A DNA stretch of 26,495 bases from an uncultured Clostridia bacterium (GTDB lineage Bacteria; Bacillota; Clostridia; Christensenellales; Aristaeellaceae): the NCBI GenBank assembly GCA_934647235.1, contig CAKUFG010000031.1:1-26495 (forward strand). Reading direction: 5' to 3'. The notes under the pieces were generated by a model. It was not told the origin of the DNA. It searched no databases and saw nothing but the letters and a program-made list of their open reading frames with translations. Shown one piece after another: positions 1 to 26,495 of the stretch. Position 1 is the stretch's first letter; each line of letters begins with the position of its first letter. A program made the translations under genes and the position numbers.

Positions 1-108
1 GCTCAATGAGGCAACGAGTATTTGAGCAATACCTTGCTCAAATACGACTATGCCGAATTGCGGACAAGGTGTCGAGCCGCAGCGAGACGGATGAGAGGGA
101 ATGCAGCA
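1..108 (+). repeat. Repeat module A (copy 1). Contains a 12-bp-stem palindrome GTATTTGAGCAA/TTGCTCAAATAC (18-45) and the motif GGTGTCGAGC..GAGACGGATGAG.GGGAA. It is the inverted partner of 12324-12432.
   Basis: The reverse complement of 12324-12432 aligns base for base with 1-108, with about eight differences counted by eye. The window edge may truncate the copy. Confidence 0.85.
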
Positions 109-139
109 CGTTGCGTATGCTGGAAATGGCGGCCAACCA

Positions 140-460
140 AAGCCTTCTCCTCAAGGAGAAGCCTTTTGGTGGCCGTTCTATCCAACTATTGCGAGCTGTC
201 ACGCATGATTTATATGTCCAACAAATGCCCCTGCGGCACGCCGATGCAATCGGCGCGGGCTGGTGCAGCCAGACCATAGGGGAAAAAGGCAGAAACGCAC
301 GGATGGAGCTTGCTCCAGGCCGGGCGGTTCAAGTTTTTCCCTGCCGCAGAGGGATGACCAGGGATACACCCAATTTAACCCAATAGGCTTTCATGGCCAC
401 AACGCAGGTTCTTTGGTACTTTCTTGGCTCAAGAAAGTACCGTCTCCCCTCGTTTCTCCC
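140..460 (+). repeat. Composite hairpin-rich element B (copy 1)
   Basis: Colinear by eye with 12891-13230 (same strand) and 8598-9033 (opposite strand). Contains hairpins at 144-161, 239-255 and 305-316, and a terminal palindrome GGTACTTTCTTG/CAAGAAAGTACC at 415-441. Confidence 0.8.
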
Positions 461-513
461 CCGTAACCCCCGTCCCCCTGTTCCCCCCTTCCCCTACAGA
501 AAGGAGTCATCCC

Positions 514-873
514 ATGCCTGATCTTACCCCGCAGCTGCGCAAGCTGCTGCAAGCGATCATCCCCTGTGCGCAGGGGCAGTATCCCGCGCAGGAGGCGGCG
601 TTTCCCTGCGCGGTGATATACGAAAGCGGCAACGCCGTGCAGGCGCGCTGCGACGGCCGCGCCCATCTGCACGCGCTTGAATATACCGTTGAAATCTGGG
701 CCTTTTCTCTGGGCGAAGCCCACGCCCTGTCCGTGCGCGCGGACGAAGCCCTGGCAAGCCTGGGACTGAGCCGCAGCGCCTGCACCGACCTGTACGATGA
801 AGACCTGCGCGTCCATCGCCGCGTGATGCGCTACCGCGCGCTGTGCGATGAAAGCGGCGTGCTGACCCAGTAA
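514..873 (+). CDS. Phage tail terminator / tail-completion protein (DUF3168-like)
   Basis: ATG at 514 lies 7 nt after AAAGGAG, an internal start within track ORF 424..873. The ~119-aa size, the position directly upstream of the major tail protein and the sequence pattern resemble DUF3168-type proteins. Confidence 0.6.
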   Translation: MPDLTPQLRKLLQAIIPCAQGQYPAQEAAFPCAVIYESGNAVQARCDGRAHLHALEYTVEIWAFSLGEAHALSVRADEALASLGLSRSACTDLYDEDLRVHRRVMRYRALCDESGVLTQ

Positions 874-893
874 CAATAAAAGGAGGAATTTTT

Positions 894-1307
894 ATGGCCA
901 CCAAAAGCCTTGGCACCACCTTTGCCTTTACGCCCGCAGGCGGCTCGGCCGCCAAAATCGGCCAGCTCTCCGCCATCAGCGAGCTTAACTGCGACAGCGA
1001 GCTGATCGACGTGACCACCCTGAGCGAGCAGAGCGGCTGCCGCCGGTTTATCCAGGGCGCGCGCGACGCGGGCGAAATCCGCCTGACGGGCTTCCATCTG
1101 AAAACCGACGCGGGTCAGGCCGCCCTGCGCTCCGCCTATGAAAGCGGCAAGGCAGGCACGGCGCGCATCGATTTTCCCGACGGCGCGGCCTATACCTTTC
1201 CCGCCCTGGTCAAAAGCTGCTCGCTGGGCGCGGCGCAGGTGGACGGCGCAATCGGCTTTGGCTGTGTGCTGCGCGTGAACGGCGCGGTGGAAAGCGTGAC
1301 CGCCTGA
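894..1307 (+). CDS. Phage major tail protein (TP901-1/phi13-like small MTP)
   Basis: AAGGAGG RBS. The 137-aa protein shows the typical pattern (GTTFAF..., ELIDVTTL..., FIQGARDAGEI) and lies in the position ahead of the chaperone gene. Confidence 0.75.
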   Translation: MATKSLGTTFAFTPAGGSAAKIGQLSAISELNCDSELIDVTTLSEQSGCRRFIQGARDAGEIRLTGFHLKTDAGQAALRSAYESGKAGTARIDFPDGAAYTFPALVKSCSLGAAQVDGAIGFGCVLRVNGAVESVTA

Positions 1308-1816
1308 TGCCTGTCTATGTGGAGATTGCAGGCCGCGCCTACCCCCTGCGCTTTACGCTGCGCGGGGCGCTGCGGCTGCTGGAGCTGACGGGCCAGACGC
1401 CCATGGAGCTGCTGACCCCCGGCCTTCGCAATACCGCGCTGCTGCTCTACGCCGCGCTGTGCGACGGCTGCCCGCACGTTACCCTGTCCCAGGCCGCCGC
1501 GCTGTGCGCTGCCGCCGCCAAGGAGCGAGACACGCTGTCCCGCCTGCTCAGCGCCCTGGCGCTGGCGCTGTCCGAGAGCGGGTTGGATCAGGCCCGGCTG
1601 GATCGGGATACCCTGCGCCGCCTGCTGCGCGCCGCCCGGCGCGCGGGCTATCCGCAGCCGCTTGCGCTGCTGGACGCTACCTATTGCGAGCTGTGCGAGG
1701 CGCTGGAGGACTTTCTGGGCCGCTGCAGCACGGCTCCTGCTGTCCCCATGACCGATCGCCAGATGCAGGGCGTGATGCGCGCCCTGGCGGAAAGGAGCAA
1801 GCATGACCACCCTTGA
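1307..1816 (+). CDS. Tail assembly chaperone (gpG-position protein)
   Basis: The start overlaps the MTP stop (TGATG). It lies between the MTP and the tape-measure-position gene, and the protein is helical and Ala/Leu-rich. No convincing slippery site was seen. Confidence 0.5.
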   Translation: MPVYVEIAGRAYPLRFTLRGALRLLELTGQTPMELLTPGLRNTALLLYAALCDGCPHVTLSQAAALCAAAAKERDTLSRLLSALALALSESGLDQARLDRDTLRRLLRAARRAGYPQPLALLDATYCELCEALEDFLGRCSTAPAVPMTDRQMQGVMRALAERSKHDHP

Positions 1817-2222
1817 TACGCTGTGCGTCCGCCTGGAAGCGGAGGCCGGCAGTTTGTTTCAGGATCTGGATACGCTGGAAGACCGTCTGACCGCCCTGCG
1901 CGGGCAGAGCGGCCAGCGCGTTTCCCTGCCGGCCGAGCTGGAAATGCGCCTGAGCGTCACCGCCGACGAGGCCATCGCCGGCGCGCTGCGCGGGGCGGGC
2001 GATACGCTGTCCGCCGCCGTGCAGGGGCACGATGTGCAGCTGGGCGGCGCGCTGGCCGAGGCGCAGCAAGCCATGGCCGCCGCGCTGCAAAGCGCGGTCA
2101 ATAAGCTCAGCGCGTCCCTGAACGTGACCGTGCCCGTGTATATTGACAGCACGCGCGTAGCCAACGCCGTCGTCAATCAGGTGCGCCGCCGGTTGGTATC
2201 CGGCGGGCGCAGCCTGGCTTAA
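1803..2222 (+). CDS. Tape-measure-position protein, only 139 aa (mini-TMP candidate)
   Basis: It has its own RBS (AAAGGAG 7 nt upstream of the ATG). The protein is a low-complexity Ala/Leu/Gln-rich predicted helix ending in VPVYIDSTRVANAVVNQV. It occupies the syntenic slot between the chaperone and the Dit-position gene. Confidence 0.45.
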   Translation: MTTLDTLCVRLEAEAGSLFQDLDTLEDRLTALRGQSGQRVSLPAELEMRLSVTADEAIAGALRGAGDTLSAAVQGHDVQLGGALAEAQQAMAAALQSAVNKLSASLNVTVPVYIDSTRVANAVVNQVRRRLVSGGRSLA

Positions 2223-2236
2223 AGGAGGGATGCGCA

Positions 2237-2593
2237 ATGGCGATGCTGACCTTAAACGGCGCCGCGCTGCCTGATCCCTCCGCCCTGAGCGTGGAATTGC
2301 AGGATGCGCTTTTATCCGCCCGGCGCACGCTGTCGGGCGCGGCCAGCGTGTCCCGCGCCGCCGTCAAGCGCCGCGTGCGCTGCTTTTGGGCGTATATGCC
2401 CGCGGCGCAGCTGGCCGCCATGCTCTCGGCCCTGGCGGGCAGCGCAGTAACGACGCTGTCCTATCCCGATCCGCTGACCGGCCAAAGCCGCGCCATGCAG
2501 GCCTATTGCGGCGAGCGCAGCGTGGGCCTTGCCCGGCAAAGCGGCGGCGAGACGGTGTGGACGGGCGTTGAAATCATCTTTATGGAGGCATGA
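2237..2593 (+). CDS. Small distal-tail-position protein (Dit N-domain-like, 118 aa)
   Basis: AAAGGAGG RBS, position immediately upstream of the Tal-like gene, and a stop that overlaps the next start (ATGA). Confidence 0.4.
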   Translation: MAMLTLNGAALPDPSALSVELQDALLSARRTLSGAASVSRAAVKRRVRCFWAYMPAAQLAAMLSALAGSAVTTLSYPDPLTGQSRAMQAYCGERSVGLARQSGGETVWTGVEIIFMEA

Positions 2594-5499
2594 GCATGGA
2601 TTACCAAACCGCCATTTCAGCCGCCTGCCGCACGCTGACCGCGCGGGGAAGCCTGACGCTGACGACGGGCTATACCTACGCGCTGGCGGCAGACGATATC
2701 CTGTCCTTCCGGTTTGAGGAGGGCGTGCAGGGCGGCGATATGCTGCTGGGCGGCGCGGTGGGCGCGCATGGGCAGCTGACGCTGGCCAGCCCTGCGGGCG
2801 CATGGCTGCCGGGCGGCGGCAGGCTTGGCACACGCACGCTGAACGGCGCAATTGCAGCGCTGGAAATCGGCGTGCTGGCCGGGGATGAAACGCTGTATCA
2901 GCCCTGCGGACGCTTTATCGTCAGCCGCATTGAAAGCGGCGAGGGGCAGGACAGCGTTACCCTGTCGGGCTATGACGAGATGGTGCACACCCTGGCCGCG
3001 CCCTTTACCGATGGGCTGACCTATCCGCAGCCGCTCAGCGCAGTGCTTGCGCACATCCTGGCGCAGTGCGATCTGCCCTATGATACGCTGCCGGACTGCA
3101 ACGGCGCGGTGAGCATCCCCGCCCGCCCCGATTGGGGCGAGGGCTGCACGCTGCGCCGGGCGCTGGGCATGGCCGCAGGAGCGATGGGCTGCTTTGCGCG
3201 CGTCACCCCGCAGGGCAGGATTCGCCTGCAAAGCGTGTGGCCTGCCAGCTTCCGCGCGCTGGCGGCGGGCAAATGCCTGTCGATGTCGCTGTCAAGCCTG
3301 GACTTTGCGCTCAACCGCGTGCGCGCCGTCAATAGCGGCAATGAAGAAACGCCCCTGGCCGAGGCCGCGCTCAACGCTGCGCTGCCTGCCGGGGCCAGCA
3401 ATACCCTGGAGCTCCGCGATAACGCGCTGCTGCGCGCAGGAAGCGCCCAAAGCCTGACAAGCGGCCTTCTTGCCGCCCTGAGCGGCATGACGGTCACGCC
3501 CTTTGAAGCGGATATTCCGGGCGACCCGACGCTGGAAATCGGCCAGCGTCTGCGCATTACCGATCTGCGCGGCGCGGCGCACGACAGCTGCGTGTTTGCC
3601 CGCACGCTCAGCTTTGGCCAGGATTTTACGGTGTCCCTGTCCTGCGATCCGGATACCTCAGGTGTCAGCCTGCCCCGCGCGCTGGCCGGCAGCGGACTGC
3701 TCAGCTCCGCCGCGCTGGGCGACGGCGTGGTCACGGCGCGCAACCTGGCCGTGGGCGCGGTGGACGCGGAGGCCATCAGCGCGCGCAGCATCACGGCGGA
3801 TAAGCTCGCCCTGGGCACGCTGACGGGCGAGAGCGGGGTGTTTGGCAGCCTGTCGGCCGATCTGATCACGGCAGGCAAGCTCAGCGCCGACCGGCTGATC
3901 ATCGGCGGCTCGGAGTTTTCCATCGTGCGCGCGCTCAACCAGCTGGCGCAGTCGCTGGCGGAGGCCGACACCCGCATCGACGGCGGCGTGCTGGCCGACC
4001 GCACGATCAGCGCCGTCAAGGTAACGGATGATTTCGGCGCGGGACTGGAGCTGTCCAGCAACCAGGCCATCCTGATGCTGGCGGGCAAGCTGGACGGCAC
4101 CAACAGCCACCTGGAGCTGACCCAGGACGCCATCAACATGGTGGGCGGCGACGTCAACATCGCCACGGACTCGCTGCAGATTCGCGGCGTTGATGCAGGC
4201 GACGAGCGCATGATCCTGGATCAGGAGGGTCTGAGCGCCCCGCGCGTGGTGGTGAAGGATCACTTTTCCGCGCCCAACGCCGTGCTCAGGCACCTGACCT
4301 CCGACGCGCCCTGGCAGGGCGGCATTCAATCCACCCTGGACGCGCTGCCCCGCTGCCTTACCAAGCCCGTTACCGTCGTTGTGCCTGCCGGAACCTACCT
4401 GGAAAGCGTGGTCGTTGCGGGCTTCTGGGGCGAGGCGCTTACGCTTGCCTTCACGCCGGGCGTATACCTGCGCGGCACGGTGGAAATCCGCCACTGCGGC
4501 GAAATCACGCTGGAGGCGGCGGCCCTGGGCGATGCGTGCATATATCCGCCCGTTCCGCAGCCTGCCCTGTCCGCCCGCGCCGTGCAGCGGCTGACGCTCA
4601 GAAACCTGTATATATCGGGCTATCGCGGGCGCTCCGCCGCCGCCGACGGCAGCGCGTACTGCGTGCAGGCCCTGGGCTGCAATACGGTGATCGAGGGCTG
4701 CGGGCTGGAGTATTCCGGCAGCGCCTGCCTGTACGCGGCGGGCGGCACGGCCAGCATGCGCGCCTGCCTGGGCGGCTGCACAGGCGATAACCCCGCCACC
4801 AACGCCAACCTGGGCTATGCCGCCTGCGGCGCGCAGGGCGCGCACATCGCGCTGGAGGATATCTACCCCCTGGCCTTTATCGCCCATTACTGCGGCAGCG
4901 GCATGGCCACCTACCGTGTGGGCACAGGCTGCGTGGGCACGGCGGGCGGCATGAGCGAGCCGGGCAGCGCGCGGGTGACACGCACCTTCCTGCCCAGCTT
5001 CCACTGCACCTATTCGGGCAGCAGCCGCAAGGCGTATCCCGACAACAAGGTGATCTGGCAGGGCGTGTACGGCCAGTACCGCGCGGGCTATAACGATTTC
5101 CATATCGGCACGCTGTGGTTCAACGAGGCCTCGGCCGCGCTGGCGGGCAAGACCATCCACCAGGCCACGCTGAGCCTGCGCCGCTCCAACGGCGGCTCTT
5201 CCGCCGCGCGCAATGTGTATCTGGGCTCCGTAGCCCTGCGCCAGGCGGACTGGGACACCACCTATCGCCCGGCCTTTACCGCGCCCACAGCGCTGCCCGC
5301 CTATCCGGCCGGCCAGCTCAAGCGCGAATGCGAGGGCGTGTACGACGTCACCAGCCTGATGCCCGCCGTGCAGCAGGGCTACGGCATCGGCGTATACGAG
5401 CCCTGCGCGGCCTACAGCGGCAGCTACTCGCCGCACTACACCATGTTCTACGCCCTGGGCAGCGATTTTGTGCCCGTGCTGACCGTTGCCTACAGCTGA
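2590..5499 (+). CDS. Tail-associated (Tal-like) protein fused to fibre and receptor-binding/depolymerase-like domains, 969 aa
   Basis: The N-terminal ~230 aa resemble prophage-tail/Tal hub domains (DILSFRFEEG..., CGRFIVSRIE...SVTLSGYDEM). The middle carries fibre-type repeats (AVDAEAISARSITADKLALGTL, ITAGKLSADRLIIGG). A Cys/Gly-periodic beta-helix-like segment follows. ATG 2596, 7 nt after GGAGG, may be the true start. Confidence 0.8.
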   Translation: MSMDYQTAISAACRTLTARGSLTLTTGYTYALAADDILSFRFEEGVQGGDMLLGGAVGAHGQLTLASPAGAWLPGGGRLGTRTLNGAIAALEIGVLAGDETLYQPCGRFIVSRIESGEGQDSVTLSGYDEMVHTLAAPFTDGLTYPQPLSAVLAHILAQCDLPYDTLPDCNGAVSIPARPDWGEGCTLRRALGMAAGAMGCFARVTPQGRIRLQSVWPASFRALAAGKCLSMSLSSLDFALNRVRAVNSGNEETPLAEAALNAALPAGASNTLELRDNALLRAGSAQSLTSGLLAALSGMTVTPFEADIPGDPTLEIGQRLRITDLRGAAHDSCVFARTLSFGQDFTVSLSCDPDTSGVSLPRALAGSGLLSSAALGDGVVTARNLAVGAVDAEAISARSITADKLALGTLTGESGVFGSLSADLITAGKLSADRLIIGGSEFSIVRALNQLAQSLAEADTRIDGGVLADRTISAVKVTDDFGAGLELSSNQAILMLAGKLDGTNSHLELTQDAINMVGGDVNIATDSLQIRGVDAGDERMILDQEGLSAPRVVVKDHFSAPNAVLRHLTSDAPWQGGIQSTLDALPRCLTKPVTVVVPAGTYLESVVVAGFWGEALTLAFTPGVYLRGTVEIRHCGEITLEAAALGDACIYPPVPQPALSARAVQRLTLRNLYISGYRGRSAAADGSAYCVQALGCNTVIEGCGLEYSGSACLYAAGGTASMRACLGGCTGDNPATNANLGYAACGAQGAHIALEDIYPLAFIAHYCGSGMATYRVGTGCVGTAGGMSEPGSARVTRTFLPSFHCTYSGSSRKAYPDNKVIWQGVYGQYRAGYNDFHIGTLWFNEASAALAGKTIHQATLSLRRSNGGSSAARNVYLGSVALRQADWDTTYRPAFTAPTALPAYPAGQLKRECEGVYDVTSLMPAVQQGYGIGVYEPCAAYSGSYSPHYTMFYALGSDFVPVLTVAYS

Positions 5500-5556
5500 G
5501 CATAGGATAAAACAGGGCGCGTGCGCCCTGCTCAGGGTGGGAAAGGAGCTTTTAAT

Positions 5557-5970
5557 ATGAATCATTTTTTCAAGGGCCTTGCCGGCGCGCTCAGCGCGGT
5601 GGGGGCGTATCTTGTGTATCTGCTGGGCGGCTGGGATGCGGCGCTGACGGTGATGTTTGTGCTGATGGGGCTGGACTACGCCACAGGCCTGCTGACGGCC
5701 TTCATGGGCAAAAGTCCCAAGACGCAGGGCGGTGGCTTCCGCTCCTCGGTAGCCTTTATCGGCATCAGCAAAAAGCTGATGATGGTGGCCATCGTGATGC
5801 TGGCCACGGCGCTGGACCGCCTGACGGGCGACAGCAGTATCTGCCGCAGCGCGGCCATTGGCTTTTACGCGGCCAACGAGGGCTTATCCATCATGGAAAA
5901 CGCCGCCGCGCTGGGCGTGCCGCTGCCCAAGGCGCTCAGGGACGTAATGGAGCGCCTGGACGAAAAATAA
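5557..5970 (+). CDS. Holin, toxin-secretion/phage-lysis (TcdE-like, Phage_holin_4_1) family
   Basis: GAAAGGAG RBS and three hydrophobic segments. Hallmark motifs are LMGLDYATGLL, GISKKLMM and NEGLSIMENAAALGVPLP. Confidence 0.9.
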   Translation: MNHFFKGLAGALSAVGAYLVYLLGGWDAALTVMFVLMGLDYATGLLTAFMGKSPKTQGGGFRSSVAFIGISKKLMMVAIVMLATALDRLTGDSSICRSAAIGFYAANEGLSIMENAAALGVPLPKALRDVMERLDEK

Positions 5971-5996
5971 GCCTTGAGCGCGCCTGAGCCGCGCTG

Positions 5997-6028
5997 CCGC
6001 CGCGAGCTGCCGTTCGCGGCGGTTTTCT
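5997..6028 (+). terminator. Rho-independent terminator after the holin
   Basis: Stem CCGCCGCGA/TCGCGGCGG followed by TTTTCTG. Confidence 0.7.
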
Positions 6029-6035
6029 GTCGGAC

Positions 6036-6061
6036 GGCGGACATATCCGCCCTCTTTTTTT
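6036..6061 (+). terminator. Second tandem terminator
   Basis: Stem GGCGGA-CATA-TCCGCC followed by CTCTTTTTTT. Confidence 0.65.
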
Positions 6062-6129
6062 ACGCAATCCGCAGCGCGGCCAGGCATTTGATGGATTTTC
6101 ACATCAAATCATGTTTTTTCGCACCGTTA

Positions 6130-6158
6130 TTGACAATCAAGCATAAAACGGCTATACT
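6130..6158 (+). promoter_or_regulatory. Sigma-70-type promoter of the Cro-like gene
   Basis: TTGACA (6130-6135), 17-nt spacer, TATACT (6153-6158). An 8-bp inverted repeat ATTTGATG/CATCAAAT at 6086-6109 lies just upstream and is a candidate operator. Confidence 0.75.
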
Positions 6159-6208
6159 TGTTCTCGTCGTTAACGGGAACATATGTTCGTATCAAAGGAG
6201 GCTGAAGT

Positions 6209-6487
6209 ATGAGCAAACGCACGATTATATACCGCAACGTGGCGGCGCGCATGGCGCTGCTGGGCATTAAAAAAAGCGAGCTGGCCAGGCTGCTGAACAT
6301 CAACTGCTCCACCCTGCAGGCAAAGCTGCGCGGGCAGTCGTCCTTCTCGCTGGACGAGGCCATTGAAATCAAGGATATTCTGCGCTCCGGCGCGGCGCTG
6401 GAGGACTTCTTCGCCCGCACCGAGGCGGACAGCCTGCCCCGGCCCAATCAGGAAAAAATCTATGCCAGCACCAAGACAACGGCCTGA
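6209..6487 (+). CDS. Phage Cro-like HTH regulator (DUF739/XRE-like)
   Basis: AAAGGAGG RBS. The HTH pattern GIKKSELARLLNINCSTLQAKLRG..FSLDEAIEIKDIL...EDFF is typical of small phage Cro/DUF739 proteins. Confidence 0.7.
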   Translation: MSKRTIIYRNVAARMALLGIKKSELARLLNINCSTLQAKLRGQSSFSLDEAIEIKDILRSGAALEDFFARTEADSLPRPNQEKIYASTKTTA

Positions 6488-6917
6488 AAACGAGCTGCGC
6501 GCCGAGCGGTATCTGGGCCGGGTCAGCGCCCTGCAAAGCGAGATCACCTGCCAGCTGCAGCACCTTCGGGCGCTGCGGGCGCATGGCCGCACGGCCGCGG
6601 GCGCGCAGGATGTGCTTGCGCCCCTGCGGCTGCGGCAGGTGCAGCGGCGGCTGGAGCAGCTGCAGAGCACGCTGGACCGAGCGCAGCGGGAGGTGGCCTG
6701 GGCCATCGGCCGCCTGCCCAATCCCCGCGCGCGCACGCTGATGGAGATGCGCTATCTCTCCTGCCTGACCTGGGATGAGATTGCCCAGGCGCTCTATGCC
6801 TCGCCACGCGCCGCGCTGCGCATGCATCAGCGCGCGCTGCGGCAGATTGATATTCTGCTGTCGGAATCGCCGGGCGGCCCGCCCCTTTCTTCCCTGAACG
6901 CAAAAGCGCTGAAATAA
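6462..6917 (+). CDS. DUF1492-like phage transcriptional regulator with a sigma-70 region-4-type HTH
   Basis: The C-terminal motif RTLMEMRYLSCLTWDEIAQALYASPRAALRMHQRALRQI resembles sigma region 4 and DUF1492/ArpU-type late regulators. The start at ATG 6462 is an internal M of track ORF 6363..6917 with a weak RBS, so the start is uncertain. Confidence 0.6.
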   Translation: MPAPRQRPENELRAERYLGRVSALQSEITCQLQHLRALRAHGRTAAGAQDVLAPLRLRQVQRRLEQLQSTLDRAQREVAWAIGRLPNPRARTLMEMRYLSCLTWDEIAQALYASPRAALRMHQRALRQIDILLSESPGGPPLSSLNAKALK

Positions 6918-6940
6918 GCGCCGCAGGCTGCGAAAGAAAA

Positions 6941-6970
6941 TTGACACGCGGCATGCGAAAATGCTATAAT
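6941..6970 (+). promoter_or_regulatory. Sigma-70-type promoter of gpmI
   Basis: TTGACA (6941-6946), 18-nt spacer with TGC extended -10, TATAAT (6965-6970). Confidence 0.75.
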
Positions 6971-7025
6971 ATTCCGGCGTTTGAAAAGCGCCAAGCGATT
7001 ATATAGGGAAGGAAATGAACCTGTT

Positions 7026-8597
7026 ATGAATAAAAAGCCCGTTGTGCTTGTGGTCATGGACGGCGTGGGCAAGACCGATAAGGATCTTGGCAATATGGTG
7101 ATGCACGCCTACACCCCCACCCTGGACGAAATGATGAGCACCTGCCCCAACAATACCATCCAGGCGCACGGCACGGCCGTGGGTCTGCCCTCCGATGAGG
7201 ATATGGGCAACAGCGAGGTGGGCCACAACGCCCTGGGCTGCGGCCAGATCTACGCGCAGGGCGCAAAGCTGGTAAACGAATCCATCGAAAGCGGCAAGCT
7301 CTTTGAATCCGACACCTGGAAGGCCCTGACCAGCCGGTGCGTAGCCAATAAATCCACCCTGCACTTCATCGGCCTGCTGTCGGACGGCAACGTGCACAGC
7401 AACATCTCCCACCTCAAGGCGCTGATTGCCAACGCCAAGAAGCAGGGTGTGGCCAATGTGCGCGTGCACGCGCTGCTGGATGGCCGCGATGTGCCCGCCA
7501 CCTCCGCCCTGCAGTATGTGGATGATATCGAAGCCTTCATGGCCTCGCTCAACGACGATACCTTCCATGCCTGCATCGCCAGCGGCGGCGGCCGCATGAA
7601 GGTGACCATGGATCGCTATCAGGCCAACTGGCCCATGGTCAAGCTGGGCTGGGAAACCCATGTGCACGGCGTGGGCCGTCAGTTTGCCTCCGCCCGCGAC
7701 GCGGTGGAAACCTACCGCAACGAGGAAAACGTGATCGACCAGGATCTGCCCGCCTTCGTCATTGCCAAGGATGGCAAGCCCGTGGGCACCATCGAGGATG
7801 GCGACAGCGTGGTGCTGTTCAACTTCCGCGGCGACCGCGCGCTGGAAATCTCCATGGCCTTTGACGACGCCAGCTTTACCGCCTTCGACCGCGGCCGCGT
7901 GCCCGATGTGATGTTCGCCGGCATGCTGCAATACGATGGCGATCTGCACATCCCCACGAACTTCCTGGTAGCGCCTCCGGCCATCCACAATACCCTCAGC
8001 GAGCTGCTGGTGGGCGCGGGCATCGCGCAGTACGCCGTATCCGAAACCCAGAAATACGGCCATGTGACCTACTTCTGGAACGGCAACCGCAGCGAAAAGT
8101 TTGACGAGAACCTGGAAACCTTTGAAGAGGTGCCCTCCGACGTGCGCTCCTTTGACGAGGCGCCCTGGATGAAGGCTGCCGAAGTGACCGACAAGGTGAT
8201 CGCCGCCATCGAAAGCGGCAAGTACGGCTTCATCCGCTGCAACTATCCCAACGGCGACATGGTGGGCCACACCGGCAATATGGACGCCACCCGCCTGGCC
8301 GTTGAAAGCGTGGATCTGGAGCTGCGCCGCGTGTGGAACGCCTGCAAGGCGCACGGCTGCGTGCTGCTGGTAACTGCCGATCATGGCAACGCCGATGAAA
8401 TGCTGCAAAAGAATAAGAAGGGCGAATTGCAGCCCCGCACCGCGCATTCGCTCAATCCCGTACCCTTCATCATCTGCGACGACGAGCCCCATGCCCTCAA
8501 GGACGGCAAGTTCGGCCTGGCCAACGTCGCCCCCACCGTCGCCCAGCTGCTGGGCCTGACGCCCCCCGCCTGCTGGATGGAAGGCATGCTCAAGTAA
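7026..8597 (+). CDS. gpmI: 2,3-bisphosphoglycerate-independent phosphoglycerate mutase
   Basis: The N-terminus reads KPVVLVVMDGVGK, and GNSEVGHNALGCGQ and the metal-binding C-terminal motifs (GDMVGHTG, TADHGNAD) are present. The length is ~523 aa from ATG 7026. Confidence 0.95.
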   Translation: MNKKPVVLVVMDGVGKTDKDLGNMVMHAYTPTLDEMMSTCPNNTIQAHGTAVGLPSDEDMGNSEVGHNALGCGQIYAQGAKLVNESIESGKLFESDTWKALTSRCVANKSTLHFIGLLSDGNVHSNISHLKALIANAKKQGVANVRVHALLDGRDVPATSALQYVDDIEAFMASLNDDTFHACIASGGGRMKVTMDRYQANWPMVKLGWETHVHGVGRQFASARDAVETYRNEENVIDQDLPAFVIAKDGKPVGTIEDGDSVVLFNFRGDRALEISMAFDDASFTAFDRGRVPDVMFAGMLQYDGDLHIPTNFLVAPPAIHNTLSELLVGAGIAQYAVSETQKYGHVTYFWNGNRSEKFDENLETFEEVPSDVRSFDEAPWMKAAEVTDKVIAAIESGKYGFIRCNYPNGDMVGHTGNMDATRLAVESVDLELRRVWNACKAHGCVLLVTADHGNADEMLQKNKKGELQPRTAHSLNPVPFIICDDEPHALKDGKFGLANVAPTVAQLLGLTPPACWMEGMLK

Positions 8598-9033
8598 GGG
8601 AAGGACGAAGGAGACGAGGGGGAGACGGTACTTTCTTGAGTCATAGCGCCGCCGCAGGCGGCTGAGGGCGCGCAATTTTGCAAATTGCCGCCCGAAACCC
8701 GCGCTTGCCGTAAGGCAGCAGCGCGGGGCGTACAAGGAAAGTAACAAAGAACCTGTTTGCGACATAAAAGTCAGTTGACTAAAACTGGAAGGCAGCACTG
8801 CCGCTTGAGGCCCCCGTGGCAGGGAAATTTTTGAATCGCTCGGTTCGGAGTAAACTCCAGCCGAGCGATTCTTCATTTTTCCCATTTGGTCGTGCTGCGC
8901 ACACCCCGCGCCGATTGCATCGGCGTGCCACGGGGCGATGGTTACACATATTTGCCGTGAGTGTCTATTTGCGATTGTTAGATAGAGCGGCCAAGCTTCT
9001 TGAAAATTGCACAACCATAAAAGCCTTCTCCCA
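8598..9033 (-). repeat. Composite element B (copy 2, inverted), expanded by internal insertions
   Basis: The reverse complement is colinear with 140-460 and 12891-13230. It starts one nt after the gpmI stop. Its terminal palindrome arms are split (8627-8640 and 8733-8745) by a 92-nt hairpin-rich insert. Confidence 0.8.
8833..8880 (+). terminator. Strong hairpin plus T-run inside repeat B copy 2; a likely terminator for gpmI
   Basis: An 11-bp stem GAATCGCTCGG/CCGAGCGATTC encloses GGAG-TAAA-CTCC and is followed by TTCATTTTT. The opposite strand also carries a T-run after the stem, so it may act in both directions. Confidence 0.6.
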
Positions 9034-9290
9034 GATGTGGGAAGGTGTCGAGCGAACTGCAAGACGGATGAAGGGGAACACAACGAATTGCATATGCCGG
9101 AAAATGCAGCCAACCAAACACCTTCTCCTTGAGGAGAATGTGGACGCAGTGAAGCGGATGAGGTGTAGCTGCCGCAGCGGCGTTACCTTATATAGTTACG
9201 AAAACGGCCATTTCATGGCCTACACCTCATCCGAACGGCTAAAGCCGCCCACCTTCCCCTCCGAGGGGAAGGCGTTTGGTGGTATTGCCA
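9021..9290 (+). repeat. Array of short hairpin modules (CCTTCYCC-loop-GGRGAAGG followed by ..CGGATGAGG.. motifs)
   Basis: Segment 9043-9140 aligns with 67-165. The long-range stem GATGAGGTGTAG (9157-9168)/CTACACCTCATC (9220-9231) mirrors 12802-12813/12861-12872. A hairpin CCTTCCCCTC-CGA-GGGGAAGG lies at about 9252-9272. Confidence 0.8.
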
Positions 9291-9341
9291 ATACAGTAAT
9301 ATGGTCTCGCCGCTTACCAATCGCGCGCCTCTATCCGTTTT

Positions 9342-9557
9342 TTAATCCATTGCATCCGCCAGCGCATAGTCCTCGGCATAGAATACCGCGCAGACAATCA
9401 GGCACAGCTCGGGGCACAGGGCGATAGCATCCTCGCCTGCGCAGGCGAATAGAACGATGGACGCTTCAAAGGCATTCTCCGACTGCACGGGCACGCAGCC
9501 CGGCAGCAGCGCCGCCAGCAGTCCAATCAGCAGTCCGCGCTGCAGGGCTTTCGTCAC
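9342..9557 (-). CDS. Hypothetical small Cys-rich protein with a lipobox-like signal (LLPGC), 71 aa, GTG start
   Basis: The GTG overlaps the upstream reductase stop (GTGA). High GC3 matches neighbouring genes. The N-terminus KALQRGLLIGLLAALLPGC resembles a lipoprotein signal. There is no independent RBS, so translation would need coupling. Confidence 0.35.
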   Translation of the reverse strand: MTKALQRGLLIGLLAALLPGCVPVQSENAFEASIVLFACAGEDAIALCPELCLIVCAVFYAEDYALADAMD

Positions 9558-10648
9558 TTTCCAAAGCACTGCGCAATCTCGCGCATGCGCGCCATCTGAT
9601 CCACATGGAAGGGGCAGCGGCCGTTGCAATGGCCGCACTGCACGCAGGCCGAGGCCGTCTTGTCCAGCGTCAGATAGTGCTCCCGCGCCAGGCCGTCGCC
9701 CAGGCGGGCCAGATCATAATACTTGTTGATCAGCCCGATCTCCAGCCCCACGGGGCAGGGCTGGCAATGCTGGCAATAGACGCACTTGGCCAGCGCCTCC
9801 TGCGGCGCATAGGCGCTGATGGCGCTGTAATCGCGCTCCGCCGGGGTGGTATCAAAGAAGGTCAGCACCTCCTCCATTTCGGCCTGGCTGCCATAGCCGG
9901 GCAGCACCGTGACCACGCCGGGCTTATCCAGCGCATACTGGATGCACTGCGGCTTGGTCAGCGCCGCCTTGAAGGGCGACTGCGCCGCATCCAGCAGCTG
10001 CCCGCCGCAGAAGGGCTTCATCACCGAGATGCCCACGCCCTCCTTTTCGCAGCGGCGATACAGCGCCTGCCGGTCGTCCGCGCCGCCGATGCCGAAATCG
10101 CCCTGGCCGTAATCATACACCGGGTTGATGGAGAACATCACGATATCGATGATCCCCATATCCAGCACACGGTTGACCAGCGCGGGCGTGTGCGAGGACA
10201 GGCCGATATGGCGGATCACACCCCGGCGCTTAAGCTCCAGCACATCGTCCAGCACCCCGTTTTTCTGGTAAGCGTCCAGATCCTTGTCCTCATCCAGGCA
10301 ATGGATAAAGCCAAAGTCAATATAATCCGTTTGCAGATTGTCCAGCTGCCACCTGACGGCGGCCTGGATCTTTTTCAGATCCGTCGTCCAGCCGTACTCG
10401 CCGCTGGTGTAATCCGCGCCGAAATGAACCTGCAGATAGACCTTCTCGCGCAGTCCCTGCAGCGCCTTGCCATAGGCGGGAAAAATCGCCGCGTGGCCTC
10501 CCGCCAGATCAAAGAAGTTCACCCCGCGCGCAATGGCTGCCCGCACGGTGGCGATGATTTCACCCTCGGGCCTTGCGCCGATGACCGACGCGCCCATGCC
10601 GATAACGCTGATTTTTTCGCCGCCGTGCGGCAATACGCGGTATTCCAT
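9554..10648 (-). CDS. Aldo/keto reductase with a C-terminal 4Fe-4S ferredoxin-type domain
   Basis: ATG 10648 is preceded by GGAGG. An AKR fold pattern (GVNFFDLAGGHA, HIGLSSH) is present, plus two Cys clusters CVYCQHCQPCP and CVQCGHCNGRCP. Confidence 0.9.
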   Translation of the reverse strand: MEYRVLPHGGEKISVIGMGASVIGARPEGEIIATVRAAIARGVNFFDLAGGHAAIFPAYGKALQGLREKVYLQVHFGADYTSGEYGWTTDLKKIQAAVRWQLDNLQTDYIDFGFIHCLDEDKDLDAYQKNGVLDDVLELKRRGVIRHIGLSSHTPALVNRVLDMGIIDIVMFSINPVYDYGQGDFGIGGADDRQALYRRCEKEGVGISVMKPFCGGQLLDAAQSPFKAALTKPQCIQYALDKPGVVTVLPGYGSQAEMEEVLTFFDTTPAERDYSAISAYAPQEALAKCVYCQHCQPCPVGLEIGLINKYYDLARLGDGLAREHYLTLDKTASACVQCGHCNGRCPFHVDQMARMREIAQCFGK

Positions 10649-10699
10649 ATGCTGCCTCCATAAACCGTAAACGATAAAAGATGATTGCCTTGTTTCTAT

Positions 10700-10728
10700 A
10701 TCATACCCGATTGCTTGTATCTTGTCAA
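10700..10728 (-). promoter_or_regulatory. Sigma-70-type promoter of the reductase gene
   Basis: On the minus strand: TTGACA (10723-10728), 17-nt spacer, TATGAT (10700-10705). Confidence 0.7.
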
Positions 10729-10807
10729 AGGAAGATCGCCCGGCGCGGCAATCGCGCGCCAAAACGCATATCCGGCGCGCCGGGAACGACAATTGATTCG
10801 CTTGCCC

Positions 10808-10836
10808 TTGCCCGCCGCGCGCGCTTTTGATATGAT
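10808..10836 (+). promoter_or_regulatory. Sigma-70-type promoter of the flotillin gene
   Basis: TTGCCC (10808-10813), 17-nt spacer ending in TGA (extended -10), TATGAT (10831-10836). Confidence 0.6.
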
Positions 10837-10891
10837 AAGCGCGTAAAGAACAATCCCTCCCCCGCCAACCAATGAAAAGGAGCAAGACAAC

Positions 10892-12292
10892 ATGGAAACC
10901 GGCATCATCCTCCTCCTGGCCGCCCTGGCGCTGGGCGTCATCCTGTTCGCCGCGGGCTATCTCAAGGCCCCGCCGGACACCGCCTTTATTATCTCCGGCC
11001 TTGGCAAAAAGCGCATCCTGATCGGTAAAGCCGGCTGGAGAATCCCCTTCCTGGAGCGCGTGGATAAGCTGTCGCTGCAGGTAATGACCGTGGACGTAAA
11101 GACCAGCGAGGCCGTGCCTACCAACGAGTTCATCAACGTGATGGTGGACGGCGTGGCCAACGTGAAAATCTCCTCCGACCCTTCGCTGCTTACCCGCGCG
11201 GCTGAATCGCTGCTGGGCATGAAGCAGCCCCAGCTCATCGCCATGGTAACGCAGGTGCTGGAAGGCAACATGCGTGAAATCGTAGGCAGCGTGGGCCTGA
11301 AGGAAATGGTGCAGGACCGCCAGGGCGTGGCCAAGAAGATCACCGAAAACGTGGTGCCCGATATGCAGAAGCTGGGCATCGAGGTGGTAAACTTCAATAT
11401 TCAGAACTTCCGCGACAACGCCGGCACCATCGAAAACATGGGTATCGACAACGTGGAGCAGATCCGCAAGAACGCGCAGATTGCCAAGGCCAACGCCCAG
11501 CGCGACATTGCCATCGCCTCCTCCGTGGCCCAGCAGGAAGCCAACGCCGTCAAGGTGGACAGCGAAAAGAAAATCGCCGCCCAGAACGCCGAGCTGACCG
11601 TGCAGCAGGCCGAAATGCAGGTGCGCGCCGATACCAAGCGCGCCGAGGCCGACGCGGCCTATTCCATCCAGCAGGAAAGCCAGCGCAAGACCATTGAAAT
11701 CACCCGCGCGGACGCGGATATCGCCCGCCGTGAAAAGGAAGCCGAGCTGGCCGAAAAGGAAATCGCCATTCAGGAGCGCAAGCTGGACGCCGAGGTGCGC
11801 AAGGCTGCCGACGCGAAAAAATATCAGGCCGAGCGTGAAGCCGAGGCCGAGCTGGCCCGCCGTCAGCGCGAGGCTGACGCGCAGAAATACGAGGCCGAGC
11901 AGCAGGCGCAGGCGCGCCGTGCCGAAGCCGAGGCGCAGCGCTACGCCATGGAGCAGGAAGCCGAGGGTATCCGCGCGCGCGGCCTGGCCGAAGCCGAAGC
12001 CATCGAGCGCAAGGCCGAGGCCCAGCGCAAGATGGGCGAAGCCTCCATCCTGGAAATGTACCTGGCCGCCCTGCCCGAGGTGGTCAAAAACGCCGCTCTG
12101 CCCCTGGCCCAGACGGACAAGATTGTCATGTATGGCGACGGCAACCCCACCCGCATGGTGCGCGACGTGATGAACAGCTCCGGCCAGATCATCGAGGGCC
12201 TCAAGGAAGCCACGGGCATTGACCTGACGGCGCTGCTGTCCGCCTATGCGGCGGGCAAGCAGGGCGCGCAGGCGCAGCAGGCCGAGGAGTAA
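10892..12292 (+). CDS. Flotillin-family SPFH/Band-7 membrane scaffold protein (FloT/YuaG-like)
   Basis: An N-terminal TM helix is followed by an SPFH domain (AFIISGLGKKRILIGKAGWRIPFLERV) and a long Ala/Glu/Gln/Arg coiled-coil flotillin region. Confidence 0.9.
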   Translation: METGIILLLAALALGVILFAAGYLKAPPDTAFIISGLGKKRILIGKAGWRIPFLERVDKLSLQVMTVDVKTSEAVPTNEFINVMVDGVANVKISSDPSLLTRAAESLLGMKQPQLIAMVTQVLEGNMREIVGSVGLKEMVQDRQGVAKKITENVVPDMQKLGIEVVNFNIQNFRDNAGTIENMGIDNVEQIRKNAQIAKANAQRDIAIASSVAQQEANAVKVDSEKKIAAQNAELTVQQAEMQVRADTKRAEADAAYSIQQESQRKTIEITRADADIARREKEAELAEKEIAIQERKLDAEVRKAADAKKYQAEREAEAELARRQREADAQKYEAEQQAQARRAEAEAQRYAMEQEAEGIRARGLAEAEAIERKAEAQRKMGEASILEMYLAALPEVVKNAALPLAQTDKIVMYGDGNPTRMVRDVMNSSGQIIEGLKEATGIDLTALLSAYAAGKQGAQAQQAEE

Positions 12293-12323
12293 GCGAGGGG
12301 CGCACGCACCAGGATATACAGGC

Positions 12324-12432
12324 TGCTGCGTTCCCCCTCATCCGTCTCGCTGTATGCTCGACACCTTGTCCGCAATTCGGCATAGTCGTATTTGAGCAAA
12401 GCATTGCTCAAATACTCGTTGCCTCATTGAGC
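12324..12432 (-). repeat. Repeat module A (copy 2), inverted partner of 1-108
   Basis: See feature 1-108. The palindrome GTATTTGAGCAA-AGCA-TTGCTCAAATAC is retained with a different loop. Confidence 0.85.
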
Positions 12433-12469
12433 CTGCGCCCGCCCTATTCTGCCACAGGCAGGAGCGGTA

Positions 12470-12880
12470 CTCCGGCTCCCTCGGGAGAAGGCTTTCATAG
12501 CCGTGAACTTGTCAGCAAGCGTTCCGCAATAGCCATATCAGCAAGCTTGCAAATAAGGCTTCCCCTAGGGGGGAAGCTGGCGAATGAAATGAGCCTGATG
12601 AGGGGGCCAGTTACGCGGGAATTCAAGTAGAATTAATACGCTGCGTTCCCCCTCATCCGTCTCGCTGCGGCTCGACACCTTCTCCCGCTTGGGAGAAGGC
12701 TTTCATAGCCATGCTTTTGCTGAACTAAGCTTCGAAAAAGCGCTGCCGCATTGGCACAGCCTTCCCCTCGGAGGGGAAGGTGGCGAATGCAATGAGCCGG
12801 ATGAGGTGTAGGCGCCGCAGCGGCGTTATTTTTTAGGGCTATGATAACGGCTGCTTCGCAGCCTACACCTCACCACCGCC
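12470..12880 (+). repeat. Two direct ~140-nt units (~205-nt period) plus long-range GATGAGG/CCTCATC stems
   Basis: Segment 12470-12610 aligns with 12675-12815: hairpin ..GGGAGAAGG, then CTTTCATAGCC, a variable stretch, hairpin GCCTTCCCCT.GG.GGGGAAG, then TGGCGAATG.AATGAGCC.GATGAGG. Stems pair 12597-12606 with 12648-12657 and 12802-12813 with 12861-12872. Confidence 0.8.
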
Positions 12881-12890
12881 TACGGCGGAG

Positions 12891-13230
12891 CCTCTCCTCA
12901 AGGAGAAGCCTTTTGGTAAACGCGCTCTCCAACTATTGCTAACTGCTGCGCAGTGGTTCCGCAACCACTCAACGCCCCCGTGGCACGCTGATCGCAGATC
13001 AGCGCGGGCTGGCGAAGCCAGGCCAAGGGGGAAAGCAGGAAGCGAACGGAGGAAAGCTTGCTTTCATCCGGGCGGTTCAGGCTTTCACCTGCCACGGGGG
13101 CGGGCGGCAGGCGGGCGGCAGTGCCGCCTTCCAGTTTTATCAGCTTGACTTTTACGTCGCACGCAGCTTTCTTTGGTACTTTCTTGGGCTCCAAGAAAGT
13201 ACCGTATCCCCTCGTATTCCCTCGTCTGCC
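12891..13230 (+). repeat. Composite element B (copy 3)
   Basis: Colinear with 140-460. Hairpins lie at 12986-13004 and 13052-13065, with a 13-bp terminal palindrome GGTACTTTCTTGG/CCAAGAAAGTACC at 13175-13203. Confidence 0.8.
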
Positions 13231-13336
13231 AAAATTTATCAAAATCTGTAAATCGCTGCAACAAATGCCGCGCCTGTCTCGTCTATATAAGTAGACGGCG
13301 CAGCGGCGCATCTTGCACACAGAGAGGTGACAGGCA

Positions 13337-13726
13337 ATGAAAAGCGTAAAGCCCGGTCGCGGGCCCTCCTTCATGAACGGTATCGGCTATGCAGCGGCGG
13401 CCGTGTTCGGCATATTCTGGATGATCCTGGCCGGCGGCATGGGCGCGCCGGGGCTGTTTGTGGCCTTTGGCGCAATCTTCGTGCTGATGGCCGTCGCCGG
13501 GGCGATCTACCAGTTTTCCAACGCCACGCGCAAAAACCGCTTTTCCGCCTTTGATATCACCGATCAGCAGGAGGAGCCGGACGAGCTGAACCAGTACTTT
13601 GGCAAGGACGGCGCGGGCTACATGCCCGAAAAGCACACACCCGCCGCGCGCTACTGCCCCTACTGCGGCGAGGAGCTGCACGAGGACTATCGCTTCTGCC
13701 CCAAGTGCGGGAGCGAGCTGAAGTAA
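13337..13726 (+). CDS. Membrane protein with a C-terminal zinc-ribbon (CPYCG...CPKCG)
   Basis: GAGGTGA RBS, two hydrophobic helices, an acidic linker and a CxxC-x11-CxxC zinc ribbon at the C-terminus. Confidence 0.7.
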   Translation: MKSVKPGRGPSFMNGIGYAAAAVFGIFWMILAGGMGAPGLFVAFGAIFVLMAVAGAIYQFSNATRKNRFSAFDITDQQEEPDELNQYFGKDGAGYMPEKHTPAARYCPYCGEELHEDYRFCPKCGSELK

Positions 13727-13756
13727 CACGCCGACCAACCAATCCCATACCATTGC

Positions 13757-13786
13757 GCGCCCCTTCCGCGAAGGGGCGCTTTTTTG
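13757..13786 (+). terminator. Rho-independent terminator
   Basis: Stem GCGCCCCTT-CCGCG-AAGGGGCGC followed by TTTTTT. Confidence 0.85.
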
Positions 13787-13894
13787 CGTCTGCGGCGCGC
13801 AGGGCTTGCCGGTATACTTTTTTTTCGTTTTGTGTTAGAATAAAGCTATCAGATCCGATATGTTCGCCCGTTTTGCTGAAAGGAGCGTTCTTTG

Positions 13895-14821
13895 ATGATT
13901 ACGCTTGAAAAAATCCCCTTCACATCGGTCGCAGGGCGGCCGCTTACCCTGTATCTGTGGCAGACGGACGCGCCCTGCCGCGGCGTGATTCAGCTGGTGC
14001 ACGGCATGGCTGAGCATATTGCCCGCTATGATCGTCTGGCGCGCGCGCTGTGCGCGGCGGGCTATACCGTGGCCGGGCACAGCCACCTGGGCCATGGCGA
14101 GGATGCGCGCGAGGACGAGCTGGGCTTCTTTGGCCGCAAGGATGGCTGGGATCACCTGGTGGAGGATGTGCACGCCGCCCATGAAATGCTGCTCAAGCGC
14201 TTTCCCGGCCAGCGCTTCGCCATTCTGGGTCACAGCATGGGCAGCTTCGTCACCCGCGAATACCTGCTGCGCTATGGCGGCGATCTGACCGCCGCCGTCA
14301 TCTGCGGCACGGGCTGGTTCCCCGGCCCCCTGTGCAGCGTGGCCCGCGCGGCTGCGGCGCTGTGCGGCGCCTTCGGCGGCTGGCAAAAGCCCGCGCCGCT
14401 GGTTGACCGCCTGATGTCCAAGGACAATAACAAGGCCTTCGCCCCCGCGCGCACGCCCTTTGACTGGCTCAGCCGCGATACCGCCGAGGTGGACAAGTAC
14501 ATGGCCGATCCCCGCTGCGGCTTCCTGTTCACCGCGCGCGGCTACTACGATATGTTCTCGGGGCTGAAGGAGCTGTCCCGCCTTCACCGCCTGGCCGCGC
14601 TGCCGGGCGACCTGCCCGTGCTGTTCATCTCCGGCGACGCCGATCCCATCGGCACGCAGGGCAAGGGCGTGAACACCGTGGCGCAGCAGTTCCGCGATGC
14701 GGGCGTGCGCGATGTAACCGTGCGCCTGTATCCCGGCGCGCGGCACGAGCTGTTCAACGAAACCAACCGGGACGAGATCACCGCCGAGCTGATCGACTGG
14801 CTGAATCGTCATATGAAATAA
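13895..14821 (+). CDS. Alpha/beta hydrolase, lysophospholipase/monoacylglycerol-lipase-like (Hydrolase_4)
   Basis: AAAGGAG RBS, HGMAEH...RY motif, nucleophile elbow GHSMGS, and C-terminal D...H (GDADPI, ARHELF). Confidence 0.85.
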   Translation: MITLEKIPFTSVAGRPLTLYLWQTDAPCRGVIQLVHGMAEHIARYDRLARALCAAGYTVAGHSHLGHGEDAREDELGFFGRKDGWDHLVEDVHAAHEMLLKRFPGQRFAILGHSMGSFVTREYLLRYGGDLTAAVICGTGWFPGPLCSVARAAAALCGAFGGWQKPAPLVDRLMSKDNNKAFAPARTPFDWLSRDTAEVDKYMADPRCGFLFTARGYYDMFSGLKELSRLHRLAALPGDLPVLFISGDADPIGTQGKGVNTVAQQFRDAGVRDVTVRLYPGARHELFNETNRDEITAELIDWLNRHMK

Positions 14822-14835
14822 AGGAGAAGCTACTC

Positions 14836-15804
14836 ATGGCCAATATTTATCGTCCCTTCCCCGGCGATATCACCCATGTGCACGGCATCCGCGTGGGCCA
14901 GGCGCAAAACGCCCAGGCCATGACCGGCGTTACCGTGGTGCTGCCCCCGGCTGAGGGCGCGGTAGGCGGAGTATCCGTGCGCGGCGCGGCCCCCGGCACG
15001 CGGGAAACCGATCTGCTGCGCCCCGGCAATCTGGTGGAGCGCGCGCACGCGATGGTGCTGTCCGGCGGCAGCGCCTACGGCCTGGCCGCTGCGGACGGCG
15101 TGATGCGATATCTGGAGCAGATGGGCGTGGGCCTGGAAATGGCCGGCGCGCGCGTGCCCATCGTGCCCGCCGCCGTACTGTTCGATCTGGGCGTAGGCGA
15201 TTCCGCCGTGCGCCCGGACGCTTCCATGGGCATGTCCGCCTGCATGAGCGCCGCCAAGGGCATGGCCCAGGGCGCGGTGGGCGCAGGCTGCGGGGCCACG
15301 GTGGGCAAGCTGGTGGTGGGCGCGCATCCCCAGCAGGGCGGCGTGGGCAGCGCCAGCATCACCCTGCCCGAGGGCGTAACGGTGGGCGCAGTCGCGGCAG
15401 TCAACGCCGTGGGCGACGTGTACCACCCCGTCACGGGCGAGTGCATTGCCTGCGCCAGCCTGGATGATGGCACGCGCGTGCGCGCCGAGGGCCTGCTGTG
15501 CGGGCAATCCCCCGCGCCGCAGCAGCTGCGCATTCCCGCGCCGGGCAGCAACACCACCATCGGCGTGGTGGCGGTGGACTGCGCCCTGACCAAGGAGCAG
15601 GCCAACCGCCTGGCCGACGTTGCCCACGACGGCCTGGCGCGCACCATTCGCCCCGTGCATACGCAGATGGACGGCGATACGATGTTCGCCCTGGCCACGG
15701 GCAAGGTGGGAAGCGATGTGAACTTTGTCAAGCTCTGCGCCGCGGCGGCCGAGGTGACGGCCCGCGCCATCGCAAACGCCATCCTGTTCTCCCTGGACGC
15801 ATGA
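14836..15804 (+). CDS. Peptidase family S58/P1 (DmpA-like aminopeptidase)
   Basis: ITHVHGIRVGQA, GVTVVL, LSGGSAYGL and the self-processing-region motif GSNTTIGVVAVDCALTKEQANRLA..AHDGLAR. Confidence 0.85.
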   Translation: MANIYRPFPGDITHVHGIRVGQAQNAQAMTGVTVVLPPAEGAVGGVSVRGAAPGTRETDLLRPGNLVERAHAMVLSGGSAYGLAAADGVMRYLEQMGVGLEMAGARVPIVPAAVLFDLGVGDSAVRPDASMGMSACMSAAKGMAQGAVGAGCGATVGKLVVGAHPQQGGVGSASITLPEGVTVGAVAAVNAVGDVYHPVTGECIACASLDDGTRVRAEGLLCGQSPAPQQLRIPAPGSNTTIGVVAVDCALTKEQANRLADVAHDGLARTIRPVHTQMDGDTMFALATGKVGSDVNFVKLCAAAAEVTARAIANAILFSLDA

Positions 15805-16169
15805 TCCGCGGGCTGGGGTGCGATCTGTGCGCGATACCGCGCATGGAAAAAATCATGGCGGACGGGCGCTTTCTCCATCGGTATTTCACCCAGGGGGAGC
15901 GCGCGTACATCGCCGCGCGCGCACGCGGCGCGCAGACGGCGGCAGGCATATTCGCCGCCAAGGAGGCGCTGGTCAAGGCGCTGGGCACGGGCTTTGGCCC
16001 CCTTGCGCCCGCCGATGTGGAAATCACCCACGACGCATCGGGCGCGCCCGCCTATCTGATCAACGAAAAAACGCGGGCAGCCCTGCAGTCGCGCGGGGCA
16101 GGCCAGGTGTTTCTGAGCATCTCGCATGATGGCGATTATGCCCTGGCAACCGCTGTATTGGAGGGGTAG
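15801..16169 (+). CDS. acpS: Holo-[acyl-carrier-protein] synthase (4'-phosphopantetheinyl transferase)
   Basis: The ATG overlaps the upstream stop (ATGA). It reads MIRGLGCDL..., AAKEALVKALGTG and ISHDGDYALATAVLE, and is ~122 aa. Confidence 0.9.
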   Translation: MIRGLGCDLCAIPRMEKIMADGRFLHRYFTQGERAYIAARARGAQTAAGIFAAKEALVKALGTGFGPLAPADVEITHDASGAPAYLINEKTRAALQSRGAGQVFLSISHDGDYALATAVLEG

Positions 16170-16173
16170 CTGA

Positions 16174-17631
16174 ATGCTGTATACCATTTTACCTGACGAA
16201 ATGCGCCAGGCCGAGCAGGCCGCCTTCGCCGCGGGGCTGTCCCCGCTGCTGACCATGGAAGCCGCCGCGCGCGCGGCCTTTGACGTGCTGCTGGATCTGC
16301 TGGGCTGCACTTGCCGGGGCAGGAGCGTGCTGTTTCTGTGCGGGCCGGGCAACAACGGCGGCGACGGCCTGGCCATGGCGCGCCTGCTGCTGCAATCGGG
16401 CGGCAATGCGCGCGTGATCCTGCTGGATACGCCCAGGACGGAGGAGGCGCAGATCAACCTGCGCCACCTGCAGGCCATGGGTGCGCGTATCGAAAGCGTG
16501 CCGGATGCGCTGCCGCCTGCGCAATACGACGCGGTGGTGGACGCGCTGTTCGGCACGGGCTTTGCGGGGGTCATCGCGGCGGATTCGCCTGCAGGCCGGC
16601 TGCTGACCTGGGCCAACGCCTGCGGCCCGGTGCTGGCCATCGACGTGCCCAGCGGCATGGACGCGGCCACCGGCGCGGTGGGCGGCGTATGCGCGCAGGC
16701 CGTCTGGACGGTAACGTTCCACCGCCCCAAGCCCGGCCTGTACCTGACCGAGCGGCGCGGCTGCGTGGGCGAAATCACGACTGCGCCCATCGGGCTGCCG
16801 CAGGAGTTTGACCCGCAGGGCGGGCTGGCGGTGGCCGGGAAGGGCGATCTGCGCGCGCTGCTGCCCAAACGCCCTGTCTCGGCGCACAAGGGCGATTGCG
16901 GGCGCACAGTCATCTACGCCGGCAGCCTGGGCATGGCGGGCGCGGCGATCATGGCTGCCCGCGCGGCGCTGCATGCCGGCGCGGGGCTGACGACGGTGAT
17001 CTGCCCGCGCGATACGCTGCCCGTTGTGCAGCAGGAGGTTCCCAACGCCATGTGCCTGGCGGCGGAGGAGCGTCCCACCCCCAAGTGCGACGCGCTGCTG
17101 ATGGGCTGCGGCGTCGCCGAAAACGATGATACCTATGCCGATATCATGCGCCTGAAGAATACGGATGCGTACCAGGTGTGGGACGCGGGGGCGCTGAACC
17201 TGCTGTCCCGGCGACCGCAGCAGCTGGGCGCGCGCGCGGTGATCACCCCGCACGCGGGCGAGGCGGCGCGGCTGCTGGACTGGGAGATTTCCGCCGTGCT
17301 GGCGGACAAGCTGGGCGCGGCGGAGGCACTGCGGGCAAAGTACGGCTGCAATGTGGTGCTCAAGTCCTCCGTATCGGTCATCCTGACGGCGGACGGGCAG
17401 CAGCGCGCGCTCAACGCCGTGGGTTCGCCCGCGCTGGCCAAGGGCGGCAGCGGCGACGCGCTGGCGGGCATTCTGGCATCGCTCCTGGGGCAGGGTCTGC
17501 CCATGTTTGACGCGATGCGCGCGGCCTGCCTGTGGCTGGGCCTGGCGGGCATTGCCGCAGGCAAGCGCTGCGGCGTGCGCGCCGCGCTGACGGGCGATGT
17601 GATCGACTGCCTGGGCGCATGCGAGGCATAA
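16174..17631 (+). CDS. nnr: Bifunctional NAD(P)H-hydrate epimerase / ADP-dependent dehydratase
   Basis: YjeF-N motif GPGNNGGDGLAMARLL and a YjeF-C carbohydrate-kinase domain (HKGDCGRTVIYAGSLGMAGAAIMAARAAL, GSGDALAG). The acpS-nnr adjacency is common. Confidence 0.93.
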   Translation: MLYTILPDEMRQAEQAAFAAGLSPLLTMEAAARAAFDVLLDLLGCTCRGRSVLFLCGPGNNGGDGLAMARLLLQSGGNARVILLDTPRTEEAQINLRHLQAMGARIESVPDALPPAQYDAVVDALFGTGFAGVIAADSPAGRLLTWANACGPVLAIDVPSGMDAATGAVGGVCAQAVWTVTFHRPKPGLYLTERRGCVGEITTAPIGLPQEFDPQGGLAVAGKGDLRALLPKRPVSAHKGDCGRTVIYAGSLGMAGAAIMAARAALHAGAGLTTVICPRDTLPVVQQEVPNAMCLAAEERPTPKCDALLMGCGVAENDDTYADIMRLKNTDAYQVWDAGALNLLSRRPQQLGARAVITPHAGEAARLLDWEISAVLADKLGAAEALRAKYGCNVVLKSSVSVILTADGQQRALNAVGSPALAKGGSGDALAGILASLLGQGLPMFDAMRAACLWLGLAGIAAGKRCGVRAALTGDVIDCLGACEA

Positions 17632-17735
17632 GCCCGGATTCCGCGCTTTCAGCAGGATATCTGCATTGCAGGACGAATAAACAAACCATCATTTCAGCAT
17701 TTTCACAGCAACTTACAAAAGGAGATTGATCCGCC

Positions 17736-19676
17736 ATGAGCACCCTGGATCGCCTGCCGGCGCTGCCCCTGATCGTAAACGATCCTTATTTTTCGGTGTG
17801 GATGCCCGCCGATATCCTGACCGCCGCCAACACCATGCACTGGACCGGCGCGCCCAAGCCCATTGTGGGCCAGCTGATTGTGGACGGCAAGCCCTATACC
17901 TACCTGGGCCGCAACAAATACCCCGCCATGGAAACGCGCGCGCTGCGCGTCACCCCCACGCACACTATCAGCACGCTGACGGCCGGCGGCGTGGAGCTGA
18001 CCGCAGCCTTCTGGTCGCCCGCGCTGCCCGACGATCTGGACGCGCTGTCCACGCCCATCACCTTTGTGGATTACGCCCTGCGCGCCATCGACGGGCAGGA
18101 GCACGACGTGACCCTGCGGCTGTCCGCCTCCGACGCGCTGTGCTATGACGGCGCGGTGCCGCCCGCCATGTACTCGGATCATTACGATCGCGAGGGCCTG
18201 CACATTGCCTATATAGGCCAGCAGCAGCAGCGCGTGCTGGGGCACTCGGGCGATCATGTCACCATCGATTGGGGCTATCTCTATATGGCCGCGCCTGCGG
18301 GCGAAGCAGCGCTGGACGCGCGCTCCAGCCTGCGCTATCAGCAGGATTTCCGCCTGGATGAAAAAACGCAGTCCGCCTACGTGATGCTGGGCTACGACGA
18401 TATCGCCGCCGTCAACTACTTTGGCGTGTGCTGCCGCGCGTGGTATCAGCGCGCCGGGCAGACGCTGCCCGACGCTTTGTGCCGCTTTGCCGCGCGCCAT
18501 GATGCGCTGCAGGCCGCCTGCCGCGCGCTGGATGAAGCCGTGCTGGCCGACGCTGTGCGCATCGGCGGCGAGGATTACCGGCTGATCGTATCCGCCGCCT
18601 GGCGGCACACCCTGGGCGCGCACAAGCTGATTGCCACGCCCAAGGGCGAAATGGCCCTGCTGTCCAAGGAAAACGACAGCAACGGCTGCATCGGCACGGT
18701 GGACGTAAGCTATCCCTCCACGCCGCTCTTCCTGAAATACTGCCCCGAGCTGGTCAACGCCTTGTGCCGTCCGGTGCTGGAATTTGCCCAAACGCCCGTG
18801 TGGGGCAAGGATTTTGCGCCCCACGATGTAGGCCGCTATCCCTACGCCACCGGCCAGGTATACGGCGCGCCGCGTCTGCGCGCGGGCGTAACCCCGCCGC
18901 CGTACTATCTGTACCCGGCGGACAGCGGGGTGTACGATCCGCGCATGCAGATGCCGGTAGAGGAGTGCGGCAACATGCTGATCATGCTGGAGGCCGCCAT
19001 GACGCGCGGCGCGTCCGAGCAGCTGCTGTTTGACTACGCGCCCACGCTGGAAAAATGGGTGCGCTATCTGGACGAGTACGGCGAGGATCCCGGCGATCAG
19101 CTGTGCACGGATGATTTCGCCGGGCACCTGGCACGCAATATTAACCTGTCCGCCAAGGCGATTGTGGGCATTGCCTGCTATGCGCGCATGATGCGCCGCC
19201 TCAGCCGTGAGGAGGAGGCCGCCCGCTGGGAGGCGCGCGCCCATGAGATGGCCGCCGGCTGGCTGCGCCGCGCGCAGGCCGGCGATCATACAGCGCTCAC
19301 CTTTGACGGCGCAGGCTGGAGCATGAAGTACAACCTGGTGTGGGATCTGGTGCTGGGTCTGGAGCTGCTGCCGCGCGATTTCTACCGCGCCGAGACGCGC
19401 AGCTATCTGCCGCGCATCGCCGCCTACGGCCTGCCGCTGGACTCCCGCGCGGATTACACCAAGAGCGACTGGATTCTCTGGACTGCGGCCATGGCGCAGG
19501 ATACAGAGACCTTTACCGCCCTGATCGCCCCCGTGGCGCGCTATCTGCGCGAAACGACCACGCGCGTGCCCTTCTCCGACTGGTACGACGCCAGGACTGG
19601 CCGCTATGTGGAGTTTATCGCCCGCAGCGTGCAGGGCGGCGTGTTCATGCCCATCCTGGCAGGGTGGGGGGAATAA
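17736..19676 (+). CDS. Glutaminase-A-like protein (DUF5127/DUF4965/DUF1793 architecture); a putative glycoside-hydrolase-like enzyme
   Basis: AAAGGAG RBS. The N-terminal PLIVNDPYFSVW motif and the ~646-aa length fit the family, as does the (alpha/alpha)6-like C-terminal half (YDPRMQMPVEECGNMLIM, DDFAGHL). Confidence 0.7.
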   Translation: MSTLDRLPALPLIVNDPYFSVWMPADILTAANTMHWTGAPKPIVGQLIVDGKPYTYLGRNKYPAMETRALRVTPTHTISTLTAGGVELTAAFWSPALPDDLDALSTPITFVDYALRAIDGQEHDVTLRLSASDALCYDGAVPPAMYSDHYDREGLHIAYIGQQQQRVLGHSGDHVTIDWGYLYMAAPAGEAALDARSSLRYQQDFRLDEKTQSAYVMLGYDDIAAVNYFGVCCRAWYQRAGQTLPDALCRFAARHDALQAACRALDEAVLADAVRIGGEDYRLIVSAAWRHTLGAHKLIATPKGEMALLSKENDSNGCIGTVDVSYPSTPLFLKYCPELVNALCRPVLEFAQTPVWGKDFAPHDVGRYPYATGQVYGAPRLRAGVTPPPYYLYPADSGVYDPRMQMPVEECGNMLIMLEAAMTRGASEQLLFDYAPTLEKWVRYLDEYGEDPGDQLCTDDFAGHLARNINLSAKAIVGIACYARMMRRLSREEEAARWEARAHEMAAGWLRRAQAGDHTALTFDGAGWSMKYNLVWDLVLGLELLPRDFYRAETRSYLPRIAAYGLPLDSRADYTKSDWILWTAAMAQDTETFTALIAPVARYLRETTTRVPFSDWYDARTGRYVEFIARSVQGGVFMPILAGWGE

Positions 19677-19719
19677 AGAGCAGCCGAACCCAGGCTGCCC
19701 AACAGCAAAGACAAAAATC

Positions 19720-19756
19720 AATCGCCCGGATTGGAGCCTGCTCCGTCCGGGCGATT
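19720..19756. terminator. Bidirectional terminator between convergent genes
   Basis: An 11-bp stem AATCGCCCGGA/TCCGGGCGATT is flanked by an A-run upstream and T-rich sequence downstream. Confidence 0.75.
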
Positions 19757-19817
19757 TGCTATGAATTATAATATGCGAAAAGGCTTTGCCATCTCACCCG
19801 ATGCAGGGATGACGCGG

Positions 19818-20411
19818 TTATTCTCCCTCTCTGAGCTGGCCGAGCGCGCCGCCGGGGTGCCGCAGCACATATTCCTGCGGAGTCAGCCCTCTGCGCCCCT
19901 GCAGGATCACGGACAGCGCCTGGATTACAAACGCTTCCGCCAGGATGCTGTTGCGCGGCGCGCGGTTCAGCGGCCCGCCCTCCGCGTTCACATGCGCCAG
20001 AATATGCGTATCCCCGTACCTCGCCAGCCACGAGTTCTCGTTTCCCGTGATGGCGATGATCCTGCACCCGTTTTTCCGGATGGCCATCGCCGTGCTTTTC
20101 AGCTCGCTCGTTTCCCCGCTGTTGGAAATGCAGATGACCACATCCCCGGCCACCAGCTGCCCGCACGAGCCGTGCACCGCCTCCGTCCCGTGCAGAAAAT
20201 ACGTCGGCGTGCCCGTTGACGACAGCAGCGACGCGCCGTAGGCCGCCACATGCCCAGGCTTTCCGATACCTGTGATATGCACGCGCCCGCCGGCCGCCTC
20301 CGCCGCGCTGATCAGCTCCACCGCCGCCTCAAGGTCCTTTTCCTCCAGACCGTTCAGAAATTGATCCAGTTCCATCTGCGCGCTTGCCTTCAGCGCTTCA
20401 AAGCATGTCAT
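19818..20411 (-). CDS. SIS-domain sugar-phosphate isomerase, KpsF/GutQ-like (arabinose-5-phosphate isomerase type) without CBS domains
   Basis: AAGGAG RBS before ATG 20411. Motifs GIGKPGHVAAYGASLLSSTGTPTYFLHGTEAVHGSCG, DVVICISNSGETSEL, ITGNENSWLA and RHPGGALG match the KpsF/GutQ SIS core. The protein ends ~197 aa with no CBS pair. Confidence 0.7.
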   Translation of the reverse strand: MTCFEALKASAQMELDQFLNGLEEKDLEAAVELISAAEAAGGRVHITGIGKPGHVAAYGASLLSSTGTPTYFLHGTEAVHGSCGQLVAGDVVICISNSGETSELKSTAMAIRKNGCRIIAITGNENSWLARYGDTHILAHVNAEGGPLNRAPRNSILAEAFVIQALSVILQGRRGLTPQEYVLRHPGGALGQLREGE

Positions 20412-20431
20412 TTTCTTTTTCTCCTTTATTC

Positions 20432-21376
20432 TCAGAGCGCTCCGCGCTCGCGCATCAGCCGTTTCACTTCCTCCAGCGTGGGCAGGCTGGGCTGCGCGCC
20501 CACCCGGCACACCGTCAGCGCCGCCGCATAATTGGCAAACCGCAGCGCGCTTTCCGCCTCCGCTCCGCCCGCAATCGCCGTACAGAACGCGCCGATAAAG
20601 CTGTCCCCGGCCGCCGTGGTATCCTTCACCTCCAGCCCCTTTACAGACGGGCTGTACAGCAGCCTTTCCCCGCTTTCATACGCCGCGCCGCGCGAGCCCA
20701 GGGTGATCAGCACGTTGGGCACGCCCATCGCCCTGATGGCTGCGGCCGCGCGGACGACAGAGGCCGTGTCCTCCACCGCAATCCCCGTCAGCGCCGCCGC
20801 TTCCGTTTCGTTGGGGGAAATATAAGTAATGCTTTTGAGCAGCTCTGCCGGCATGGGCGCGATGGGCGCGCAGTTGAGCATCACCGGCACGCCCTTTTCC
20901 GCCGCCCAGCCTGCCGCCAGGCAATTGATTTCCATGCCGATTTCAAGCTGCAGAAGCACCATATCATATTGCCCGATCTCCTCCCGCAGGAAGGCTACGT
21001 GCTCAGGCGCAATGCACAGATTGGCCCCCGGCGCTACCACGATGCGGTTCTGCACATGGTCCTTGGTTTTTTCTATCTGGATATGTCCCACGGCGCTTGG
21101 GGCCTGCGCCGTGCGCAGGATATGCCGGGTATCCACCCCGGACGCCCGCAGCGACGCAAGCATTTCATCCCCGAACGCATCCTGCCCGACCATGCCGACC
21201 ATTGTTACATCTGCGCCCAGCCGCGCCGCCTGCACCGCCTGATTGGCTCCCTTGCCGCCGGAGGCTGTGCCAAAGCGCCGCCCCAGCACCGTTTCCCCAG
21301 GCAGCGGAAACCGCTCTGTTTCCACAATCAGGTCCATGACCAGGCTGCCCACTACCAGTATCCTTGGGGTTTTCAT
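20432..21376 (-). CDS. rbsK: Ribokinase-family (PfkB) sugar kinase with ribokinase signatures
   Basis: ILVVGSLVMDL, GGKGANQAVQAARLG and DTTAAGDSFIGAF signatures. The physiological substrate is not certain given the operon context. Confidence 0.85.
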   Translation of the reverse strand: MKTPRILVVGSLVMDLIVETERFPLPGETVLGRRFGTASGGKGANQAVQAARLGADVTMVGMVGQDAFGDEMLASLRASGVDTRHILRTAQAPSAVGHIQIEKTKDHVQNRIVVAPGANLCIAPEHVAFLREEIGQYDMVLLQLEIGMEINCLAAGWAAEKGVPVMLNCAPIAPMPAELLKSITYISPNETEAAALTGIAVEDTASVVRAAAAIRAMGVPNVLITLGSRGAAYESGERLLYSPSVKGLEVKDTTAAGDSFIGAFCTAIAGGAEAESALRFANYAAALTVCRVGAQPSLPTLEEVKRLMRERGAL

Positions 21377-21399
21377 TTTCCGCCGCCTTTCCGCTATCG

Positions 21400-22461
21400 T
21401 CAGATAACCTCCAGATAGTCCTTATCCGGCAGCGCCGGGAAGGGGGCCGCAGGCAGCTGCTGATACCAGAAGGCCACAGAGCAGATATCATCCTGCAGCG
21501 GCAGGTAGGTGTGATCCTTGCGCCAGCCGAGGGCCTGGATGGTCACCTTCAGCTCCCGCTCAAAATAGATGGGATCAGCGATATGCCAGCGATACATGCC
21601 GAAGCGGAACTGGCTGCCATACAGCTGATTGGGGGTAATCACCTGGTGAAGCCCGGCATAGGGCGTGGTGAAAGGCACATAGCGGTCGTGCGTGATGGAG
21701 TCTTCAAAATTATAGGAGCCGCAGAAGTAATCCTCCGTGCCTGTGCCGCAGATGGTGGGGAACTCCCGGTCGCCGTCCATATAGAACTTGATTTCGCCTT
21801 CGCCCCACCAGCCGTTGTTGTTGACCCCCCAGCCCATAAACGTGCCCACATACTTGCCCTTGCCCTTTACGCCGTCCAGGATGGTATATACCTGTTTATA
21901 GGGCAGGGGATTGACGCGCCTGAACTGCGCGTGGAAATACGCCTCGTCCTGCGCCACATCGCACAGGCAGTAATCGATCTGGTAATACATGGTTACGGGT
22001 TTCTCGTCGATGTTGGTCAGCGTCCAGCGGGCGCGCCGGCGGAAGGGCATGGGCCAGTAGCAGTTGAAGGCGCTGCCGGGATTGACGCACACGGCCAGGG
22101 AGCTGAGCTGCGCGTAGCGGTTCCAGGCCATGCAGAAGAAATCGCCGATGGGGCATTCCACGCTGGGATTGGGCTGATCGTCCCAATACATGCGCAGGAT
22201 GGTATTGCGCCACATGCCGGTAGGCGTAAGCCAGAAATGCTCGATCACACCGCTGCCCTGGATATCGGCGATGGTAAAGGTTTCGCCGGGCTGCAGCACG
22301 ATATAGGGGTTGGTTTTCCAGCCCAGCCCCAGGCGGCTGGCCGCGTGATGGGCAAAGCCCTCCTCGGCGGGGATCCTGCCGCCGCCGCCCTTTTCACCGG
22401 TGTAGTTTTCAGGGCTGATGGAGCGGCTGATTCTGTTTTCAAGCTTGGACAAATTCTGCAT
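21400..22461 (-). CDS. Glycoside hydrolase family 172 (DUF2961) protein
   Basis: The ~353-aa protein carries the DUF2961-type pattern (GSGVIEHFW, CPIGDFF, NCYWPMPF, GWWGEGEIKFYMDG, GTGTEDYF). Confidence 0.8.
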   Translation of the reverse strand: MQNLSKLENRISRSISPENYTGEKGGGGRIPAEEGFAHHAASRLGLGWKTNPYIVLQPGETFTIADIQGSGVIEHFWLTPTGMWRNTILRMYWDDQPNPSVECPIGDFFCMAWNRYAQLSSLAVCVNPGSAFNCYWPMPFRRRARWTLTNIDEKPVTMYYQIDYCLCDVAQDEAYFHAQFRRVNPLPYKQVYTILDGVKGKGKYVGTFMGWGVNNNGWWGEGEIKFYMDGDREFPTICGTGTEDYFCGSYNFEDSITHDRYVPFTTPYAGLHQVITPNQLYGSQFRFGMYRWHIADPIYFERELKVTIQALGWRKDHTYLPLQDDICSVAFWYQQLPAAPFPALPDKDYLEVI

Positions 22462-22581
22462 AATTCTCTCTCCTATGCGTATTTGGGCAGCAGAAGAAAG
22501 CGGCGTGCGTTCTGCCGCAAGGCCGTCAGATTGCCGGCTGATCGTATGCTGTGATCCTTTGTGGAAGCGCTTTCAGCCATG

Positions 22582-22645
22582 ATTATAGCCGCTTGGGGCG
22601 CATTTTGTCTTTCCCACATTTATATATTGTTTTAACATATATTGT
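22582..22645 (-). promoter_or_regulatory. Promoter region of the GH172 operon with a candidate AraC-type operator
   Basis: On the minus strand a TATAAT (-10, 22582-22587) has a poor -35. The direct repeats ATATATTGT at 22622-22630 and 22637-22645 lie where a class-II activator would bind. Confidence 0.45.
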
Positions 22646-22695
22646 GTTTTTTGCAGCGGGCATTCAGGCATGCTGAATAAACTGGGATGATTTCA

Positions 22696-22723
22696 TTGAC
22701 ATATCAACATTTTCTGCTATAAT
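22696..22723 (+). promoter_or_regulatory. Sigma-70-type promoter of the AraC-family gene
   Basis: TTGACA (22696-22701), 16-nt spacer with TGC extended -10, TATAAT (22718-22723). Confidence 0.7.
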
Positions 22724-22755
22724 AAACAAAATTCTCTGAATGGGGAGGCTGCGCG

Positions 22756-23652
22756 ATGCATCTGCCGTTTTCGCCCTATATCCGCGTTGCATGGTACAGC
22801 ACGCTCAAGCCGCACACCACCATCGGCCCCAGGCATATTTTTGATTACGAGCTGCTCTACATCAAGGAAGGCACGCCGGTGGTGACCATTGAGGACCAGG
22901 TATACAATGCCGTGCCGGGCGACGCTTTTCTCATCCGCCCGCGCCAGCTGCACACCATTTTCTGCCCCAACGATTATCCCGTCATCCAGCCGCATGTGCA
23001 CTTTGACCTGTACTGCCGCGACGACCGCGACAAGCTCTATACCTCTTTTCTGACGGAATCCAGTCTGCCGCCGGAGGATCGCGCGCTTTTCCGGGAGGAT
23101 GCTCTGAAGGACGCTTATCCTCAGCTGCCGCCCTGCGTCAGCTTCAAAAACAGCCCGGTTTTCGAGGGGTTTCTGTTCGATCTGATCGACGAGGCCGCGC
23201 ATCCCTCCCTGCATTCGGATCTCCGGATGGAGTGGCTGTTTCTGCGGCTGCTGGATCTTTTTATCTCCCAGGCCAGCTACGGCTGGCAGATGAAAAGCCT
23301 GTCCAAGGCCGAAAGCACCGCCTCGCGCATCAAACTGTATCTGGATAACAATGTCTCCGCCCGCATCACGCTGGACGAGCTGGCCGACACGCTGCACCTG
23401 GATAAATCCTATCTTGTCAGCCTGTTCAAGCGCCGCTACGGCCAGACGCCCATCGCCTACCACCAGAGGCTGCGGGTTGAAAAGGCGCGGGATATGCTGG
23501 TTTATACCAACCTGTCTGTCACGCAGATCGCCCAGGCGACCGGGTTTTCCTCCATATACGATTTTGACAGGGTGTTCCGCAGGCTGCTGCACGCAGCGCC
23601 CTCCGCATTCCGCATGCGTCAGCAGGATGCGGCGCAGGACGCTTCGCCCTGA
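22756..23652 (+). CDS. AraC-family transcriptional regulator (cupin sensor plus HTH_18)
   Basis: The N-terminus is cupin-like (FDYELLYIKEG, GDAFLIRP). The C-terminus is AraC-type (LDELADTLHLDKSYLVSLFKRRYGQTP, TQIAQATGFSSIYDFDRVFRR). It is divergent from the GH172 operon. Confidence 0.9.
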   Translation: MHLPFSPYIRVAWYSTLKPHTTIGPRHIFDYELLYIKEGTPVVTIEDQVYNAVPGDAFLIRPRQLHTIFCPNDYPVIQPHVHFDLYCRDDRDKLYTSFLTESSLPPEDRALFREDALKDAYPQLPPCVSFKNSPVFEGFLFDLIDEAAHPSLHSDLRMEWLFLRLLDLFISQASYGWQMKSLSKAESTASRIKLYLDNNVSARITLDELADTLHLDKSYLVSLFKRRYGQTPIAYHQRLRVEKARDMLVYTNLSVTQIAQATGFSSIYDFDRVFRRLLHAAPSAFRMRQQDAAQDASP

Positions 23653-23673
23653 CGCGGCACGCCACGCAAAAAA

Positions 23674-23704
23674 AGCCGGGCTGAATACGCGCTGCAGCCC
23701 GGCT
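23674..23704. terminator. Bidirectional terminator between the AraC gene and spo0A
   Basis: A 10-bp stem AGCCGGGCTG/CAGCCCGGCT is preceded by AAAAAAA and followed by TTT. Confidence 0.75.
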
Positions 23705-23732
23705 TTCATGCGATCTGTTATTCTGTTTATTC

Positions 23733-24512
23733 TCAGGCGGTATGCTGCTTTTCCATGCCCAGCTTATCGGCAATCAGCGCGATAAACTCGCCGTTGGTGG
23801 GCTTATCCTCCGGAATGGCCACGCGGCAGCCGAACGCGCGGTTCAGCGATTCCACGCGCCCGCGGCTCCAGGCCACCTCGATGGCGTGGCGGATGGCGCG
23901 CTCCACCTTGCTGGGGCTGGTGGCATAGCGCCGGGCGATGCTGGGGTACAGCTCCTTGGTGATACGGTTGATGCGGTCAGGCTGCTCGATAACCAGGCGC
24001 ACGCCCTCGCGCAGAAACTGATAGCCCTTGATATGCGCCGGGATGCCCAGCGACAGAAAGATATTGCTCATGCGGTCGTCCACATTAGGCACCACCGCCT
24101 GCTGCACCTCGGGCGGATCCTCGCAGATACCCTCCATCTGCCGGGCGGTATCGCGGATGCGGTCCATCAGCTGACGCATTTCCACGGGCTTGACCATGTA
24201 GTAGGTAACGCCGAACCGCAGCGCGCGGGCGATAAAATCCTCGCGTCCCAGCGCGGTCAGGGCAATCACACGCGGACGCTGCTCCAGGGGAATCCGCTGC
24301 AATTGCTCCAGCACGCCGAAGCCGTCCAGCTGCGGCATGATCATATCCAGTATCATCACGTCCGTGGGACACTCGGACAGCCGCTGCAGCGCCTCCACGC
24401 CGTTGGCCGCCTCGCCGGAAATGACCATATCCTCTTGCGTTTCCAGATATCTGTGAAGCGCCGCACGTATTTCGTCATTATCGTCCGTAAGGAATATGCG
24501 AATCTTTTCCAT
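23733..24512 (-). CDS. spo0A: Sporulation master regulator Spo0A
   Basis: GGAGGG RBS before ATG 24512. A receiver domain (FLTDDNDEIR, DVMILDMIMPQLDG) is followed by the diagnostic Spo0A C-terminal helix SKVERAIRHAIEVAW. Confidence 0.95.
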   Translation of the reverse strand: MEKIRIFLTDDNDEIRAALHRYLETQEDMVISGEAANGVEALQRLSECPTDVMILDMIMPQLDGFGVLEQLQRIPLEQRPRVIALTALGREDFIARALRFGVTYYMVKPVEMRQLMDRIRDTARQMEGICEDPPEVQQAVVPNVDDRMSNIFLSLGIPAHIKGYQFLREGVRLVIEQPDRINRITKELYPSIARRYATSPSKVERAIRHAIEVAWSRGRVESLNRAFGCRVAIPEDKPTNGEFIALIADKLGMEKQHTA

Positions 24513-24602
24513 CCTGTCCCTCCGATAATCTCCCGGAACTGCACGCAAATAAATATTACAGAATCATTCATATTTATGCTACATATCCGGTTTCTAGCAC
24601 GG

Positions 24603-24630
24603 AGTATAGCGAAAAAGCACCATTTTGCAA
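24603..24630 (-). promoter_or_regulatory. Candidate sigma-A-type promoter of spo0A
   Basis: On the minus strand: TTGCAA (24625-24630), 16-nt spacer, TATACT (24603-24608). A 0A-box-like TGTCGAT lies on the coding strand at 24659-24665. Confidence 0.45.
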
Positions 24631-24691
24631 ATGCAATCTGTACAGGCAGAAGCATATTATCGACAATAATTTCCAATTCGCAAAGTTCGCA

Positions 24692-25171
24692 TTATGTCAT
24701 CTCATAGGCGATCCTGGGCGAGCCGCCGCGCACGTAAATAACGCCCCGGCGGGTGAAGCCGCACTGGAGGATCAGATGCTGCATGATGCGGTTGTCCGCA
24801 TGGGTATCGATGCGCAGATGTGGAATCTGGTTTCGACAAAACTCCACAATTTGTTTCATTATTCCATGAACAGTGCCGTTGCTGGCAGCTCTGTGGATCG
24901 TGCCGTAGGGCGCATCGGACAGCCATGCGCCGTCGTCTATCACTGCGTAGGTTGGATCCTCGCCGATGATAAAGACAAACACACCGCAGGCCGCGCCGTC
25001 TTGTTCGATCATATAAAGCTGTTTTTGGGCGATATCGTCCCGGATCAGCGCTTCTTGCGGATATCCGTCCGCCCATTGGCTGACATTTCCGGTTTTAACC
25101 ATAAAATTGCGCGCGTATGCATAAATATCCATAATTACAGGCAGGTCCTGCATCGTGGCTTTCCGGATCAT
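24692..25171 (-). CDS. GNAT-family N-acetyltransferase
   Basis: AAGGAGA RBS. The 159-aa protein has a typical GNAT layout (ATMQDLPVIMDIY, GVFVFIIGEDP, acetyl-CoA loop region HGIMKQIVEF, LILQCGF). Confidence 0.8.
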   Translation of the reverse strand: MIRKATMQDLPVIMDIYAYARNFMVKTGNVSQWADGYPQEALIRDDIAQKQLYMIEQDGAACGVFVFIIGEDPTYAVIDDGAWLSDAPYGTIHRAASNGTVHGIMKQIVEFCRNQIPHLRIDTHADNRIMQHLILQCGFTRRGVIYVRGGSPRIAYEMT

Positions 25172-25196
25172 TGCTTTCGTCTCCTTAAAAACATCC

Positions 25197-25224
25197 GGGC
25201 GGAAGGGAACATTCCCCTCCGCCC
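25197..25224 (-). terminator. Hairpin/terminator after the decarboxylase genes
   Basis: Stem GGGCGGA.GGGAA/TTCCC.TCCGCCC. On the minus strand TGTTTTTA follows it, just before the GNAT RBS. Confidence 0.55.
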
Positions 25225-25231
25225 GCAGCGA

Positions 25232-25360
25232 TTACTTTTTATCAATCAGCCGCAGCAGGTACACCGACAGCACCAGCACGCCGATAACGGCGAAGATGCC
25301 CAGCATGCCCAGGCCCATGTAGCGCAGGTTCCGCGTGAACGCATGAAAATTGATCTGCAT
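25232..25360 (-). CDS. 42-aa single-TM protein, OadG-like small subunit of the Na+-translocating decarboxylase (absent from the ORF track)
   Basis: ATG 25360 lies 7 nt after AAAGGAGG and 14 nt downstream of the beta-subunit stop. It translates to MQINFHAFTRNLRYMGLGMLGIFAVIGVLVLSVYLLRLIDKK. The GLGMLGIF..V.VL pattern resembles OadG-family anchors. Confidence 0.55.
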   Translation of the reverse strand: MQINFHAFTRNLRYMGLGMLGIFAVIGVLVLSVYLLRLIDKK

Positions 25361-25373
25361 GGCAATGCCTCCT

Positions 25374-26495
25374 TTAATGCAGGAAGAAGTTGAGGATCAG
25401 GCCGCCGGCGATGACCGAGGCGATCTGGCCGGATACGTTGACGCCGATGGAGTGCATCAGCAGGAAATTGGAGGGATCCTCCTTGAGCCCCATCTTGTGC
25501 ACAATGCGGCCCGACATGGGGAAGGCCGAGATGCCCGCCGCGCCGATCATGGGGTTGATCTTTTCCTTGAGGAAGAGGTTGAGGAACTTGGCAAACAGCA
25601 CGCCACCGGCGGTATCCATGATGAACGCCACCAGGCCCAGCCCCAGGATCAGCAGGGTATCGGGACGCAGGAACTGTTCGGCCTTCATCTGGCAGGCGAT
25701 GGTGATGCCCAGCAGGATGGTGATCAGGTTGGCCAGCACATGCTGGGCGGTGTCGGACAGGGAGTCGAGCACGCCGCACTCGCGGATGAGGTTGCCGAAC
25801 ATCAGGAAGCCCACCAGCGCCACCGACGCGGGCGCAACCAGTCCGGCCACCACAGTGGTCAGGATGGGGAAGAGAATGCGCGTGGTTTTGGACACGTTAT
25901 GCTCGTGATAGGGCATGCGGATCATGCGCTCTTTCTTGGTGGTCAGCAGGCGGATGACGGGCGGCTGGATGACGGGCACCAGCGCCATATACGAATAGGC
26001 GGACACCATGATTGCGCCCAGGTACTTGCTGCCCAGCTTCTGCGCCACGGCGATGGCGGTGGGGCCATCGGCCGCGCCGATGATGGCGATGGAGGCGGCG
26101 TCGTTGATATCAAAGAACATCGAGGCCACGCACAGGGTGAAGAAGATGCCAAACTGCGCGGCCGCGCCGAAGATCATGAGCTTGGGGTTGGACAGCAGGG
26201 GGCCAAAGTCGATCATCGCGCCGATGCCGATGAACAGCAGCAGCGGGAACAGCTCATTGGCGATGCCCGCGTCAAACAGCACGCTCAGCGCGCCCTGCTC
26301 GGTGACGCCGTTGATCACCTGCGTGACCGCGCCCGAGAAGGGCAGGTTGACCAGGATGGCGCCAAACCCCAGCGGCAGCAGCAGGGTAGGCTCCATATCC
26401 TTGGCGATGGCCAGGTAGATCAGCAGCGCGCCGATGCCCCACATGACCACCTGCTGCCATTGCAGGTTGAGTACGTTTGAAAACAGTGCTTCCAT
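25374..26495 (-). CDS. Sodium ion-translocating decarboxylase, beta subunit (OadB/GcdB/MmdB family)
   Basis: A polytopic membrane protein with family motifs (LLLPLGFGAILVN, GIGAMIDFGPL, AIIGAADGPT, IGAAGISAFPMSGR). The ATG sits exactly at the window edge. Substrate specificity cannot be assigned without the partner subunits. Confidence 0.9.
   Translation of the reverse strand: MEALFSNVLNLQWQQVVMWGIGALLIYLAIAKDMEPTLLLPLGFGAILVNLPFSGAVTQVINGVTEQGALSVLFDAGIANELFPLLLFIGIGAMIDFGPLLSNPKLMIFGAAAQFGIFFTLCVASMFFDINDAASIAIIGAADGPTAIAVAQKLGSKYLGAIMVSAYSYMALVPVIQPPVIRLLTTKKERMIRMPYHEHNVSKTTRILFPILTTVVAGLVAPASVALVGFLMFGNLIRECGVLDSLSDTAQHVLANLITILLGITIACQMKAEQFLRPDTLLILGLGLVAFIMDTAGGVLFAKFLNLFLKEKINPMIGAAGISAFPMSGRIVHKMGLKEDPSNFLLMHSIGVNVSGQIASVIAGGLILNFFLH

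Follow-up and report, generated by a model that had tools for sequence, protein, structure and literature searches.

The window analysed here, a stretch of 26,495 nucleotides from an uncultured human-gut Clostridiales/Eubacteriales bacterium, harbours three copies of a hairpin-rich element, at positions 144-494 (copy 1, plus strand), 12890-13230 (copy 2, plus strand) and 8598-9045 (copy 3, minus strand). The colinearity of these copies had been proposed in an earlier note on this DNA and was borne out by alignment over ~330 nt as well as by nhmmer, which, with copy 2 as the query, gave E-values of 7e-36 for copy 1 and 3e-21 for copy 3. The contig carries a fourth copy, in inverted orientation, immediately to the left of the window (positions 9013-9350 of locus L190). 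The 3' arm motif AAGAAAGNANCGT occurs five times in the window, where 0.13 occurrences are expected, and the contig that includes the window has six ends of the terminal hairpin P7 in 36.5 kb. Several further repeat modules occupy the intergenic regions around the copies, and repeat modules constitute roughly 8% of the window.

Architecture of the copies and neighbouring modules

From 5' to 3', a unit comprises a terminator-like head, a P1 junction that encloses the hairpins P2, P3 and the long P4, a variable hairpin P5, the terminal hairpin P7 and a (YCCCYCGT)n tail. Copy 2 runs from head hairpin to C/T-rich tail on the plus strand, and its minimum free energy fold recovers all helices. The head (12890-12914) is a hairpin, GCCTCTCC-TCAA-GGAGAAGC, followed by CTTTT, and reads as terminator-like; it precedes a CCAACTATTGC box (12929-12939), recognizable as the conserved block CCAACTATCGC. 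P1 pairs CCCCGTGGCA (12976-12985) with TGCCACGGGG (13090-13099), a long-range helix that the earlier note had missed and that is compensated in copy 1 as CCCCTGCGGCA/TGCCGCAGAGG. P2 (12986-13004), CGCTGATC-GCA-GATCAGCG, is closed by a GNA triloop, and P3 (13009-13021), CTGGC-GAA-GCCAG, includes GCGAAGC, a mini-hairpin DNA motif (PMC13037366). P4 (13029-13089) is a long imperfect hairpin that contains helices 4-6 and bears GAAAG-CTTG-CTTTC at its tip (13052-13065). The variable P5 (13114-13128), GGCGGC-AGT-GCCGCC, has GTGGCC/GGCCAC as its other allele; only 33 of the 61 copies show it as a clear hairpin. P7 (13175-13203), GGTACTTTCTTGG-GCT-CCAAGAAAGTACC, has a loop of varying length among copies and is followed by the C/T-rich tail ATCCCCTCGTATTCCCTCGTCTGCC (13206-13230), which in the strain variant L142 is longer by one 8-nt unit.

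Copy 1 forms one arm of a head-to-head pair with the copy left of the window. It contains a head (144-161), a box (182-192), P1 (228-238/342-352), P2 (239-255), P3 (260-272), P4 (279-341), P7 (416-442) and a tail (445-494), and the ribosome-binding site (RBS) and ATG of a phage tail-completion gene follow at 503-516. The earlier note had called the element mosaic and had regarded the segment of copy 1 between P4 and P7 as replaced; the mosaic structure holds, but copy 1 carries the same P5/linker segment there in the form of a diverged allele. Copy 3, on the minus strand, is composed of a variant head (9024-9045), P1 (8926-8935/8812-8821), P2 (8909-8925), P3 (8891-8903), P4 (8822-8883), P5 (8791-8802), the two P7 arms (8733-8745 and 8627-8638) and a tail (8598-8624) that is flush with the stop codon of the iPGM gene (8595-8597). 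Its greater length is due to a 92-nt three-hairpin module (8641-8732, minus strand) nested in the loop of the P7 hairpin; the same module occurs at 9392-9482 of L190 and is cleanly absent from L192. The CTTCTCC-TCAA-GGAGAAG-type head that had been ascribed to copy 3 as well is in fact a separate hairpin farther upstream, TTCTCC-TCAA-GGAGAA (9123-9138, minus strand), the copy itself starting with its variant hairpin. All other hairpins listed in the earlier note (239-255, 8909-8925, 12986-13004, 305-316, 13052-13065 and 8847-8858) were recovered, as were the terminal palindromes.

Additional modules surround the copies. A head-type hairpin without a body, CCACCTTCCCCTCCGAGGGGAAGGC, lies at 9249-9273 and has a perfect inverted match at 12759-12783, and a companion module of 84 nt with 14-nt inverted ends, GATGAGGTGTAG..CTACACCTCATC, is found at 9146-9229 (plus strand) and again at 12789-12872. 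A block of other repeat modules extends from the flotillin stop codon to copy 2 (12296-12889) and is missing in its entirety from the orthologous intergenic region of strain L142. A lone P4-like hairpin, AATCGCCCGGA..TCCGGGCGATT (19723-19759, plus strand; E=4e-6), is located ~45 nt past the stop codon at 19676. The inverted repeats detected in the window are those between different copies. A hammerhead ribozyme was considered for the CTGATGAGG module and dismissed, as the core is incomplete and Rfam gives no match.

Conserved pairing and the nature of the folded strand

Covariation was assessed in 62 non-redundant family members and 59 pairs of seven helices. Across these copies, 91.6% of the cells are paired, compared with 84.0% in shuffles and 38-45% in slid controls. 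Changes on both sides affect 25 of the 59 pairs and 231 cells, values reached by none of 500 shuffles, and the slid controls show 6-11 such pairs. The fold is conserved and backed by covariation, and the claim of the earlier note that stems are kept by compensatory change is thus upheld. P1 (helix 1) is 93% and P2 (helix 2) 96% paired, each with five pairs changed on both sides, and P7 (helix 7) is 99.3% paired. Each hairpin exists as a few discrete alleles, which are recombined between copies while pairing is kept: P3 (helix 3) occurs as UA/GC and GC/UA at a ratio of 40:20, and P7 shows UA (38), GC (16) and AU (8) at position 348/464, AU (42) and UA (18) at 350/462, and GC (34) and CG (23) at 358/454.

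The commonest loop at the P4 tip is CUUG (48 of 62 copies), and the earlier note had taken this G-CUUG-C tetraloop as a hint of selection at the RNA level. That suggestion found no support. Mismatches within helices are G.T in 27 and A.C in 32 cases and show no asymmetry, both strands fold equally well (copy 2 yields z = -6.5 and -5.6 against shuffles, one value per strand), and copies occur in both orientations relative to the transcription of neighbouring genes. There is no sigma-70-like promoter on either strand of the element, and a single GTDB species representative carries the family. Moreover, the loops favour DNA: P2 ends in GNA in 54 of 62 copies and P3 in 56 of 61; the full GCGNAGC motif (C-GNA-G) is present in 54 of the 61 P3 hairpins, where N is represented by all four bases. 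The GCGNAGC mini-hairpin is far more stable as DNA than as RNA (PMC13037366, PMC3201870), and GNA and GCGNAGC loops are found at single-strand initiation sites (PMC13037366). Because of these loops, single-stranded DNA is the more likely folded form; together with the equal numbers of G.T and A.C mismatches, they point, at the level of sequence, to single-stranded DNA rather than RNA. The argument for single-stranded DNA is based on loop motifs, which provide a concrete, testable lead to folded single-stranded DNA as the active form.

A family of stand-alone, trans-acting structured RNA genes (sRNAs or large non-coding RNAs) could account for the strong covariation, the stable fold and the prevalence of the CUUG tip, and a C-rich tail could pair with Shine-Dalgarno sequences. 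We nevertheless consider such a gene family highly improbable, given that the element has neither a promoter nor a 3'-end terminator (no U-tract follows P7 on either strand), that the mismatches carry no strand signal, that truncated and fold-back forms are found among the mosaic copies, which probably number in the hundreds, and that the family is absent outside one species-level lineage and matches no Rfam family. The head hairpin of copy 1 was flagged as terminator-like on either strand, as was the one at 9138-9123; its tract is only TTTT, and terminator-like heads are no commoner than such matches in shuffles.

Host range, position and turnover

At least 26 distinct copies are present in 96 kb of loci from the related metagenome-assembled genome (MAG) SFIM01, and at least 120 contigs from human-gut metagenomes contain the family. 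A genome probably carries hundreds of copies. Copies occur only in intergenic positions; in some loci nearly every intergenic region is occupied by a unit, and L090 yields eight matches in 14 kb. Among 185,579 GTDB species representatives the element was found in a single one. A scan of this collection with the P2 pattern returned 57 stretches, of which 43, all outside MAG SFIM01, were discarded as single chance matches; nearly all of these stem from GC-rich non-Clostridia genomes, and the only matches in other Clostridia (L025 and L043) both lie inside coding sequence. Searches with blastn in plasmid and phage collections gave no match, and the sole match in a viral contig, L068, is orthologous to the phage-like cluster of the window and does not show that a phage carries the element. 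Nothing relevant was retrieved from the literature by topic, MAG name or sequence strings.

At the gathering score, Rfam gave no match anywhere in the window, and scanning the three copies by E-value returned only inconsistent chance matches (e.g., lncRNA, miRNA and SECIS_5), in agreement with the earlier note, which could not assign the element to an RNA family. No tRNA or tmRNA was found. The description of a non-coding, multi-copy, mosaic composite is likewise supported: no reading frame is conserved or open in most copies, and Pfam gives no match for the 203-aa ORF predicted across copy 3. In ~0.9 Mb around the elements, the multi-copy ORFs among 733 predicted genes belong to ordinary paralogue families only, and tblastn with IS200 TnpA and E. 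coli RAYT as approximate queries gave nothing at E<1. These loci harbour no copy split by an ORF that could represent an autonomous version, no apparent reverse transcriptase or Rep/HUH gene and no integrase.

The position of the units follows strict rules. Neighbouring copies are arranged head-to-head, that is, tails out, in 34 of 34 pairs, and every copy ends with a 12-13 bp hairpin and a C/T-rich (YCCCYCGT)n tail of variable length. The tails abut the neighbour's stop codon, reverse terminator, -35 box or RBS. Gene 3' ends are preferred (82 versus 38), and in 16 of the 38 co-directional cases nothing but an RBS separates tail and start codon, and therefore the unit must be in the 5' UTR. 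A T-box or riboswitch leader was rejected for the family, as copies are also oriented towards the 3' ends of convergent genes. Simple selfish insertion explains neither the tails-out rule nor the flush tails.

These rules bear on a reading according to which the units are mainly host-selected, cis-acting RNA modules of untranslated regions, their repetition being secondary to function. P7 and tail would then protect or terminate the neighbour's mRNA, and the heads would be bidirectional terminators; on the plus transcript the C-rich tail could load Rho, and in the opposite direction its G-rich complement, along with the hairpin, could stabilize the 3' end of a convergent gene. In accordance with such a role, the tail is rut-like (C 55%, G 8%), P7 and tail are kept in 13 of 13 partial copies from SFIM01 loci and always face the gene boundary, units occur in 5' UTRs, and in L175 the native terminator has been replaced by the element. 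P7 hairpin and tail also persist at the orthologous site of copy 1 and L068 across a split of ~92% nucleotide identity, which would fit host-selected function too. Yet one and the same unit would need to function in both transcription orientations, there is no excess of G.U over A.C, P7 lacks a following U-tract on either strand, and the content turns over rapidly among near-identical strains. Considering, in addition, the DNA-favouring GNA/GCGNAGC loops (PMC13037366) and the very narrow host range, we regard this reading as unlikely, albeit one to be taken seriously.

The turnover is rapid and involves indels, allele swaps, gain or loss of tail units, and insertion or loss of whole modules. 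Orthologous intergenic regions of strains with 98-100% identical flanks differ by 90-650 nt. The region measures 1072 nt in the window and 424 nt in L142, which also shows a P5 allele swap and the longer tail, and L103 and L109 differ similarly (372 versus 992 nt); across the L089 series, a tail indel of 15 nt and an indel of 88 nt are combined in all four possible ways. A 91-nt companion module is present in some loci and cleanly missing from others whose flanks are identical, with no target duplication. Rearrangement breakpoints coincide with these intergenic regions, and the locus of copy 3 is rearranged in L147, which was therefore set aside as an empty-site control. No orthologous intergenic region was found to be free of the element altogether and to differ solely by a clean whole-unit insertion.

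The partial copies also call to mind a replicative element anchored at its 3' end and copied from the tail, either by SINE-like target-primed reverse transcription or by HUH rolling-circle replication of the Helitron/IS91 kind that stops at P7. Such an element would yield 5'-truncated copies with variable simple-repeat tails, and the partial copies do retain their 3' end while 5' loss varies (model starts at 85, 136-140, 160, 206, 212, 230, 252 and 282). The ends are dissimilar and lack terminal inverted repeats, the simple-repeat tail of variable length follows directly on the subterminal hairpin, and in L081/L103 a nested, heavily shortened "AAGTACCGT + tail" sits behind a duplicated CCTTACTCG. 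However, truncated copies show no target-site duplication, the loci contain no apparent reverse transcriptase or Rep/HUH gene, and numerous "truncations" can be traced to deletion between short direct repeats (for example ACGCAGCCTT) or represent symmetric fold-back forms. Tail length shifts in place between strains, and therefore slippage is a sufficient explanation. We consider 3'-anchored replication of this type decidedly doubtful.

The earlier note had also compared the element to a MITE, which is loosely apt for a small, non-coding, multi-copy sequence with subterminal hairpins at both ends. The comparison goes little further: the ends differ from each other (head hairpin and P7 plus tail are unrelated in sequence, and no terminal inverted repeats were seen), neither defined termini nor target-site duplications were observed at the junctions compared between strains, and no autonomous partner was found in the ~0.9 Mb around the elements. 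In its behaviour, the element is closer to a mosaic repeat of the BIME/REP or BOX kind than to a MITE. Descent from a known IS family as a classical MITE (TIR-type or IS200/IS605 palindrome-associated) could draw on the 91-nt companion module, whose clean insertion is in the style of IS200/IS605, and recent pseudogene duplication, which the earlier note had raised against its own proposal, on the scarcity of stop codons on the plus strand of the element. Against the former, no conserved tetranucleotide precedes the hairpins or the head, the sequence upstream of the heads is not conserved, and the loci contain neither an ORF-split copy nor, with the approximate queries used, a Y1 homologue. The latter is contradicted by copy lengths that are evenly spread modulo 3 (14, 17 and 18), by the lack of a conserved frame and by the ORF of copy 3, which has no Pfam match. 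Both origins are very improbable indeed.

Interpretation and relation to known repeat systems

The sequences described here probably, if not assuredly, represent an undescribed, lineage-specific family of BIME/REP-like extragenic, hairpin-rich mosaic repeats, from whose modules the element is assembled in one ordered combination. Its behaviour is that of the REP/BIME-type extragenic repeats of E. coli and not that of a stand-alone RNA gene or a classical transposon. The family would have been spread and homogenized at the DNA level, through trans-mobilization of a non-autonomous element, gene conversion between copies, or both. The stems may be kept because the strand with the C-rich tail must fold, and the fold is presumably recognized by a protein of the host or of the element. 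The units would be co-transcribed with their neighbours and would therefore also act in cis: P7 is always placed beside a gene end, the palindromic head in the middle of a pair resembles a bidirectional terminator, and the element appears to have taken the place of the native 3' UTR and terminator at one locus or more.

A bolder proposal, which we hold to be quite unlikely, is that copies are produced by a new end-anchored mechanism acting on folded single-stranded DNA. With the P7 hairpin as its starting or finishing point, copying would add the (YCCCYCGT)n repeats and place the tail directly at the neighbour's first functional base, thereby replacing native terminators and 3' UTRs. If true, most longer intergenic regions would have been rebuilt from a standard structured cassette that provides termination and mRNA-end functions, and the mechanism would amount to a new HUH- or primase-linked system or to a bacterial equivalent of SINE- or Helitron-like elements. 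If the family is only a selfish repeat, it adds one more family of a known kind. The density of repeats is very high for a bacterium and has consequences for the binning and annotation of this common gut lineage: many assemblies break inside the element, which gives rise to spurious ORF calls, and rearrangement breakpoints add to these effects.

Among known systems, IS200/IS605-derived elements, attC sites and ssi/sso origins share with the element dissimilar ends, the lack of target duplication and a need for hairpins of one strand, and IS200 starts with a terminator-like hairpin. In contrast to these systems, the loci yielded no TnpA, RAYT, integrase or Rep, the two end hairpins are dissimilar, there is no conserved target tetranucleotide, and no link to a plasmid or phage origin exists. 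Correia elements of Neisseria and ERIC/IRU sequences are likewise intergenic, co-transcribed and hairpin-forming, with possible terminator or promoter activity. Yet Correia elements have terminal inverted repeats and a TA duplication, and ERIC is a single long imperfect palindrome, neither of which applies here.

BOX elements of Streptococcus pneumoniae (boxA-boxB(n)-boxC), along with RUP and SPRITE, are modular, non-coding, intergenic sequences of ~100-300 nt from a Firmicutes host, which encode no transposase, are predicted to adopt stable folds and vary in the number of internal or terminal units. They show no sequence similarity to the element, their variable unit is the 45-nt boxB rather than a tail repeat of 8-10 nt, and the strict tails-out arrangement is foreign to BOX elements. 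REPINs, i.e., REP doublets mobilized by RAYTs, resemble the head-to-head pairs in that two inverted units sharing an intergenic region could fold into one very long hairpin. The arms of the pairs, however, are dissimilar and rank among the least similar family members (rank 26-84 of about 85), and therefore the doublet is not the replicating unit; a REPIN-like doublet in this role was rejected accordingly.

The closest parallel is provided by the BIME/REP sequences of E. coli and other Proteobacteria, which are associated with mRNA 3'-end effects and rearrangements. These repeats are extragenic, occur in hundreds of copies whose stems are kept by compensatory change, combine hairpin units of alternating orientation with short motifs into mosaics, and are co-transcribed from positions after stop codons and between the genes of operons. 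The present family, too, consists of extragenic, highly repeated imperfect palindromes in mosaic clusters of alternating orientation, and it shares with BIMEs the mosaic modules, the inverted pairs, the preference for gene 3' ends and the coincidence with breakpoints. It differs from them in the size of the unit (~260-330 nt with 6-7 helices versus a palindrome of 20-40 nt), in the pyrimidine minisatellite tail flush with gene boundaries, in the lack of a GTAG-type head and of a RAYT gene in the loci, and in its Clostridiales host. The tails-out rule, the flush tails and the apparent replacement of native terminators go beyond the known biology of REP, BIME, BOX and Correia elements.

The repeat unit and the covariation of its stems

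The three colinear copies recognised in the earlier note, copies 1, 2 and 3 at 144-494 (+), 12890-13230 (+) and 8598-9045 (-) of the window, align over approximately 330 nt (alignment A1), and nhmmer with copy 2 as query retrieves copies 1 and 3 with E-values of 7e-36 and 3e-21. The same contig carries a fourth copy, in inverted orientation, immediately left of the window (locus L190, 9013-9350). The hairpins listed in that note are present where it placed them, with two corrections: copy 3 starts with a variant head hairpin (9024-9045), and the head of the CTTCTCC-TCAA-GGAGAAG type is a second one nearby (9123-9138). A long-range helix was overlooked, which pairs CCCCGTGGCA with TGCCACGGGG and is compensated in copy 1 (CCCCTGCGGCA/TGCCGCAGAGG).

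The + orientation is defined as the strand with the C-rich tail, and the layout of the unit was derived from alignments A2 and A3 together with folds. The 5' end is formed by the head, a terminator-like hairpin of at least three sequence types followed by CTTTT, and then by a box (CCAACTATCGC). A 10-bp helix (P1) encloses the hairpins P2 (7-8 bp) and P3 (5-7 bp) and the long imperfect hairpin P4; the variable P5 (clearly hairpin-forming in just 33 of 61) is separated by a linker from P7, an A/T-rich hairpin of 12-13 bp that is followed by an invariant CGT and a pyrimidine-rich tail (median 33 nt, range 2-99). Tails consist of 55% C, 32% T, 8% G and 5% A, with CGT spaced every 8-10 nt. Four or more tracts of at least three C occur in 44 of 137 tails, and thus the complementary strand could form G-quadruplexes. 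One tail of 95 nt, in locus L114, harbours a 25-nt tandem duplication (TCACCCCGTTCCATCGTTCCCTCGT twice), which points to growth of tails by slippage or duplication.

On either strand the predicted fold of copy 2 is much more stable than those of dinucleotide shuffles (z -6.5 and -5.6), and the central claim of the earlier note, that stems are kept by compensatory changes, stands. In a hand-drawn structure of 59 pairs, scored over 62 copies of less than 95% mutual identity, 91.6% of cells are paired (shuffles 84.0%, slid controls 38-45%), 25 pairs are changed on both sides (shuffles 15.4, with 0 of 500 reaching 25; slid controls 6-11), as are 231 cells (shuffles 68.6, slid controls 14-37). P3 reads CTGGC/GCCAG in 40 copies and CGTGC/GCACG in 20, while the P7 pairs are U-A (38), G-C (16) or A-U (8) at position 348/464, A-U (42) or U-A (18) at 350/462, and G-C (34) or C-G (23) at 358/454. 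Since this covariation consists of a few discrete alleles common to many copies, independent events are far fewer than cells. The few alleles of each hairpin are combined freely between copies (A2, A3). The segment of copy 1 that had been called replaced represents the same segment in a diverged allelic form (A3).

Protein, transposon, RNA or folded DNA

A protein-coding function was rejected, as unit lengths are evenly spread modulo 3 and, in line with the earlier note, no frame is conserved. The + strand is stop-poor, the longest open frame exceeding 90% of unit length in 49% of copies and in 13% of shuffles; a pseudogene origin is very improbable. Long open reading frames cross the units at 8816-9427 (+), 12898-13374 (-) and 6-386 (+) and are probably spurious; the 203-aa frame called over copy 3 has no match in Pfam.

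The description as MITE-like holds only loosely, for a multi-copy, non-coding mosaic, and fails for a classical MITE with terminal inverted repeats, as the two ends are unrelated and target duplications were not seen; such an element is highly unlikely. The loci yielded no autonomous partner: no copy is split by an open reading frame, and neither a multi-copy open reading frame nor a homologue of the Y1/RAYT transposases envisaged in the earlier note was found.

Selection at the RNA level, hinted at in that note, was not supported. In well-aligned helices G.T and A.C mismatches are equally common (27 and 32), and therefore give no sign of one transcribed strand; copies occur in both orientations relative to adjoining genes, neither strand of the element carries a sigma-70-like promoter, and no Rfam family matches the repeat. 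The CUUG loop at the tip of P4, taken earlier as a hint of RNA, is real (48 of 62 copies) but not decisive; a stand-alone RNA gene has very little probability. On the + strand the loops are G-N-A triloops in P2 (54/62) and P3 (56/61), with all four bases at N, and P3 bears GCGNAGC (54/61 copies). The sequence is known as the “mini-hairpin DNA” motif, whose RNA counterparts have considerably lower stability and which is found at sites of protein action on single-stranded DNA in folded form (PMC13037366); its stability depends on the closing pair (PMC3201870). The loop motifs are a lead, not proof, that the strand with the C-rich tail folds as single-stranded DNA, which is the more likely folded form. 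The repeat probably spreads and is homogenised at the DNA level, and the stems are probably kept because one strand must fold.

Position, turnover and neighbouring modules

All units are located between genes. In a survey of 137 flank-dereplicated P7 ends, 82 point towards the 3' end of a convergent gene, where the tail runs to the stop codon (51 ends) or only the gene's own reverse terminator intervenes (25 ends). Another 38 face a co-directional start; in 16 of these the ribosome-binding site is the sole intervening feature (25 nt or less), and at several others the tail abuts the -35 box. The tail of copy 3 ends at 8598, flush with the iPGM stop codon (8595-8597). Two units sharing an intergenic region are head-to-head in 34 of 34 cases, never in tandem or tail-to-tail, often with one palindromic head common to both that lies between an A-tract and a T-tract; the arms of a pair are among the least similar family members, which argues that pairs are not copied as a unit. 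In locus L175 (1-85), from a related species, a tail begins directly after a stop codon. At the orthologous site of the window (23653-23735) two convergent genes are separated by an ordinary spacer of 30 nt and a bidirectional terminator, and thus the native 3' region was replaced in L175. The stop and penultimate codons also differ between window and L175 (TGA vs TAA; T vs S).

Simple selfish insertion does not account for the tails-out rule, for flush tails or for the replacement of terminators, which would also be compatible with a UTR or terminator function selected in the host or with end-anchored copying. Units are necessarily co-transcribed with their neighbours and probably affect these transcripts in cis; a primarily functional cis-RNA cassette is unlikely. 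Less likely still is a 3'-anchored replicative element; the partial copies in the loci of SFIM01, a related MAG of a Clostridiales bacterium, in 13 of 13 cases retain P7 with the tail and are missing 5' parts.

Turnover was followed in orthologous intergenic regions of strains with 98-100% identical flanks. Between flanking-gene matches the window has 1072 nt and locus L142 424 nt; in the latter the module block 12296-12889 is missing in its entirety, as is the head, P5 is of another allele, 22 nt are deleted and the tail is longer by one 8-nt unit. At another site, 372 nt comprising two 3' halves with a fold-back join (L103) correspond to 992 nt with two full units and central modules (L109). 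The L089 series shows every one of the four combinations of two indels, one of 88 nt delimited by the direct repeat ACGCAGCCTT and one of 15 nt in the tail. L190 (9392-9482) has a 91-92 nt module made of three successive G+C-rich hairpins, which locus L192 (9480-9490) cleanly lacks, with identical flanks and no target duplication at the junction (A4); a 92-nt copy nested in the P7 loop of copy 3 (8641-8732) makes up the extra length of that copy. This module appears independently mobile or precisely excisable.

Other modules occupy the intergenic regions 1-140, 9042-9290 and 12296-12889. Module 1-77 is 97% complementary to 12356-12432, one family (..CCCTCATCCGTCTCGCTGCGGCTCGACACC..) recurs at 62-107, 9042-9100, 12309-12367 and 12640-12685, and two copies of an 84-nt module bounded by 14-nt inverted ends occupy 9146-9229 and 12789-12872. 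Head-type hairpins that lack a body are found at 9249-9273, ~12476-12497, 12554-12580, 12680-12706 and 12759-12783. A lone hairpin close to the P4 module (AATCGCCCGGA..TCCGGGCGATT) at 19723-19759, ~45 nt past the stop codon at 19676, has the appearance of a terminator for the gene ending there, which suggests that modules and ordinary terminators are related.

Rearrangement breakpoints between close relatives coincide with repeat-carrying intergenic regions. Compared to the window (12293 and 17632), loci L147 (4486-4850) and L049 (1-190) have the hydrolase-to-YjeF block inverted beside the flotillin gene, and in L192 an unrelated locus immediately upstream of copy 1 takes the place of the head genes of a phage-like cluster seen in L190. 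This compact cluster (window 514-5970 and, upstream on the same contig, L190 3075-9012) encodes terminase, SPP1-type portal, capsid, connector, tail completion and tail tube proteins, a protein of 967-969 aa and a holin, with no integrase or replication genes in view. Sporulation genes (YpeB, SleB-like) and iPGM flank the cluster, and repeat units sit in the terminase/portal gap (L190 ~5013) and at the junction of the head and tail modules. Possible identities of the cluster are a defective prophage and a gene-transfer-agent-like particle.

Distribution and relation to known repeats

The window is contained in the human-gut metagenome contig ERZ27287376 k141_11930. When one GTDB genome per species was scanned with a P2-hairpin pattern, many matches occurred only in “Clostridiales bacterium W1P21.023” (SFIM01), whose syntenic genes are ~92% identical to those of the window. 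The remaining hits were dismissed as isolated chance matches, nearly all of them in GC-rich genomes outside the Clostridia; other Clostridia account for just two, both within coding sequence. The 96 kb examined of SFIM01 hold 26 distinct copies besides partial ones, and as the pattern matches 9 of 46 independent copies, its 14 genome-wide matches imply ~70 full copies in this fragmented MAG. The window's own contig has 6 terminal-hairpin ends in 36.5 kb, corresponding to several hundred per genome if this contig is representative. A metagenome scan with the terminal-hairpin pattern yielded at least 120 contigs, all from gut samples among the matches listed; plasmid and phage collections gave no match to the family. 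Many assemblies stop within a unit, and the repeat breaks short-read assemblies. Most metagenome contigs with the 129-aa zinc-ribbon gene (L002-L010) stop 160-480 nt upstream, inside copy 2.

The best fit, which we regard as reasonably probable, is a BIME/REP-like mosaic, specific to the lineage and made of hairpin modules whose commonest arrangement is the 330-nt composite. The repeat is abundant in a common gut lineage, and its properties are odd and testable, yet nothing so far shows a new mechanism. No described family matches and the literature searched holds no description of the repeat, while extragenic mosaic palindromic repeats are well known as a kind; compared to these, the size of the unit, the minisatellite tail and the positional rules are new here.
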